DNA of 64,000 bases from Chloroflexota bacterium. Lineage in GTDB: Bacteria > Chloroflexota > Dehalococcoidia > GIF9 > AB-539-J10. The notes under the pieces were generated by a model. It was not told where the DNA came from, did not search any database, and saw only the letters and a list, made by a program, of their open reading frames with translations. The stretch spans positions 122,825 to 186,824 of the forward strand of contig JAYENW010000001.1 in NCBI GenBank assembly GCA_034722275.1, written 5' to 3'. This document shows, in pieces, positions 1 through 64,000 of this stretch. Numbering within the stretch: the first letter of the stretch is position 1; the number at the start of each line of letters is the position of its first letter. A program made the translations under genes and the position numbers.

Positions 1-661
1 CGGAAGGCTTTAAGGCAGATTTAATATCGGCTAGTTCTCTCATCATATCTTTATCAATATGCAGACGCCCTTGGGAATCGACAATTACCCAGGTTGCTGC
101 CAGTTCCTTTGCTTTGGCAACAGCATGAAGACAAATAGTTGTTGGCGTTACCGTGCCATCTTTATTTTGAGGCAAAGGCTCAGAATATACAGGTATATTT
201 TGTTGCTCAGCCAGCGCTCTCAGTTGTGCCACAGCAGCAGGCCGGCGAGTATCGGCAGCTACCAATAGTGGGCGCTGCCCTTTTTGTTTGAGACTGACAG
301 CCAGTTTTACCACTGTGGTAGTTTTGCCAGATCCCTGCAGTCCTACTACTAAAGCGATGAAAGGAGGATGATTAACTGAGACCAGGTCACTATGTTCCTT
401 GCCTAAGATGGCAGTTAATTCCTGATTAACAATTTTAATGACTTGCTGGGCTGGTGTCAGGCTGTGCAATACTCCAGTGGCAAGAGTACGTTCCTTTACC
501 TTGGCTAAGAACTCCTTGACTACCTTGAAATTGACATCTGCTTCCAGAAGTTCCAGCCGTACTTGGTGTAGAGCTTCATTAATATCTTCCTCGCCGAGCT
601 TACCTTTGCCACCAAGTTTATCGAGAACCTTGGTTAACCTTTGAGTTAAAACTTCTAGCAT
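1..661 (-). CDS. ffh: Signal recognition particle protein Ffh, N-terminal part (gene runs off the window start)
   Basis: Absent from the ORF track because it is truncated by the window edge. Reverse-strand translation from ATG (plus-strand cat 659-661) gives MLEVLTQRLTKVLDKLGGKGKLGEEDINEAL..., followed by the NG-domain P-loop PPFIALVVGLQGSGKTTTVVKLA (about 300-360). Confidence 0.85.
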   Translation of the reverse strand, partial: MLEVLTQRLTKVLDKLGGKGKLGEEDINEALHQVRLELLEADVNFKVVKEFLAKVKERTLATGVLHSLTPAQQVIKIVNQELTAILGKEHSDLVSVNHPPFIALVVGLQGSGKTTTVVKLAVSLKQKGQRPLLVAADTRRPAAVAQLRALAEQQNIPVYSEPLPQNKDGTVTPTTICLHAVAKAKELAATWVIVDSQGRLHIDKDMMRELADIKSALKPS

Positions 662-711
662 GACCACAGCATTTTATTCCTAGCTCAACTCGGTAGTCAA
701 TTTTCCTTGGC

Positions 712-1239
712 GTGTTTGCCATTGAAATTGATATGGGAATGGGATATTATGCGGGCTTAATGGAGCAGATTTGGGCACCCTGGCGCATAGAATACATTCG
801 CAGGACTAACAAAGAGGATGGCTGTATCTTATGCCAGAAATCTCAAGAAAATTGTGATGAAACAAATTTTATCCTCTATCGTGGTCGAGACAACTTCGTG
901 ATATTGAACGTTTATCCTTATAATCCAGGGCACCTGATGGTGGCCCCCTACCGACATACTGCGGATTTAGCGGGTTTGACTGAGACTGAGGTAAAGGAAC
1001 ACTTTGAGCTTATCAGGAAAAGCTTGAAAGTTATCCAAGAAGTGTTGAATCCAGCGGGATTTAATATTGGATTAAACTTGGGCAAAGCTGCTGGAGCTGG
1101 GATAGAAACGCATCTTCACACCCATATAGTACCGCGATGGGTAGGTGATACTAATTTTATGCCGGTGTTCTCTGAAGTTAGAGTTATATCAGAGGCTTTA
1201 TCCGATACCTATAAAAAGCTGAAGGCTAAGATCAATTAA
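712..1239 (+). CDS. HIT-family nucleotide hydrolase/transferase
   Basis: Histidine triad ETHLHTHIVPRW and the N-terminal WAPWRIEYI motif typical of this HIT subgroup. Position 712 is GTG; the true start may be the internal ATG at 760 (MEQIWAPWR). Confidence 0.8.
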   Translation: MFAIEIDMGMGYYAGLMEQIWAPWRIEYIRRTNKEDGCILCQKSQENCDETNFILYRGRDNFVILNVYPYNPGHLMVAPYRHTADLAGLTETEVKEHFELIRKSLKVIQEVLNPAGFNIGLNLGKAAGAGIETHLHTHIVPRWVGDTNFMPVFSEVRVISEALSDTYKKLKAKIN

Positions 1240-1243
1240 CTGG

Positions 1244-2059
1244 TTATTCTGCCTGAGGATAAGAGCCGAGTATCTTGAGAAAAGTGGCTTCTTTTTGCAA
1301 CTCACTGGTTGCTTGTTGACAGGCCTGCTCATTTATATGGGTCTCAAGGTCAACATAAAACATATATTCCCAGGGCTTACTTTTACTTGGTCTGGACTCC
1401 AATTTGGTTAAGTTTATGTTCTTGTTGGCAAAGATACCCAGGATGCGGTACAGTGCACCAGGGACATGCCTGGCAGCAAAAACGAGAGACGTTTTGTTTT
1501 TCCTGCCCTGCTTGGCCTTTTGTTTGGAAATGGCGAAAAACCTGGTGTAATTGTTGATGTTATTTTCAATTTTTGCTGCCAGGCTTTTCAAACCATAGAT
1601 TTCAGCAGCTCTGCTGCTAGCTACCGCAGCGCATTTTCTCAGGTGTTTCTCTTTTATCATTCTGGCACTGCCGGCGGTATCATGAGCAGGTACAACCTTG
1701 GCATTTAATGTGCTCAGGAATTCATCACACTGAGCTAGAGCTTGGGGATGGGAATAAATTGTTGTTATCTCAGCCAAATTTTCTCCAGGCAAGGCCATCA
1801 AGCAGTGGCTAATTCTGAGAATGACCTCAGCGTATATATTAAGGGGGTAAGCTAACAATAAATCATATGCTTCATTAATGCTGCCTGCTTGAGAGTTCTC
1901 TATGGGAATTACACCAAAGTCGATTTTACTCTCTGAGGCAGCTTGGAAAACATCCTTGAGGTGGGTACAGGGGAAAAAGGCAACGTCACATCCGAAGAGT
2001 TTTATAGTAGCATCTTCGCTGAAAGCACCTCTATCTCCCTGGAAAGCTACTTTAATCAT
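1244..2059 (-). CDS. pheA: Prephenate dehydratase
   Basis: IKVAFQGDRGAFSE N-terminus, NYTRFFAIS motif and ACT-domain LTKLESRPSK motif. Start moved to the internal ATG at 2059 (MIKVAFQG), which removes the overlap with trkH. Confidence 0.85.
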   Translation of the reverse strand: MIKVAFQGDRGAFSEDATIKLFGCDVAFFPCTHLKDVFQAASESKIDFGVIPIENSQAGSINEAYDLLLAYPLNIYAEVILRISHCLMALPGENLAEITTIYSHPQALAQCDEFLSTLNAKVVPAHDTAGSARMIKEKHLRKCAAVASSRAAEIYGLKSLAAKIENNINNYTRFFAISKQKAKQGRKNKTSLVFAARHVPGALYRILGIFANKNINLTKLESRPSKSKPWEYMFYVDLETHINEQACQQATSELQKEATFLKILGSYPQAE

Positions 2060-2103
2060 GAACACGTAGTATAACTTAATTGGCTCTGTTTTCCTACCAG
2101 AAG

Positions 2104-3525
2104 TCATCTTTGCCAGATGCGGGGCGAAAATATCATGAAAACCGTGAATAGCTCTAACCTGCCCAACCACATGCAGATAATTAAAATGCTTTTTGCCGAC
2201 CCGGGAAGCCAGGCATAATTCGAAGTAGGCCCTACTCCAGCCAAGCCAGGTCCCACATTTCCTAAAGTAGCAGCTACTGTGGAAAATGATGTTTCTAAAT
2301 CAAGCCCCAAAAAACCAAGTATTATGGAGGCTACAACTGCTACAAGGAGATAAAAGCAAAGAAAAGATATTATGCCGCGCATTACTTCCTCTGACAGAGG
2401 TTTCTGGTTATATTTCGCTTGAATTACAGCCTTGGGGGAGATTGCTTTTCTCATCATCACCTTGCTGTGTTTCAGCAAGGCTAAAGCCCGCACCACTTTT
2501 ATTCCTCCACCAGTTGAGCCACCACAGCCTCCGATGAACATCAAAGCTAGGAGTAACATTCTGGCGCCGGAGTGCCAAATGCTAAAATTACAAGTGGCAA
2601 AGCCCGTAGTGGTCATGATTGAAATCGCCTGAAAGAGGCTATCTCTATACGAGCCGAGCCCCTGAGAGAAAGTTAATAACACAGTGGCTGCCACTAAAAA
2701 AATTATGTAGAGCCTGAGTTCCTCATCTTTTAGTATCTTGAACCTTCCCTTTAAAACTTGATAATGAATTACAAAGTTTGTGCCTGCTAAGAGCATGAAG
2801 GCCATGATGATATACTCGGCTGAAGGATTGGCATAAGCTGCGATGCTTGCTGTAGTAGGAGTGAAGCCACCAGTGGGGATAGTGCAGAGAGAGATACAAA
2901 TTGAGTCGAAGAAAGGGAGCTTGGCCAGGAAATAAAGGAATATCGTTTCAATTCCGGTGAAAGCGATATAAATCACCCAAAGAAATCTCGCCGTTGCTCT
3001 AACTCTGGGGCGGAACTTTTCAGGTAGGGGTCCGGGGAACTCCCGTTCAAAAAGCTGAGAGCCTCCTACCCCTAATTTAGGCAAAATGGCGACAAATAGC
3101 GTGATCACTCCCATGCCACCCAGCCATTGAGTAAGACTACGCCACAAAAGTGCACTTTTTGGGAATTCCTCTATTCCCCCGAGGATAGTAGCTCCGGTAG
3201 TCGTAAAACCAGACATGGACTCAAAAAAAGCGTTGACAAAAGTGCATCCCAGAAATAAATAAGGGAGTGTACCTAGAAGCGCCACAAAAAGCCAGGTGAA
3301 AGACACTATGGTGAATCCATCGGCGCGCTCTATTTCTCTGGTAGTTTTGAAGGCGAATTGGAGAATCAACCCCATAGCTAAGGTAACTAGCAGTGAATAT
3401 AAGAAAATTTGCCAGTTCTCAGCATAATAAAAAGCCACGCCCAGGGGGATTAAATAAACTAAGGAGAAATATTTTAGAATGGAACCAACGATATGTAGGG
3501 TTAGCTTTACCCTTTGGTAAAACAT
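2104..3525 (-). CDS. trkH: Trk/Ktr-type potassium uptake membrane subunit
   Basis: A 473-aa polytopic membrane protein with repeated pore-loop-like motifs (SGFTTTGAT, TIPTGGFTP, MTTTGFAT, GGSTGGGIK). It overlaps and is co-oriented with trkA. Confidence 0.85.
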   Translation of the reverse strand: MFYQRVKLTLHIVGSILKYFSLVYLIPLGVAFYYAENWQIFLYSLLVTLAMGLILQFAFKTTREIERADGFTIVSFTWLFVALLGTLPYLFLGCTFVNAFFESMSGFTTTGATILGGIEEFPKSALLWRSLTQWLGGMGVITLFVAILPKLGVGGSQLFEREFPGPLPEKFRPRVRATARFLWVIYIAFTGIETIFLYFLAKLPFFDSICISLCTIPTGGFTPTTASIAAYANPSAEYIIMAFMLLAGTNFVIHYQVLKGRFKILKDEELRLYIIFLVAATVLLTFSQGLGSYRDSLFQAISIMTTTGFATCNFSIWHSGARMLLLALMFIGGCGGSTGGGIKVVRALALLKHSKVMMRKAISPKAVIQAKYNQKPLSEEVMRGIISFLCFYLLVAVVASIILGFLGLDLETSFSTVAATLGNVGPGLAGVGPTSNYAWLPGSAKSILIICMWLGRLELFTVFMIFSPRIWQR

Positions 3526-4166
3526 TTATTGATAAAATCGGCCCCTTTCTTAGCAGATTCCTCATTTATAATAAGAGTTAGCCGATCCTTGGATTCTATT
3601 GTGATATCCTCCTCCTCCACATATTTTCCTCTTCGCTTCAACCAGAAGATTTTGACACCTTTGGGAATTTCCATTTCAGTGATTTTCTTACCGATGCACT
3701 TCATGTTCTCTTCAATTTCTATTTCGAATAGTTCTGAATTGTCAATAGCTACAAAATCCTTAACGTACGGTTGCAAAATCGTATGGTAGATATGTTTTGC
3801 CACCACCATGTCTGGTTTGACTTGGACATCGATCCCAGCCTCTTTGAAGGCTTCTGCGTGCACTGTATCATTCAGTATGGAAATGACTTTCTTCGCCCCG
3901 ATTTCCTTACCTAGCATACATGCCATTAAATTATCCGAGTCATCATTGGTTAGAGCAATTAAAGCATTTGCACTCTTGACACCTGCCTCTTCCAAGACTG
4001 ATCTTTTGGTGATATCTCCTTCTATTACCATTACATCAGAGGATTCTGCCATCTCAGCGCATTTTTCTTTATCTGCGTCTATGACCACTACATCTTGTCC
4101 CTCTTTGTGAAGAACCTCAGCCAAGCTTGTCCCAATGCTGCTTAAGCCTGCTATTACAAAATACAT
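3507..4166 (-). CDS. trkA: Trk/Ktr potassium uptake NAD-binding (RCK) subunit
   Basis: N-terminal Rossmann strand MYFVIAGLSSIGTSLAEVL...VVVID followed by an RCK_C-like C-terminal half. Sits immediately upstream of trkH. Confidence 0.8.
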   Translation of the reverse strand: MYFVIAGLSSIGTSLAEVLHKEGQDVVVIDADKEKCAEMAESSDVMVIEGDITKRSVLEEAGVKSANALIALTNDDSDNLMACMLGKEIGAKKVISILNDTVHAEAFKEAGIDVQVKPDMVVAKHIYHTILQPYVKDFVAIDNSELFEIEIEENMKCIGKKITEMEIPKGVKIFWLKRRGKYVEEEDITIESKDRLTLIINEESAKKGADFINKCFTKG

Positions 4167-4233
4167 TTCCTTACACTCCCTAGGTATATATCTATCTCTT
4201 TTGTTTCGCTGAATATTTCAACAGACAGCGATT

Positions 4234-5019
4234 TTAGTTTGTCCCACAATTGTTGTCAACCCGTAACAGTTTTAATTTCTCCAGCCAAGCTGCTGATTTA
4301 ATTTCCCTTTGTAAAAGATATTTTAGATAACCTTGCAGTACCTGTTCTAACTCTGAAGATAACTCAGGCTTTAATTTAACCCTTCTTGCAGTGTTGTAAT
4401 CGCAACTTTCCCATAAACGAAGGGTCTTTAGAGCATCAACTGATAGCGGATGAGCTGTAGGTTCCGTTTGAGCACAGAGTGCACAGAGAATGCCACCCTG
4501 GCGGGGGCTAAAAGAATTGACTACTGGTCTCAGGAGTGAACTACAGCTAACACACTGCTTTAGTTGGGGGCGATAGCCCAAATAATCGAGAAGATGAAGT
4601 TCAAAGTAGCGTAAGGTAATTTCCTCACTGCCGTTCGCGTTTAACCTATGTAGCGTATCAAGCAATAGATTGAATAAAGAGCAACTGGCACTATTTTCCA
4701 TGGTGAAAAGATCAACAAGCTCCAGAGTATAAAGGCCGCAGGAGGTGCGCCATAAATTGCCTTTCAACTCCAAGAAACCATCCATCATCTGACTTTGAGT
4801 GACAATATCAAGGGTGCGACCTCTGGCTATCAGTAACAAACTGTGTGTCAGAGGCTCCACGTTGCCTCCCAATTTGCTTTTAGGGCGACAAGCTCCCTTG
4901 GCTATTGCCTTCAATTTGCCAAATTCAGGGGTATAAATAGTGAGGAGCTTGTCAAATTCTCCCAGCTTGGTTTGTTTGAGGATGATGGCCTGTGTTTGAT
5001 AATTTCGAGGGGTGCTCAT
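4234..5019 (-). CDS. recO: DNA repair protein RecO
   Basis: OB-fold N-terminus (QAIILKQTKLGEFDKLLTIYT) and Cys cluster CVSC...CALC. Length is 261 aa. Confidence 0.8.
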   Translation of the reverse strand: MSTPRNYQTQAIILKQTKLGEFDKLLTIYTPEFGKLKAIAKGACRPKSKLGGNVEPLTHSLLLIARGRTLDIVTQSQMMDGFLELKGNLWRTSCGLYTLELVDLFTMENSASCSLFNLLLDTLHRLNANGSEEITLRYFELHLLDYLGYRPQLKQCVSCSSLLRPVVNSFSPRQGGILCALCAQTEPTAHPLSVDALKTLRLWESCDYNTARRVKLKPELSSELEQVLQGYLKYLLQREIKSAAWLEKLKLLRVDNNCGTN

Positions 5020-5026
5020 CTATAAC

Positions 5027-5629
5027 TTATTCAAATTCTTGTCTGCCTTCAAGTGCCTGATTTAAGGTCATATCATCAGCGTATTCTAACTCGGCACCGA
5101 ATGGCAACCCTCGAGCCAAATGGGTAATACGAATGCCCAGTGGCGCGATAATATGCTGAAGATACAGGGCCGTGGTTTCGCCTTCTATATTGGGATTAGT
5201 AGCTATAATTACTTCCTTCACCGAGCCGCCTTGAAGGCGAGAGAGGAGCTCCTTTATCTTTAGCTCTTCAGCTGTTATTCCCTGTGCTGGGCTGATGGTT
5301 CCATGAAGCACATGGTAAAGGCCATTATATCGCCCTGTTCGCTCCAGGGGACTGATATCAGAGGGTTTCTCTACCACACAGATGATAGAATGGTCACGCT
5401 TTTCATCTTGACAAACAGGACAGGGATCACGATCAGTGATGTTAAAACAAATTGAACAGAGCATTATTTTTTCTTTTAAGTCCACAATGGCCTCAGCTAA
5501 AGCTCTGGCTTCTTCATCTGAGCTACGCAGCAAATGATAGGCTAACCTCTGAGCGCCTTTAGGGCCAATCCCGGGCAATTTACTGAATTCTTTAACTAAC
5601 CTAGCTACAGGCTCAGCAACAAATGACAT
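5027..5629 (-). CDS. recR: Recombination protein RecR
   Basis: HhH N-terminus LPGIGPKGAQRLAYHLL, zinc finger CSICFNITDRDPCPVC and Toprim segment VKEVIIATNPNIEGETTA. Confidence 0.93.
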   Translation of the reverse strand: MSFVAEPVARLVKEFSKLPGIGPKGAQRLAYHLLRSSDEEARALAEAIVDLKEKIMLCSICFNITDRDPCPVCQDEKRDHSIICVVEKPSDISPLERTGRYNGLYHVLHGTISPAQGITAEELKIKELLSRLQGGSVKEVIIATNPNIEGETTALYLQHIIAPLGIRITHLARGLPFGAELEYADDMTLNQALEGRQEFE

Positions 5630-5634
5630 CCCTT

Positions 5635-5940
5635 CTAAAATAACCCAGGCATATTGAGTCCGCCAGTCAGGCTGCTGAGGTGCTTGTTAGCCAGTTCCTG
5701 CGATTTGGCAACCGCTTCGTTAACGACAGTCATGACCAAATCCTGCAATAATTCTGCATCGCTGGCTTCAATCACCTCCGTGGATACTTCCACGGAACGA
5801 ACTTTTTGGTGTCCATCCATTACTATTTTCACCGCACCGCCTCCACTGGTAGCTTCCACAGTAAGCTTATCGAGTTCTTCTTGGGCCTTGATCAGCTTGG
5901 CTTGAAGTTGTTGTGCTTGACGCAAGATAGATTTATCCAT
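5635..5940 (-). CDS. ybaB: Nucleoid-associated protein YbaB/EbfC
   Basis: A 101-aa protein in the conserved dnaX-ybaB-recR order, with core EATSGGGAVKIVMDGHQKV. Confidence 0.85.
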   Translation of the reverse strand: MDKSILRQAQQLQAKLIKAQEELDKLTVEATSGGGAVKIVMDGHQKVRSVEVSTEVIEASDAELLQDLVMTVVNEAVAKSQELANKHLSSLTGGLNMPGLF

Positions 5941-5963
5941 CTCTCGTCCTTGTTTTGATAATA

Positions 5964-7547
5964 TTAGTCGGCAATTTTAGCTCCTATATCTATAGCAGCC
6001 TTTATCAATGGATTTTGTACCTTAGCCTGTGGTGAGGTTTTCTTTTTGTGCTCGATTAAAATACATTCTATCTTGTAGGGTTGGCCAAAAACTTCTTTGA
6101 GTTTCTTCTCTATCAGATGCCGGTATTTAGCATTTTCTATCTTTTCTTTATGGAAAGAGTAATAGAAACCCAATACTAATGTGCCATCCTTAAGCTCCAT
6201 GGGCTTACAGGCGCTGCGTAGAAAAGCATCCAAGCTGCCGCTGGAGCCCTCACCTCGCAAAGAGTGAACGAAATCTTTCCATCGACTGCACACATAATTA
6301 AAATCTGGGGAAGCTTTTGTTTGCTCTGGCACTTCTTGGTTTTGATTTTCGAGTTTGTCTATCACGGATGAAGATTTGGCTTCCTTGGAGGATTCGGGTG
6401 ACGCATGAGATGACTCAAAAACTTCTGCGGTCTCCACAGACTCAGCAGCAGTCACCTCTCCTGATTCAGTTGGAGAAGATAAAACACAATCTATCAGAGC
6501 TAACTCCAAAGGTAGGGAGGAGTAATTGTCAGTACGAAATTCCATATTGGAGAAGGTTCTGGTTATCCGGAGCAAATAATCCAATGTAACATTACTCACG
6601 AGCTTTCTCATTTCAGTTCCGTCTTCCTCGGTAATAGCTAGTGCTTCTTCACATCCTGATTTGGCTAGCAGTAATCCGCGCAAATATTCCACCAGTCCCA
6701 GATTGAATTGACGAAGATCGAGGCCATCATCATTTACAGTATTTATGATTTGCAAGCCAGCGGAAAGGTCTCGATTAACTACGTATTGTGCTAGTTGCTT
6801 GGCTCGCAAGTCACAACTACTTCCCAGCATGCTCTGAACTTGCTCGAAGACGATGTGGTTGCCATGGTAGGCTATTAGCTGTTGCAACATGTTTTCGGCA
6901 TCACGCAAGCTTCCAGTAGCGGCACGAGCAATAAGCTCTAAGGACCTGGCATCAACATCAACGCTCTCTTTCTGGCATATCAATTTCAATTTATCCGCTA
7001 TTGCTGTTTGGGACAAGCGGTGAAAATTGAAGCGCTGGCATCGGGATACTATGGTTGGTATTACTTTATGTACTTCAGTGGTAGCCAGGATGAAAATCAC
7101 GTGAGCAGGTGGCTCTTCAAGGGTCTTCAACAAGGCATTACAAGCTGCCTCCGTGAGCATATGCACTTCATCTATGATGTAGACTTTATATTTGGCAAGG
7201 CTGGGAGTGTATCCCACTTTCTCCCTGAGACTGCGGATTTCATCTATGCCCCGGTTGCTGGCAGCGTCTATCTCTATTACATCCAGAGACCTAGCTTCTG
7301 CGATAGAATGACACATGTTACAGGAATTACATGGCTCGCCATCTACCTGATTGAGACAGTTAACCGCTTTAGCTAAGATACGTGCTGTGCTGGTCTTACC
7401 GGTACCTCTTGGTCCACAGAAAAGATAGGCATGAGCGACCTTACCACTTGCTACGGCGTGGCGCAAGGTTTCCGTTACTGGTATTTGCCCCACTACTTCG
7501 GCCAGCGTCTGGGGCCGCCACTTACGATAAAAAACCTCAAAGCCCAT
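5964..7547 (-). CDS. dnaX: DNA polymerase III subunit gamma/tau
   Basis: FYRKWRPQTLAEVVGQ, Walker A GPRGTGKTSTARILAK, zinc module CNSCNMC, Walker B IIDEVHML and sensor SRCQRF. Confidence 0.93.
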   Translation of the reverse strand: MGFEVFYRKWRPQTLAEVVGQIPVTETLRHAVASGKVAHAYLFCGPRGTGKTSTARILAKAVNCLNQVDGEPCNSCNMCHSIAEARSLDVIEIDAASNRGIDEIRSLREKVGYTPSLAKYKVYIIDEVHMLTEAACNALLKTLEEPPAHVIFILATTEVHKVIPTIVSRCQRFNFHRLSQTAIADKLKLICQKESVDVDARSLELIARAATGSLRDAENMLQQLIAYHGNHIVFEQVQSMLGSSCDLRAKQLAQYVVNRDLSAGLQIINTVNDDGLDLRQFNLGLVEYLRGLLLAKSGCEEALAITEEDGTEMRKLVSNVTLDYLLRITRTFSNMEFRTDNYSSLPLELALIDCVLSSPTESGEVTAAESVETAEVFESSHASPESSKEAKSSSVIDKLENQNQEVPEQTKASPDFNYVCSRWKDFVHSLRGEGSSGSLDAFLRSACKPMELKDGTLVLGFYYSFHKEKIENAKYRHLIEKKLKEVFGQPYKIECILIEHKKKTSPQAKVQNPLIKAAIDIGAKIAD

Positions 7548-7601
7548 CCAAGCACTATTATACCCCTTGAGGCTGATTATCCCAAGGAGGTTTTGACAAA
7601 A

Positions 7602-8435
7602 TCAAGAATTGGCACGACTTTGTATAATAAATATTGTCTTATCATAACTCATTTCCATATCTGCGATAGCTTGCTTAAGAAGTGGTTTGAGTTCCTCTGG
7701 GGCTTTATCTAAAGCTGTTTGCAATTTATTTAAATTTCTGGTGCGCTCATTGTCTAGAATAGCCGCCAGTCCTTCTCCATTTCCTGCTTCATCAACTTCT
7801 CCACCTTGGGATATAAATGGAGCAGGTAGCGGGGTTGGAAGTATCTTTGGGCTTTTGGCTTCCCATGTCTTTTCCACTCCAAGAATTTTATCTAGCTGGT
7901 CTAAGTGGGCGCTAGCCTTCTCCGAGAGCAGAAAGGCTTCATCAGCTTCACCCCAACGAGCCACTTCGGCCATCTCTGCTGTCCTTCGTTGGGCGAATTG
8001 TATGTGAAGCTCCGCCTTATCCAGATCAGAAAAAGTTAGTGCCAAGTTCACCCGTTCTGCAGCTAGCTTCATGGGATAGAGGGGCTCATTGGGCAAAGCC
8101 TTCTGTGAGGCCGTGACTGCTCCCATGCTGGCAACAAAGATAATTAAGATGCTAGTCAGTGCCACTGCCCAGCGCCTACGCCAAATAGGGATTTTGGTTC
8201 GCCTTGGCTCAGATTTGGCGCTGACTGCTCTCTGAAGCTGAGAGCGAACTCTATCTTTAAACTCAACACCTGGTTGGATGGCAGATGATTTCTGAATCAA
8301 GGAGCAACTGAATTTAAGCAAGGGTTCTAGCTCGGTAGATTGTTCAGGATAATCCTGGAGACAATCCCCAATATTCTCGCCTCTGAATATGCGCTCCAAG
8401 CAGTTCTCTAGAACATCGGCGATCTTCTGTGTCAT
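7602..8435 (-). CDS. Putative membrane-anchored anti-sigma factor (DUF5667-like extracytoplasmic domain)
   Basis: Lies 3 nt downstream of an ECF sigma gene. Has a single TM (WAVALTSILIIFVASMGAVTA) followed by LYPMKLAAERVNLALT, typical of DUF5667 proteins. Confidence 0.6.
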   Translation of the reverse strand: MTQKIADVLENCLERIFRGENIGDCLQDYPEQSTELEPLLKFSCSLIQKSSAIQPGVEFKDRVRSQLQRAVSAKSEPRRTKIPIWRRRWAVALTSILIIFVASMGAVTASQKALPNEPLYPMKLAAERVNLALTFSDLDKAELHIQFAQRRTAEMAEVARWGEADEAFLLSEKASAHLDQLDKILGVEKTWEAKSPKILPTPLPAPFISQGGEVDEAGNGEGLAAILDNERTRNLNKLQTALDKAPEELKPLLKQAIADMEMSYDKTIFIIQSRANS

Positions 8436-8438
8436 TTT

Positions 8439-8978
8439 TTATTCAGCACCTACCATCATTTTCCTTAATGATACTATGGCATTATATTGCAAAGCCTTTA
8501 CCGTGCCTGGATTCTTTCCCAAAGCCTTAGCTGCCTCAGCTACTGAGAACCCAGCACCAAAACGTAGGGAAATCACGTCGCGCTGTGCTGGAGGAAGTTT
8601 CTTTATATTCTCGCTCAGTTCCTCAGCTTCAAACTGGTGTTGTACAATGGAGTCTGGGCCGGGCTCATCGTTGCGGCTTATGTTGTCATTCCACTCTACT
8701 TTTTCTATCTTATTCTCTCTCCTGAAGTAGTCAATCATTTGGTTATGGGCAATGCGAAATAACCACGAAGCAAAAGGCAAATTTCGCCATTTATAGCGGC
8801 CTATTGCCTCTAGAGCTTTCACAAAAACCTGCTGGGTTAGATCTTCAGCCTCATCTCGATTTCCCAGTCTGAGATAGACATAACGATAAATCTTACCGAA
8901 ATACTCCTCATAAAGCTGAGCAAAGGCTTCTCCATCCCCCTTTATCGCGCGAGTGATTACATCTTCTTCAATAGACAT
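8439..8978 (-). CDS. ECF-type RNA polymerase sigma-70 family factor
   Basis: Region 2 (IYRYVYLRLGNRDEAEDLTQQVFVKA ... WLFRIAHNQMIDYFR) and region 4 HTH (LPPAQRDVISLRFGAGFSVAEAAKALGKNPGTVKAL). Confidence 0.88.
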   Translation of the reverse strand: MSIEEDVITRAIKGDGEAFAQLYEEYFGKIYRYVYLRLGNRDEAEDLTQQVFVKALEAIGRYKWRNLPFASWLFRIAHNQMIDYFRRENKIEKVEWNDNISRNDEPGPDSIVQHQFEAEELSENIKKLPPAQRDVISLRFGAGFSVAEAAKALGKNPGTVKALQYNAIVSLRKMMVGAE

Positions 8979-9139
8979 CAGTAGACCTTAATTAAGTAAT
9001 GCCCTGGTGTCTATTATATAGAAAACGAAAGAAGAGAGAAAAGGTTTATGGTGGGCGTAAAAAAGCAGCATGCTGAATTTACATCGTATAAACCAGCGAT
9101 GCTAGAGAGCTAATGGGAGTTTGCTATTGACAATGGAGC

Positions 9140-9574
9140 CTAAGAAGTTTTGCTGACTTGCCTTTCAGCCCAATTACCTGCCCAGGGTACTTTCCACAGC
9201 TTGCCTGTTCCTGCCTGGATCATGAGGATAATCCACAAAACAAGGCCTAGAATCCCAATAATCCAGCTAAGAACCAAACCGATCACGGGGATCCAGCTCA
9301 AGACTAAGCTTGCCACGGTCAATACGCCAAAGGTCATAATGGATTGAAAGGCATGGAACTTAACAAACTTGCTCTTCTTCTCAATCACCAGAAAAACTAT
9401 TCCCGAAATCCAGCCAAGAACATAACATAAGAGGCCTGCCGTGTTGTTTGATAGTCCGGCGCTGGTTTCTGTTGAACCTCCGCTCGGCTGAGCCTGAGCA
9501 CCCAAGGCAGCACCGCATTTGGAGCAAAATTCGGCTCCCTCGGGGTTTTCCGCACCACATTTAGGACAAAACAT
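9140..9574 (-). CDS. Zinc-ribbon plus DUF4870-like membrane protein
   Basis: N-terminal CPKCGAENPEGAEFCSKCG zinc ribbon followed by three hydrophobic helices. Confidence 0.6.
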   Translation of the reverse strand: MFCPKCGAENPEGAEFCSKCGAALGAQAQPSGGSTETSAGLSNNTAGLLCYVLGWISGIVFLVIEKKSKFVKFHAFQSIMTFGVLTVASLVLSWIPVIGLVLSWIIGILGLVLWIILMIQAGTGKLWKVPWAGNWAERQVSKTS

Positions 9575-9767
9575 CTTTCACCTCCGCTTGTTATTTTAAC
9601 GTTTCTTGTAGAAGTATTCAGTATATCTTACACTTTGTCAATAACTATTAAGCTAAAAAAATATTTTTAACTGTCACATGGGTGTAGCTAAGAATCTCCA
9701 GGTTTCTCGTTCTTCCTTCACTCAGACTTTATCTTGAAATTGCAGGATGAATTATTAATTAACTTCG

Positions 9768-9795
9768 TTGAAGGTCAGAGTGAAGCGGATTATAA
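9768..9795 (+). promoter_or_regulatory. Candidate sigma-70 promoter for the radical SAM gene
   Basis: TTGAAG (9768-9773), a 16-nt spacer, then TATAAT (9790-9795), about 20 nt upstream of the ATG at 9815. Confidence 0.4.
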
Positions 9796-9814
9796 TGTAT
9801 CTGCCGCTGGGTAA

Positions 9815-11647
9815 ATGGAAAATTCAAATGAAATCTTAAGCCAGGTCAGCAAGCCCGCTCGCTATACTGGAGGTGAGTGGAATGCCATAGTCAAGGAATG
9901 GGAAGCAACGCCCATCCGGATTGCTTTATGCTACCCGGAAATTTACGAAATCGGCATGTCCAATTTAGCGATGCCTATCCTTTATGAGATACTGAATCGC
10001 CAGCCAGATACTCTGGCAGAAAGAGTTTATGTCCCTTGGATGGATATGGAAGCAATTTTGCGAAAACAAAGGATTCCGCTTTTTACCTTGGAATCGAAAC
10101 ATCTGCTGAAGGAGTTCGATATCATTGGCTTTTCCCTGGGATATGAGCTCACCTACACCAATGTGTTGAATATCATGGATTTGGCTCAAATTCCCCTGTT
10201 TAGCTCTGAAAGGGGAGATTCTTATCCCTTAGTAATTGCCGGAGGGAGCTGTGCGCTCAACCCTGAACCACTGGCTGATTTCATTGATTTATTTGTTATT
10301 GGTGAGGGCGAAGAAATAATACTGGAATTATTGGGAGTTTTTCGTGCCTATAGTGGAAATAAAGAGACCTTCCTAAAGCAAGCTGCCAAGCTCGATGGTA
10401 TATATGTGCCTTCATTTTACTGTGTCAACTATAATAAAGACGGCACGGTGAGCAGCATTATACCCCGGGTGCCTGAAGCCAAAGCAAAGGTGAGACGCAG
10501 GATAGTGTCTAAACTGCCTTTACCACCCACCAAGCCAGTTGTTCCTTATATTGAGGCGGTGCATGACCGCAGCAGCTTGGAGATCCAGCGAGGCTGCACC
10601 AGAGGCTGCCGCTTTTGTCAGGCAGGCATGATTTACCGGCCGGTGCGGGAGCGCCCGCAGGAAGAAGTAATAACTGCTGTAGGTGAGCTATTAAAAAATT
10701 GCGGCTACAGCGAAATATCTTTGCTCTCTCTCAGCAGCGGAGATTACTCCGATATTGACCAACTTGTCGCTAAATTATCACAACAGTTTTACAAAGATAA
10801 TCTGACTTTATCTTTACCCAGCTTGCATCTAAACTCCGCTGTGCCTAATTTGCTGGATATGTTGCCCTCGCGGCGCAAAATAACCCTCACCTTCGCTCCT
10901 GAAGCAGGAAGTGAAAGGCTGCGCCATGTCATAAATAAAGGCATATCTGAAGAGGACATACTTGGTACACTGGCATCCATCCTAGACAAAGGTTGGACGA
11001 ATATTAAGCTATATTTCATAGTAGGATTGCCTAGTGAAACTCTAGACGATATACATGATATTGTCGAATTGGTGACTAAGATACGCCGGCTCGGGAGGCA
11101 TACTAGACTGCATATTGGTACATCTATTCTCATTCCTAAACCTCATACTCCATGTCAGTGGTTAGCACAAGAAACTGAGGAGCAGTTGCTGCCAAAATAT
11201 GAAATACTAAGAGGTGGTTTATATAGAGAAAAGGTCAAGTTTTCTTGGCCTGACCCCAAGGTTAGTCAACTGGAGGCAGCTTTATCTCGAGGGGACCGTC
11301 GTTTGGGTCAGGTTATCTACCGTGCCTGGCAGATGGGCTGCAGATTCGATGCGTGGAGTGAATGTTTTAGCTATCAAAGATGGCTTGATGCCTTCCAGCA
11401 ATCCAAGCTCCACCCTTCCTTTTATGCCAACCGGGAACGAAGTTTGGATGAAACCTTGGCCTGGCGTCATATTGATACTGGGGTGAATTCTGAGTTTCTC
11501 CTAAGCGAATATCGAAAAATGTGGCAGGGGAAAGAAACTTCGGATTGTCGTTATGGGAAGTGTCATGCTTGTGGGTTGCAAAATTGGCCGAATGTCTTAA
11601 AACTCTGCCAGCGGTTTCTTAAGGCACACAATACGCCGACTTGTTAG
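9815..11647 (+). CDS. Radical SAM protein (TIGR03960-like, B12-binding-like N-terminal domain)
   Basis: CxxxCxxC cluster motif GCTRGCRFCQAG. The 610-aa architecture matches the widespread uncharacterised radical SAM family. Confidence 0.75.
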   Translation: MENSNEILSQVSKPARYTGGEWNAIVKEWEATPIRIALCYPEIYEIGMSNLAMPILYEILNRQPDTLAERVYVPWMDMEAILRKQRIPLFTLESKHLLKEFDIIGFSLGYELTYTNVLNIMDLAQIPLFSSERGDSYPLVIAGGSCALNPEPLADFIDLFVIGEGEEIILELLGVFRAYSGNKETFLKQAAKLDGIYVPSFYCVNYNKDGTVSSIIPRVPEAKAKVRRRIVSKLPLPPTKPVVPYIEAVHDRSSLEIQRGCTRGCRFCQAGMIYRPVRERPQEEVITAVGELLKNCGYSEISLLSLSSGDYSDIDQLVAKLSQQFYKDNLTLSLPSLHLNSAVPNLLDMLPSRRKITLTFAPEAGSERLRHVINKGISEEDILGTLASILDKGWTNIKLYFIVGLPSETLDDIHDIVELVTKIRRLGRHTRLHIGTSILIPKPHTPCQWLAQETEEQLLPKYEILRGGLYREKVKFSWPDPKVSQLEAALSRGDRRLGQVIYRAWQMGCRFDAWSECFSYQRWLDAFQQSKLHPSFYANRERSLDETLAWRHIDTGVNSEFLLSEYRKMWQGKETSDCRYGKCHACGLQNWPNVLKLCQRFLKAHNTPTC

Positions 11648-11706
11648 CAATTTTTCTTTGATATATAATTACTATTTAGTATTTTTGGTATGGGAGGTAG
11701 GAACAA

Positions 11707-11931
11707 ATGGAAAACAGTCCTTTTCCAAAATGTCAAAAGTGTGGCAAAGGCGATTTAGTGCCTTTATCTGACTTTGGTAGTCAGGGCGCATCAATTGAGT
11801 ACAAAGCCTGGGTCTGCACTAATCCTGAGTGTGGCTATAATATCAAAATCAGGAATGGTGAAGTATACCTGAATGAGCCTATTCTCAGTGGTGAGCTCCA
11901 TGCTCGTGCACGTCAAGAGTTCACTCGCTAG
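11707..11931 (+). CDS. Small zinc-ribbon protein, function unknown
   Basis: 74 aa with CQKCG ... CTNPECG, and a GGAGG-like RBS (gggaggtagg) upstream. Confidence 0.5.
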   Translation: MENSPFPKCQKCGKGDLVPLSDFGSQGASIEYKAWVCTNPECGYNIKIRNGEVYLNEPILSGELHARARQEFTR

Positions 11932-11934
11932 GTA

Positions 11935-12639
11935 GTGGGATTACTTAGCTTAAATCAGTTAGCTGAAGTGGCAGTTGATGCTTTTTTCCCAAAGCAATGT
12001 GTTGGCTGTGGGAAAGTGGGTGATTTTTTTTGCCTCAGTTGTCGAGGGAAATTACCTTGGTTAATGCCACCGATCTGCCCTAAGTGTGGCAAACCACAGG
12101 TGAGTGGTATTGTGTGCCCAAGCTGTTGGCAGAGACAAACTGAGATTGATGGCATCCGCTCTCCATTTCTATTTGATGGCTCCATGCGTAAAGCCATTCA
12201 CCATCTGAAATACCAGAATCTAAAAGCAATTTCCTCTTGTTTGGCTGCATTCCTGGCTGATTACCTGGCATCGAATGCTCTGCCTGGTGAGGTTCTTGTT
12301 CCTGTGCCCCTTCATCCAAAAAAATTGAAACAAAGGGGCTATAATCAATCGTGCTTATTAGCGCGGGAACTTGGCAAGCTTATCAAGCTGCCAGTAATTG
12401 AAGGTTGTCTGATGCGTGTTAAACAAGCGCAACCTCAAGTGAAGGCGGTCAATGTGAAAGAGAGACAGGAGAATGTAGCTGACGCCTTTACCTCTTGTGA
12501 TGAAAGGCTGGCTGACAAGCAAATTATCCTTATTGATGATGTGCGCACCTCTGGAGCTACGCTCGAGTCTTGTGCTAAGGCTCTTAAGAATAAAGGTGCC
12601 ATTTCTGTATGGGGGCTAACAGTGGCCAGTGAGATTTAA
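11935..12639 (+). CDS. comFC: ComF-family phosphoribosyltransferase-domain protein
   Basis: N-terminal double zinc motif (CVGCG..CLSC, CPKCG..CPSC) and PRTase loop IILIDDVRTSGATL. GTG start. Confidence 0.8.
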   Translation: MGLLSLNQLAEVAVDAFFPKQCVGCGKVGDFFCLSCRGKLPWLMPPICPKCGKPQVSGIVCPSCWQRQTEIDGIRSPFLFDGSMRKAIHHLKYQNLKAISSCLAAFLADYLASNALPGEVLVPVPLHPKKLKQRGYNQSCLLARELGKLIKLPVIEGCLMRVKQAQPQVKAVNVKERQENVADAFTSCDERLADKQIILIDDVRTSGATLESCAKALKNKGAISVWGLTVASEI

Positions 12640-12652
12640 GAGTAGGAGGAAC

Positions 12653-13198
12653 ATGGAATTACGTTTTGTCGGCAAGAATAATCTAGAAATTTCCCAGATA
12701 ATGCAGGATTACGCCAAGAAGAAGATTGGAAAATTGAGTCGTTATCTGCCCAGCATTGGTCAAGGCAAAGTGGAAATTTCCTGGGAAGAAACAAAATCGC
12801 CTGAGCAGCGATTTACTGTTCAGGTCACTCTTGACAGTAAGGGTATGCTGATCAGGGCTCAGGAGAAAGCTGAGGATGTCCGTACAGCTATTGATAAGGT
12901 AGTAAATGTGCTAACTAATCGGATTGAGCGTTATAAAGGTAAACTCTATGGTAAGGGAAGAGGCATCTCATCGGTTCGTCGAGGAGCAGCAAGAACTCAG
13001 GAAAATGAAATTCCCAGAAAGATAGTAAGGTCCAAGCATTTTTTGATCAAGCCCATGTCTTTAGATGAAGCCAGAGACCAGATGGATCTTCTGGGGCATG
13101 ATTTCTTCCTTTTTATCAATGCTGAAAGTAATCAAGTCAACTTGCTATACTGCCGCAAGGATGGCAGCTATGGATTGATTGAGCCCGAGATAAAATGA
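12653..13198 (+). CDS. hpf: Ribosome hibernation promoting factor (long form)
   Basis: S30AE-type N-domain (MELRFVGKNNLEISQIMQDYAKKKIGKLSRYL) plus the C-terminal dimerisation domain (KHFLIKPMSLDEARDQMDLLGHDFFLFIN). Start moved to the ATG at 12653, which is preceded by AGGAGGA. Confidence 0.88.
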   Translation: MELRFVGKNNLEISQIMQDYAKKKIGKLSRYLPSIGQGKVEISWEETKSPEQRFTVQVTLDSKGMLIRAQEKAEDVRTAIDKVVNVLTNRIERYKGKLYGKGRGISSVRRGAARTQENEIPRKIVRSKHFLIKPMSLDEARDQMDLLGHDFFLFINAESNQVNLLYCRKDGSYGLIEPEIK

Positions 13199-13471
13199 GA
13201 GGATTGGTTATCAAAGGCTGGAATATGAAAATTTTACGAATGCTGGAAACCTTGATAACTGTCAGGGGGCTGGGGATAATCCTGCTGGGTAAAGAGGTTA
13301 CTATATCTGATGGTGCTAGCCTGGGAATTGTTTCTGCTAGGGAGCAAAGGAACTCGGCTTGTGGTTAACACATCACTTGATGGGCTTAAGAATACACCTG
13401 GAGATGATATTCAAGCTAAGAGGATAAGGATAAAACCAGCTTCTCTAATCCTTATAATTACCTTCAGGGGA

Positions 13472-13696
13472 TTATGATTTCTTTCTTAGTTCGTTCTCTC
13501 CGATCTTTAGGATTATTTTATCACCGATTTTGTCTATTTTATCCAGAGTAATGCCATATTTCTTAGTCAATCCTGCCTTCGCTACAATATGGGTGATAAC
13601 TCCTTGCTGCATATCAAAATCTATATCACTAACCTTGCCTATCCTTTTAGCGTTTACATCCAAAATTTCTTTACCCAGTAGCTCTTTAGTATTCAT
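13472..13696 (-). CDS. PRC-barrel domain protein
   Basis: LLGKEILDVNAKRIGKVSDIDFD...GVITHIV is typical of PRC-barrel proteins. Start placed at the ATG at 13696 (RBS AAGGGG 5 nt upstream); the ORF track starts at 13714. Confidence 0.65.
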   Translation of the reverse strand: MNTKELLGKEILDVNAKRIGKVSDIDFDMQQGVITHIVAKAGLTKKYGITLDKIDKIGDKIILKIGENELRKKS

Positions 13697-13734
13697 CCAG
13701 CCCCTTTGCACCATGGCGGTGCTTAAATTCTCTA

Positions 13735-13878
13735 TTATACTATAGCTTGGTAAATAGCTATTCCCCCGGCTATAATAAGGAAAATCCCTACTAAATAGTT
13801 AAGGATTTTAGGGAAAATCATGACCGCAATGCCGAAGATAACAGCTAAGATTCCCATGCCTAAGCCAGCTATATGCAT
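13735..13878 (-). CDS. Small two-helix membrane protein (DUF3096-like), 47 aa
   Basis: Below the ORF-track length cutoff. Manual translation: MHIAGLGMGILAVIFGIAVMIFPKILNYLVGIFLIIAGGIAIYQAIV. AAGGAGG RBS upstream. Confidence 0.5.
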   Translation of the reverse strand: MHIAGLGMGILAVIFGIAVMIFPKILNYLVGIFLIIAGGIAIYQAIV

Positions 13879-13882
13879 ATCA

Positions 13883-14020
13883 TCACCTCCTTAAAGTAGC
13901 CAATACACCGATGACAATGAGAGCAATGCCTACTATCCATCTCAACAGACCAGGTAAGACAAGCACCAAGATGCCAAAAATAATAATTATTATCCCTACC
14001 CATAAGCCTTCTATCTTCAT
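13883..14020 (-). CDS. Small two-helix membrane protein (DUF3096-like), 45 aa
   Basis: Manual translation: MKIEGLWVGIIIIIFGILVLVLPGLLRWIVGIALIVIGVLATLRR. Its stop lies next to the RBS of the downstream paralogue. Confidence 0.5.
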   Translation of the reverse strand: MKIEGLWVGIIIIIFGILVLVLPGLLRWIVGIALIVIGVLATLRR

Positions 14021-14225
14021 GGATTGTCACCCCCTCAGCCTGAATTTGAGTCTATATCTCAATTATATAAATGAAGTGTCTGGAAAGCAATAGATTTTAG
14101 CCTAGGATATCTTTAAGGTATAAATTTTTATCAACTATCTTGAAATCCCCCACGGTGAACAGGTAATGATAGGTAGGTCATAGTATAATACCAGTTAGGA
14201 TAATGCTGGAAGGTTCACAAAAGCG

Positions 14226-15914
14226 ATGGAAGAATCCAGGCTGATACTCGATCTGGCGATAGCTTTCGGCGCTGCTTTGGGCGGTGGCTTAATCGCCAGA
14301 TCGCTAAGGCAACCAGCACTTCTTGGCTATCTTATAGCAGGCATTGTTATTGGTCCTTATGCTTTGGGTCTGGTCCAGAGCAAGGACAACATAGAGATTC
14401 TAGCTGCCATTGGCGTGGTGCTGCTCCTTTTTACTTTAGGAGTTGAGTTTTCCTTTCATGAACTGAAGCGAATAAGAAATGTAGCTATTTTTGGCGGCAT
14501 CGCTCAAATAGCGGTTACCACTGTTTTGGGAATGTTTGTGGGTATATCTCTGCTGGGGCAGAGCCTCTATGAAGCGATAGTTTTTGGTTTTATGGTCGCT
14601 CTGAGTAGCACCATGGTGGTGGTAGGGATGCTGGTTGATAGAGGAGAAGCAAACTCGGTGCACGGGCGGGTGATGATAGGTATTCTGTTATTACAGGATA
14701 TTGCTGCTGCCTTCGCTATGTTTATTCTGCCAACGCTGGGGACAGGCGATGCGAGTTTATTACCCACGTTAGGTGTAGCTTTTCTTAAAGCCGGGATATT
14801 TATTGCTTTGGTATTGGTCACTGGCATCTGGGTGATACCTCGTATATTGAGGCGTGTAGCCCTACGACAATCTAGAGAGTTATGCATTATTGCTGTGGCG
14901 GCGTTGTGTTTGGGAGGAGCCTTTGCTGCTTATTACTTTGGGTTATCTGCAGCTTTGGGTGCCTTTGCTATAGGTCTTATGATAGGCCAGTCGGACTTCG
15001 CTCACCAGGCTGTAGGCAACATAGCACCTCTGCGCGATTTATTTGCGGCACTATTCTTTGTATCAATTGGCATGCTTATAGATTTGCAATTTCTGGCAGC
15101 TAACATTATCCCCTTGCTTATATTAGTGGCAGCCATAACTTTTGGTAAGTTTGCTATCTGCTCCGGAATCACTCATATATTTGGCTATCGGGGTAAGACA
15201 GTGCCGCTGGTTGGAGCTGGCATGATGCAGATTGGCGAATTTAGCTTCGTGCTGGCACAATTGTGCCTTGGAGCAGGAGCAATTACCAACTATACCTATT
15301 CCATGATACTTGGCGGTGCCTTTGTTACCATCGTGCTCACCCCGTTTGTCTTTAGCTTGACCTCTAAAGTTTGCATCAAGCGAAGAAAAGCTATACAGGT
15401 TGCCAGCGGGGGTAAGGAACAACTCGTTATGGAGACTCCGAACTTGACTAACCATGTCATCATTTGTGGCCATGGTCGTGTAGGTGGTAATGTGGCTCGG
15501 CTTCTCAGTCAATTAGCTATTCCTTATGTGGCAATTGACCTTGATCCTAAAACTATCTCTGAGCTTCGAGAGCAAGGAATTCCTTGTGTCTATGGAGATG
15601 GCGGTAATCAAAAGGTGCTCTATGAGGCTGGAATCACACATGCTGCAGTTCTAGCGCTTGCTATTCCAGACCCTGCGGCGACGAGGCTTGCCTTGGATCA
15701 TGCTGAGTTAATGAATGCTAACATAGATATAATTGCCCGCACTCATAGCAATTCTGAGTTTGAATTCTTGCAAAGTAGAGGCATTTCTGGGATAGTTCAA
15801 CCTGAGACGGAGGCTAGTATAGAAATCTTACGTCACATCTTATGTCGATTGAATATGCCTGAGGCTGAAATTGAAGAGATTATTGCCAGCCGGAGGAAAA
15901 TATGCCCCATGTGA
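14226..15914 (+). CDS. CPA2-family monovalent cation:proton antiporter with C-terminal TrkA-N (RCK) domain (Kef-type)
   Basis: About 12 TM helices, then Rossmann motif VIICGHGRVGGNVARLL and an RCK-like tail. Confidence 0.82.
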   Translation: MEESRLILDLAIAFGAALGGGLIARSLRQPALLGYLIAGIVIGPYALGLVQSKDNIEILAAIGVVLLLFTLGVEFSFHELKRIRNVAIFGGIAQIAVTTVLGMFVGISLLGQSLYEAIVFGFMVALSSTMVVVGMLVDRGEANSVHGRVMIGILLLQDIAAAFAMFILPTLGTGDASLLPTLGVAFLKAGIFIALVLVTGIWVIPRILRRVALRQSRELCIIAVAALCLGGAFAAYYFGLSAALGAFAIGLMIGQSDFAHQAVGNIAPLRDLFAALFFVSIGMLIDLQFLAANIIPLLILVAAITFGKFAICSGITHIFGYRGKTVPLVGAGMMQIGEFSFVLAQLCLGAGAITNYTYSMILGGAFVTIVLTPFVFSLTSKVCIKRRKAIQVASGGKEQLVMETPNLTNHVIICGHGRVGGNVARLLSQLAIPYVAIDLDPKTISELREQGIPCVYGDGGNQKVLYEAGITHAAVLALAIPDPAATRLALDHAELMNANIDIIARTHSNSEFEFLQSRGISGIVQPETEASIEILRHILCRLNMPEAEIEEIIASRRKICPM

Positions 15915-16023
15915 GCGCCTGAGTGTTAAATATTTAAAATTATTGTGGAATTGTTCATAGACTTTGTCTAGTTGTACTAGCTCTTGTATGATAAAATAAA
16001 ATCTCTTGGTTTGAGAGAACTTG

Positions 16024-16569
16024 ATGAAAACGTTCAATAAAAAAGGTGACGGTGGTGAGACCAGTCTTCTTTATGGTGTCAGAGTAGCTAAATGTGATGA
16101 CAGGTGTGAAGTTTATGGCACTATTGATGAGGCAGTTTCTATGTTGGGGGTGGCTAAAAATTTCTGCCAGCCAGAAGTTAAGGAGATTATCTCCAGCTTA
16201 CAGCGGGATTTATTTTTCATAGGGACAGAGCTAGCAGTTCCGCAGGAGCATTATTCAAAGCTGGAAGCGAAAAGAGGAGTGATTAAGCCAGAGATGGTGC
16301 AGAGGCTGGAAGAGTTGATAGATGATTTTGAAACTAAGGTCACTATTCCTCGAGAATTTGTTCTTCCTGGTGATGGTATAAGTTCATCAACTCTGGATGT
16401 GGCGAGGACAATGATCAGGCGCGCTGAAAGGAGAGCAGTTGCCTTCAAGCACGCGGGAAAGTTTATTAATGAGGAGATACTGAAATATCTCAATCGCCTG
16501 GCTGATTTAATTTTTATTTTGGCTCGTTATGAGGAGAAAATCGGGAATGGAAGTAATTCCAGCCATTGA
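16024..16569 (+). CDS. pduO: ATP:cob(I)alamin adenosyltransferase, PduO type
   Basis: KKGDGGETSLLYG N-terminus, TIDEAVSMLGV, and the helical-bundle segment RTMIRRAERRAV / LNRLADLIFILAR. Confidence 0.82.
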   Translation: MKTFNKKGDGGETSLLYGVRVAKCDDRCEVYGTIDEAVSMLGVAKNFCQPEVKEIISSLQRDLFFIGTELAVPQEHYSKLEAKRGVIKPEMVQRLEELIDDFETKVTIPREFVLPGDGISSSTLDVARTMIRRAERRAVAFKHAGKFINEEILKYLNRLADLIFILARYEEKIGNGSNSSH

Positions 16570-17263
16570 TCTTAAAGAAGGCAGATGCGTTAGACTATAC
16601 CAGGGGGATTATACCAGAGAAACTGTCTTTGGCGAGGAACCAGTGGCAGTAGCTTTGGAGTGGTGTTCTCAAGGAGCGCAGTGGCTTCATGTAGTTGATT
16701 TAGACGGAGCAGCTACAGGCGAACCAGCAAATATGGTGGTGGTTGAGGAGATAATAAAAGAGAGTGGTTTGCTTGTAGAACTGGGTGGTGGCATCAGGCA
16801 AGAAGAGGTGGCGGCAAAATTGTTGCAAAAAGGGGTAGCGCGCGTTATTTTGGGAACTGCGGCTATAGAAGATCCAAGATTGATAAAGAAACTTTGTCAC
16901 CAGTTTAGTGAAGCTATAATAGTTGGGTTAGATGCCAGAGATGGAAAGATAGCGATTCATGGCTGGCAAAAAGATACGGCTATTGATGTTCTAGATTTAA
17001 GCCGTGAGATGGTTAAAATCGGAGCCAGGCGCTTTATTTATACTGATATAAAGAGAGATGGCACCCTTACTGAGCCCAATTTTGACATGATGGCTAGACT
17101 GGTTGCTGAGATAGATGTTCCCGTTATTGTGGCTGGAGGCATTTCTAAATTGGAGCATTTACAGAAACTTAAAGAACTTGGAGTTGAAGGGGCTATTATA
17201 GGTAAAGCTCTTTATACTGGAGATATTGATTTACAGGAAGCTATAATTAGCTTTGGGAGTTAA
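16547..17263 (+). CDS. hisA: ProFAR isomerase HisA
   Basis: VIPAIDLKEGRCVRLYQGDY, LHVVDLDGA, GGGIR and AGGIS motifs. Start moved to the ATG at 16547 (MEVIPAIDL). Confidence 0.9.
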   Translation: MEVIPAIDLKEGRCVRLYQGDYTRETVFGEEPVAVALEWCSQGAQWLHVVDLDGAATGEPANMVVVEEIIKESGLLVELGGGIRQEEVAAKLLQKGVARVILGTAAIEDPRLIKKLCHQFSEAIIVGLDARDGKIAIHGWQKDTAIDVLDLSREMVKIGARRFIYTDIKRDGTLTEPNFDMMARLVAEIDVPVIVAGGISKLEHLQKLKELGVEGAIIGKALYTGDIDLQEAIISFGS

Positions 17264-17270
17264 AAGTTAA

Positions 17271-17609
17271 ATGCTCAAATTTGGTGATAAAGGTTTGCTC
17301 CCTGCTGTTATTCAGGATGCCAAGAGTGGCGAAGTGCTTATGTTGGGCTATATGAATAAGGAATCGCTGAGGAAAACTGTATCCAGCGGAGATGTCTGGT
17401 TTTACAGCCGTAGCCGGCAGAAGTTGTGGCATAAGGGGGAAACTTCAGGTAATTTCCTGAGAGTTCATTCCATTATCAAGGATTGTGATAGTGATACCCT
17501 GCTGGTAAAGGTTGCTCCCGTAGGTCCCGTATGTCACCTAGGTAATCGGACTTGCTTCTTCAAAAACGAGATGGAGTACAGATTCTTGCAAGAGCAGGAT
17601 CTGGTCTAG
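17271..17609 (+). CDS. hisI: Phosphoribosyl-AMP cyclohydrolase HisI
   Basis: LLPAVIQD..., [27 protein letters not shown] and CH..NRTCF motifs. Confidence 0.9.
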
Positions 17610-18496
17610 TCTTTCTTTTCTTCACGGCGATCTGCCTCGATGACTTCGTTCAATGCCAGTATAGCGGTTTCCAACTGGCTCTCGTCAGGTTCTCTGGTGG
17701 TCATGGCTTGCAGCATCAATCCTGGAGCTAGAAGAGTTTTTACTATGGTGTTTTTGATATGACCTGCTCCGAATTTCATAATTTCGTAACTCAGAGCGGC
17801 AATCAATGGGATGAGGACTATACGAGATAAGATGCTCAACCATAATGTTGGGCGGCCGAGTAAAGCGAAGACGATGATAGCGATAATTAAAACGATGAAA
17901 ATGAAGCTGGTGCCGCAGCGCGGATTGGCAGTAGAATAGCTTTTAATCGCTTCTACTTCTAGGGGAATACCTGCTTCATAAGCATTAACCACTTTATGCT
18001 CTGCTCCATGGTAGGCAAAAACTCTTCTGATATCTGGCATCAACCCTATTAACTTGAGATAAGCGACAAAAATGCCTATGCGGAGGAAACCTTCCACAAG
18101 ATTACTCACTAAGGCAGAGCTGGTGTATGGATCAATAAAGTAGCGGGTGATAAAGAGGGGAGCAATGAAGAAAAGAGCTATAGCAAAGGCAATACCGATA
18201 ATTAGCGTGCCCCACAGTAGTAACGGATGTATTTTCTCTTCCTCTTCCTCTGCTGAAGCAATTTGAGCTGAATGAAACAAAGCCTGGGTGCCTAAAACCA
18301 GAGTTTCGATAAGCACGATGACTCCTCTTATTAAAGGAGTTTCCCTCAAGCGGCCTTTATAAATGCTGGGCAATGGTTGCTTTGTCAGGTTTAATTTACC
18401 ATCAAGAGAACGCACACATATCGTGAAGTGCTCCTTGCCCCGCATCATCACTCCCTCAATGACTGCTTGTCCGCCGTGATAAAAAGGTTTTGCCAT
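17606..18496 (-). CDS. DUF1385-family membrane protein
   Basis: [14 protein letters not shown]-terminus and the AYHGAEHK motif, with several TM helices. Lies upstream of rpmE, as in many genomes. Confidence 0.75.
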
Positions 18497-18539
18497 TGGG
18501 ATATATGAATCCTATTGAAAAATGTGAGGAAAAAGCTGC

Positions 18540-18746
18540 TTAGTCCTTTATATTGTAGCGTTTCTTAAATCGCTCCACTCTTCCCATAGTATCCACTATC
18601 CTTTGTGTCCCTGTATAGAAGGGATGACATTTGCTGCATACCTCTACCCTGATCTCTGGCTTGGTGGAACCTGTAGTGAAAGTGTTGCCGCAGAGACAGC
18701 TTACCTTGGCATTATCATAGTATTTGGGATGGATTTTATCCTTCAT
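18540..18746 (-). CDS. rpmE: 50S ribosomal protein L31 (Cys-containing type A)
   Basis: [10 protein letters not shown]..., CLCGN...[10 protein letters not shown]. Confidence 0.93.
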
Positions 18747-18993
18747 TGTATATGCTTACTTTCTTTTTATATTTAGTCGCCGCCTCGTATTTAACATAGC
18801 CATCTGTTAAGGCGAAGAGCGTATAGTCTCTCCCTATACCAACATTGATTCCCGGGAATATGCGAGTGCCACGCTGTCGCACTAGGATATTCCCAGCACG
18901 AACTTTCTCCCCTCCATATCTCTTGACTCCGAGGCGCTTTGATTGACTATCGCGCCCACCTCTTATACTGCCACCAGCTTTTTTATGTGCCAT
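18736..18993 (-). CDS. rpmA: 50S ribosomal protein L27
   Basis: [24 protein letters not shown]... with no N-terminal propeptide. Confidence 0.95.
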
Positions 18994-18995
18994 GG

Positions 18996-19316
18996 TTACT
19001 CTTTCGACTTAACAACTTCATTTATTAATAATCTGGTATATGTCTGGCGATGTCCCCTTTTTCTGTGATGGCGAACTTTAGGTTTATACCTGAAGGCTAT
19101 GATTTTATCTCCTTTAACCTCTCCTAGAGAAGTGGCGATAACCTTAGCACCCTTAACGATAGGATTGCCCATGATCGTATTTTCATTGTCATCAATAAAT
19201 AACACCTGGTCCAGTTCCACAGTGTTGCCTTCAGATATGTTGAGACGCTCAACTTCTACCGTTTGTTTTGGGGCGACTTTATACTGTTTGCCCCCTGTTT
19301 CAATAACAGCGTAAAT
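18996..19316 (-). CDS. rplU: 50S ribosomal protein L21, apparently initiated at ATT
   Basis: The ORF track begins at an internal GTG (19220). Reading upstream in frame gives (I)[39 protein letters not shown], which is the conserved L21 N-terminus. An in-frame TGA lies 9 codons further up with no ATG/GTG/TTG in between. GGAGG sits 7 nt before the ATT at 19316. Confidence 0.85.
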
Positions 19317-19344
19317 TTTATTACCTCCGTTCTTATGTCTTCAG

Positions 19345-19374
19345 ATTTTATCAGCCCAGATTGTTGAGTGTCAA
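19345..19374 (-). promoter_or_regulatory. Candidate sigma-70 promoter of rplU-rpmA-rpmE
   Basis: On the minus strand: TTGACA (19369-19374), an 18-nt spacer, then TAAAAT (19345-19350). This leaves a leader of about 25 nt before the ATT codon. Confidence 0.5.
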
Positions 19375-19502
19375 ACTTCGTAGAAAAGAGACTGCTGTCA
19401 AGATTCAGCAGGTCAAGTTCATTGTCAATCTGCCTTTCTTCCTGTTGTTGCGAGTGGTGAACCCTGAAGCAATCTTCCTGCCTTTCCCATCCTTTGATTT
19501 CC

Positions 19503-20621
19503 TCAAGGCAAGTCTTTGGTTCCCGACTTCTTTCTCTTGCGACGCCACCAGTAGACTACGCCGCCAATAACTATCCAGACAGGACTGAAAATGCCAATCC
19601 AGATAAATATCTTCGCCAGCACATGACCGAAGGAGACCAGGCCGTGCCAGGCTCCACTGACGACGCTGCCAGCGCTCCAGCCAGGGAGGACGGTAATATA
19701 CTCGCTCCTGGGTTCAGTCTCCGTGTTACCCCGGTCATCCGTTACCTTAAGAGAAACAGTGTAGCTGCCAGCGCTCTTATAAGTGTGGGTTGGAGACTTG
19801 CTGGTGCTGGTATCCCCATCGCCGAAGTCCCATTCATAGCTGTAGGGTGGAAAACCGCCGGCAATTTGGCTTTCAAATTCGACCTTCTGCCCTTCTTTCA
19901 CCCTCGTCTTGCGAGCAGTGAATATGACATCAAGCGCAGCCTGCTCCAGACGCACTTCAATAAGTGACGTAGCGGAGGTTCGCTCCAGATACTGCATACG
20001 CCCCTTCGTCTGTTCAATTTCGCCTCTTGTCTTTGAGAGCTCTCGCTGAACATCGAGGATATCCTCTACTGTTTCCGCCTTCTCCATTATCCGGAGTAAT
20101 TGTTCTTCAGTTGCCTCCAGATTTTGCAACCTGGTGCTCAGGTCAACATAATCTTCGGTTACATCCTTGCTGGATGTGCTCTCAGAGCTTACCTCAACTG
20201 CCAGCTTGTGTAGTGCCTTCATGGCATCATTAAAATGCTCTGCGGGCACGCGAATAGTAATACTCCCGGCGAGTCTTTCCCCTTCCGCCCACCTTTTTGA
20301 AGAAACCACATATCCCCCAAAGCTGTCAGCGAGTTCGGCAATCTGGTCTATGCCAGCAGGAACATCCTCCACTACCAGCAACATATCCCCGGTGCGCACA
20401 ATCATGCGCTCGGTAGCCCAGGGCTGACCCACGTCAGTCATCGTCACCGGTGCCCCCTCACCTCCCCTTGCTGGTGATGGTGTTGGCGTCGGCATTGGTG
20501 TTGGTGTTGGCATTGGAGGTGGCGCTGGTTTGGGTGGGGCTATCGCTGCAGGCGCACAGGCACTGGTTAACACCAGCACCAGAATTAACACTGGTAGTGA
20601 AAATTTGAGCAACTTATTCAT
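19503..20621 (-). CDS. Exported lipoprotein with Pro-Thr linker, DUF4349-like coiled region, PKD domain and C-terminal TM anchor
   Basis: Lipobox LVLTSAC, linker PKPAPPPMPTPTPMPTPTPSP, PKD signature YEWDFGDGDTSTSKSPTHTYKSAGSYTVSLKVTD, and a hydrophobic tail followed by WWRRKRKK. Confidence 0.7.
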   Translation of the reverse strand: MNKLLKFSLPVLILVLVLTSACAPAAIAPPKPAPPPMPTPTPMPTPTPSPARGGEGAPVTMTDVGQPWATERMIVRTGDMLLVVEDVPAGIDQIAELADSFGGYVVSSKRWAEGERLAGSITIRVPAEHFNDAMKALHKLAVEVSSESTSSKDVTEDYVDLSTRLQNLEATEEQLLRIMEKAETVEDILDVQRELSKTRGEIEQTKGRMQYLERTSATSLIEVRLEQAALDVIFTARKTRVKEGQKVEFESQIAGGFPPYSYEWDFGDGDTSTSKSPTHTYKSAGSYTVSLKVTDDRGNTETEPRSEYITVLPGWSAGSVVSGAWHGLVSFGHVLAKIFIWIGIFSPVWIVIGGVVYWWRRKRKKSGTKDLP

Positions 20622-20631
20622 TTTTATCTCC

Positions 20632-21411
20632 TTACTTCAGTATAGCATAGGCTACCTGAAGTGTAAGGCTGATTTTCGTCTCTCCAGGGCTGATTGGTGG
20701 TGGGGCTGTTGGTGTTGGTGTTGGTGCCATTGAGCCCACATACATGTCATACATGTCCCAAGTGCGGGGGGCCTGGATTCCCTCAGAGACATAGGTCGCC
20801 TTGCCTAGAGTAACCCCGGCAAGATCAGCTAATTGTTTTGCTTTGGCTTCGGCATCAGCCATTGCCTTTTCTCTTAGTTCTGCATAGTAGGTGGAAGGCT
20901 TTTCCACAGAGAAGCTTATGCCTTGTATGCGAACGAGGTCTCCACCAGCTTCAGCTGCGGCATCGATAATAGTGCCGACCTTATCTATATCCCTTATCTT
21001 AGCACTCACCGTATTAGTTACTTGATAGCCAATTACAATTTCCTCATCTGTCTCTCTATCCCACTTTGTTCTTTGGCGAATGCTGAAATACCGGGTCTGG
21101 ATATCCTTTTCATCCACCCCGCTGTCCTTCAGTGACGCCATCACTTTATCCATGGCTTCGCTTGCCTCAGCTTGAGCCTCGGCCACAGTGGCCTTCCGGG
21201 ATTCGACGCCCAGCCTCAAGGTAGCAATATCAGGGGTAACGCTGACCTCTCCCTTGCCGGTGACCCAAATCCCTTGCTGCTGGGTTTCTAAGTTCACTTG
21301 CAAGCCCTTTGGCAGCCCTATCTGGCTGGCGCCCCCCGGGCTGCAACCACACAAGCCGACTGTTGCTAGTACCAATGTTAGCCCTATTGCCAATAACCAT
21401 TTCCTTTTCAT
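20632..21411 (-). CDS. SIMPL/DUF541-domain lipoprotein
   Basis: Lipobox TVGLCGCS. GKGEVSVTPDIATLRLGVE and ISFSVEKPSTYYAELREKAMADAEAKAKQLA are typical of SIMPL-domain proteins. Confidence 0.75.
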   Translation of the reverse strand: MKRKWLLAIGLTLVLATVGLCGCSPGGASQIGLPKGLQVNLETQQQGIWVTGKGEVSVTPDIATLRLGVESRKATVAEAQAEASEAMDKVMASLKDSGVDEKDIQTRYFSIRQRTKWDRETDEEIVIGYQVTNTVSAKIRDIDKVGTIIDAAAEAGGDLVRIQGISFSVEKPSTYYAELREKAMADAEAKAKQLADLAGVTLGKATYVSEGIQAPRTWDMYDMYVGSMAPTPTPTAPPPISPGETKISLTLQVAYAILK

Positions 21412-21486
21412 CTGATAAAACCTCCTTTTATTATTTGAATTAACTGGTAAGGCTCAACCTTCTTAAACTACAGGCGCTCACCTCCT

Positions 21487-23037
21487 TTATCGTCTCTTTG
21501 CGCCAAGAAGATAAAGCAGGGCAGCAATGAGCACCACGGCTATAACTATGATAATGATGAACGCCCATAAGGGCAGAAGCCCGGATTGGAAAGAATAAGC
21601 TCCTGTCCAGCCGCTGTCATTCTGGGCACTGTCTATTGCCTTTACCCTCCAGTAATAGGTGCCATAGGGTAGCGCCTGCCCCTGGGGCAAGGTATAGCTA
21701 GTCTCAGTTAACCCGCTGATTTCAGTAACCACCAGACTAACGAAACCTGGATCACTGGCAATCTGTAATTTGTAGCTCACTCCACTGGGGTCTGTCACCG
21801 CCGTCCACTGGGAAGTAGCAGTTTGACTACTGATAAATCCTATCCTGGTGCCATTGGTCGGCAAACTAAGCGTGGGCTTGGCTGGTGGATTCGATTCCAT
21901 AACGAATTTCATGCTGGCTGTGTTGCCTGAGGCATCGGTGACTGTTACAGTATGCTCACCATGTTTGCTCTTGGGCGCTGAGAAACTGGTAGAGAAACTG
22001 CCTTTGCTATTACTTGTAGCGGTAGCCACCTGAGTGGCGTCATATTTAACAGTTACCGATTTGCTGCCGGCAAAGCCGGTGCCGCTGCCACTCAAGCTCG
22101 TGCCCACATCCCCCGAAGTTGGCGTTAGCGTTACCTTAGGCGATACGGTAAATTCCTTATCGCTAATAGTAGTGGCTGAAGTAGAACTCCCATAAGCATC
22201 AATCTTGTGGTTTCCCTTGGTGCTGGCAGGAACTTCAAAGGAAGTCTCCCAGTTGCCATTCTCATCAGCTTCAGTTTGCTTGACGACCTCATCATCGTAG
22301 GTTATCTTGACATCCTCCTCTTCTTCGTCAAATCCACTGCCCTTTACCGTGACTATATCACTCACAGAACCTGATGATTTGCTTACACTTATGCCTGGTT
22401 TTACCTCAAAGGTAATATCCTCGACTTCTGAGAGACTGCTATCATCACCTTTAGCATCTATCTTATGGTCTCCCTTGCTGGAGGCAGGAACGGTAAAGGT
22501 TACCCCCCAACTGCCATACTCATCGGCATCAATACCTTCCTTTACCGTCTCATAATCGCTGCCGTCAAAATAATACCTTAGCTCAATGTTATCCTCGTCT
22601 TCCCCAAATCCAGTGCCTTTCATGGTAACTTCAGTGCCCACGGGGCCTTCGGCGTCATCAGGCTGTGTTATCTCCAGTTTTGCCTTAACTTCAAAGCCTG
22701 TGTAGATAAAGTAGTCATCATTAGTATCGCAAACTCTAATTTCATGACTTCCACTAGCAGATTCAGGGATTTCAAAGTAATCTGTTTCCAGGCTGCCTCC
22801 GCTGCTTATATAATCCTTGTCAACCATTTTCCAGTCATTGTTTAGCTCATAATAGACCCAGACTGTTCCGTAGTAATCACTGAGATCTTCCCCATAAAGG
22901 CGTATTTCATCTCCCACATAGCCCGAGGAGTCTGAGAGCCAGATTGCAGGTTCATCAGCTTGGGCCAAAATGGCCAGGGCCGGAATGGCTATAAGGCAGA
23001 CGGCAAAAGCAATTACCAACCTGGATACTAATTTCAT
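21487..23037 (-). CDS. Cell-surface protein: signal peptide, four Ig-like repeats, FN3-like domain, C-terminal TM anchor
   Basis: Signal peptide ending AILAQA/DE. A recurring repeat end-motif appears four times (ESASGSHEIRVCD, VPASSKGDHKIDAKGD, VPASTKGNHKIDAYGS, APKSKHGEHTVTVTD). Also YYWRVKAIDSAQNDSGW (FN3-like) and the tail LWAFIIIIVIAVVLIAALLYLLGAKRR. Confidence 0.7.
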   Translation of the reverse strand: MKLVSRLVIAFAVCLIAIPALAILAQADEPAIWLSDSSGYVGDEIRLYGEDLSDYYGTVWVYYELNNDWKMVDKDYISSGGSLETDYFEIPESASGSHEIRVCDTNDDYFIYTGFEVKAKLEITQPDDAEGPVGTEVTMKGTGFGEDEDNIELRYYFDGSDYETVKEGIDADEYGSWGVTFTVPASSKGDHKIDAKGDDSSLSEVEDITFEVKPGISVSKSSGSVSDIVTVKGSGFDEEEEDVKITYDDEVVKQTEADENGNWETSFEVPASTKGNHKIDAYGSSTSATTISDKEFTVSPKVTLTPTSGDVGTSLSGSGTGFAGSKSVTVKYDATQVATATSNSKGSFSTSFSAPKSKHGEHTVTVTDASGNTASMKFVMESNPPAKPTLSLPTNGTRIGFISSQTATSQWTAVTDPSGVSYKLQIASDPGFVSLVVTEISGLTETSYTLPQGQALPYGTYYWRVKAIDSAQNDSGWTGAYSFQSGLLPLWAFIIIIVIAVVLIAALLYLLGAKRR

Positions 23038-23060
23038 TTAATTCGCCTCCTTTATTGTTA

Positions 23061-23089
23061 TATACGATGGAGTGAACAATGTATCACAC
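23061..23089 (-). promoter_or_regulatory. ECF-type promoter-like motif, copy 1 (upstream of the surface-protein gene)
   Basis: Minus strand reads GTGTGATACATTGTTCACTCCATCGTATA. It is 28/29 identical to the copy at 24929-24957 and ends 23 nt upstream of the ATG at 23037. The CGTATA element resembles ECF -10 elements. Confidence 0.6.
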
Positions 23090-23168
23090 CTCTCATAGAG
23101 TTCTTAAAACTGCATCTCACTTTGTATAACGCATAAAGGTGCTATTGCTTTATACCCCTCCAATTACT

Positions 23169-24356
23169 TCACTGCAGAGGTATATTAAACTCCCATGGGC
23201 CTTGCCAATCACCGAACTTAGTTATGGTAAAGGTTAATTCCCTGGCATCGCTGGGCAGGGGGTCAAGGTTGTTCCAAATGAGTTCTGTCCCTTGGTCAAG
23301 GAGGCGTTCTGCTGCATAACCGGCATCTTTGGCGGAGCCATCTACAGTATATTGAGCATGAATAGGAATCAGCTTCGCAAGCAGTGTGTCAGTGCCCTCC
23401 TCAGTTAGTCGGGTAGTGGTAAAGGCATAAAATTTAGTTTCTCCTGCTGATAGCTCCACTCGCTCCAGGGTGATGGTTATTCTGTTCGCCGTCTGAGACT
23501 GGTTTACTTCAATAGTCTTCTCCATAGCTCCTTGGGGGAATTGGATAAGCACTTTGGTTATGGTACCAAAGCCCATTCCCGATCTCGTTGTCGGTGGCGT
23601 ACCTTTAGTAACAGTAATGCCCTGGACATCTAGATAGTACCAGCCTGGAGCTACCTGCTGCCCACTATCGTCCTGTTGCTCCCAGACCAGGGTATATTTT
23701 GCTATTTCTCCCGGTTGCAAGCGAAGCTCTTCCGAGCCTTCGGCGAAAGCACGAATTGTTTCCCATGGTCTGGGTCGCATAACTTGCATCCTGGGAGGAA
23801 ATGGGGTTATCGTGATAGATTCTGAGCTGGCATTCTTAAACTCGAACTCAATCTCGACGTCTTCCCCGGGCAAACAGGCACTCTTTGCTGGAGTTGCCTC
23901 TAGCTCCAGAAAGTTGGGTGTTGGCCAGGGAGGTGGAGGTGTTGGTGTAGGAGCGGGTGTTGGTGTGGGGATAGGCATTGGCGCAGGTGCTGAAGGCGGA
24001 GTAAGTATTCCTGTTCCCCAGATGATGCCAGCAGCGGCAATGACCAGGAGCGAAGCTGCTACTGCCCGCCACATGGGTCGCTGTGGAAGCAGGTGCTTCA
24101 ATCCTTCCCGGAAGCGATTACGTTTCGGTCTCTCCTGCTCCATTTCGCTTAACTTGGAGAGTAAGCTATCCTTGAGTTGGGCTTTGAAGGAGGGGCGAGG
24201 AGCTCCTTTGAGATCGATCAGCTTCCGAGCGAAATCAATTGCCTCCCGGTAATCATCGGGCATATCAGGGTAAGGCTCTATTTTCTCCCCGGCTAGCATT
24301 TCATCTACAGCCTCTGAGAATTCTCGAACAAAGTCCTGCTCTTTTTCCTTTGCCAT
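23169..24356 (-). CDS. Membrane-anchored anti-sigma factor candidate with large extracytoplasmic beta-rich domain
   Basis: Lies 2 nt downstream of an ECF sigma gene. Has a cytoplasmic N-domain, one TM (WRAVAASLLVIAAAGIIWGTGIL), linker PPSAPAPMPIPTPTPAPTPTPPPPWPTP, and then about 250 aa of extracytoplasmic sequence. Confidence 0.65.
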   Translation of the reverse strand: MAKEKEQDFVREFSEAVDEMLAGEKIEPYPDMPDDYREAIDFARKLIDLKGAPRPSFKAQLKDSLLSKLSEMEQERPKRNRFREGLKHLLPQRPMWRAVAASLLVIAAAGIIWGTGILTPPSAPAPMPIPTPTPAPTPTPPPPWPTPNFLELEATPAKSACLPGEDVEIEFEFKNASSESITITPFPPRMQVMRPRPWETIRAFAEGSEELRLQPGEIAKYTLVWEQQDDSGQQVAPGWYYLDVQGITVTKGTPPTTRSGMGFGTITKVLIQFPQGAMEKTIEVNQSQTANRITITLERVELSAGETKFYAFTTTRLTEEGTDTLLAKLIPIHAQYTVDGSAKDAGYAAERLLDQGTELIWNNLDPLPSDARELTFTITKFGDWQGPWEFNIPLQ

Positions 24357-24358
24357 TT

Positions 24359-24895
24359 TTATCCCTCTTTAAATTTATCCCTTAGCTTGCATATCACCCG
24401 ATAAAGTATTGTCCCTACATTCGATTCAGAAAGGGTAAGTATTTTGGCAATCTGACGATTAGTTAGCTCGGCTCCAAACTTCAGGGAGACGATCTCCCGC
24501 TCCTGCTGGGGAAGTTCCCTTAGGTATGTATTTAAATTTTGTAGTTCTTCCTTTCTGATAACCTTCTCCTCAGGAGATATTTCTTCTGAAGCTGGCTCAA
24601 GTGTTTCTTCAATAGAGACAGTAATCTTCCTGCTCTTAACCCGGTAGTGATCAATGACAGTATTGCGGGCAACAGTCATAAGCCAGGTAGAAAAAGCTGC
24701 TTTGTCTGAGCGGTAGCTATCAAGCCTTGTTAGCACCTTCTCAAATACAGCTGAAGTTAAATCCTCAGCTAAATCTATATCACCCACCTGATAACTGATG
24801 TAGCGAAAGACTTTGGGCAGATAATACTCATAGAGCTGGGCAAAGGTCTCTCTGGCGCTCTCAGCCCTTTTATCTGGCCGCAACCTTAATCCCAC
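24359..24895 (-). CDS. ECF-type RNA polymerase sigma-70 family factor
   Basis: Region 2 (VFRYISYQVGDIDLAEDLTSAVFEKV ... WLMTVARNTVIDHYR) and region 4 (LPQQEREIVSLKFGAELTNRQIAKILTLSESNVGTILYR). GTG start. Confidence 0.88.
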   Translation of the reverse strand: MGLRLRPDKRAESARETFAQLYEYYLPKVFRYISYQVGDIDLAEDLTSAVFEKVLTRLDSYRSDKAAFSTWLMTVARNTVIDHYRVKSRKITVSIEETLEPASEEISPEEKVIRKEELQNLNTYLRELPQQEREIVSLKFGAELTNRQIAKILTLSESNVGTILYRVICKLRDKFKEG

Positions 24896-24928
24896 TTAAA
24901 TAACCCCAAAGCCTTTCTCTATTTTAAT

Positions 24929-24957
24929 TATACGATGGAGTGAAGAATGTATCACAC
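24929..24957 (-). promoter_or_regulatory. ECF-type promoter-like motif, copy 2 (upstream of the sigma/anti-sigma operon)
   Basis: Minus strand reads GTGTGATACATTCTTCACTCCATCGTATA, 33 nt upstream of the sigma start. This position fits autoregulation. Confidence 0.6.
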
Positions 24958-24990
24958 TGAAGATTTACAACAACAGAAAAGAGAAAGTTT

Positions 24991-25746
24991 CTAGCGATTA
25001 GCCTCTAGCCAATCTAAGACGGTAGTCATTGCTACCTCTTCTAGGCGTAGCTTGTGCTTGGCGCCGGGAATTATGGTTAACTCTTTGGGTTCTTTGGCTT
25101 TTTCATATAGCCTGTACGCATGCTCCAGAGGCACCACTTCATCAGCATCTCCGTGGATTAAAAGCAGAGGGTGTGGGGATATCCTGTCTATCCAGTTAAT
25201 TGGAGAAACTGCTTTGAAGCCGTTTAACCATTCTTCAGGTGATGGTGGGAATCCCTTGTCTTTAATGGCTCCAATTTGGCGAAAATGCTCAATGGAGGAC
25301 AAAAGCGTTTCTTTGCTCTCCAGAGAGCTAAACTCAGCAGGACAGGCGCAAGTCACTATTGAGGATATTCTGGGATCGTGAGCTGCAGCATGAACGCTTA
25401 CTGCTGCCCCACCACTGAAGCCAAGGAGACAAACACGCCTCCTGTCTATTTCCTCAAGACTGAGAAGGAAGTCAAGGGCAGATTGCAAGTCCCTGCCCCA
25501 GCCTAGAATGTCAAGGTTGCCCTGGCTCCTTCCCGCCCCTCGAAAGTTAAATATCAAGGTAGCAAATCCAGCGGCACAAAATCTTTCTGCTAGCACAGGA
25601 TAACCCCTATCATTGGGATTATAAGGCATAGCGGGAATTCCGTGGCAGATACACAAAGCAGGACAAGGCTTGTTTCCTGGAGGGATAAAAATCTCGCCAT
25701 CAAGTTCAAGTCCATCAACCTTCAAGCTAATTTCTCTTGAGTCCAT
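24991..25746 (-). CDS. Alpha/beta hydrolase (dienelactone hydrolase / S9-like)
   Basis: Nucleophile elbow LLGFSGGA (GxSxG), acid LLIHGDADEVV, and His in GAKHKL. Confidence 0.75.
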   Translation of the reverse strand: MDSREISLKVDGLELDGEIFIPPGNKPCPALCICHGIPAMPYNPNDRGYPVLAERFCAAGFATLIFNFRGAGRSQGNLDILGWGRDLQSALDFLLSLEEIDRRRVCLLGFSGGAAVSVHAAAHDPRISSIVTCACPAEFSSLESKETLLSSIEHFRQIGAIKDKGFPPSPEEWLNGFKAVSPINWIDRISPHPLLLIHGDADEVVPLEHAYRLYEKAKEPKELTIIPGAKHKLRLEEVAMTTVLDWLEANR

Positions 25747-25900
25747 TTTTATATTAATTATGTTGAGAGCGTTTGGTCTTCACTTGAAAAAAGTGACGAA
25801 TACAATTAATTGTGTTTCTAAGTATACCACGCTTGCAAAGAAATGGCCTTCTGGTGTAGAAAGGATGCTATTGAATTCAGTTGTAGTTATTAAGAATTAA

Positions 25901-26626
25901 ATGGCAAGCAAAGGAGTATATGTTTGCAGGATGTTCTCCCCCATTGTTGATAATTATGATTTCCTCAACGCCTTGCTCAGTTTTGGTAGAGACAAATATT
26001 GGAGAAAATTTGCTGTCTCCAAAATCGAATTCAGGCCTGGGGGAAAAGCTCTGGATGTGGCTACCGGAACTGGTGATTTAGCCCTGGAATTGGCTAAAAG
26101 AGTTGATGAAGGCGGCAAAGTTATCGGGATTGATTTTTGTATAGAAATGCTAGAAAAGGCTCGCGATAAGCTGCCAAAGACATGTCGCTATAATTTGGAG
26201 CTTATCTGTGCCAAGGCAGAGGTTCTTCCTTTCCCAAATGATACCTTTGACTGTGTTAGTATTGCCTTTGGTTTGAGGAACGTGGCAGATATTGGACAAG
26301 CGCTTCAAGAAATAACCCGGGTGCTGAAGATAGGGGGGAAATTACTTTGCCTTGAGTTCAGCCAGCCCAAGGATAAGATATTCAGGCAGATTTATTATTT
26401 CTACATTTTTCATATTCTGCCTTTTCTTGGCAGGGTTATATCGAAGAATGAGGAAGCCTATGCTTATCTTCCGCAGTCAATAGCAAGGTTCCCCAGTTCA
26501 TCTGAGTTAATACAAATTATGCAGAAGGTAGGGCTAGAGAACGTTGTAGCTTATCCTCTCACTCTCGGGGCAGTTACAATCCACATCGCAACCAAGAAGG
26601 CGACATCAATGGCAGATGATTATTAA
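25901..26626 (+). CDS. ubiE: Demethylmenaquinone/ubiquinone C-methyltransferase UbiE/MenG family
   Basis: YDFLNALLSFGRDKYWRK and SAM motif I LDVATGTGDLA, followed by FGLRNV. Confidence 0.82.
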   Translation: MASKGVYVCRMFSPIVDNYDFLNALLSFGRDKYWRKFAVSKIEFRPGGKALDVATGTGDLALELAKRVDEGGKVIGIDFCIEMLEKARDKLPKTCRYNLELICAKAEVLPFPNDTFDCVSIAFGLRNVADIGQALQEITRVLKIGGKLLCLEFSQPKDKIFRQIYYFYIFHILPFLGRVISKNEEAYAYLPQSIARFPSSSELIQIMQKVGLENVVAYPLTLGAVTIHIATKKATSMADDY

Positions 26627-26677
26627 TTGTCTTTGCCGGGAATTGCATTTGGGAATATAATTTGAGACAAGGATTCA

Positions 26678-27571
26678 GTGCAGCTAAAAATATGGTTTCT
26701 TGAGACCCGGCCCCAATTCTTGCTTCTTTCTGTTGTACTGGCATTTTTAGGCACCTCTATGGCTTGGTACGACGGCGTGTTCCACCTCAGTTATGCCTTA
26801 TTAGCCTTCGTCGGATTACTTTTGTGCCACATCAGTGTAAATGTGCTCAATGACTATTTTGACTATAAAAGTGGTATAGATTTGAAGACTCAAAGAACCC
26901 CGTTCAGTGGAGGCAGTGGCATCCTGCCGCCGGGTTTGCTTAAGCCGAAGCAAACTTTCTGGTTTGGGCTGGTCTCTTTCCTGCTGGCTGTACCTATAGG
27001 AGTTTATTTTGTGATGACAAGGGGCTGGCTTCTGTTGCCTTTACTTCTAGTGGGTGTAGTATGCATTCTCTTCTACACGCCTGTCTTGACCAAACTGAGA
27101 TGGCCTGAGTGGGCCCCTGGAGTAGGGATGGGGGCTTTACCTATACTTGGTTTCTACTTTGTTCAAACCACCATTTACACCTTCCCTGCAATTATAGCAT
27201 CCATACCCTCAGGCATTCTGGTGCATAACTTGCTCCTTTTGAATGAATTCCCTGATGTCCAAGCTGACAGGAATGCTGGCAGAAAAACCCTGCCCATTCT
27301 TATGGGAAGGAGAAAAGCTGGTGTAATTTATTCAACTCTGACAGCGGTAGTCTATTTATGGATAGTTGTTGCTGTGATAAAAGGACTAATGCCAGTCTTC
27401 TCATTGATAGCCTTGCTGACAATTCCCTTTGCCATAAAGGCTATTCAAGGTACTTTAAGATATGGAGAGAAGGCAAGTGCGCTAGTGACAGCCATGAGGA
27501 ATAATGTTCTCGTTGTGCTCCTAACTCAGTTGTTTTTAGGCCTTGGCTATATCCTGGCGAGAATTCTATAA
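26678..27571 (+). CDS. UbiA-superfamily aromatic prenyltransferase (MenA-like)
   Basis: Polytopic membrane protein with the first Asp-rich motif NVLNDYFDYKSGID and a second acidic region NEFPDVQADRNAG. GTG start. Confidence 0.75.
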   Translation: MQLKIWFLETRPQFLLLSVVLAFLGTSMAWYDGVFHLSYALLAFVGLLLCHISVNVLNDYFDYKSGIDLKTQRTPFSGGSGILPPGLLKPKQTFWFGLVSFLLAVPIGVYFVMTRGWLLLPLLLVGVVCILFYTPVLTKLRWPEWAPGVGMGALPILGFYFVQTTIYTFPAIIASIPSGILVHNLLLLNEFPDVQADRNAGRKTLPILMGRRKAGVIYSTLTAVVYLWIVVAVIKGLMPVFSLIALLTIPFAIKAIQGTLRYGEKASALVTAMRNNVLVVLLTQLFLGLGYILARIL

Positions 27572-27574
27572 AAT

Positions 27575-28834
27575 CTAAATTTGATTCTCTATGCAATATT
27601 CTCTTAAGCCATTCAAGGAAGAGAAGAATTCCCGCATCATTGCATTTACAGGATACATCCCTTTTTGCGTTACACTTATCTTCCCACTTTCTTCCTGCAC
27701 TAAACCGAAGAGCTTGAGAAACAGCAGTTCCCTTCTTAATTTCTTGTGTATGTCAGCATTAAACTTCTGGCGAAATTTCCCTGTATCCAGCTTCATCCCG
27801 AATAGTTTTGACAAAAGATAATAATACATTAATTCATGATCAGATAGTTTGCGCCACCGAATTATGGGAAGTTTATTTTGTGTTACCAAGTCCTCATATC
27901 TATCCAAGGAGAATGAGTTCACATAAAACTTTCCCTGGAGGAGGCTTACAGATCCGGAGCCTATGCCGATATAATCATCGAAGTCAACCACGTATTCATC
28001 TATCATCCTTTCACCTTTGGAAAAACACCACACAGTAGAAGCATCATATCCGTTGGCGTGAATGTTTTTCAGGATAATGTTGTAAAAACTCCTCTCTCGA
28101 GATGTGTCTATCTGGTTGAATCTTCGCTCCATGGCATCTCTTTTATGTGGAGAAGGCATCAGGGGATAGAATGTAGCCTGGTCTACATCTAAGCTTTTTA
28201 AAATCTCCATGTCTGTCTGAAACTTCGCAATGGATTGCGAAGGGAAATTGAATATAAAATCTAGATTAAGGGTATCAAACTTACCTTTAGCGATTAAAAC
28301 CCTTTCTTTTAGCTCTTCCCCATCGCAGAATGCTCTCCCCATGGTTTTCAATATGTTATTGTCGAAACTCTGTATTCCAATGGAGAATCTGTTAATCCCG
28401 GCGTTTTTTAGAAGGTCCACATTCTCCTCATTTACTTCACGTGGTGTTGTTTCTACAGAAATCTGTTTTACCTCAAAGTTTCTTTTGAGGTAATTTATGA
28501 ATTCAAGTAACTCATCTATCAGTACAGTCGGAGTTCCGCCGCCGAAGTAGAATGTCGAGAAGTTGAAACCCTTTTGAATGTAAAGGTCAAGCTCTTTTTT
28601 TAGGTGCTTAAAGTATTTTCTTGCTTTATCCTCGCTGAACAAACATCTATTAAAACAACAATAAGGGCACAGACTCCTACAAAAGGGAATGTGGATGTAA
28701 AGGGAAATTCCCTGGTCATTCTCCATCCCAGAGCCGATGACTTCCGTTTCCTCGATTGTCTCGCTTAGCTTTAGGAATTTCTTCCCTTCGCGGTGTGTAA
28801 CCCATCCCAGAAATCTCGAGAGCATTTTGATCAA
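27575..28834 (-). CDS. HemN-like (class C) radical SAM protein
   Basis: LYIHIPFCRSLCPYCCFN (CxxxCxxC) and FGGGTPTVL, with a HemN_C-like tail. Convergent with the prenyltransferase gene, 3 nt apart. Confidence 0.78.
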   Translation of the reverse strand: MIKMLSRFLGWVTHREGKKFLKLSETIEETEVIGSGMENDQGISLYIHIPFCRSLCPYCCFNRCLFSEDKARKYFKHLKKELDLYIQKGFNFSTFYFGGGTPTVLIDELLEFINYLKRNFEVKQISVETTPREVNEENVDLLKNAGINRFSIGIQSFDNNILKTMGRAFCDGEELKERVLIAKGKFDTLNLDFIFNFPSQSIAKFQTDMEILKSLDVDQATFYPLMPSPHKRDAMERRFNQIDTSRERSFYNIILKNIHANGYDASTVWCFSKGERMIDEYVVDFDDYIGIGSGSVSLLQGKFYVNSFSLDRYEDLVTQNKLPIIRWRKLSDHELMYYYLLSKLFGMKLDTGKFRQKFNADIHKKLRRELLFLKLFGLVQEESGKISVTQKGMYPVNAMMREFFSSLNGLREYCIENQI

Positions 28835-28880
28835 AATTTCCTCAATGAATAATCAGTTCTCTGTTAGAGTAGCAACTGCA

Positions 28881-29324
28881 CTATGCCCACCACCAGGCAA
28901 GGAGAATTCCCAATGCCGCCCCAACTATAACCTGGAATCGAGTATGCCCTACCAGGTTTTGCATGAAATGTTCAAACTCGGGTGTTGTCTTGGGAAAACT
29001 TGTTAACAGGTGGTTGAGCACCACAGATTGCTTGTCTACTGTTTGTCGCACGCCAGCAGCATCATACATTACTATCACAGCTAGAATGGCGCTGACGGCA
29101 AAAATGCCTGAATCTACCCCATATACTACGCCCGCAGTTGTTGCTAAAGCGCAGACCAGAGCAGCATGGGCACTGGGCATTCCTCCGGCACTGACCATAT
29201 AATGCAAATTTAAATGTTTCTCCCTTATCGATTGAATGATTACTTTCAATCCCTGAGTTACAAGCCAGGTAGCGATAGGAATGATTAATACCTTCATGGC
29301 TATAATTTGATTCAGGATACTCAT
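28881..29324 (-). CDS. Divergent PAP2-family (DUF212) membrane protein
   Basis: 147 aa; GGMPSAHAALVCAL and the MYDAAGVR...GHT pattern are typical of the acid phosphatase/vanadium haloperoxidase-related family. Confidence 0.7.
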   Translation of the reverse strand: MSILNQIIAMKVLIIPIATWLVTQGLKVIIQSIREKHLNLHYMVSAGGMPSAHAALVCALATTAGVVYGVDSGIFAVSAILAVIVMYDAAGVRQTVDKQSVVLNHLLTSFPKTTPEFEHFMQNLVGHTRFQVIVGAALGILLAWWWA

Positions 29325-29469
29325 ATTTACCTTGCTTTGTTTATCAATTTACTTTTTGGGATTAGTCCTTAATCTTATCTGCTTTTCGGGCTTCTTTACA
29401 AATTGTGTGCTTTGCAGGTGGAATTATTAGAAGGGGTTAATTTATAATAAGTGTCAACTCAAATAATAA

Positions 29470-30501
<1,032 letters not shown>

Positions 30502-30544
30502 AAATCTCCTCGGTGATGAATTCATATTGTGATGCAAAGTCTTG

Positions 30545-31264
30545 ATGAAAAAGCTAATTGAAGGGGCCGGTAGGCTGGGCATAAAGCTCAGTGCCGGGCA
30601 GGTGAAGCAGTTTGAGCGTTATTATCAAGAATTAATTGAGTGGAACAACAAATTTAACCTCACCTCAATAACAGATTATCACCAGGTTCAGATTAAACAC
30701 TTCCTTGATTCCTTAACTGTTGTTTTGGCCTTAACTAACAAGGAGTTAAGCCAGCCAAACCTCAGCATCATTGATATTGGCACAGGTGCTGGATTTCCCG
30801 GTGTGCCCCTAAAGATTTTTCTTGGTAAGCCAAGATTGGTGGTTATTGAATCCATCGCCAAGAAGGCGACTTTTCTTCGCCACCTTGTCTCTGAATTGGA
30901 ACTAGAGGGCACTGAAGTGGTGCCGGGCCGAGCAGAGGAGATAGCTCACTCCTTACTATACCGCGAACAATTTGGCTTAGCTGTCTCCCGCGCCGTGGCT
31001 TTATTGCCTTCCTTGGTGGAGTTGGCTTTGCCTTTTTGTCAGGTTGGTGGGAAGTTTGTTGCTCAAAAGAAAGGGGACATCAGCCAGGAAATAGCCCTGG
31101 CAAATAGAGCTATTGCTAATTTGGGAGGTAAATTAGGGCAGATAAAGCCAATAACATTGGAAGAACTTGGAGATAGGCGTTATTTGGTAATTCTTGATAA
31201 AATATACCCAACACCGGAGAAATATCCGCGTCGTCCTGGATTAGTAAAGCGGCGTCCAATCTAG
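30545..31264 (+). CDS. rsmG: 16S rRNA (guanine527-N7)-methyltransferase RsmG
   Basis: WNNKFNLTSI, HFLDSL and SAM motif DIGTGAGFPGVPLKI. Confidence 0.88.
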   Translation: MKKLIEGAGRLGIKLSAGQVKQFERYYQELIEWNNKFNLTSITDYHQVQIKHFLDSLTVVLALTNKELSQPNLSIIDIGTGAGFPGVPLKIFLGKPRLVVIESIAKKATFLRHLVSELELEGTEVVPGRAEEIAHSLLYREQFGLAVSRAVALLPSLVELALPFCQVGGKFVAQKKGDISQEIALANRAIANLGGKLGQIKPITLEELGDRRYLVILDKIYPTPEKYPRRPGLVKRRPI

Positions 31265-31277
31265 GAGGTGATGGAAA

Positions 31278-31463
31278 ATGTGGCGCAGAAGATCCTGGAA
31301 ATTTTACTTTGGCTTTCCTCCCTTTGGTTTCTATTTTCATGGGTTAAAACCATTTCCCGATAAGCAAGAATACCTCGATATGCTTCAAGAGTATAAGGGG
31401 GAACTTGAAGAGGAACTAAAGGAGGTGGAAAAGGAAATAGAAGAAGTAAGAAAGAGCCCTTAA
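31278..31463 (+). CDS. Small protein with aromatic/Gly/Pro-rich head and acidic coiled-coil tail (DUF5320-like)
   Basis: MWRRRSWKFYFGFPPFGFYFHG... followed by QEYLDMLQEYKGELEEELKEVEKEIEEV. The family assignment is tentative. Confidence 0.45.
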   Translation: MWRRRSWKFYFGFPPFGFYFHGLKPFPDKQEYLDMLQEYKGELEEELKEVEKEIEEVRKSP

Positions 31464-31483
31464 GTAAGGGAAGAAAGGGGAAA

Positions 31484-31738
31484 ATGAACAATTCTTTTAA
31501 TGAGGAAGAGCAAATGGGTATAGAGGATGACCTGGAGATGCTCCGCGAAGATTTAATAGGTGAACTACAGGCCATTAACCAGTATCAGGAACATATCGAA
31601 AGCTTGGAGAATGAGGAGGCTGTGGCTATATTAGAACATATTCTTGAAGAGGAGAAGGAGCACGTTGCCGAGTTGCTGGCGTTAATTCAGAAGATTGATC
31701 CCGTTCAAGCAGAAAAATTCAAGCAGCACATTTTATGA
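31484..31738 (+). CDS. EncFtn-like mini-ferritin (encapsulated-ferritin fold, no targeting tail)
   Basis: LIGELQAINQYQEHIESL...AILEHILEEEKEHVAELLALIQKIDP matches the EncFtn pattern (EELEAxxxY ... ILxHxxDEEKEHAAMLLEW..R.DP), including the Glu / ExxH metal ligands. Confidence 0.65.
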   Translation: MNNSFNEEEQMGIEDDLEMLREDLIGELQAINQYQEHIESLENEEAVAILEHILEEEKEHVAELLALIQKIDPVQAEKFKQHIL

Positions 31739-31903
31739 GTATAATGGCATCTGGATGAAGACAGCCTCTTATTTTTCTCAGGGCAAAAAGCTCTTTTAAT
31801 TATCCGCAGCTTATTTGATGGAGGGCATGGGGTTGACCACTTCTGAAATGTGAGCCAGAGATAAATGAGCGCGGATAGTTTACATGGAAGGAGACAATAA
31901 CTG

Positions 31904-33169
31904 TTGAATGTATTGATTATTGGTGGCGGTGCCAGGGAGCACACGCTGGTGTGGAAGATTGCTCAGAGTCCTAGGGTTGACAAAATTTTTGTTGCTCCGG
32001 GAAATGCGGGAACAACATTTGTAGCCGAAAATTTGAACATCCCCCCCGTTGATATAGAATCCCTGGCTAAAGCGGCTGAAGATAAAAAAGTTGACCTTGT
32101 TATCGTTGGCCCCGAGGTGCCACTGGCTTCAGGCATAGTAGATTACTTTAATGGTTTAGATATCCCTATTTTTGGGCCCACTAAAGTGGCAACTCAGATA
32201 GAATCAAGCAAAGTTTTCGCCAGAAACTTGATGGAAAAGTATGGCATTCCTTGCCCTAAAGGAGTCGTCTTCTCCTCTTATCCCAAGGCTCAAGTATATC
32301 TTGACAAACAAGAGATGCCCATTGTCATCAAAGCAGATGGTTTGGCCGCTGGCAAGGGCGTAATTATCGCTGACTCCCTTGAAGAAGCTAACAAGGCTCT
32401 TAGCGACATTATGAAAGCAAAAAAATTTGGCTCTGCTGGAGATAAGGTAATCATTGACGAATATGTTACTGGCCGAGAGGTAAGCCTCATAGCTTTCACC
32501 GATGGTAAAACGGTCTCACCCATGCTTCCTGCGTGTGACTATAAGAAAGTTTGGGATAATGAGCAAGGTCCCAATACCGGTGGCATGGGCAGCTACAGCC
32601 CTCCGGGATTTTTCTCCACCGAGCTCATAGAAAAAGTTACCAACAATATTTTGCTGCCCACAATAAGAGCGATGACTGATGAAGGTATGCCTTACAAAGG
32701 AGTGCTATATGCTGGGTTGATGGTAAATAACGGGGAGATATTGACGCTGGAATTCAATGCCCGCTTTGGCGATCCTGAGACTCAGGTTATTCTGCCCTTG
32801 CTGAAAACCGACTTAATAGATATAATTCTGGCAGTAATCCAGGGCAATCTTGACCAGTTGAAAATAGAATGGGATACTGGAGCTTGTGTCGGAGTGGTTA
32901 TGGCTTCAGCTGGCTATCCTGGCAGCTACAAAACTGGCTTTCCCATAAAAGGTTTGGACAACATAGGTAAAGATTTGCTAGTCTTCCATGCGGGAACTAA
33001 ACTGAGCAATGATGGCAAAGTTTACACCAATGGTGGGCGGGTGCTTACGGGAGTGGCCATGGGTGAGAATTTGGCTGAAGCCCAGGCAAAGGTTTATCGT
33101 AATATTTCTAGCATCTCATTTGATGGCTGTCATTATCGTAGGGATATCGCTTTAAGGGAGATAGCCTGA
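31904..33169 (+). CDS. purD: Phosphoribosylamine-glycine ligase
   Basis: VLIIGGGAREH, VAPGNAG, the ATP-grasp core, GPNTGGMGSYSP and EFNARFGDPE. TTG start. Confidence 0.93.
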   Translation: MNVLIIGGGAREHTLVWKIAQSPRVDKIFVAPGNAGTTFVAENLNIPPVDIESLAKAAEDKKVDLVIVGPEVPLASGIVDYFNGLDIPIFGPTKVATQIESSKVFARNLMEKYGIPCPKGVVFSSYPKAQVYLDKQEMPIVIKADGLAAGKGVIIADSLEEANKALSDIMKAKKFGSAGDKVIIDEYVTGREVSLIAFTDGKTVSPMLPACDYKKVWDNEQGPNTGGMGSYSPPGFFSTELIEKVTNNILLPTIRAMTDEGMPYKGVLYAGLMVNNGEILTLEFNARFGDPETQVILPLLKTDLIDIILAVIQGNLDQLKIEWDTGACVGVVMASAGYPGSYKTGFPIKGLDNIGKDLLVFHAGTKLSNDGKVYTNGGRVLTGVAMGENLAEAQAKVYRNISSISFDGCHYRRDIALREIA

Positions 33170-33628
33170 ATGGCATTAGTGGGCGTTGTTATCGGCAGTA
33201 AAACAGATGAGGAGATGATTGAGGCAGCCTTGGGGATACTGCAAAAGCTGGGCATTGATTATGAACTCTCTGTTATTTCAGGGCATAGAAATCCAGAGAA
33301 AGTCCGAGAATATGGCTTGCAGGCAGCGGAGCGAGGCATAGAAGTTATTATTGCTGCCGCGGGTTATGCGGCGCATCTTCCCGGCATTCTAGCTAGCTGG
33401 ACAACATTGCCTGTTATCGGTGTCCCTTTAGCCACGAGCGATTTGAAGGGGGTAGATGCTCTGCTCTCTATAAGTCAGATGCCTTCCGGGGTTCCTGTGG
33501 CTTGCGTCGGTATTGGCGAAAGTGGTGTTAAGAATGCTGCCTTACTTGCTGCCCAGATTTTAAGTACAGGGCATGCTGAAATAAAAGAGGCTTACCGTAA
33601 ATATAAAATGGAGCTAGGAGATAGATAA
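33170..33628 (+). CDS. purE: PurE (N5-CAIR mutase / AIR carboxylase family)
   Basis: VGVVIGSKTDEE, SGHRNPEK, AAGYAAHLPG and VIGVPL. Confidence 0.9.
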   Translation: MALVGVVIGSKTDEEMIEAALGILQKLGIDYELSVISGHRNPEKVREYGLQAAERGIEVIIAAAGYAAHLPGILASWTTLPVIGVPLATSDLKGVDALLSISQMPSGVPVACVGIGESGVKNAALLAAQILSTGHAEIKEAYRKYKMELGDR

Positions 33629-33630
33629 TC

Positions 33631-34947
33631 ATGATTGAACGTTACTCTAGACCACAGATGAAGAAAATCTGGTCTGAAGAGAATAAATTTGACCAATGGC
33701 TGAAGGTGGAGGTGGCTGTATGTGAAGCCTGGGCTGAGTTGGGTGAGATTTCTCAGGAAGATGTGTCCAAAATAAGGAAGGCCAGCTATAATCTGGACCG
33801 CGTGGCCGATTTCCTCAAGGTAACCCATCACGATATGACAGCTTTTACGAGTGCAGTTTCCGAAAGCCTGGGTGAGGAATCTCGCTTCCTACACCTTGGT
33901 CTCACCTCCTCAGACGTGATGGATACTGCTCTGGGCTTGCAATTGAAGGAAGCTGCCGAACTCCTCGTGCAGGGTGTAGCTGAGCTTATTTCTATTCTGA
34001 AAAACAAGGCTATAAAACATAAATACACCATTATGATGGGGCGAACACATGGTGTCCATGCTGAGCCCACCACTCTGGGTTTGAAGATGGCTCTTTGGAG
34101 AGAAGAAATGAAGCGCAATGCCCGGAGACTGGCTGAAGCCAAGGAAATCGTCTCCGTTGGCAAAATATCGGGAGCGGTGGGCACTTATGCTACTGTGCCC
34201 CCTGAGGTGGAAAAGATAGCTTGTGCTAAGTTAGGGCTGGCGCCAGCTCCAATATCCAGTCAGATAGTCCAGCGCGACCGCCATGCCCAATTTGTAACTA
34301 CTCTGGCTCTGATTGCCAGCTCCCTGGAAAAGTTCGCCACTGAAATCAGAGGGCTTCAGAGGACTGAAGTTTTGGAGCTTGAAGAACCTTTTGAAGCTGG
34401 ACAAACAGGCTCTTCAGCGATGCCCCACAAGCGAAATCCTGAGCTTTGCGAACGTACTTGCGGACTGGCACGATTAATTCGGGGATATGCATTGACTTCC
34501 ATGGAAAATATAGCTCTGTGGCATGAACGTGACATCAGCCATTCGTCGGCAGAGCGCCTCATCTTGCCTGACTCTTGCCTGGCATTGGATTATGTGCTGT
34601 CCATATCCACCTGGGTGATGAAGGGACTCAAAGTTTATCCTGAGAACATACAGCGCAACCTTGGTCTCACTAAGGGTTTGATCTTCTCTCAAAGAGTACT
34701 TCTGGCTTTAATAAATAAAGGTGCAGGTCGAGAAGAGGCATATAGAATGGTGCAGGATAATGCTATGAAAGCCTGGCAGGAAAGAATTAGCTTCCTGGAT
34801 CTACTTGAGTCTGATGAGCATATTCTGGCTTATCTGTCCAAACCTGAATTGGAATCTCTGTTTGACTACAACTATTACCTGAGATATGTCGACAGCATTT
34901 TTGAACGCCTGGAGTTAAAAGGAAGTTCAGCTCCTACCCAAAGCTAA
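33631..34947 (+). CDS. purB: Adenylosuccinate lyase
   Basis: RYSRPQMKKIWSEENK and the fumarate-lyase signature GQTGSSAMPHKRNP. Confidence 0.93.
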   Translation: MIERYSRPQMKKIWSEENKFDQWLKVEVAVCEAWAELGEISQEDVSKIRKASYNLDRVADFLKVTHHDMTAFTSAVSESLGEESRFLHLGLTSSDVMDTALGLQLKEAAELLVQGVAELISILKNKAIKHKYTIMMGRTHGVHAEPTTLGLKMALWREEMKRNARRLAEAKEIVSVGKISGAVGTYATVPPEVEKIACAKLGLAPAPISSQIVQRDRHAQFVTTLALIASSLEKFATEIRGLQRTEVLELEEPFEAGQTGSSAMPHKRNPELCERTCGLARLIRGYALTSMENIALWHERDISHSSAERLILPDSCLALDYVLSISTWVMKGLKVYPENIQRNLGLTKGLIFSQRVLLALINKGAGREEAYRMVQDNAMKAWQERISFLDLLESDEHILAYLSKPELESLFDYNYYLRYVDSIFERLELKGSSAPTQS

Positions 34948-34964
34948 TTAGAGGGAACTAGACA

Positions 34965-35870
34965 ATGAAGATTGTATTGAAGACCAGCTTACCTCTTCCT
35001 TTATTCCGCCGCGGCAAAGTAAGGGATATTTACGATTTGGGTGATAAATTGCTTATAGTGTCTACCGATCGCATTTCTGCTTTTGATGTTGTGCTACCCT
35101 GCGGCATTCCCGACAAGGGTAAGGTGCTTAATCAACTTTCAGCTTTCTGGTTTGAAAAAACAAAGAATATCATGCCTAACCACCTTATTAAAGTAGTCGA
35201 TGGCGACCTCACTCTGAACGATGTGGAAAGTCTTTCGGACTATTCTGGTGAGTTACCTGACTATCTTCTGGGTCGCTCTATGCTTGTGAGTAAAGCTGAA
35301 CGCATCTCGGTGGAATGCGTCGTTCGGGGTTATCTGGCAGGCTCGGCGTGGGTGGAATATAGGGAGACAGGAAAGGTTGGTGAGGATCTTTTACCTTCAG
35401 GGATGAAAGAAAGTCAAGAATTACCTCACACCATCTTCACTCCCACTACTAAGAGTGATACAGAGCATGACCGTCCTCTAACTGAAGGGGATATAGAAAG
35501 CCTTGGCATTAAGTACTTGCTTGAAGAATTAAAAGAGAAGAGCTTACTCGTTTATGACTATGCCCGGGATTATGCCAGAAGCAGGGGCATTATCATCGCT
35601 GATACCAAATTTGAATTTGGTATCATAAATGGAAAGCTGGCCATTGTGGATGAATTGCTGACACCTGATTCCAGCCGCTTCTGGAGCATCAGTCAATATA
35701 AGGTTGGTTTTTGCCAGTCCAGCCTTGATAAGCAGCCAGTGCGTGATTGGCTGACAGCGTCAGGGTGGGATAAGGAACCGCCAGCTCCTATGTTGCCGCA
35801 GGAGGTGGTTGAAGGGACAACAAGAAGATATCGCGAAGTCTATAGCAAACTGACCGGACAGACTATCTGA
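34965..35870 (+). CDS. purC: SAICAR synthase
   Basis: GKVRDIYDLGDKLLIVSTDRISAFD and IIIADTKFEFG. Confidence 0.92.
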   Translation: MKIVLKTSLPLPLFRRGKVRDIYDLGDKLLIVSTDRISAFDVVLPCGIPDKGKVLNQLSAFWFEKTKNIMPNHLIKVVDGDLTLNDVESLSDYSGELPDYLLGRSMLVSKAERISVECVVRGYLAGSAWVEYRETGKVGEDLLPSGMKESQELPHTIFTPTTKSDTEHDRPLTEGDIESLGIKYLLEELKEKSLLVYDYARDYARSRGIIIADTKFEFGIINGKLAIVDELLTPDSSRFWSISQYKVGFCQSSLDKQPVRDWLTASGWDKEPPAPMLPQEVVEGTTRRYREVYSKLTGQTI

Positions 35871-35893
35871 ATGAACATGCGAGGAGTTCTGAA

Positions 35894-36142
35894 ATGTACT
35901 TAGCTAAAGTTTATATTATCTTAAAGCCTACAGTTAATGACCCTCAGGGCTTGACTATCAAAGGGGCGTTGCATAACTTGGGCTTCAGCGAAGTAACCAG
36001 CGTTCGGGCAGGCAAGTATATAGAAATGAAGATAGATCAAGATAGGCAAGATAAAGCCCGAGGAGAGATTGACCAGATGTGCCGCAAGTTGCTAGCCAAT
36101 CCTGTTATTGAGGACTACTCCTTCAGCTTAGAGGAAATTTAG
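35894..36142 (+). CDS. purS: FGAM synthase subunit PurS
   Basis: 82 aa; VYIILKPTVNDPQGLTIKGALHNLGF and LANPVIEDYSF. Confidence 0.88.
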   Translation: MYLAKVYIILKPTVNDPQGLTIKGALHNLGFSEVTSVRAGKYIEMKIDQDRQDKARGEIDQMCRKLLANPVIEDYSFSLEEI

Positions 36143-36238
36143 CGCCTAAGCTCTTTTCTGTGACGCTTTCGCTCCATTTGTAACTCAAGAATGGTATGCT
36201 AAACTTATAGTACCAAGCTCATAGCCCGGGGGTAATGA

Positions 36239-37168
36239 ATGAAAAGAGATTTGCTTTCGATATCTGATCTCAGTTGTGAGGAAATTGAGCAGCTTATCAA
36301 AGAAGCTCTCATGATAAAGCAAAAAGGTACGTCTCACTCTCTTTCAGGAAAGGTTTTAGCTCTTCTTTTTGAGAAACCTTCCTTGCGCACTAAGACTAGC
36401 TTTGAGGTGGCCATGCATCACATGGGTGGAGACGCTGTTTATCTGTCTCCAGGCGAGGTGGGCTTGGGTGAACGGGAGCAAGTTTCTGATGTGGCCAGAA
36501 CGCTCAGTCGTTACGTTGATGGTATCGCTACACGCACATTTTCTCACGATACGTTGTGCACTCTGGCTGAGTATTCATCTGTGCCTGTTATCAATGCGCT
36601 GTCTGATTGGGAACACCCCTGTCAGGCACTCTCTGACCTGCTTACTATATATGAAAAAAAAGGCAGGCTCTCAAGATTAACCATGGCGTTTATTGGCGAT
36701 GGTAATAATGTAGCTAATAGTTTGTTTCTTGCTGCTTCGCTTGTGGGCATGAATTTCTCTATTGCCTCTCCTTCGGCTTATGAGATCAACCAAGAGGTAT
36801 TAGCCCGAGGCAAAGAGCTTGCTATTTCCAGCGGCAGCAAGGTCAAGCTGACTGATAAACCTTATGAGGCAGTTAAAGATGCTGATGTGGTATACACTGA
36901 TGTGTGGACTAGTATGGGCCAAGAAGCTGAAGCAGAGAAGCGACGCGTTGTTTTTTCCGGTTATCAGGTAAATCATAAATTGTTGGACTTGGCTAAACAG
37001 GATGTTTTATTTATGCATCCTTTGCCTGCCCACCATGGAGAAGAGATTTCGATAAATTTACTGGATGATTCCAGGTCGGTGGTCTTTGATCAGGCGGAGA
37101 ATAGGCTTCACCTCCAAAAGGCGCTGTTAGTCAAAATGCTTTTGTCATTGGGGATATTGATGAAATGA
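36239..37168 (+). CDS. argF: Ornithine carbamoyltransferase
   Basis: FEKPSLRTKTSFE (S-x-R-T), HPCQALSD, DVWTSMG and HPLPAHHGEE (HxLP). Confidence 0.9.
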   Translation: MKRDLLSISDLSCEEIEQLIKEALMIKQKGTSHSLSGKVLALLFEKPSLRTKTSFEVAMHHMGGDAVYLSPGEVGLGEREQVSDVARTLSRYVDGIATRTFSHDTLCTLAEYSSVPVINALSDWEHPCQALSDLLTIYEKKGRLSRLTMAFIGDGNNVANSLFLAASLVGMNFSIASPSAYEINQEVLARGKELAISSGSKVKLTDKPYEAVKDADVVYTDVWTSMGQEAEAEKRRVVFSGYQVNHKLLDLAKQDVLFMHPLPAHHGEEISINLLDDSRSVVFDQAENRLHLQKALLVKMLLSLGILMK

Positions 37169-38523
37169 CGGAACCTATCCTTGCTATTGTGGGCAGAACT
37201 AATGTGGGCAAATCTACTCTGCTGAATCGTTTGGCTAGCAGACGTCTGGCCATAGTTGCTGGTTTGCCGGGAACCACAAGAGACCGTCTCTTTGCTTCGG
37301 TCACTTGGCGAGGACGAGAGATGACCTTGGTTGACACCGGCGGTTACTTTCCAGGCCCTTCGCTTGATTCGACAAAGTTGCCTCTGCATCAAAAGGTGGC
37401 ATCTCAAATAAAAACAGCCATTACTCAAGCTGATGCCATAATTTTTCTCGTAGATGGTAAGGATGGAATTATTGGTGCCGATGAGGAAATAGCCCAGATG
37501 CTGCGTGGAACAGGCAAGCCTGTGATACTGGCAGTAAATAAGATAGATTCCTTTAAATGGCAAACTCAAGCTGCTAACTTCTATCGCCTTGGGACAGGAC
37601 AGCCTATACCTATCAGTGCCTATCATAACCTGGGAATAGAGAGGCTGCTAGAGGCTGTCCTGGCTCTTCTTCCTGCGCCATCTGAAAAGCTTTCCCTTCC
37701 GCCGGAAGCGAAACTGGCGATTGTGGGAAGACCCAATGTGGGGAAGTCAACTTTGCTGAATGCTTTGTTAACTGAAGAAAGAGCTGTTGTTGATGATGTT
37801 CCCGGAACAACGCGCGATTCTTTGGATGCGGTGGTTCAGTGGCATGATAAGAGAATTTTGCTTATTGACACCGCCGGTATCAAACGGCGGGGCAAAGTTG
37901 CTAGAGGTATTGATTATTACAGTCTGCTTCGTGCTCTCCAGGCTATTAATCGTTGCGATGTTGCCTTGTTGATGATCGATGCCACTGAGTTTGTTACTGC
38001 CCAAGATATGCATATTGCTAGGTATATTATGGAACTTGGGAGAGGGATAATATTGGCAATCAATAAATGGGATCTTATTCCCATAGTGCAAAGGCGGGAG
38101 TTTCAGCATCTTCTTTCATTGCGGTTCAGATTCCTGTCTTATGCTCCCTTTCTTTATATTTCTGCTAAACTGAGGGAAGATACAGATAGAATTTTGCCTG
38201 AAGCATGGCGTATTTGGCAGCAGAGCCAGAAGAAAGTAGCGCAATCAGAAGTTGACAAAGCAGTGAAACAAGCAGTGAGCAGCCATCCTCCTGCTGTTAA
38301 AGGAATGAGACGACTACGAATTATCAAGGCCTACCAGGATGAATCTAGCCCGGGATCATTCATTCTGTCGGTCAATGACCCTGGATTAGTCCATTCCTCT
38401 TATCAGCGCTATCTGGAGAAGCAGCTGCGCCGCAGTTTTGGTTTTCAGGGTGTTCCCTTGCGGTTGATTTTCAGCAAATATCGTAGTAAAAATAGAAGGG
38501 AACCGGAGATGATGCAAGTATGA
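37165..38523 (+). CDS. der: Ribosome-associated GTPase Der/EngA
   Basis: Two G domains (GRTNVGKSTLLN / DTGG / NKID, and GRPNVGKSTLLN / DTAG / NKWD) plus a KH-like C-terminus. Confidence 0.93.
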   Translation: MTEPILAIVGRTNVGKSTLLNRLASRRLAIVAGLPGTTRDRLFASVTWRGREMTLVDTGGYFPGPSLDSTKLPLHQKVASQIKTAITQADAIIFLVDGKDGIIGADEEIAQMLRGTGKPVILAVNKIDSFKWQTQAANFYRLGTGQPIPISAYHNLGIERLLEAVLALLPAPSEKLSLPPEAKLAIVGRPNVGKSTLLNALLTEERAVVDDVPGTTRDSLDAVVQWHDKRILLIDTAGIKRRGKVARGIDYYSLLRALQAINRCDVALLMIDATEFVTAQDMHIARYIMELGRGIILAINKWDLIPIVQRREFQHLLSLRFRFLSYAPFLYISAKLREDTDRILPEAWRIWQQSQKKVAQSEVDKAVKQAVSSHPPAVKGMRRLRIIKAYQDESSPGSFILSVNDPGLVHSSYQRYLEKQLRRSFGFQGVPLRLIFSKYRSKNRREPEMMQV

Positions 38524-39158
38524 TAATAACCAAATTCATTGTTAGCATGATTATTGGCTATCTCTTGGGCTCTATACCCTTTGGGTTGATAGTGAGTAAA
38601 TTAGCTAAGGGTGTTGATGTGAGACAATATGGAAGCGGGAAGACAGGTGCTACTAATGTAATGAGAGCTGCAGGAACTAAATTCGGCGCTCTGACTATAG
38701 CTCTTGATGTAGCTAAAGCTGTTGTAGCAGTTATGCTGGCTAAGCTGATTGTAGGAAGTGATGTTATTTACCTTGGCACTGTCCTTCTCAATTGGCAGGT
38801 AGCGCAGGTTGTCACAGGACTGGCAGTGCTTGCCGGGCATAGCTGGCCAGTATTTGCCAAGTTCAAGGGTGGCAGAGGTGTAACCGCATTTTTTGGCACA
38901 ATGTTTGCCATTTATCCCCCAGCAGCTTTGGTGGGCACTGAGGTTTGGGTTGCAGTGGCACTGCACAGTCGGCATATGTCCTCGGGCTCTATCTTGGGCA
39001 TCACCGCCACCTGGTGTTTAATGATTCCTTTGACTATTGCCTATGATTTGCCGCCAATTTATCTCGCCTACGCATTAGTTGCCATGGGACTGGTTATTTA
39101 TCAACACCGCGATAACATCAAAAGACTGAGACAGGGAACAGAGCGTCGTTTCTTCTAG
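38520..39158 (+). CDS. plsY: Glycerol-3-phosphate acyltransferase PlsY
   Basis: YLLGSIPFG, GSGKTGATNVMR and the FKGGRGV motif. Confidence 0.9.
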   Translation: MIITKFIVSMIIGYLLGSIPFGLIVSKLAKGVDVRQYGSGKTGATNVMRAAGTKFGALTIALDVAKAVVAVMLAKLIVGSDVIYLGTVLLNWQVAQVVTGLAVLAGHSWPVFAKFKGGRGVTAFFGTMFAIYPPAALVGTEVWVAVALHSRHMSSGSILGITATWCLMIPLTIAYDLPPIYLAYALVAMGLVIYQHRDNIKRLRQGTERRFF

Positions 39159-39160
39159 TC

Positions 39161-40198
39161 ATGCCTAAAGCTGCTATCATAGGTAACACCACCTGGGGCA
39201 GGACTTTAGCTGCCTTGCTGGGGGATAAAGGGGTAGCAGTAAAGGTCTGGACACGGAGCAGGACAGAAGCTGAAGAACTGAACCAGGGAAAGTATAGCTA
39301 TTCTTCTACCGATTGCATCGAAGAAGCTCTGGATAAGGCTGATCTGGTAATCTGGGCGGTTCCCTCTCAAAAGCTGAGGCAAAATGTCATCCTCGCCAAG
39401 TCCTATCTCACTGACTCTATGCTATTGGTTAGCGCCGCTAAAGGGCTGGAGGTAGACACCGGAGACAGGATGTCTCAGGTTATAGCGGAGGAAATTTCTT
39501 CTGATTTGAGGGGGCAAATTTGTGTTCTTTCAGGCCCCAATTTAGCTAAAGAAATTGCACAGGGTCTACCTGCTGCTGCGGTAGTCGCTTCTGAAAACAT
39601 AACTGTCGCTGAAAAGGTGCGAGAACTACTAGAATGCCCTCATTTTACGCTTTTTACCAGCGAGGATGTTATTGGGGTAGAGTTGGGAGGTGCCTTTAAA
39701 AACATTGTGGCTTTGGGGGCGGGGGTGATGGATGGCTTGGGTTTGGGTGATAACGCTAAATCTGCTTTTATCACCTATGGTTGGGCTGAGCTTGTTTCCC
39801 TGGGGACAGTTTTAGGAGCCAATGCTGCTACCTTTTATGGCTTGGCTGGTTTGGGGGATTTGGTAACCACCTGCGCTGGCAATCTCAGCCGTAATCATTA
39901 TGTTGGTTATGAATTGGCTAAAGGTCGCCCTCTATCTGAGATACGTGCTTCTATGCCCCAGGTTGCCGAAGGCGTTTACACCTCCGTGGCGGCTCATCAG
40001 CTAGCCTTAAAACTGGGGAAAGAATTGCCCATGGTTGATACTATTTATGATATCCTGTTTCAGGATTTGCCTGTGAAAGAAGCCATAGCTGCCTTCAAGA
40101 AACTGGCAGCGGCTCATTATCAACCTTCTTTAAGCATCTTAAATGAATTTGCTCCTCACGAAGTTCCTATTATCGTGAAAGGGGAGCCGAAGTCCTGA
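39161..40198 (+). CDS. gpsA: NAD(P)H-dependent glycerol-3-phosphate dehydrogenase
   Basis: SGPNLAKEI, GGAFKNIVALGAG, AGLGDLVTTC and SRNHYVG. Confidence 0.9.
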   Translation: MPKAAIIGNTTWGRTLAALLGDKGVAVKVWTRSRTEAEELNQGKYSYSSTDCIEEALDKADLVIWAVPSQKLRQNVILAKSYLTDSMLLVSAAKGLEVDTGDRMSQVIAEEISSDLRGQICVLSGPNLAKEIAQGLPAAAVVASENITVAEKVRELLECPHFTLFTSEDVIGVELGGAFKNIVALGAGVMDGLGLGDNAKSAFITYGWAELVSLGTVLGANAATFYGLAGLGDLVTTCAGNLSRNHYVGYELAKGRPLSEIRASMPQVAEGVYTSVAAHQLALKLGKELPMVDTIYDILFQDLPVKEAIAAFKKLAAAHYQPSLSILNEFAPHEVPIIVKGEPKS

Positions 40199-40240
40199 CT
40201 TGAATCAAATGGAGAGGCAATTGAAAAGATTAAATGAGGG

Positions 40241-41320
40241 TTAATTCCCAGATATCTTGAATCTGGGTAGGACCTTGGCTAATTCTTCAAAAAGGTAGCG
40301 TTGGTTTTTATCCAATCCTTGGGGAGTAACCACTTGAATCTTGATAAGAAAATCCCCCTTCCCTCTGCTCCTGATATAGGAAATTCCTTTGCCCTTGAGA
40401 CACAGAATTTTCCCACTCTGCGTGCCCGGTGGTATCTTTAGAGATATATTGCCGTTTAAAGATGGGATATTTATCTCATCACCCAGTACGGCCTGAGCAA
40501 AATTAATGGGGAGCTCGCAAAGAATATCGTTCCCTTCCCTGTGGAACAATTTATGTGGCTTAACTGAAAGTGCAAGGTGAAGGTCACCAGGTGGGCCTCC
40601 GTACAAACCAAGGTTGCCTTCACCTTCAAGGAGTATGCTGTAGCCATCGTCTACCCCAGCGGGGATATCAACGGTCAGTTTGCGCTTCATTCTTATTCTT
40701 CCACTCCCACGGCACTGGTGACAGGGGTTGCTTATCACAGTGCCACTTCCCTTACAGCGGGGGCAGGTCGTGGTATGGGCAAAACGTCCGAAAATACTCT
40801 GTTGCACTCTCCTCACCTGCCCCACCCCCTGACATTCAGGACAGACCTGAGGGTTTGTTCCTGGTTTGCTACCAACTCCATGGCATGAAGGACATACCTC
40901 TAGGCGTTCTATTTCCACCTCCTTCTTGCAGCCAAAAACAGCCTCTTCGAAAGAAAGAGTAAGGTGACTATACTGGTTGTCGCCCTTTTGCGGAATGTGC
41001 TGAGCGGTTCTCCCGAATGGAGACTCAGCAAAACCCCCAAAGAAGGATTCGAAGATATCCCCCAGGCCACCAAAGTTAAAGTCAGGAAACTCTCCTTCAT
41101 TAATCACTCGGCCATAATGGTCATAGCTACTCCTTTTCCCAGGATCGGAAAGTACTTGATAAGCTTCATTTATTTCCTTAAATTTTTCTTCAGCTCCTGG
41201 ATCCCTATTGTGATCGGGATGATACTGGAAAGCCAATTTGCGAAAAGCTCCCTTGATCTCTGCTTCACTGGCATTACGCGGCACTCCCAGTACTTGGTAA
41301 TAATCTTGCTTTACCGCCAT
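40241..41320 (-). CDS. dnaJ: Molecular chaperone DnaJ
   Basis: J-domain DYYQVLGV...YHPDHN, and four CxxCxGxG repeats ([32 protein letters not shown]). Confidence 0.93.
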
Positions 41321-41381
41321 AATCTTTAAGTATAAGATTTTATGGTTATATTGGCAAATTTTGTGAAGGGATTGTTACAAG

Positions 41382-43811
41382 TTAGGACAATCCTACCGGA
41401 TCGACATCCACAGTCCATCCCTGTTGCAAAGTCAGTCCTGAGAATATCTGAGCTGGATTGGAACCGCGGAGTATCAGTTGCCAGCGATACCTGCCCCGGA
41501 TTCTGGCGCTAAAAGCGGGCATGGGGCCAATCAAGTTTAGGTCACTTAAACCTTTGCTCTCTTTTTCCGCCATGATGATATGGCTCATTTTTTCTGTTTC
41601 ACGGCGGCATTGGTCATTATTGGTGTGAGTATATGCCAGACGAATGAGCTGGCTGAATGGGGGGTAATGGTATTGATGCCGGTAATTTATCTCTTGCTCA
41701 TAGAATCCTAAATAGTCGTGTTTAGCAGCGGCCTGAATGGCATAGTTTTCGGGCGAGTATGTTTGGATGATAACTTTCCCTGCTTTGACTCCACGGCCAG
41801 CTCTTCCAGCTACTTGACATAAGAGTTGAAAAGTGCGCTCACCAGTACGAAAATCGGGAAAGTTGAGTCCTGTGTCAGCACTTATTATCCCGGCTAACGT
41901 GACTTGCGGCAGGTCTAAGCCTTTGGCGATCATCTGGGTGCCAATAAGTATATCTGCCTTGTGGTCACGAAACTTTTGCAATAATTCCTCGTGAGCATAT
42001 CTCCGTGTGATCACATCTTTATCCCAGCGGAGTGTTCTTGCCTGGGGGAAAAGGTGCTTAACCTCTTCCTCCACTCTTTGGGTGCCCACCCCGAAAAACC
42101 TGAGATTAGAGCTGAAGCACTGAGGGCAGGATGAAGGTACTGGCATGGAATAGCTACAACGATGGCAGGTCAGTTTTCTTTCTGCTGAGTGATAGGTAAG
42201 AGCTACCGAGCAGCGGGGACAACGGAAGACAAAATGGCAGTGACGACATTGAATAAATGTAGCTGTGCCGCGGCGATTAAGGAATAAAATTATTTGTTCA
42301 TCTCTTTCTAGAGTTTTCTCTATAGCAGTGGATAAAGAACGGCTTAGCAGGCTGGTATTTCCCTCCTTCAATTCCTTTTTTAAGTCCACTATACTCACTT
42401 CAGGCAAAGGTGAGTAGCCATGTGGTGTAATTCTCTCCTTTAACGATATTATTTTGTACTTACCTGATTGCGCCTGGTGAAAGCTCTCAATGTCTGGTGT
42501 GGCGCTGCCCAGAATGACAGCAGCACCGCTAAGCTGTGCTAATTTAATAGCTACGTCTCTGGCGTGGTAACGAGGGGATTTGTCTTCTTGCTTGTAAGTC
42601 CATTCATGTTCCTCATCTATGATAATAAGCCCGAGGTCAGACTGGGGGGAAAATAAAGCACTTCTGGGACCAATAACCACGCTGCAGTTTCCTTCCATTA
42701 TCCACTGCCATTCATCGAATTGTTCTCCTGCTGAAAGACCACTGTGTAACACTGCTACTTGTCCGGGAAAGCGGCTGGCAAACCTTTCCACTATTTGAGC
42801 GGTGAGAGCAATTTCAGGGACGAGACAGATGCCACGCTTACCTTGAGAGACGATCTTGGCTAAAGCTCTTAGGTAAAGTTCTGTCTTGCCACTGCCAGTG
42901 ACACCGAACAGAAGAAATATGGGCGATGAGCTATTGCCAATATTGTTTAGCCTATCCTCGATTGATTTCCATGCGCTTTCTTGGGATGAGGTTAAGTTTG
43001 GAGGTAACTTGGACTCAATATTGAAATGAGATAATGGGTCTCGCCTGACATTAATCTTCTCTATGGAGGCAATGTTGCGCTGTACCAGGGCTTTTATTGA
43101 CACCAAAGAGCAGTTGGCGCGCTTCTCAGCTTCATTGACGAGAATTGGTTGAGCTTGTTTATCCAGAACTTCTAGAAGCGCTACCTGCTTGAAAGCTCGG
43201 GACTTATTCAATTTGGAGATCTCGGTAGCAACTTCGTTATGTCTTATTTCTAGCTTTATGTAGGTGCATGATTTTGGTTTTATCTTGGTTTTTTCTAGTT
43301 TCTCGTTCTTTATTAGTAAAGCATGGCGAAGGAGAGGAACAACGAGCTGTTTAGCTTTAGTTTTCCCAAATTTTCTCTCCAGTGCTGGCAAGCTTACCTT
43401 TCTTTTGCTCTCTATGAATTTGAGGACTTGTTTTTGTCTTAAGGGAAGAGAAGATGTATCTGTGTGAGTGTTTGCTGGCTGGAAATAGGTAGTGATCTTG
43501 TGTCCAAAATCTGGTGGTAGCATTAAAGCCAGAGAATCGAAAAGAGGCGCAAGATAATGCTGGCTTATCCATTGAGCAAGTTCTATCTGCAGAGGTGATA
43601 GCAAAGTGTGTTCGCTAATGACATCAATTATCTCTTTGACTGTTTCCAGCGAAGTTTGCTCGCTTAGCTTGACGACAATGCCGGGGACATTTCTGGAACC
43701 AAAGGGCACCCAAACTGCCTGTCCTAAATCAATATCTAAGTGAGGTGGTGTGGCGTAGCAAAATGTGGGATGTATCGCAGGAAAATTAACTGCTACCTCA
43801 GCATACCTCAT
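41382..43811 (-). CDS. priA: Primosomal protein N' (replication restart helicase PriA)
   Basis: Walker A GVTGSGKTE, IIDEEHEW, and zinc module CRHCHFVFRCPRCSVALTYH...CHRCSY...CPQC. Confidence 0.93.
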   Translation of the reverse strand: MRYAEVAVNFPAIHPTFCYATPPHLDIDLGQAVWVPFGSRNVPGIVVKLSEQTSLETVKEIIDVISEHTLLSPLQIELAQWISQHYLAPLFDSLALMLPPDFGHKITTYFQPANTHTDTSSLPLRQKQVLKFIESKRKVSLPALERKFGKTKAKQLVVPLLRHALLIKNEKLEKTKIKPKSCTYIKLEIRHNEVATEISKLNKSRAFKQVALLEVLDKQAQPILVNEAEKRANCSLVSIKALVQRNIASIEKINVRRDPLSHFNIESKLPPNLTSSQESAWKSIEDRLNNIGNSSSPIFLLFGVTGSGKTELYLRALAKIVSQGKRGICLVPEIALTAQIVERFASRFPGQVAVLHSGLSAGEQFDEWQWIMEGNCSVVIGPRSALFSPQSDLGLIIIDEEHEWTYKQEDKSPRYHARDVAIKLAQLSGAAVILGSATPDIESFHQAQSGKYKIISLKERITPHGYSPLPEVSIVDLKKELKEGNTSLLSRSLSTAIEKTLERDEQIILFLNRRGTATFIQCRHCHFVFRCPRCSVALTYHSAERKLTCHRCSYSMPVPSSCPQCFSSNLRFFGVGTQRVEEEVKHLFPQARTLRWDKDVITRRYAHEELLQKFRDHKADILIGTQMIAKGLDLPQVTLAGIISADTGLNFPDFRTGERTFQLLCQVAGRAGRGVKAGKVIIQTYSPENYAIQAAAKHDYLGFYEQEINYRHQYHYPPFSQLIRLAYTHTNNDQCRRETEKMSHIIMAEKESKGLSDLNLIGPMPAFSARIRGRYRWQLILRGSNPAQIFSGLTLQQGWTVDVDPVGLS

Positions 43812-43819
43812 TCAGTATA

Positions 43820-44230
43820 CTATGATGATTGCGCTTCCTCTGAAGAGAGCCGATTTTCATCTTCTTGGGAAGCGGCTTGCACAGTTACTTTTTCTTGCCT
43901 TTCCTTCAGCCTGCTCTGCTTGGCACTGAGATGGCGCATGTAGTAAAGCTTTGCGCGGCGTACTTTGCCATGCTTTAAAACCTCAATATCTTTAATAGCG
44001 GTTGATTGAAAAGGGAGTGTGTACTCTACCCCAATACCATAACTTATCTTTCTTACAGTGAAAGTCCCTCCGTTGACACTTTTCCTCAGTCTGATCACCA
44101 TTCCTTGAAAGTGTTGTAAGCGTTCCTTATCCCCCTCGGTAGTTCTGATACTGAGTTTAATTGCATCTCCAGGGTGTATCTGAGGAATATTTGGGTCTAT
44201 TTTATATTGGACAACTTCTTGAATATCCAT
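43820..44230 (-). CDS. rplS: 50S ribosomal protein L19 with acidic/Ser-rich C-terminal extension
   Basis: [28 protein letters not shown] and [13 protein letters not shown]. About 20 extra residues at the C-terminus. Confidence 0.92.
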
Positions 44231-44937
44231 TCTTTCTCCTCTCGGCTAAGATTTGCCTTTTCCAGAAGTTCGGGGCGCCGTTTTGCTGTGCGTAAAATGG
44301 CTTCCCGCCGCCTCCAGCAAGCGATTTCTTGATGGTTTCCTGAGAACAAAACCGAGGGGATTTCCCATCCTCGGTATACCTGTGGCCTGGTGTATTGGGG
44401 ATATTCTAAAAGGCCATCGACATGGGAGTCAGTGCTTGATGATATCTCTGAACCAAGCGCTCCTGGAATAAGTCTGACTATAGCGTCTACCACTGCGATG
44501 GCAGCTACCTCACCGCCGCTGAGGACATAGTCTCCAATACTGATTTCGTCTGTGGCCAAGTATTTATGTACTCTCTCATCTATGCCCTCATAATGGCCAC
44601 AGATTAGCATGAGATGAGGTCGGAGAGCTAATTCCTGAGCGATTTGTTGGTTAAACAAGCTGCCTGTTGGTGTGAGCAAAATAATGGGTAGCTCGCTTAC
44701 ATTAAACTGCTGCTTTACTGCTTCTACCGCCTCGAAAATGGGCTCTGGCTTAAGAACCATCCCAGGGCCGCCTCCGTAAGAATAATCATCTGCGGTATGA
44801 TGTTTGTCATGGGTGTAATCCCGAATGTTGTGAGTTGCAATTTCTACTATGTCCCTCTCGTTAGCTCTCTTAATAATGCTTTGCTCAAAGGGAGAAGTAA
44901 GCATCTCAGGGAAAAGACAAAATATGTCAATTCGCAT
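44197..44937 (-). CDS. trmD: tRNA (guanine37-N1)-methyltransferase
   Basis: [41 protein letters not shown] and [12 protein letters not shown]. Confidence 0.93.
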
Positions 44938-45085
44938 AGGACTGCCTCTATAATGTTCCTTTTTGATTTATGATTCTTTGCCCCTTGTATTAGCACAAAA
45001 GTTAAGCGATTCATCTTAGCATATGAAAAGACATAAGAAAAGTTAGAAAATTCTTGAATTTTCTTGGAAACAGAGCAAAAAACCC

Positions 45086-45116
45086 TTGACAAAATAGAGG
45101 TATAGAGGTTTACAAT
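45086..45116 (+). promoter_or_regulatory. Candidate promoter of the mraZ operon
   Basis: TTGACA (45086-45091) and TACAAT (45111-45116). The 19-nt spacer is longer than optimal. Confidence 0.4.
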
Positions 45117-45120
45117 AGAA

Positions 45121-45178
45121 AAGTGGGGGAAAGTGGGGAAAAAGGGAAGGAAAAGGTAAGCATGATAGAGAGTGTGGG
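45121..45178 (+). promoter_or_regulatory. MraZ-box-like direct repeats (GTGGG at 10-nt phase)
   Basis: aaGTGGGgga aaGTGGGgaa aaaGGGAagg in 10-nt register (45121-45150), with another GTGGG at 45174-45178. They lie between the candidate -10 and the mraZ ATG. Confidence 0.55.
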
Positions 45179-45222
45179 ATGCTACCTGATTTTTGCTAAA
45201 TGTGAGGTGCTCCGAGGTAAAT

Positions 45223-45648
45223 ATGTTTTTTGGCGAACACGAATATAAAGTAGATGAAAAAGGGAGAACACCTCTGCCGCCAAAATTCAGACGGCAGATG
45301 AAGGAAGGGCTGATATTAATCAAGGGGACAGAAAAATGCATTTTGGCTTATCCCGTAGCTGAGTGGAAAAGGTTGGCCGACAGTCTGGCAAAAACGGTGG
45401 CGCCGGCTAATTTGAGGAAACTGAATCGCGCTATTTTCGGGTCCGCTTTCAGCGCTTCTTTTGATGGACAGGGCAGGATAATCTTGCCAGTTCCCTTACG
45501 CGATTATGCTGCGATTGGTGACACCGTCATTATTGTGGGAGCCAACAACTATGTAGAACTTTGGGAAAAGGAACTTTGGGAGAAAGAAAAAGCTTCAGAT
45601 GAACAGGAGGCATCTCAGATAATCGAGAGTTTCGGAGCACAGCTGTGA
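45223..45648 (+). CDS. mraZ: Transcriptional regulator MraZ
   Basis: Two SpoVT/AbrB-like halves with DEKGR and DGQGR motifs. Start moved to the ATG at 45223 (MFFGEHEYKVDEKGR). Confidence 0.92.
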   Translation: MFFGEHEYKVDEKGRTPLPPKFRRQMKEGLILIKGTEKCILAYPVAEWKRLADSLAKTVAPANLRKLNRAIFGSAFSASFDGQGRIILPVPLRDYAAIGDTVIIVGANNYVELWEKELWEKEKASDEQEASQIIESFGAQL

Positions 45649-46550
45649 AGTTGACTATGTCTTTGCCTATCCATATACCTGTGTTGCTTGGTGAAGTCCT
45701 CGAAGGATTACGACCTCAACCGGGAGGATATTTTATTGACTGTACGGTAGGCTTGGGTGGGCATGCTTCTGCCATATTGGAAAGGATTTCACCTTCTGGG
45801 AAACTTTTAGGTATTGACGCTGACTCTGAAGCTCTGAGAATAGCTGAAAGTGAACTTGACAGCTATCATGAATCGGTTGTTTTAATTAACGATAATTTTA
45901 TCAATCTGGAAGCCATTTGTAGCGAACACCATTTTTGTCCGGTTGATGGTATCCTTTTTGACCTTGGTGTTTCTTCCCTGCAACTGGATACAGCCCAACG
46001 CGGCTTTAGCTTTCAGCGTGATGCTCCTCTGGATATGAGGTTTAGCTGCGAACAAGAACTGACTGCAGCTGATATCGTGAATAGTTTCCCTGAACGAAAG
46101 CTAGCCCTTATCATAAATGAGTATGGAGAAGAGCATTACAGCCGGCGGATATCCCGCCTCATCGTACGAAATCGCCCTATCTCTACTACATTACAGCTTG
46201 CTCGAATTGTGGAGCAGGCTCTAGGGAGCAAACATACTAAAATTCATCCCGCCACAAGAACTTTTATGGCGCTTCGCATTGCAGTCAATAGCGAACTCAA
46301 AAACCTGGAAGCGGCCTTGAAGCAGACTATTGGCCTTCTTTGTCCTGGCGGAAGGTTGGTAGTTATCAGCTATCACTCTTTAGAAGACCGTATAGTCAAG
46401 CAATTCATGCGATGTGAGGCCAGCAGCTATGAGCATAATCCTACCTTAAAGCTCATATCAAGGAAGGTCATCAAACCTACTTCGTTGGAGACAGAATCCA
46501 ACCCGCGCAGTCGCAGCGCTAGGTTAAGAGTAGCTGAGCGATTCAACTAA
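45645..46550 (+). CDS. rsmH: 16S rRNA (cytosine1402-N4)-methyltransferase RsmH
   Basis: HIPVLLGEVLE, DCTVGLGGHA, DLGVSSLQLD and SYHSLEDRIVK. Confidence 0.93.
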   Translation: MKLTMSLPIHIPVLLGEVLEGLRPQPGGYFIDCTVGLGGHASAILERISPSGKLLGIDADSEALRIAESELDSYHESVVLINDNFINLEAICSEHHFCPVDGILFDLGVSSLQLDTAQRGFSFQRDAPLDMRFSCEQELTAADIVNSFPERKLALIINEYGEEHYSRRISRLIVRNRPISTTLQLARIVEQALGSKHTKIHPATRTFMALRIAVNSELKNLEAALKQTIGLLCPGGRLVVISYHSLEDRIVKQFMRCEASSYEHNPTLKLISRKVIKPTSLETESNPRSRSARLRVAERFN

Positions 46551-46584
46551 AAAGGCAGCATCCATAAAAATAAAGGAGGTAAAG

Positions 46585-47811
46585 ATGGCTAAACTAAAGA
46601 GAATTTTTTCTGCTATTGATGTAGGCACAACTAAAGTAGCCACTATTGTAGCTAACGCCAAAGCACAAGACGACATTGAAGTTTTAGGTGTGGGAACTGT
46701 TCCCTGCCACGGCTTGCATAAAGGCATTGTAGTTAACATAGATGAAGCCAGGCAATCTATCGCTGCCTCAATAAAGGAAGCTCAGAGAATCAGTGGAATG
46801 CGCGTAGACTCTGTATATGTTGGGGTTACTGGCAGGCATGTAACTAGTTTGAATAATCGAGGGGTTGTAGCTATTCCCAGAGATGACCGCTTAGTACGCC
46901 CCCAAGACCTGAAGCGAGTATTGTCAGCAGCCCGTACCAATGTCCCCGTTCCTGAAGGTAAACGCGTACTACATGCTATCCCCCGCTATTATGCTCTGGA
47001 TAGACAAGAGAGAGTAAAAGAGCCGGTAGGTATGCATGGAGCCAGGCTAGATGTGGAAACCCATATTGTCACTGCCTCGATAACCTCAATACAAAATTTG
47101 GCCAAATGCGTCCGAAGCATTGGTATTGATGTTGAAGATCTGGTCTTGGAGCCTTTGGCTAGTGGCGAAGCAGTATTGACTCCGGAGGAAAGAGAATCTG
47201 GCGTGATTATGGCTGATATTGGTGGTGGCACCACTGATGTTGCTGTATTCAAGAATGGCAGCATTTATCATACCGCGATCATCCCGGTAGCTGGCTATCA
47301 GGTGACCAGTGATCTCTCAATCGGTTTGGGTTTGCCTTTCGAAATAGCTGAGAAAATGAAGAAGCAGTATGCCGATATGACGCCAAACTTAGAGATTGAT
47401 GAGAAAGCCCGGGTGGGTATTGAAAATGGACATAGCGCCTCTTACCACGATCTGTGTGACATCATTCATTCTCGAATGGAAGAACTATTGCAGTTGATAC
47501 TTTTAGAGATGCCTACTACTGATTATCGCTCCTTGGCGCCTTGTGGTTTGGTTCTTACCGGCGGCACGTCTAACCTCGCTGGACTTGATGAATTGGGACA
47601 AACAGTGTTGCAAATGCCAGTGCGGATAGGCAGACCTTTGAGCAGAGGTATTTATGGTATCGCTGATATTCTCCATGATCCTGCTTATGCCACTACCTTG
47701 GGATTAATTCTGTGGCGGGTAGGGGGTAAAACCGGCTCAGAGTTTAAGCTGCACAGAAGTGGTCCCTGGAGCGCCTTCATCGGTTTGGTGAAAAAATTGT
47801 TTCGCAGTTAA
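46585..47811 (+). CDS. ftsA: Cell division protein FtsA
   Basis: Actin-fold phosphate motifs AIDVGTTKV and ADIGGGTTDV. Strong RBS AAAGGAGG. Confidence 0.9.
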   Translation: MAKLKRIFSAIDVGTTKVATIVANAKAQDDIEVLGVGTVPCHGLHKGIVVNIDEARQSIAASIKEAQRISGMRVDSVYVGVTGRHVTSLNNRGVVAIPRDDRLVRPQDLKRVLSAARTNVPVPEGKRVLHAIPRYYALDRQERVKEPVGMHGARLDVETHIVTASITSIQNLAKCVRSIGIDVEDLVLEPLASGEAVLTPEERESGVIMADIGGGTTDVAVFKNGSIYHTAIIPVAGYQVTSDLSIGLGLPFEIAEKMKKQYADMTPNLEIDEKARVGIENGHSASYHDLCDIIHSRMEELLQLILLEMPTTDYRSLAPCGLVLTGGTSNLAGLDELGQTVLQMPVRIGRPLSRGIYGIADILHDPAYATTLGLILWRVGGKTGSEFKLHRSGPWSAFIGLVKKLFRS

Positions 47812-47831
47812 TTTAAGGAAAGGAGGTTAAA

Positions 47832-48965
47832 ATGGCAAAGCAAATTTATACTCCAGGAGTAGCAAAAATTAAGGCCATAGGTATTGGTGGTGGTGGTTGC
47901 AATGCCATCACGCGCATGGTTCGTGAAGGAATTAAAGGTGTTGATTTCATCGCTATGAATACTGATGGACAGGCGCTCTCACTGGCTGAGGCATCCACCA
48001 GGATTCAACTCGGAGAAAAATTGACACGGGGGCTGGGTGCTGGAGGTGACCATAAAATTGGAGCCAAGGCAGCGGAGGAAAGTCGACAAGAGATAGATGA
48101 TCTTGTTGAAGGGTCTGACATGGTGTTTATCACTGCTGGCATGGGTGGTGGTACAGGTACCGGTGGCATTCCGGTTGTAGCTGAGATCGCCAAACAATCT
48201 GGTGCTCTTACTATCGCGGTGGTAACCAAGCCATTCGGTTTTGAGGGGACACACAGAGCTGAAGTAGGTGAGGAAGGTTTGCTGACCTTGAGCGACAAGG
48301 TCGATACATTAATTATTATACCCAATGACCGCTTGCTTCAACTCTGCGATGCCAAGACAACCATAGAGGGTGCATTTGGTTTGGCGAATGATGCTCTTCG
48401 CTTGGGGGTCAAAGCTATTTCTGAGGTGGTTACCGTTCCTGGTTTGATTAACCTTGACTTCGCTGATATCAGGTCAGTGATGAAGGATGCTGGTCCTGCT
48501 TGGATGTCTGTGGGCAGAGCCAGTGGGCAAAACCGTGCTGCCGAAGCTGCTAAAATAGCTCTAGCCAGTCCTTTGCTTGATGTGGCTGTAGCTGGTGCCA
48601 AAGGTGTCCTGTTCAACATTACCGGAGGCTCAAGTCTTACCTTATTTGAGTGCAACGAGGCTGCTCAAGTGATTACCCAGGCGGTTGACTCCGAGGCTAA
48701 TGTAATATTCGGTGTAGTGTTTAATCCTGAGATGGATGGTGAAGTTGAGCTCACTATCATTGCTACAGGTTTTGTTACCCAGTATGGCCAGAAGAGAAGT
48801 GCTGTTGAGAACCTGCGCCGCTTGATAAAGGGAGACTCTGAAGTTCTGGATGTGCCTTCTTTCTTACGCCGCTCACAACGCTTCCCTGCCTATAATAATG
48901 TAATAGGTAATTCCCCAAGCACTAAGCCAGTAGTTCCAACACCGTATAAAGTGTCTAAGCGGTAA
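47832..48965 (+). CDS. ftsZ: Cell division GTPase FtsZ
   Basis: IGIGGGGCNA, tubulin signature GMGGGTGTGG and NDRL. Confidence 0.95.
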   Translation: MAKQIYTPGVAKIKAIGIGGGGCNAITRMVREGIKGVDFIAMNTDGQALSLAEASTRIQLGEKLTRGLGAGGDHKIGAKAAEESRQEIDDLVEGSDMVFITAGMGGGTGTGGIPVVAEIAKQSGALTIAVVTKPFGFEGTHRAEVGEEGLLTLSDKVDTLIIIPNDRLLQLCDAKTTIEGAFGLANDALRLGVKAISEVVTVPGLINLDFADIRSVMKDAGPAWMSVGRASGQNRAAEAAKIALASPLLDVAVAGAKGVLFNITGGSSLTLFECNEAAQVITQAVDSEANVIFGVVFNPEMDGEVELTIIATGFVTQYGQKRSAVENLRRLIKGDSEVLDVPSFLRRSQRFPAYNNVIGNSPSTKPVVPTPYKVSKR

Positions 48966-48983
48966 ACCTAAACTTCTTTGGAT

Positions 48984-49017
48984 AAAAGGGGGCAGCTATA
49001 GCTGCCCCCTTTTATTA
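48984..49017 (+). terminator. Rho-independent terminator after ftsZ
   Basis: Perfect stem AAAAGGGGGCAGC / GCTGCCCCCTTTT with loop TATA, followed by TTTTATTATT. Confidence 0.85.
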
Positions 49018-49066
49018 TTGTCAACAAAAAATAATCTCATATCCTCATCAAAAGTAGGTGAAAAGG

Positions 49067-49096
49067 TTGAATTTTACTACATTTAGTGGTACAATA
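49067..49096 (+). promoter_or_regulatory. Candidate nrdR-nrdJ promoter
   Basis: TTGAAT (49067-49072), an 18-nt spacer, then TACAAT (49091-49096). Confidence 0.45.
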
Positions 49097-49104
49097 CTAA
49101 TATA

Positions 49105-49120
49105 ACACAATTTGTGGTGG
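49105..49120 (+). promoter_or_regulatory. Candidate NrdR box
   Basis: ACACAATTTGTGGTGG matches about 12 of 16 positions of the NrdR-box consensus as I remember it (acaCwAtATaTwGtgt), with a CACAA-T-TTGTG palindrome core. A weaker second site lies at 49076-49091. Confidence 0.35.
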
Positions 49121-49124
49121 GATT

Positions 49125-49640
49125 ATGAAATGTCCCTATTGTGATGGAATACAGTCTAAGGTGGTAGATTCACGAGCTGTGAATGATGGGATAAGGCGGC
49201 GGAGGCAATGTCGCTTTTGTGGTACTCGTTTTACTACCTATGAGCGTATTCAGATGCACAAGATTTTTGTAGTTAAGAAAGACAAACGGCGCGAGGAGTT
49301 TAACCGAGAGAAGCTCTTTCAGGGCATCCGCAAAGCTTGTGAGAAACGCCCTTTACCTGCAGGCGCTATTGATAAGCTCGTAGATAATATTGAGGCTGAG
49401 CTCTACGAAAAAGGCAAAAATGAAGTGCCCAGTTCTCTTATTGGCGACTTGGTTATGGAGGAATTGAGAAAATTGGACCGTATCGCTTATATTCGTTTTG
49501 CTAGTGTTTATCGAGAATTCGCTGATATAGGCGAGTTGAAACAGGTAGTGGATAACTTGGCTGTTGATGGAGTTACCGTATCAGTCAATCAGTTGCCCAT
49601 GTTGTCTTCCAAAAAGATAAGTCCCTTGGGGAATTGTTGA
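49125..49640 (+). CDS. nrdR: Transcriptional repressor NrdR
   Basis: Zinc ribbon MKCPYC...CRFCGTRFTTYE plus ATP-cone VVKKDKRREEFNREKL. Confidence 0.95.
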   Translation: MKCPYCDGIQSKVVDSRAVNDGIRRRRQCRFCGTRFTTYERIQMHKIFVVKKDKRREEFNREKLFQGIRKACEKRPLPAGAIDKLVDNIEAELYEKGKNEVPSSLIGDLVMEELRKLDRIAYIRFASVYREFADIGELKQVVDNLAVDGVTVSVNQLPMLSSKKISPLGNC

Positions 49641-49649
49641 GGTGTAAGA

Positions 49650-52199
49650 ATGTCTGGGACAGGTAGAAAAGCGAGCCAAAAAGTTATTGGTAAAGGCAGA
49701 GTAGCCAGAGCTGTCTTCTCTGCTGCTGAATCTATCGGGGTAAGCGATAGAAAATTTTTGGAAAAGTTCACTGAGCAGTTGAGCCAGCGTCTGGGGGTAG
49801 CTCAACCTCTGCCTGGCATGGAGGAATTTGTTCTGCCAAGAACTAGCCGTTCTCTTCCCTCTTCAAAGGTTAGGGACACAATGGAGGGAGTTTCAGCCGT
49901 GGAAGAACTTTCCCCCCAATCCGGTAGCCAGATTGTTTCTGGCATCAAACTGAGTAGCAATGCCTTGAGGCTACTGGAAAGACGGTATTTGAGGAAAGAT
50001 AAGGTGGGGAAAATTATTGAGACTCCTGAGGATTTATTTCGTCGTGTGGCCCGGCATATTGCCTCGGCTGAGCTTCTTTATGATCCTGAGGCGGATATCT
50101 CTTTCTGGGAGGAAAAATTTTACCAGTTGATGGCGAATCTGGATTTTCTACCCAATTCACCTACGTTGATGAATGCTGGACGCGAACTGGGACAGTTATC
50201 AGCTTGTTTTGTTATTCCCATTGATGACTTCATAGAATCTATTTTTGATGCTGTTAAACATACTGCTTTAATTCATAAAAGTGGGGGAGGCACAGGTTTT
50301 TCCTTTTCGCGGCTCAGGCCAGAGAGTGATAGAGTTGGCTCTACTGGTGGGGTAGCGAGCGGTCCTGTTTCCTTTATGCGGGCCTTTGATACCACTACTG
50401 ATGTGATAAAGCAAGGCGGCATGCGCCGCGGAGCTAATATGGCTGTTCTTAAGGTCGACCATCCTGATATCATGAAATTTATCACAGTTAAAGATGACTC
50501 TCAGGCTCTAACCAATTTTAACCTTTCTGTAGCGATTAGCGATAGCTTTATGGAGGCGGAGGAAGAGGGTGATGACTATGATCTGGTTAATCCGCGAAAT
50601 GGTGAGAGAATGGGTAAAGTTAATGCCAGGGAAGTATTCGATAAAATAGTTAATATGGCCTGGCGTACTGGTGACCCTGGCGTTGTTTTTATTGACCAGA
50701 TAAATCGACATAACCCTACTCCCAATTTAGGCGAAATAGAAAGTACCAACCCCTGTGGTGAACAACCTTTACTCCCCTATGAGTCCTGTAACCTGGGTTC
50801 TATAAACTTGGCAAAAATAATAGTCTGTCAAGATGGTCAATCGGCACAGGTTGATTATGTGAGGTTGGCTCAAATTGTTACATTGGCAGTGCGATTTCTT
50901 GATGATGTCATTGATGTTAACCAGTTCCCTTTGCCTCAGATTGCTGAAGCTACAAAAGCTACTAGAAAAATAGGTTTGGGAGTGATGGGATTTGCCGATA
51001 TGTTGATACAGCTTGGTATTCCCTATGATAGCGAAGAAGCAATTAAGGCTGCAGAACAAATCATGAGTTTCATATCCGAAGAAGCGAATAAGGCGTCAAT
51101 GGAGCTGGCAGCACAAAGAGGTGTTTTCCCTGCCTTTGTGGGTAGTATTTATGATGTTCCTGATGGCCCTCGTTTTCGCAACGCTTCCCGGACTACCATT
51201 GCTCCTACCGGGAGTCTCTCCATAATTGCTAACTGCTCCAGTGGCATTGAACCCGTGTATGCCTTGAGTTATGTCCGCCACATTCTAGAAGGCGAAGAAT
51301 TTGTTGAGGTAAATCCTTATTTTGAGGAGGTGGCCCAAAAGGGCGGTTTCTATTCATCAGAGTTGATGAGAGAATTAGCTGAAGGGAAAAAGTTGAGAGA
51401 CTTCCCTGATATTTCTGAAGAGGTTAAAAGAAATTTTGTCGCTGCCAATGATGTAACCCCTGAGTGGCATGTTAGGATACAAGCAGCTTTCCAAAGATAT
51501 ACTGATAGCGCTGTATCCAAAACGGTGAATTTTCCCTACGAAGCAACGCCTGAGGATGTCAGAAAGGTCTATATGCTGGCTTACCAAAAAGGTTTAAAAG
51601 GCATTACCATTTACCGCGATAGGAGCCGTGCGAGCCAAGTTCTCACTGTGGGTGAAGGACTGAAAGAAGCCGAAGGCAAGCTGACTCCCAGAAAAAGACC
51701 TAAGGTTACTAAAGGTGTAACGGAGCGAGTGAATACCGGATGTGGATATATATATGTGACCGTGAATTTTGATGAATGGGGAATATGTGAAGTTTTTTCT
51801 ACTCTGGGGAAATCTGGTGGTTGTGCTGCAGCGCAGCTTGAGGCCATCAGCCGACTCATTTCATTAGCTTTAAGGTCAGGGGTTGATTTGGATTCCATTG
51901 TCAGGCAACTGCGTGGTATACGGTGTCCTTCCATTTCTTGGGAACAAGGACATGCTGTTATGTCCTGTGCTGATGCCATTGCTGGCGTTATTGAAAAATA
52001 TGTCAGCCAGGGGTCTGCTGATCATCCTGGCTCTGGTTCTGAATATTCTGTATCTCGTCAGGCAGTTGAAAACTTGGGCAGTGAGACTTCAAGTTTTGGA
52101 AGTGGGATCACAGGCCAATGTCCTGAATGCGGGGGCCCCTTGATTTATCAAGAAGGGTGCAACATTTGCCTTGATTGCGGCTTTACTAAATGCGGATGA
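49650..52199 (+). CDS. nrdJ: Adenosylcobalamin-dependent (class II) ribonucleotide reductase
   Basis: LSSNALRLLERRYL, active-site STNPCGEQPL, and C-terminal Cys-rich tail CPECGGPLIYQEGCNICLDCG. RBS GAGGTG precedes the ATG at 49650. About 100 aa lie N-terminal to the conserved core. Confidence 0.9.
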   Translation: MSGTGRKASQKVIGKGRVARAVFSAAESIGVSDRKFLEKFTEQLSQRLGVAQPLPGMEEFVLPRTSRSLPSSKVRDTMEGVSAVEELSPQSGSQIVSGIKLSSNALRLLERRYLRKDKVGKIIETPEDLFRRVARHIASAELLYDPEADISFWEEKFYQLMANLDFLPNSPTLMNAGRELGQLSACFVIPIDDFIESIFDAVKHTALIHKSGGGTGFSFSRLRPESDRVGSTGGVASGPVSFMRAFDTTTDVIKQGGMRRGANMAVLKVDHPDIMKFITVKDDSQALTNFNLSVAISDSFMEAEEEGDDYDLVNPRNGERMGKVNAREVFDKIVNMAWRTGDPGVVFIDQINRHNPTPNLGEIESTNPCGEQPLLPYESCNLGSINLAKIIVCQDGQSAQVDYVRLAQIVTLAVRFLDDVIDVNQFPLPQIAEATKATRKIGLGVMGFADMLIQLGIPYDSEEAIKAAEQIMSFISEEANKASMELAAQRGVFPAFVGSIYDVPDGPRFRNASRTTIAPTGSLSIIANCSSGIEPVYALSYVRHILEGEEFVEVNPYFEEVAQKGGFYSSELMRELAEGKKLRDFPDISEEVKRNFVAANDVTPEWHVRIQAAFQRYTDSAVSKTVNFPYEATPEDVRKVYMLAYQKGLKGITIYRDRSRASQVLTVGEGLKEAEGKLTPRKRPKVTKGVTERVNTGCGYIYVTVNFDEWGICEVFSTLGKSGGCAAAQLEAISRLISLALRSGVDLDSIVRQLRGIRCPSISWEQGHAVMSCADAIAGVIEKYVSQGSADHPGSGSEYSVSRQAVENLGSETSSFGSGITGQCPECGGPLIYQEGCNICLDCGFTKCG

Positions 52200-52218
52200 A
52201 GTCTAAACTCCTTTTTTC

Positions 52219-53697
52219 TTGACAGGGAAGATTGTGGTGAAGGCTAGAGTGAGAGATAATCCAAAACGCAGGGTAGCTGGTAATTGTTATCCAGCTCTGA
52301 AACAGATAAGTAGGTTAGCTAATTCCGCCTTTGGATTAAGAAGGATTTGTAATTCTATAGCTAAAAGCGCTGCTAAGGTGGTGCGAGGGAATGGCTGCCG
52401 TATCTTGTTTCTCAATCCTCAGAAAGATTATCTGGTCACTGTTGGAGCTTACGGTTTAAGCGATCTTTTTCTCAGGTATGCCCCTCTTAAGGCTCATAAA
52501 AGCCTTCCGGATATTCTTGAAGGGAAAATAGTATTTATTGCCGATGTTACTAATGATGAAAGAGTTGAGTATCCTCGAATAGGTGAGCTACAGGGGATAT
52601 CTTCTATGCTCGGAGTACCTATTCTTAGGAAGGGTGAGGTCGTTGGCGAGGTTAGAATTTATACCCATGAGCCTAGAGAATTCTCTGAGGCTGACAGAAG
52701 TTTCCTTCTCAGTGTTGCTGATGTGTGTGGTCTCCTCTTTGAAAGGACAGAACTCTATGGGTTGCTGGAGAAAGACTACAAGGCAGGCAAAAAGCGAATT
52801 AAGTCTTCAGTACCTCAATTGCCTACTAATGCATTGAGGCCAACCAGTTTTGCTCATCCTAGCGAGGAAGAATTTGCTAAGCTGCTGGATTTCTACTGTA
52901 TTGAATGGCTCTATGAGCCTCGTGCATTCCCACTTCGCTGGGGGGGAAATGGACTAGCTGAGATGTTCACTCCTGATTTCTATTTACCTGAATTGGATCT
53001 CTATATTGAGCTCACTACACTGAAACAATGCCTGATAACCGAAAAAAATCGTAAGGTACGCCGTCTCAGGGAACTTTATCCAGAAATCAATGTCAAATTA
53101 CTTAACAAGAGCGATTATATTCAGCTCCTTGCCAAATATGGCTATGGTCCTTTGGGAGAGGCTAAGGTAGAAGGGGTCGCCCGAGTTTTATACAGTCATA
53201 CACAAATTCAGAGGAGAGTTAGAGTTTTGGCCAAACATGTATCTCAGGATTATGCTGGCCAAAAACTGGTTTTGGTGGGCATCTTAAAAGGGGTTGTTTG
53301 CTTCATGTCTGATCTCATGCAGCATCTTTCCCTCCCGGTTATCCCAGATTTTATGGCTATTTCATATTATGGCGGGGATGGTCAGATAGTCAAAATAACT
53401 AAAGATCTAGATAGCAGTATAACGGAACAGCACGTGTTGATGGTTGAAGATATTGTGGATACTGGTATGACGCTAAATTATGTGCTCAAGCATCTCTCAG
53501 CTCACAACCCTGCCAGTCTCCGTGTTTGTACCTTGCTGGATAAGAGAGCGCGCCGCTTGGTGGATGTCCCTCTGGATTATATTGGCTTCGAAATTCCTGA
53601 TGAATTCGTGGTTGGTTATGGCTTGGATTACAATGGTGAATATCGGAATTTACCCTTTATTGGCATCCTCCATCCTGAGCAAATAGAAAGGGAGTAA
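52219..53697 (+). CDS. hpt: Three-part fusion: GAF domain / unassigned middle domain / hypoxanthine-guanine phosphoribosyltransferase
   Basis: The C-terminal 180 aa are canonical HPRT (LVLVGILKGVVCFMSDL, PRPP loop VLMVEDIVDTGMTL, VVGYGLDYNGEYRNLPFIG). Residues about 30-185 are GAF-like (ISSMLGVPILRKGEVVGEVRIYTHEPREFSEAD). Residues about 200-300 are unassigned. The start is uncertain (TTG at 52219; GTG at 52234 or 52237). Confidence 0.8.
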   Translation: MTGKIVVKARVRDNPKRRVAGNCYPALKQISRLANSAFGLRRICNSIAKSAAKVVRGNGCRILFLNPQKDYLVTVGAYGLSDLFLRYAPLKAHKSLPDILEGKIVFIADVTNDERVEYPRIGELQGISSMLGVPILRKGEVVGEVRIYTHEPREFSEADRSFLLSVADVCGLLFERTELYGLLEKDYKAGKKRIKSSVPQLPTNALRPTSFAHPSEEEFAKLLDFYCIEWLYEPRAFPLRWGGNGLAEMFTPDFYLPELDLYIELTTLKQCLITEKNRKVRRLRELYPEINVKLLNKSDYIQLLAKYGYGPLGEAKVEGVARVLYSHTQIQRRVRVLAKHVSQDYAGQKLVLVGILKGVVCFMSDLMQHLSLPVIPDFMAISYYGGDGQIVKITKDLDSSITEQHVLMVEDIVDTGMTLNYVLKHLSAHNPASLRVCTLLDKRARRLVDVPLDYIGFEIPDEFVVGYGLDYNGEYRNLPFIGILHPEQIERE

Positions 53698-53970
53698 AAA
53701 CACTCGCAATTCGCCTCGGGGATAAAAACATCCCAAGTAACCTCACTTCTCCTTTGGTGTTCTATCCACTCCCTTTCAGCTTCCACTTGCTCGGTTTCGA
53801 CTACCCATCCACCAAATTTCTGTTTGGTTACTTGGGACATTATCAATATAGCATAGGAAGCTAGGTGGGTGTGCTCGTCGTTCGTTGTTGTTTTGATGTG
53901 AAAAAAATTGATAAAGGGTGGCGAGGATGATACTTTCCTTCTTGTTGAAAAAGCCTTGGCAAGAACAAAG

Positions 53971-54831
53971 ATGGACAAAATTACAGCTACCAACTACAAT
54001 TATCCAGTTGTGCCTGCTCTTTATGTTATTGCTACTCCTATTGGTAATCTAGAAGATATTTCCTTGCGTGCTTTGCGCCTTTTGCAGGAAGTGAAGCTTA
54101 TTGCTGCTGAGGATACACGCACCACACGTCAGTTGCTCAATGCCTATAATATAAAAACTCCTCTAACTAGCTATCATGAGCACAATAAGTGGAGCAAGCT
54201 AGATTATTTATTGCGCTTTCTGGAAAAGCAAGATGTGGCTCTCGTTTCTGAAGCTGGTATGCCTGGCTTGAGTGACCCTGGTTATGAATTCATTGTTGCT
54301 GCCATTGCTCATGGGATTCCTGTTGTGCCGATACCAGGTGCCTCAGCGGCAGTCACTGCTTTGATAGTTTCTGGTCTACCAACTGACCAGTTCATCTACC
54401 TCGGTTTTCTGCCTCGTCGTCAGGGGCAAAGAAAGCGTTTTCTTAGTTCCATAGCTAATGAATCAAGAACTATAGTGGCCTTTGAAGCTCCACACCGTCT
54501 TCAGAAAGCATTAAAGGATATTGAGGAAACTTTAGGGGATAGGAGAGTGACTGTTTGTCGTGAGCTTAGTAAAGCTCACGAGGAAATATTCAGGGGAAGG
54601 GTGAGCCGAGCGGGAGAACATTTCACAGAACCAAGAGGGGAGTTTACTTTGGTTGTAGAAGGAAAAGCTGAAGAAGAGAATGAAGTTACAGAAGAGATGG
54701 AAAGAAAATTACAGGAGCTTTATCAACGGGGGCTCAAGGCAAAGGAGGCGATATCACAAATTTCTGGGACAAGGACTTTGTCGCGGAAGAAACTTTATCA
54801 AACCTGGCTGAGTCTTAAGAAAGGAGGCTAA
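53971..54831 (+). CDS. rsmI: 16S rRNA (cytidine1402-2'-O)-methyltransferase RsmI
   Basis: LYVIATPIGNLEDISLRALRLL, AAEDTR, SEAGMPGLSDPG and the AFEAPHR motif. Start moved to the ATG at 53971 (MDKITA). Confidence 0.9.
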   Translation: MDKITATNYNYPVVPALYVIATPIGNLEDISLRALRLLQEVKLIAAEDTRTTRQLLNAYNIKTPLTSYHEHNKWSKLDYLLRFLEKQDVALVSEAGMPGLSDPGYEFIVAAIAHGIPVVPIPGASAAVTALIVSGLPTDQFIYLGFLPRRQGQRKRFLSSIANESRTIVAFEAPHRLQKALKDIEETLGDRRVTVCRELSKAHEEIFRGRVSRAGEHFTEPRGEFTLVVEGKAEEENEVTEEMERKLQELYQRGLKAKEAISQISGTRTLSRKKLYQTWLSLKKGG

Positions 54832-54832
54832 G

Positions 54833-55039
54833 ATGCGGCGTGGTTGTATTGCTGTAGGTAAGATACAGTGTGATGGTTGCCATGGTCTTATTAATTATGG
54901 GGAGCGTTATCTAGTTATCGAAGAAGAAAGAGGAAAGCAACGTTTTTGTGTTGCTTGTTGTCTCAGGCTTGGTTATGCTTCGTACAAAATAGAGGATAAC
55001 GAGCAAGTACTTACTTTTTTCTCGAAAGAAGAGGTATGA
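54833..55039 (+). CDS. Small Cys-rich (zinc-ribbon-like) protein, function unknown
   Basis: 68 aa with CDGCH ... CVACC. Starts 1 nt after the rsmI stop. Confidence 0.45.
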   Translation: MRRGCIAVGKIQCDGCHGLINYGERYLVIEEERGKQRFCVACCLRLGYASYKIEDNEQVLTFFSKEEV

Positions 55040-55116
55040 TAAATTGATGCTAGCTGTTACCTCATAATAGCGAAGTAATTCCAAAATATTGCCTGGCGAT
55101 TATTTATAGGTGATTC

Positions 55117-56790
55117 ATGAGTGAGCACATTTTGATAGGAGTTGCTTGGCCTTATGCTAATGGCCCTCTGCATTTAGGGCATATTGCTGGTGCCTATTTG
55201 CCGGCTGATATTTTTGCCCGCTATCATCGGCTTAAGGGAAACCAAGTGTTGATGGTTTCTGGCAGCGACCAGCACGGGGCACCAATTACTATTCGAGCTG
55301 AAGGAGAATCTAAGTCTCCGCAAGAGATAGCAGATAGGTATGATCAGCAGTTCAGAGATTGCTGGCAAAAGCTGGGCATTTCCTTTGATTTATTTACTAC
55401 AACGGGCACTGTAAATCACAGGGAAGTCACGCATGATATAGTCCTTACACTGCTCCATAAAGGTTATATTTACAAGGATAAAATGCTTCAAGCTTATTGC
55501 CCTCAATGTCAGCGATTTCTTCCCGATCGTTACCTGGAGGGCGTCTGTCCTCATTGTGGTTTTCCCAAGGCTCGAGGTGACCAGTGTGAGGTTTGTGGTC
55601 ACCCTTTGGATCCCTCTGACCTTAAGAATCTTCACTGTTGCCTTTGTGGTGCGGTGCCGCAATTTAAGATTTCAGAGCATTTCTTCCTGCGGCTCAGTGC
55701 TTTTCAAGATAAGCTGAAGGTGTGGATAAAGGAGCAAACTCATTGGCGGCACAATGTTCTTGGCGCTGCATGGAAGTTTCTGAATGAAGGATTAAAGGAC
55801 AGAGCCATAACGCGTGACCTGGATTGGGGAATAAGTGTGCCCCAGCCAGGTTTCGAATGTAAGCGCATTTATGTATGGTTTGAAGCAGTCATCGGTTATT
55901 TATCAGCGAGTAAAGAATGGGCGAAATCGCAAGGTAACGAATTGGCATGGCAACCTTTTTGGCAGAGCGATGGTAAAGGTTTTTATTTTGTGGGCAAGGA
56001 TAATATCTTTTTCCATGCTCTTGTGTGGCCAGCGATGCTGATGGGTTATGGTGATTTGAATCTTCCTTATGATGTCCCCGCTAATGAATTTTTGACCATC
56101 GAGAGTCATAAACTCTCTACTAGTCGCAACTGGGCTGTCTGGCTTCCTGATTACCTGGAGCGATATGAAGCGGATCCCCTGCGCTATGCTCTGGCAGTGA
56201 ATATGCCTGAGACTGGTGATAGTGATTTTTCCTGGCGTGAGTTTCTACGTCGCAATAACAATGAACTTGTGGCTACCTATGGCAATTTGGCTCACCGCGT
56301 CCTTACCTTCACCTATCGTAATTTTAATGGAATTGTCCCCTCGCCGGGTGAACTTGATGCCCGAAGCCAGGAATTGATTCACAAAGCTGAAACCACTTTG
56401 GATACTGTTGATAAATTGCTCTACCACTGTGGTTTCAGAAGAGCCATGAAAGAGGCTATGTCTCTGGCTCAGGAAGCTAATCGTTATCTTGATGAGCAAG
56501 CTCCGTGGAAGAACATTAAGAAAGAACGGCAAGCTTCAGCTAAATCTGTTTATACTGCCTTGTCCTTGCTTTCAGCTTTAAAAACTATTTTCTATCCTTT
56601 TCTTCCTTTCAGTGCTGAAAAGCTCCATTCTTTCCTTGGTTTTGAAGGGAGTGCCAAAGAGGCGGGTTGGCAGTTTCAGTTACCAAAGCCAGGTCAGAAA
56701 CTTCGGAAACCGAGGCCATTATTTATCAAACTGGATGAGAGCATTGTGGATCAAGAAAATAGCCGGCTGGGGACTCCATCCCAATGGTGA
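55117..56790 (+). CDS. metG: Methionyl-tRNA synthetase
   Basis: HIGH motif PYANGPLHLGHIAG, zinc knuckles CPQC / CPHCG / CEVCG / CCLCG, and KMSKS variant HKLSTSRN. Confidence 0.93.
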   Translation: MSEHILIGVAWPYANGPLHLGHIAGAYLPADIFARYHRLKGNQVLMVSGSDQHGAPITIRAEGESKSPQEIADRYDQQFRDCWQKLGISFDLFTTTGTVNHREVTHDIVLTLLHKGYIYKDKMLQAYCPQCQRFLPDRYLEGVCPHCGFPKARGDQCEVCGHPLDPSDLKNLHCCLCGAVPQFKISEHFFLRLSAFQDKLKVWIKEQTHWRHNVLGAAWKFLNEGLKDRAITRDLDWGISVPQPGFECKRIYVWFEAVIGYLSASKEWAKSQGNELAWQPFWQSDGKGFYFVGKDNIFFHALVWPAMLMGYGDLNLPYDVPANEFLTIESHKLSTSRNWAVWLPDYLERYEADPLRYALAVNMPETGDSDFSWREFLRRNNNELVATYGNLAHRVLTFTYRNFNGIVPSPGELDARSQELIHKAETTLDTVDKLLYHCGFRRAMKEAMSLAQEANRYLDEQAPWKNIKKERQASAKSVYTALSLLSALKTIFYPFLPFSAEKLHSFLGFEGSAKEAGWQFQLPKPGQKLRKPRPLFIKLDESIVDQENSRLGTPSQW

Positions 56791-56830
56791 ATTTGAAATA
56801 GTCCATGATGAGCTAATTTGGAGGCTTGTA

Positions 56831-58660
56831 CTAGCTGTAGCTTTGTTGTGGAGTTAGTCCTTCAAATAACTTGCTTAATTCCTCTTCCCCTAATGTCTCT
56901 TTGACAATGAGTTGCTCGGCCATTTCCTTCAGTTTGGCTTTATTATTGGTAAGGATTTTCTTAGCAGTATCATAGGCACGCTGGACAATGTTATGGACCT
57001 CCTGGTCTATTTCATTGGCCGTTTCGTTACTGTAATCTCTTTGTTCGCTGATCTCGCGGCCCAAAAAGACAAGTTCTTGTTTCTGCCCAAAAGTTCTGGG
57101 CCCTAATTTTTCGCTCATGCCATATTCGGTAACCATCTTTCTGGCTAGCTTGGTTGCCTGTTCCAGATCATTTTCTGCCCCCGTAGTTGCCTCTCCAAAG
57201 GTTATTTCTTCAGCAACGCGTCCACCGAGGGTCACAGCCAGCCTATCGTCAAACTGAGACCTGGTCCACAGATGACGGTCTTCAGTGGGTAGAAAACGTG
57301 TCCAGCCTCCTGTCATACCACGGGCAACTATGGAAACTTTATGTACTGGGTCAGCATTGGGTAATATCCTGGCAGTCAAAGCGTGTCCACTTTCGTGATA
57401 GGAAATTATTTCTTTTTCCTTGGTGGATATTATGCGGCTTTTCCTTTCTGGTCCAGCGATAACCCGGTCAGCGGCGTCTTCCAGTTCTTGCAATGTGACC
57501 TCTTTGAGATTGTGTCGCGCCGCTAGAATAGCAGCCTCATTAACCACATTGGCCAGATCAGCTCCGCTAAATCCCGGTGTTTCTTTGGCTAGGGTCTCCA
57601 GGTTGACTTCTTTAGCCAGTGGCTTGTTTTTAGCATGCACTTCTAAAATGGCTTTGCGTCCTTGAATATCAGGGAGGTCAATGATGATGTGGCGATCGAA
57701 GCGCCCAGGACGCAATAAAGCAGGATCAAGAATATCAGGGCGGTTGGTAGCAGCCATAACGATGACATTAGTATTGGTATCAAAACCATCCATTTCAGCT
57801 AGAATTTGATTTAAGGTTTGCTCTCTTTCGTCATGCCCACCACCCAAGCCAGCACCACGGTGTCGGCCGACAGCATCAATTTCATCAACGAATATGAGAC
57901 TGGGAGCATTGCGCTTAGCTTGTTCAAAGAGATCCCTGACCCTGGCAGCGCCAACGCCGACAAACATCTCCACAAACTCGCTGCCACTGAGAGAATAGAA
58001 TGGCGCCTTAGCCTCTCCCGCTATAGCTTTGGCTAATAAAGTCTTTCCTGTTCCTGGTGGGCCTACGAGGAGCACACCACGGGGTATGCGTCCCCCCAAA
58101 GCGCTAAATTTTTGAGGGTGTCTCAAGAATTCCACTATCTCTTGCACTTCCTCTTTTGCCTCTTCAACTCCAGCCACATCAGCAAAAGTCACCGTTGGTT
58201 TGTCGCCGCTGGTCAGCCGTGCACGGCTTTTACTGAAATCAAAAGCCTGAGTACCCATGCCGCGGGCGGAGCGGAATAAGAAATAGAATAACAATCCGAA
58301 CAGCATGAGAGGTAAGATAACTTGTAGGGCTATCATGCTCCAATCATGGCCAGCAGGTTTAACGTCTATCTTTATGCCATTTTCCCCCAGAATTAGGCCT
58401 TGCTGTGTCAGGAAACTGCGTAAGTCTTCAGTGCCACCTATAAATGCTGCTGTAATTGTTTCTTTGCCATCTTTCAATCCAATAAGAGCATTGCCTTCCT
58501 GTCTGATGGTGTCAATTTGCCCTTGCCTGGCTTGGTCAATAAAATCACCCAGTTGTATCTCTTGAGGGCCGTTATGGGGCAAGAAAGCAAATACTAAAGC
58601 TACCATTACCACCAAGAGTAATAGGTAAAAAAAACCGTTACGCCACCAAACAGATTTCAT
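56831..58660 (-). CDS. ftsH: ATP-dependent zinc metalloprotease FtsH
   Basis: Two N-terminal TM helices, Walker [14 protein letters not shown], Walker [33 protein letters not shown], and zinc site HESGHAL. Confidence 0.95.
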
Positions 58661-58817
58661 ATTCCTTACGTCTTTATTATATCAGAGATATTGCAACTAG
58701 AAAAAATCAACTCTTGACAGTCACACCTGATAAGGAATATTTAGTCAAAGTTTGCTGGAAGCGGTATAATATAAAAAGGGAGGTAATGCTTTTCTGAAAG
58801 CGGAAGAGGTAGCACGC

Positions 58818-59138
58818 ATGGTGACACAAGTTGCTTCTGAAAAGCAAGCAACAGATATAGCTATGCTGGATGTAAGAGCATTATGTTCCTTTACTGATTA
58901 TTTTGTCCTTTGTAGTGCAGAGTCCAAGCGACATATTGAAGCTGTCTGGCAGGGCATTGGCGAAGCGATGAAAAGTAAAGGCGTTATACCCCACCACAGT
59001 GAAGGTACTCCAGATTCAGGTTGGGTGCTTACTGACTTTGGCTCAGTTGTCGTTCATATTTTTGCTCCATCAGAGCGAGATTACTATCGGTTGGATAAGC
59101 TTTGGGAACGAGCCATTCCTGTGCTTAGAATTCAGTAA
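58818..59138 (+). CDS. rsfS: Ribosome silencing factor RsfS
   Basis: EKQATDIAMLDVRALCSFTDYFVLCSAESKRHIEAV ... VVVHIF..ERDYYRLDKLW. The N-terminus may extend to the CTG at 58794 (see findings). Confidence 0.88.
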   Translation: MVTQVASEKQATDIAMLDVRALCSFTDYFVLCSAESKRHIEAVWQGIGEAMKSKGVIPHHSEGTPDSGWVLTDFGSVVVHIFAPSERDYYRLDKLWERAIPVLRIQ

Positions 59139-59148
59139 GTAGCAAGTC

Positions 59149-59595
59149 CTAGGCACTCCATTTGTCAATATCCCGGGCATAGTGGAAGATTTCTTCTTCT
59201 GAAAAGAAAAGCGATATTTCTTGAGAAGCGTTCTCTGGAGAGTCAGAGCCGTGTATTAAATTATGGGTGATATCGATGCCGAGGTCTCCTCTGATAGTAC
59301 CAGGGCTGGCTTTAGCTGGATCTGTCGCCCCCATTATTTGTCTTATTAGAGTCGCTGCATTCTTTCCTTGGAAAATGATGGCGATAATGGGACTCGAGGT
59401 GATGAAGTCTACCAATGCAACGAAAAAGGGTTTATCTTTGTGAATAGCATAGTGGTGTTGTGCCAATGTTTTATCCATTCGGAGCATTTTTATAGCTATG
59501 ATGTTAAGTCCCTTACTCTCTAGGCGTGAGATGATTTCACCTGCCAGTCCTCTTTGCATGGCATCTGGTTTAATAAGTACTAAACTGCGCTCCAT
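59149..59595 (-). CDS. ndk: Nucleoside diphosphate kinase
   Basis: MERSLVLIKPDAMQRGL and the active-site His in NLIHGSDS. Start moved to the ATG at 59595. Confidence 0.93.
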   Translation of the reverse strand: MERSLVLIKPDAMQRGLAGEIISRLESKGLNIIAIKMLRMDKTLAQHHYAIHKDKPFFVALVDFITSSPIIAIIFQGKNAATLIRQIMGATDPAKASPGTIRGDLGIDITHNLIHGSDSPENASQEISLFFSEEEIFHYARDIDKWSA

Positions 59596-59614
59596 CTTGA
59601 TCACTTGTCCTTTA

Positions 59615-60676
59615 CTATATTCTTTGAATTAAGGTGATAAGGTCTACTTCTTCCAGAGAATCTACTATTCTATCAGCTCCAGCTAACTCTTGTTTTGTGT
59701 GGTTGTTGGCTACAGCCAGGCATCTCATTCCGGCAGCTTTGGCCGCGTCGATACCGGGAGGAGAATCTTCTATTACAATACAATTCTGAGGCTCAACTCC
59801 ACATTTCTCGGCAGCCAAAAGAAATATCTGGGGGCTAGGCTTACTTTCTCTTACCTCTCTGCCAGAAATAATGCAATCAAAATAATCTCCTATACTGAGT
59901 TCGTTGAGTAGTAAGTCGATATTCTCCCTCGGCGCTGAGGAAACTAAAGCCAGTTTGAAGTTTCCTTTCTTTATTGCAGTTATTAGCTTAATTGCTCCCG
60001 GAAAGGGCGTAACATTTCCTTTTATTCTCTCTCGGAAGTTATTTTCCTTTTTTTGTACTATAGTTTCAATATCTTCTTGGCAAATTTTGTCTCCTAAGGT
60101 GCTGCGGATGATGAAATCGTTCCTGGTGCCAAAGAGCTTGGCGAAGTCTTCCTTGGTGAATTTTGTTCCCCTTTCAGCGAAAGTCTCCTGCCAGGCAGCA
60201 AAATGGTGAGCACCGGAGTCGGCGATGACACCATCCATGTCCCAGAGGGCAGTCTTTTTTGATTGTCTCCAGATATAGAACAGGGAGTCAATTTCAGCTA
60301 TCCTTGTGTTGTCTTTTAGTTCGAGCACTCCTTTTGTTTCCACCAGCCTCCTTGTCAGTTTTGTCACCCAAGCAGAAATTTGGATTGCCTCATTGACAGG
60401 TGCCACGTGCTTAAATCTCACTTCACTTCTGGCAGTAACGCCGAAATCGATGCCATGACAGAGAATGGCATAAGCAGTTACTTCATCAAGGAGGGTGTAG
60501 AGGATGCCGCCATGAGTTACATTATTCCAGCCCTGGTAAAGTTCTCCTGGAGTAAATTCTGCTCTGACCTTTTCTCCATCGTAAATGGGTTTCAACTTAA
60601 GTCCTATGGGGTTGTCTTGGCCACAGGCAAAGCAAAGCTTAGTTGATGAGTCAAAATCTAGTTGGGGAACTTCCAT
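59615..60676 (-). CDS. Fusion of PaaI-like hot-dog thioesterase domain and HAD-IA (beta-phosphoglucomutase-like) hydrolase domain
   Basis: N-terminal CFACGQDNPIGLKLK...THGGILYTLLDE (hot-dog fold). C-terminal HAD motif I LWDMDGVIADS, motif II LVSSA, and motif IV IVIEDSPPGIDAAKAAGM. Confidence 0.75.
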   Translation of the reverse strand: MEVPQLDFDSSTKLCFACGQDNPIGLKLKPIYDGEKVRAEFTPGELYQGWNNVTHGGILYTLLDEVTAYAILCHGIDFGVTARSEVRFKHVAPVNEAIQISAWVTKLTRRLVETKGVLELKDNTRIAEIDSLFYIWRQSKKTALWDMDGVIADSGAHHFAAWQETFAERGTKFTKEDFAKLFGTRNDFIIRSTLGDKICQEDIETIVQKKENNFRERIKGNVTPFPGAIKLITAIKKGNFKLALVSSAPRENIDLLLNELSIGDYFDCIISGREVRESKPSPQIFLLAAEKCGVEPQNCIVIEDSPPGIDAAKAAGMRCLAVANNHTKQELAGADRIVDSLEEVDLITLIQRI

Positions 60677-60679
60677 TTA

Positions 60680-61363
60680 TTATCCTCCTTTTTTGGGCTT
60701 CGTTATATTGGGGGGACGAAGGTATAAAGGCTGTAAGGTAGCCAAGTCATGTTTTTCTCCTCTGTTTAGTTTTTGCCAACCCAACGTAGCTAAAGATCCC
60801 GCTTGGGATAAGCTGGCAGAGGTTTGTGCTATTATGGCTCGGCTGCCTAATGACCTCTCTATTTTCCTGGCTATGTCTGGGGAGATTTCACCACAAAAAA
60901 GTGTTTCTTGTTTGATTTGCTGACATAAATCTTCCAGAGTGGTTAAGTGCTCTTCTTCCCAGCAATACCATTCATCGCGTCTTTGCTGGTAGAGTGCGGT
61001 GGCTATTTCATCATGTCCAGCTTCGTGGATAGGGCATAATGGTAACATGGTATAAGCGAAGGAATATGCTGCAATTTCCAGGGTGCTTATGCCGAATAGC
61101 GGAATGTTTAGAGAAAAGGCTATTCCTTTAGCTATGCTCATCCCCACCCGTAGGCCATTGAAACTTCCTGGGCCTTTGGCTACGATGATTGCTTTTAGAG
61201 AATCTGGCTTTACCTTGACTGAAGCGAGCAAATAAGCCAATTTGGATGTTACCTCTACAGTGTGGTTCTTTGCTGTCCGCCAAGTGAGTTCCTTTAAGAG
61301 TTCGCCTTTGTGAGATAGGGCAAGGCTACAGAGGCTTGAAGAGGTATCTATGGCTAGTTCCAC
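60680..61363 (-). CDS. tsaB: tRNA t6A37 biosynthesis protein TsaB
   Basis: ELAIDTSSSLCSLAL and VAKGPGSFNGLRVG. Lies next to tsaE. Confidence 0.88.
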   Translation of the reverse strand: MELAIDTSSSLCSLALSHKGELLKELTWRTAKNHTVEVTSKLAYLLASVKVKPDSLKAIIVAKGPGSFNGLRVGMSIAKGIAFSLNIPLFGISTLEIAAYSFAYTMLPLCPIHEAGHDEIATALYQQRRDEWYCWEEEHLTTLEDLCQQIKQETLFCGEISPDIARKIERSLGSRAIIAQTSASLSQAGSLATLGWQKLNRGEKHDLATLQPLYLRPPNITKPKKGG

Positions 61364-61848
61364 ATTCTCCCCTGCTTTAAAGTCAATTTCAATTGATTCA
61401 CTAGCTTTAGGTAGCGTTGCCCTTTAGGCATGAGACAAATAGTACGCTCTGTCTCAGAAGCAGGGATATAATTCAACGCCACAAGCAAATTATCCTGGGG
61501 CAATATCGATAATCCTTTTTCAGCCCACTCAATTACACAGATTCCTTCACCATAGAGATATTCTTCCAGTCCTAGGTCAGTGATTTCATCGATGTTGTCC
61601 AGGCGGTAGAAATCGATGTGGTATAAGGGAAGTCTGCCATGATATTCCCTGATTATGACAAAAGAAGGGCTGAAAGCGCATTCCCTTATGCCTAACCCCC
61701 GGGCTATACCTTGAGTGAGATATGTCTTACCTGTCCCTAACTCGCCAGTGAGGAGAAAGATATCACCATTCTGAGCCAGTTTACCCAGATGATTTCCTAG
61801 AAGCTGAGTTTGCTCGGGACTATGCGAATTTAGCTTTAGAAGTTCCAT
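61354..61848 (-). CDS. tsaE: tRNA t6A37 biosynthesis ATPase TsaE
   Basis: P-loop LTGELGTGKTYLTQGIA, and LYHIDFYRL. Start placed at the internal ATG at 61848. Confidence 0.88.
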   Translation of the reverse strand: MELLKLNSHSPEQTQLLGNHLGKLAQNGDIFLLTGELGTGKTYLTQGIARGLGIRECAFSPSFVIIREYHGRLPLYHIDFYRLDNIDEITDLGLEEYLYGEGICVIEWAEKGLSILPQDNLLVALNYIPASETERTICLMPKGQRYLKLVNQLKLTLKQGRMWN

Positions 61849-62845
61849 TTCTAAAATGTTCCCAACCCTCTCTTTTATAAGGGATGATATTTCCCTCATT
61901 GTCTACTACAGTAACCCGGTCAGGCAGAGTTTTCTCTGTAATCTCCCCGATTATTGTTACTTGACAGTCTATGTTTTGCCTTATTTTGTCTATGGTATTT
62001 TTATTTGCAGTAAAAAGAATCTCATAATCCTCTCCACCGTGTAAAGCCAACTCCTGGTAGTCGGGGAAATTTGCTTTGACTATATAGTGTACTGGCACCT
62101 GCTCCCATTTTATTCTGGCGTTAAGTTTGCTAGCTTCACATACATGGTCGAGGTCGGCAATAAGGCCATCGCTTATATCTATGGCAGTCTTAACTCCTTG
62201 TTGGACTAGAATTTGCCCCTCCTTTACGCGCGGTGTAGGCTGAAGGTGAGCTTGTCTTAAGAGCTTATTGGCCTCAGCATTCAAGTTGAGTTTCTTTTGG
62301 AGCATCCTCAAGCCGGCTGCTGATGTTCCCAGATATCCCGTGACAGCTATATACTCGCCAGAGCGAGCTGTTGAGCGCTTAAGGAATTTACCTTGAGAAC
62401 AACCTGTAAGCGTGACTGTAATAACTATGATAGAGGCAGCAGTTAAATTCCCGCCAATTATAGTCACCTCAAACTCGCTGGCTAAACGTGCCATGCCTTC
62501 AGTAAGTCTGGAGATATCCTCCACTTCTACCTCGCCAGGCAATGATAAAGAAACTAAAGCATACTGTGGAACGCCACCCATGGCAGCTATGTCACTCAAA
62601 TTTACTGCCAGTGCCTTCCATCCTAGTTCTTCCCAGGTGCTGGTGCTTAAATCGAAGTGTACATCTTGAACCAGTGTATCAGTGGTGGCTATCTGGATAC
62701 GGTTGTTGCTTTGCCAGGCAGCAGCATCGTCACCAATACCGACCAAGATTTGTTGCTCGGAAGGCTGTTCAGGATTTTTGAACTTATCAACCAGGACATG
62801 TATGAGCTTGGTTAATTCAAATTCACCCAACTCCTTTAATTTCAT
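61820..62845 (-). CDS. thiL: Thiamine-monophosphate kinase
   Basis: LGEFELTKLI, GIGDDAA, HF...W..LGWKALAVNLSDIAAMGG and TIIGGNL. Confidence 0.88.
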   Translation of the reverse strand: MKLKELGEFELTKLIHVLVDKFKNPEQPSEQQILVGIGDDAAAWQSNNRIQIATTDTLVQDVHFDLSTSTWEELGWKALAVNLSDIAAMGGVPQYALVSLSLPGEVEVEDISRLTEGMARLASEFEVTIIGGNLTAASIIVITVTLTGCSQGKFLKRSTARSGEYIAVTGYLGTSAAGLRMLQKKLNLNAEANKLLRQAHLQPTPRVKEGQILVQQGVKTAIDISDGLIADLDHVCEASKLNARIKWEQVPVHYIVKANFPDYQELALHGGEDYEILFTANKNTIDKIRQNIDCQVTIIGEITEKTLPDRVTVVDNEGNIIPYKREGWEHFRNGTSKAKFA

Positions 62846-62922
62846 CCACTGTCATTATAGCATTGGCTTTTCTCGAGCCTCAATTTTAGTAATCTAGCTG
62901 GTAAATGCTATAGTTTATTTCT

Positions 62923-63669
62923 ATGCGGTACGCCATTCTTGGAGATATCCATGGTAACTTAGTCGCCTTTCGGGCTGTGCTTGCTGATATTGAAGCGCGA
63001 GGTGGATGCGATAAAGTTTGGTGCTTGGGAGATGTAGTTGGCTATGGCCCAGAGCCACATAGTTGCATCGGAATTTTACGGAATCGCAAACATGTTTGTG
63101 TTGCCGGCAACCACGATTGGGCTGCTATCGGCAAGGTTGATATCTCCGATTTCAATCCAGATGCTGCCCAAGCTTGTCGTTGGACAACACAACAACTAGA
63201 TGCCCTGGATAGAGATTATTTGGCAAAGCTTCCAGAAAAATTAGTGTTGGGTGAATTCACTTTAGTTCATGGTAGCCCTCGCTATCCTGTTTGGGAATAT
63301 CTTGACCCTGACTTATTTCCCATGGATGACATTTGCCAGAATTTTGACTATTTTGATACCAAATTTTGTCTTGTAGGTCATTCTCATAAGCCGTTGATCT
63401 TGCGACAGGACAAGGCTGGCAATTGTCTTGCCGTCAGTATTTTTGATAAGATAGGCCTCAATGTTGAAGGAGAGCGTGTGATTATTAATCCTGGTGGAGT
63501 AGGGCAACCTCGAGATGGTGATTGCCGAGCAAGCTATATCATTTATGATAGCGGCACGCAGATGATGTATCATCATCGTTGCAATTATGATATAAGGCTT
63601 ACTCAAGAAAAGATGAGAGAGTATAAATTGCCTCTGTCTTTAATTGTCCGGTTAGATTATGGCTATTAA
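62923..63669 (+). CDS. Calcineurin-like metallophosphoesterase
   Basis: ILGDIHGN, LGDVVGYG, GNHD and GHSH motifs. Confidence 0.82.
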   Translation: MRYAILGDIHGNLVAFRAVLADIEARGGCDKVWCLGDVVGYGPEPHSCIGILRNRKHVCVAGNHDWAAIGKVDISDFNPDAAQACRWTTQQLDALDRDYLAKLPEKLVLGEFTLVHGSPRYPVWEYLDPDLFPMDDICQNFDYFDTKFCLVGHSHKPLILRQDKAGNCLAVSIFDKIGLNVEGERVIINPGGVGQPRDGDCRASYIIYDSGTQMMYHHRCNYDIRLTQEKMREYKLPLSLIVRLDYGY

Positions 63670-63718
63670 CATGTTCTGTGTTATACTCTGCACGGCAATT
63701 TAGTATCTTGGTGAGTAA

Positions 63719-64000
63719 ATGCGTGGTTATGAATTAATAACTATAATAAGCCCTGAAGTTGATGAGGAGGGGTTGTCTCGGACAATAGAGAAGCTGGGCA
63801 AGTCTATTGCTGAGAGAGATGGAGTGGTAGATGAAATCAATAAGTGGGGAAAGAGAAAGTTAGCTTATCCGCTGAAGAAATTTATGGAAGCTGACTATAT
63901 ATTAACTCGGTTCAAGCTGGAGCCCAAACTGGTTAAAGAGGTCGAGAAGGATATAAAAGGCTGGGAAGAAGTCTTACGGTATCTTGTAGTACAAGTCGAG
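63719..64000 (+). CDS. rpsF: 30S ribosomal protein S6 (C-terminus beyond window end)
   Basis: Manual translation from the ATG at 63719: MRGYELITIISPEVDEEGLSRTIEKLGKSIAERDGVVDEINKWGKRKLAYPLKK... The reading frame is still open at the window edge. Confidence 0.88.
   Translation, partial: MRGYELITIISPEVDEEGLSRTIEKLGKSIAERDGVVDEINKWGKRKLAYPLKKFMEADYILTRFKLEPKLVKEVEKDIKGWEEVLRYLVVQVE

Follow-up and report, generated by a model that had tools for sequence, protein, structure and literature searches.

The window, a 64-kb stretch of DNA from an uncultured Chloroflexota lineage, carries two neighboring groups of genes on its minus strand. One encodes a sigma factor and a membrane protein, the other a surface protein and two further proteins, and a copy of the same 29-nt motif stands before each group. 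The features are, in order of reading on the minus strand:

24929..24957, minus strand: predicted promoter copy 1, before the sigma/putative anti-sigma operon; motif at the same place in 8/8 distinct orthologous loci
24359..24895, minus strand: ECF (group IV) sigma factor, 178 aa, GTG start; Pfam Sigma70_r2 and Sigma70_r4_2
23169..24356, minus strand: putative anti-sigma factor, 395 aa, so named from position and topology
23061..23089, minus strand: predicted promoter copy 2, before the surface-protein operon; same motif at the orthologous gene in loci L001, L005 and L169
21487..23037, minus strand: surface protein, putative target gene 1, 516 aa; motif kept at orthologs
20632..21411, minus strand: SIMPL (DUF541) protein, from Pfam
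19503..20621, minus strand: DUF4349-PKD membrane protein, from Pfam; last gene of the presumed target operon
19392..19411, minus strand: terminator-like hairpin and T-run, ∼90 nt past the DUF4349-PKD stop

The gene at 24359-24895, which the earlier note had taken for an ECF-type sigma factor, indeed encodes one. Its product consists of Sigma70_r2 (residues 21–89) and Sigma70_r4_2 (residues 119–166) with no further Pfam domain, which is the composition used here to define ECF sigma factors (sigma2 and sigma4 only, about 170–200 aa, without region 1.1 or 3). It scores 125.2 bits against TIGR02937, the curated ECF superfamily model, where the cutoff is 42.9. Among specific models it scores best against that of the BldN family, TIGR02952, and in the PDB it is closest to BldN, SigW, and RpoE, with 6dxo_A at the top. 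Membership in the BldN family (TIGR02952/ECF121) was nonetheless rejected, at 160.6 bits against an equivalog cutoff of 206.45, and the family is kept as the nearest relative. BldN proteins are further marked by an N-terminal pro-extension of about 30–130 aa and an actinobacterial distribution; the window sigma has no such extension, its region 2 beginning at residue 21, and its relatives come mostly from Chloroflexota MAGs.

The start codon of the gene at +1 lies 2 nt past the sigma stop. The encoded protein has a helical cytoplasmic head (residues ∼1–90), one membrane helix (∼95–114), a Pro/Thr-rich linker, and a beta-rich ectodomain. This head is encoded after the sigma gene in 17/17 loci with a sigma identity of at least 55%, and versions of the protein elsewhere have 126 aa without an ectodomain or 268 aa. 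The ectodomain recurs on zf-HC2 heads and gives a BsuPI-like proteinase-inhibitor match. The protein has no match to PF13490 (zf-HC2) or another Pfam family, and a profile search of the PDB with it returned no anti-sigma chain. Comparison of its head with the zf-HC2 heads of homologs by hhalign gave a probability of 18%, for an alignment limited to the juxtamembrane part. An AlphaFold2 model of the head (pLDDT 68; helices at residues 2–21, 34–48, 55–74, and 76–89) found no Foldseek match at E <1. Four sequence features are those by which an anti-sigma factor is recognized functionally: the +1 position, the single membrane pass, a head inherited together with the sigma factor, and a variable sensor domain. 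By this genomic context we designate the protein a putative anti-sigma factor. The earlier note had gone further, holding that, if its reading is right, the sequence by itself defines a sigma factor, its anti-sigma factor, its promoter, and at least one target operon; the comparative evidence given below supports the sigma factor, the promoter, and the target, but the anti-sigma label is contextual and the protein shows no direct resemblance to any known anti-sigma domain.

Downstream of copy 2, the 516-aa protein carries a signal peptide, TIG/Ig-like repeats, and a C-terminal membrane anchor. The SIMPL gene is probably in one transcript with it; a weak sigma-70-like site is present in the 75-nt gap ahead of the SIMPL gene. 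Elsewhere the same genes keep company with the sigma operon: a SIMPL gene lies directly 3′ of the anti-sigma gene in three loci (L002, L008, and L009), and L006 has a DUF4349-PKD homolog after its anti-sigma gene. At three further loci (L130, L144, and L163) the DUF4349-PKD homolog has its own copy of the motif. The hairpin at 19392..19411 is likely the end of the target operon, just before an rplU promoter-like site. No convincing T-run hairpin separates the anti-sigma gene from copy 2, so transcription may read through from the sigma operon.

Read on the minus strand, the motif is GTGTGATACATT[C/G]TTCACTCCATCGTATA, and its two 29-nt copies (24957..24929 and 23089..23061) are identical at 28/29 positions. 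A search of the 64-kb window, which is part of a source contig reported as 202 kb, for TATACGATGGAGTGAASAATGTATCACAC with up to 3 mismatches gives exactly these two matches (plus-strand positions 23061-23089 and 24929-24957), and 100 dinucleotide-preserving shuffles of the window give none. With a weight matrix made from 12 orthologous sites, both copies score ∼46 bits; no other site in the 64 kb exceeds 14 bits, before the SIMPL gene, the DUF4349-PKD gene, the second ECF paralog or elsewhere, and the maximum in shuffled windows is 12. Copy 1 sits in a 95-nt gap 3′ of an alpha/beta-hydrolase gene, with TGTGATAC at 24956..24949 and CGTATA at 24934..24929, and its end (24929) is 33 nt from the sigma GTG at 24895. 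In copy 2, TGTGATAC is at 23088..23081 and CGTATA at 23066..23061; AAGGAGG follows, and then the ATG at 23037 of the 516-aa ORF, 23 nt from the end of the motif at 23061. Both copies are co-oriented with the gene that they precede, at promoter distance from its start codon. The earlier note's description thus holds in its coordinates, in the single differing base, in both distances to the genes, and in its judgment that chance is a negligible explanation.

The identity of the two copies takes in the spacer and so goes beyond what promoter function needs, which would fit a copy 2 that arose by recent local duplication, by gene conversion, or as a small dispersed repeat, and that has no regulatory role. 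We regard this origin as extremely unlikely. When both upstream regions are aligned, the similarity (∼30 nt) stops sharply at the motif edges, with unrelated flanks and no flanking repeat, and the only two copies in 64 kb are both co-oriented with a gene at promoter distance. Moreover, orthologs of the surface-protein gene keep the motif in L001, L005, and L169, and in L005 this gene does not adjoin the sigma operon and the spacers of the motif copies differ at 4 positions. The near-identical spacer common to the two window copies could itself come from recent duplication rather than from selection on every base.

Orthologous loci chosen by the sigma protein alone bear directly on the origin and role of the motif. 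This protein-first set (L001–L009; 62–91% identity to the window sigma) holds eight distinct loci, L004 being a shorter copy of L003. In all eight, TGTGATAC-N14-CGTATA occurs 29–34 nt before the sigma start, with conserved blocks and a drifting spacer. Orthologs selected without regard to the motif therefore have a bipartite, co-oriented motif upstream of their own sigma gene, as is expected of an autoregulated promoter, and conservation before orthologous operons, which the earlier note had proposed to look for, is borne out. Four of the eight have a second motif site before another gene, and the surface-protein ortholog is preceded by a second copy in L001 and L005.

The same loci bear on which sigma factor reads the motif. 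The organism encodes several ECF paralogs, and promoters of different ECF groups can resemble each other; the motif might then be a true ECF promoter that belongs to a paralog (such as that at 8930..8463) instead of the adjacent sigma factor. The motif is, however, absent upstream of the paralogous ECF genes in L003, L005, L007, and L009 and upstream of 8930..8463 in the window, and it tracks the clade of the adjacent sigma, at 8/8 protein-first loci and at 94 sites found by the scans described below. A paralog as the reader is accordingly very improbable. We infer that the window sigma, and not another factor, reads the motif.

Strong conservation is confined to two blocks, TGTGATAC and CGTATA. 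By the range used to define ECF promoters (PMC7776599), the 7-bp −35 block and the 5-bp −10 block stand 15–18 bp apart. From TGTGATA or GTGTGAT to CGTAT the motif has 15–16 bp, which is inside this range and goes with a CGT-type −10, the −35 register not being fixed by the sequence. If GATAC is instead taken as the counterpart of the SigW-type GAAAC −35 core, it is separated from CGT by 14 nt, two under the usual, which makes the −35 register uncertain. A consensus scan also fits copy 1 to GTGATA-N17-TATAAT at 10/12 positions, with GTGATA matching the housekeeping −35 (TTGACA) at 4/6. Together with a weak inverted symmetry of 4 bp (ATAC...GTAT, the halves some two helical turns apart), this fit is the case for a housekeeping promoter of the sigma-70/SigA type whose extra bases form the operator of a co-regulating transcription factor. 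A housekeeping promoter should have a −35 near TTGACA and a TAnnnT hexamer whose final T is conserved. That T is found in just 3/14 protein-first sites, whereas the CG ahead of TATA, which does not matter to sigma-70 and which this reading leaves unexplained, is kept in 13/14. Nor is there information content 3′ of CGTATA in 184 unique sites, and TGTG has no symmetric partner. Across four phyla, only the window-type sigma is consistently linked to the motif, with no conserved transcription-factor gene alongside. We consider a housekeeping promoter with an operator very unlikely.

When public genomes and metagenomes were scanned for the motif only, it turned up at 206 sites. At 94 of them a homolog of the window sigma is encoded directly downstream on the same strand, and at 0 on the opposite one. 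A scan of 185,579 species genomes contributed 85 of these sites: 35 have a sigma homolog (34–68% identity) directly downstream on the same strand (opposite strand, 0), and 9 more are within 1.2 kb of such a sigma gene. In the metagenomes, 59/121 sites are directly upstream of a sigma homolog and 10 are adjacent. The matches come from MAGs of Chloroflexota, Acidobacteriota, Elusimicrobiota, and Actinomycetota. Because both blocks were fixed in the scan pattern, only the protein-first loci give independent evidence that the blocks are conserved. We treated as noise the intragenic matches in Bacteroidota PBP genes and in thymidylate synthase genes, as well as single sites in unrelated phyla with no nearby sigma. 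A dispersed repeat unrelated to gene starts, which the earlier note had named as grounds for abandoning its proposal, does not describe these sites: they are linked to gene starts and fall on one strand relative to the sigma gene. A longer repeat or mobile element was likewise rejected, given two copies in 64 kb, sharp edges, and the same strand bias (94 versus 0).

Sites without a sigma gene precede recurring families of envelope or secreted proteins. These include the surface-protein ortholog (L001, L005, and L169), the DUF4349-PKD protein at the three loci named above, and alpha-2-macroglobulin, VWA, OppB-like, FtsX, DUF6612, and chagasin I42 proteins. Both in the window and in other genomes, then, the motif stands before further genes of envelope type, as in a regulon.

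The motif lies close to ribosome-binding sites, and the window copies allow a 4-bp GUGA/UCAC stem, so the motif could in principle act as RNA, in the form of a shared 5′ leader, a small RNA, or an attenuator. Several observations make this scarcely credible. Folding at the two copies is no better than in shuffled sequence (z = −0.67 and +0.91), the window contains no Rfam family or tRNA, and the small stem is lost in orthologs, which have TCAT or C-rich spacers in its place. In many relatives the motif also ends only ∼10 nt before the start codon. We therefore rejected an RNA element.

The comparative evidence, with its 8/8 protein-first loci and 94/206 scan sites, supports the earlier note's proposal of an autoregulated ECF promoter, and we think it highly likely that the adjacent ECF sigma (24895..24359) has the 29-mer as its cognate promoter. 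RNA polymerase with the window sigma would recognize TGTGATAC as the −35-type element and CGTATA as the −10-type element. Copy 1 would drive the sigma/anti-sigma operon, giving positive autoregulation, and copy 2, just past the sigma operon, would drive the surface-protein, SIMPL, and DUF4349-PKD genes. At rest, the sigma factor is assumed to be kept inactive by the single-pass membrane protein whose gene adjoins the sigma gene; an envelope signal would free the sigma factor and raise expression of both operons. That the membrane protein acts as an anti-sigma factor is likewise our inference, as are the transcription start site and the kind of signal. Autoregulation of ECF sigma factors is known and makes their promoters predictable from sequence (PMC7826278), and the present case confirms this rule without altering it.

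The arrangement resembles autoregulated ECF sigma/anti-sigma modules at large, for example SigW-RsiW of Bacillus subtilis. This module and that of the window both have a two-domain sigma of ∼180 aa followed by the gene for a single-pass membrane protein, and both have a bipartite promoter with a CGTA(TA) −10 block before the sigma's own operon and before envelope-protein genes. They differ in the upstream block, TGTGATAC versus the SigW-type TGAAAC, in the +1 protein, which lacks zf-HC2 in the window, and in host, uncultured Chloroflexota (Dehalococcoidia-like) versus Firmicutes. We take ECF245 to be the group of B. subtilis SigW. The predicted promoter of ECF245 is TGAAAC-Xn-CGTAT (Casas-Pastor et al., bioRxiv 10.1101/2019.12.11.873521 Table S2).

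By sequence, the closest specific family is that of Streptomyces SigmaBldN-RsbN (ECF121, PDB 6DXO). SigmaBldN controls secreted surface proteins, and RsbN is a single-pass membrane anti-sigma without similarity to classical anti-sigma domains, with homologs reported only in Streptomyces (PMC6101532). Unlike BldN, the window sigma falls under the family cutoff and has no pro-extension; ECF121 is described as restricted to Actinobacteria, with no promoter motif listed, whereas the window lineage is Chloroflexota. In their promoter blocks, (G)TGAT(A/C) and CGTA(T), ECF23 (Firmicutes, TGATAG-Xn-CGTATTA) and ECF11 (RpoE-ChrR, GTGATC-Xn-CGTA) are very similar to the window motif, and ECF23 shares the single-pass anti-sigmas encoded at +1. 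Both groups, however, occur in other phyla; the anti-sigmas of ECF23 carry DUF4179 or DUF4367, and that of ECF11 is the soluble ChrR. The published ECF supplementary tables that were searched list TGTGATAC...CGTATA for no group and contain no GATAC, CGTATA, or TGTGATAC motif.

The module is very probably an ordinary autoregulated ECF arrangement of the textbook type, here in an uncultured Chloroflexota lineage. A bolder reading is that it represents an undescribed ECF group, spread over Chloroflexota, Acidobacteriota, Elusimicrobiota, and Actinomycetota, with the unlisted promoter TGTGATAC-N14-CGTATA and a new class of anti-sigma head, possibly sensing attack by foreign proteases; we think this unlikely. 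The protease-sensing element of it is suggested by the protease traps and inhibitors that recur in the regulon (alpha-2-macroglobulin, chagasin I42) and by the BsuPI-like match of the ectodomain. Were it true, cleavage of the ectodomain would free the sigma factor and switch on envelope protection. For a Dehalococcoidia-like lineage beyond the reach of genetics, the locus offers a circuit defined from sequence: a sigma factor, a probable anti-sigma factor, a promoter consensus, and a first target operon. The sigma factor and promoter could also serve as an orthogonal pair for synthetic biology. Given the specificity of the motif, a simple pattern suffices to find the sigma gene and a candidate regulon across hundreds of MAGs, the latter comprising surface proteins, DUF4349-PKD, SIMPL, alpha-2-macroglobulin, and VWA proteins, and peptidase inhibitors.

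Two copies of GTGTGATACATT[C/G]TTCACTCCATCGTATA lie on the minus strand of the window, at 24957..24929 (copy 1) and 23089..23061 (copy 2), and are identical at 28/29 positions. All relevant genes share that strand:

24895..24359, minus strand: ECF sigma factor, 178 aa, GTG start 33 nt past the end of copy 1; Sigma70_r2 and Sigma70_r4_2 domains only, passes curated TIGR02937
24356..23169, minus strand: putative anti-sigma, 395 aa, starting 2 nt past the sigma stop
23037..21487, minus strand: surface protein, 516 aa, first gene past copy 2 (ATG 23 nt from its end); signal peptide, TIG/Ig repeats, C-terminal anchor
21411..20632, minus strand: SIMPL protein, second gene past copy 2
20621..19503, minus strand: DUF4349-PKD protein, third gene past copy 2
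19411..19392, minus strand: terminator-like hairpin behind the DUF4349-PKD gene

The match, its coordinates and the 33- and 23-nt distances are exactly as the earlier note reported. The window holds no third copy even at 3 mismatches, and 100 shuffles of it gave zero motif matches, which bears out the claim that a chance origin is negligible. A weight matrix built from sites at loci chosen by sigma protein similarity scores both copies at ∼46 bits, with ≤14 bits in the rest of the window and ≤12 in shuffles. Likeness between the two regions is restricted to ∼30 nt with unalignable flanks, and the sites are not part of any other repeat family in the window; the motif is thus not a dispersed repeat. 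Neither motif region folds better than shuffled controls, and no Rfam families or tRNAs were found in the window. A strong sigma-70-like site precedes rplU, beyond the terminator-like hairpin. The rplU gene itself (ribosomal protein L21, window 19316, minus strand) has an apparent ATT start codon, preceded at 6 nt by GGAGG; choosing the sole canonical alternative, a GTG at 19220, would cut away the conserved N-terminus. Related DNA repeats of the GGTGTTGG type at 20475-20536, 20695-20726 and 23934-23989 code for linkers rich in Pro and Thr (PTPTPAPTP) in three of the cluster's envelope proteins: the putative anti-sigma, SIMPL and DUF4349-PKD proteins.

Homologs of the sigma number >1000, mainly on metagenome contigs. 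Nine related loci (L001–L009) were chosen by sigma protein similarity with the motif ignored; they represent eight distinct contigs (L004 is a shorter copy of L003) at 91% to 62% sigma identity. All carry TGTGATAC-N14-CGTATA on the same strand, 29–34 nt before the sigma start, so that the motif is conserved before orthologous operons in 8/8 distinct loci. Both blocks are near-invariant and the 14-nt spacer is pyrimidine-rich and drifting; L008, for one, has a wholly different spacer. On four distinct contigs the motif occurs twice, the second copy being located before the surface-protein ortholog in L001 and L005 (in L005 other genes separate this ortholog from the sigma operon) and before unrelated small genes in L003 and L007.

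Sites were also collected by motif pattern only, using TGTGATACNTTNYYNNNNNNNNCGTATA (∼17 specified positions). Both blocks are fixed in this pattern, so the resulting sites carry no independent information on block conservation; outside the blocks only a T/C-rich spacer is kept. In GTDB species-representative genomes the pattern hit 85 sites, spread over 83 stretches; Chloroflexota MAGs (Dehalococcoidales, Dehalococcoidia, Anaerolineales) account for ∼50 of these. By tblastn, a sigma homolog (34–68% identity) lies directly downstream on the same strand at 35/85 sites, and on the opposite strand at 0; nine further sites are ≤1.2 kb from a sigma homolog, seven just past the sigma operon and two divergent. 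Sigma-linked sites also occur in Acidobacteriota, Elusimicrobiota and Actinomycetota MAGs. A metagenome scan returned at least 121 sites; among the matches listed, 59 immediately precede a sigma homolog, always on its strand, and 10 lie next to one. Hits within Bacteroidota PBP genes and within thymidylate synthase genes seem to be chance matches, as do isolated ones in unrelated phyla. By estimate, a random site would fall just before one given gene family in roughly 1/1000 cases. Against this expectation, the pooled count of 94 sites directly upstream of a sigma homolog among 206 listed is decisive: motif and sigma are functionally linked. In more distant relatives (L013, L027, L030, L031, L048, and further loci from Anaerolineales and Acidobacteriota) the sigma start codon follows CGTATA by just ∼10 nt, and transcripts there would be nearly leaderless if they start at the usual ECF position.

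Autoregulation of ECFs allows promoter, regulator and targets to be predicted from sequence (PMC7826278), and the window cluster has the same arrangement as the standard autoregulated module. With the motif before the sigma gene in all loci chosen by protein and at those 94 scan sites, the autoregulated promoter proposed in the earlier note, with the surface-protein operon as predicted target, is well supported. The cluster appears to be an ordinary set of ECF sigma, promoter and target, though clean and specific, from an uncultured Chloroflexota lineage.

The sigma copy can also be read as a housekeeping promoter, GTGATA-N17-TATAAT. The last T of the sigma-70 −10 hexamer is invariant. At sites from the protein-chosen loci, T occupies this position in just 3/14, while CG precedes TATA in 13/14, favouring a CGT-type ECF −10 over a housekeeping −10. 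The 7-bp upstream block (TGTGATA or GTGTGAT) is 15–16 bp from CGTAT, inside the 15–18 bp range used in ECF promoter discovery (PMC7776599). Were GATAC taken instead as the counterpart of GAAAC, the core of SigW-type promoters, the spacer would be 14 nt, so any one −35 register is tentative. Predicted motifs of ECF11 (GTGATC-Xn-CGTA), ECF23 (TGATAG-Xn-CGTATTA), ECF245 (TGAAAC-Xn-CGTAT) and ECF22 (TGTGATTTT-Xn-GCGAAT) are closely related, and the exact window promoter is absent from every ECF group in the searched supplementary tables of the ECF classification. ECF paralogs in L003, L005, L007 and L009 (26–37% identical) lack the motif within 200 nt upstream at 2 mismatches per block. Likewise, the window's second ECF paralog (8463-8930, minus strand; 34% identical to the sigma) has no TGTGATAC...CGTATA anywhere near, and presumably has its own promoter specificity.

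The closest specific family of the sigma is BldN (TIGR02952, 160.6 bits against a cutoff of 206.45; best PDB match 6DXO). BldN/ECF121 proteins have an N-terminal extension and an actinobacterial origin, both missing here, so we regard the sigma as a BldN relative rather than a member. Like RsbN, BldN's partner, the 395-aa protein lacks similarity to classical anti-sigma domains. It comprises a helical N-terminus, a single membrane helix, a linker rich in Pro and Thr, and a beta-rich C-terminus with weak matches to BsuPI, DUF4232 and DUF5643. Neither Pfam nor a profile search of the PDB yields a match for its first 92 residues. An AlphaFold2 model of residues 1–120 places four helices before the membrane helix (pLDDT 68), and Foldseek with the head model found no PDB match at E<1. 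In ∼20 homologs the same juxtamembrane segment, membrane helix and ectodomain come with a classical zf-HC2 head instead; profile–profile comparison of the two head types gave 18% probability, over residues 50–92 only. The homologous proteins P0159, P0161, P0176, P0178, P0203, P0204, P0207 and others, which join the window-type membrane helix and ectodomain module to zf-HC2 heads, indicate swapping of heads between sensor modules in these lineages. Head and membrane helix follow the sigma in 17/17 scan-derived loci at ≥55% sigma identity, in 11/26 at 45–55% and in 3/31 below. Variants of 126 aa without the ectodomain (L011) and 268 aa (L212) occur, and in more distant clades other short-headed single-pass proteins occupy the +1 position. 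One head inherited together with the sigma, paired with variable or exchanged sensors, is the pattern expected of a sigma-binding domain, and this context favours the protein as a putative anti-sigma.

Non-sigma motif sites precede recurring protein families.

Candidate regulon: genes behind the motif
Surface-protein (516-aa) ortholog: L001, L005, L169
DUF4349-PKD: L130, L144, L163
Alpha-2-macroglobulin: 5/73 non-redundant ORFs; loci L021, L069, L108, L129, L168, L200
VWA membrane proteins: 5 of 73 non-redundant ORFs
OppB-type permeases, or short proteins like their N-terminus: at least 5
Further families: DUF6612 lipoproteins, chagasin-family I42 inhibitors, FtsX permeases, one RHS/DUF11 protein

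A SIMPL or DUF4349-PKD gene immediately follows the anti-sigma gene in L002, L006, L008 and L009, which supports counting both window genes, SIMPL and DUF4349-PKD, as part of the predicted target operon. The short permease-like proteins (80–118 aa; L011:3741-4097, L033, L044, L057, L105), from Dehalococcoidales MAGs and metagenome contigs, resemble OppB/DppB-type ABC permeases in the first membrane helix and loop only and repeatedly lie directly behind the motif, at times right past the sigma and putative anti-sigma genes. The motif is likewise linked to full-length permeases (L068) and to VWA fusions that share this N-terminus (L018, L080). A conserved ∼163-aa protein (MVNNKSNVVMITEEDIEQLL...PAHRYEGEL) without a Pfam match recurs behind the motif, in many cases immediately past the sigma operon (L095, L161, L170, L202, L212:507-995). 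Motif-linked genes include an excess of protease traps and inhibitors; chagasin I42 occurs in L065, with L155 and L167 alike by eye only, and the anti-sigma ectodomain (window 23169-24356) has a weak BsuPI-like proteinase-inhibitor-fold match. This theme is a possible clue to the system's signal or function. On two independent contigs (L149, L208) the motif lies 70–88 nt before a threonine-aldolase-like (Beta_elim_lyase) gene, a cytoplasmic enzyme off the envelope theme that may reflect chance or a real outlier target.
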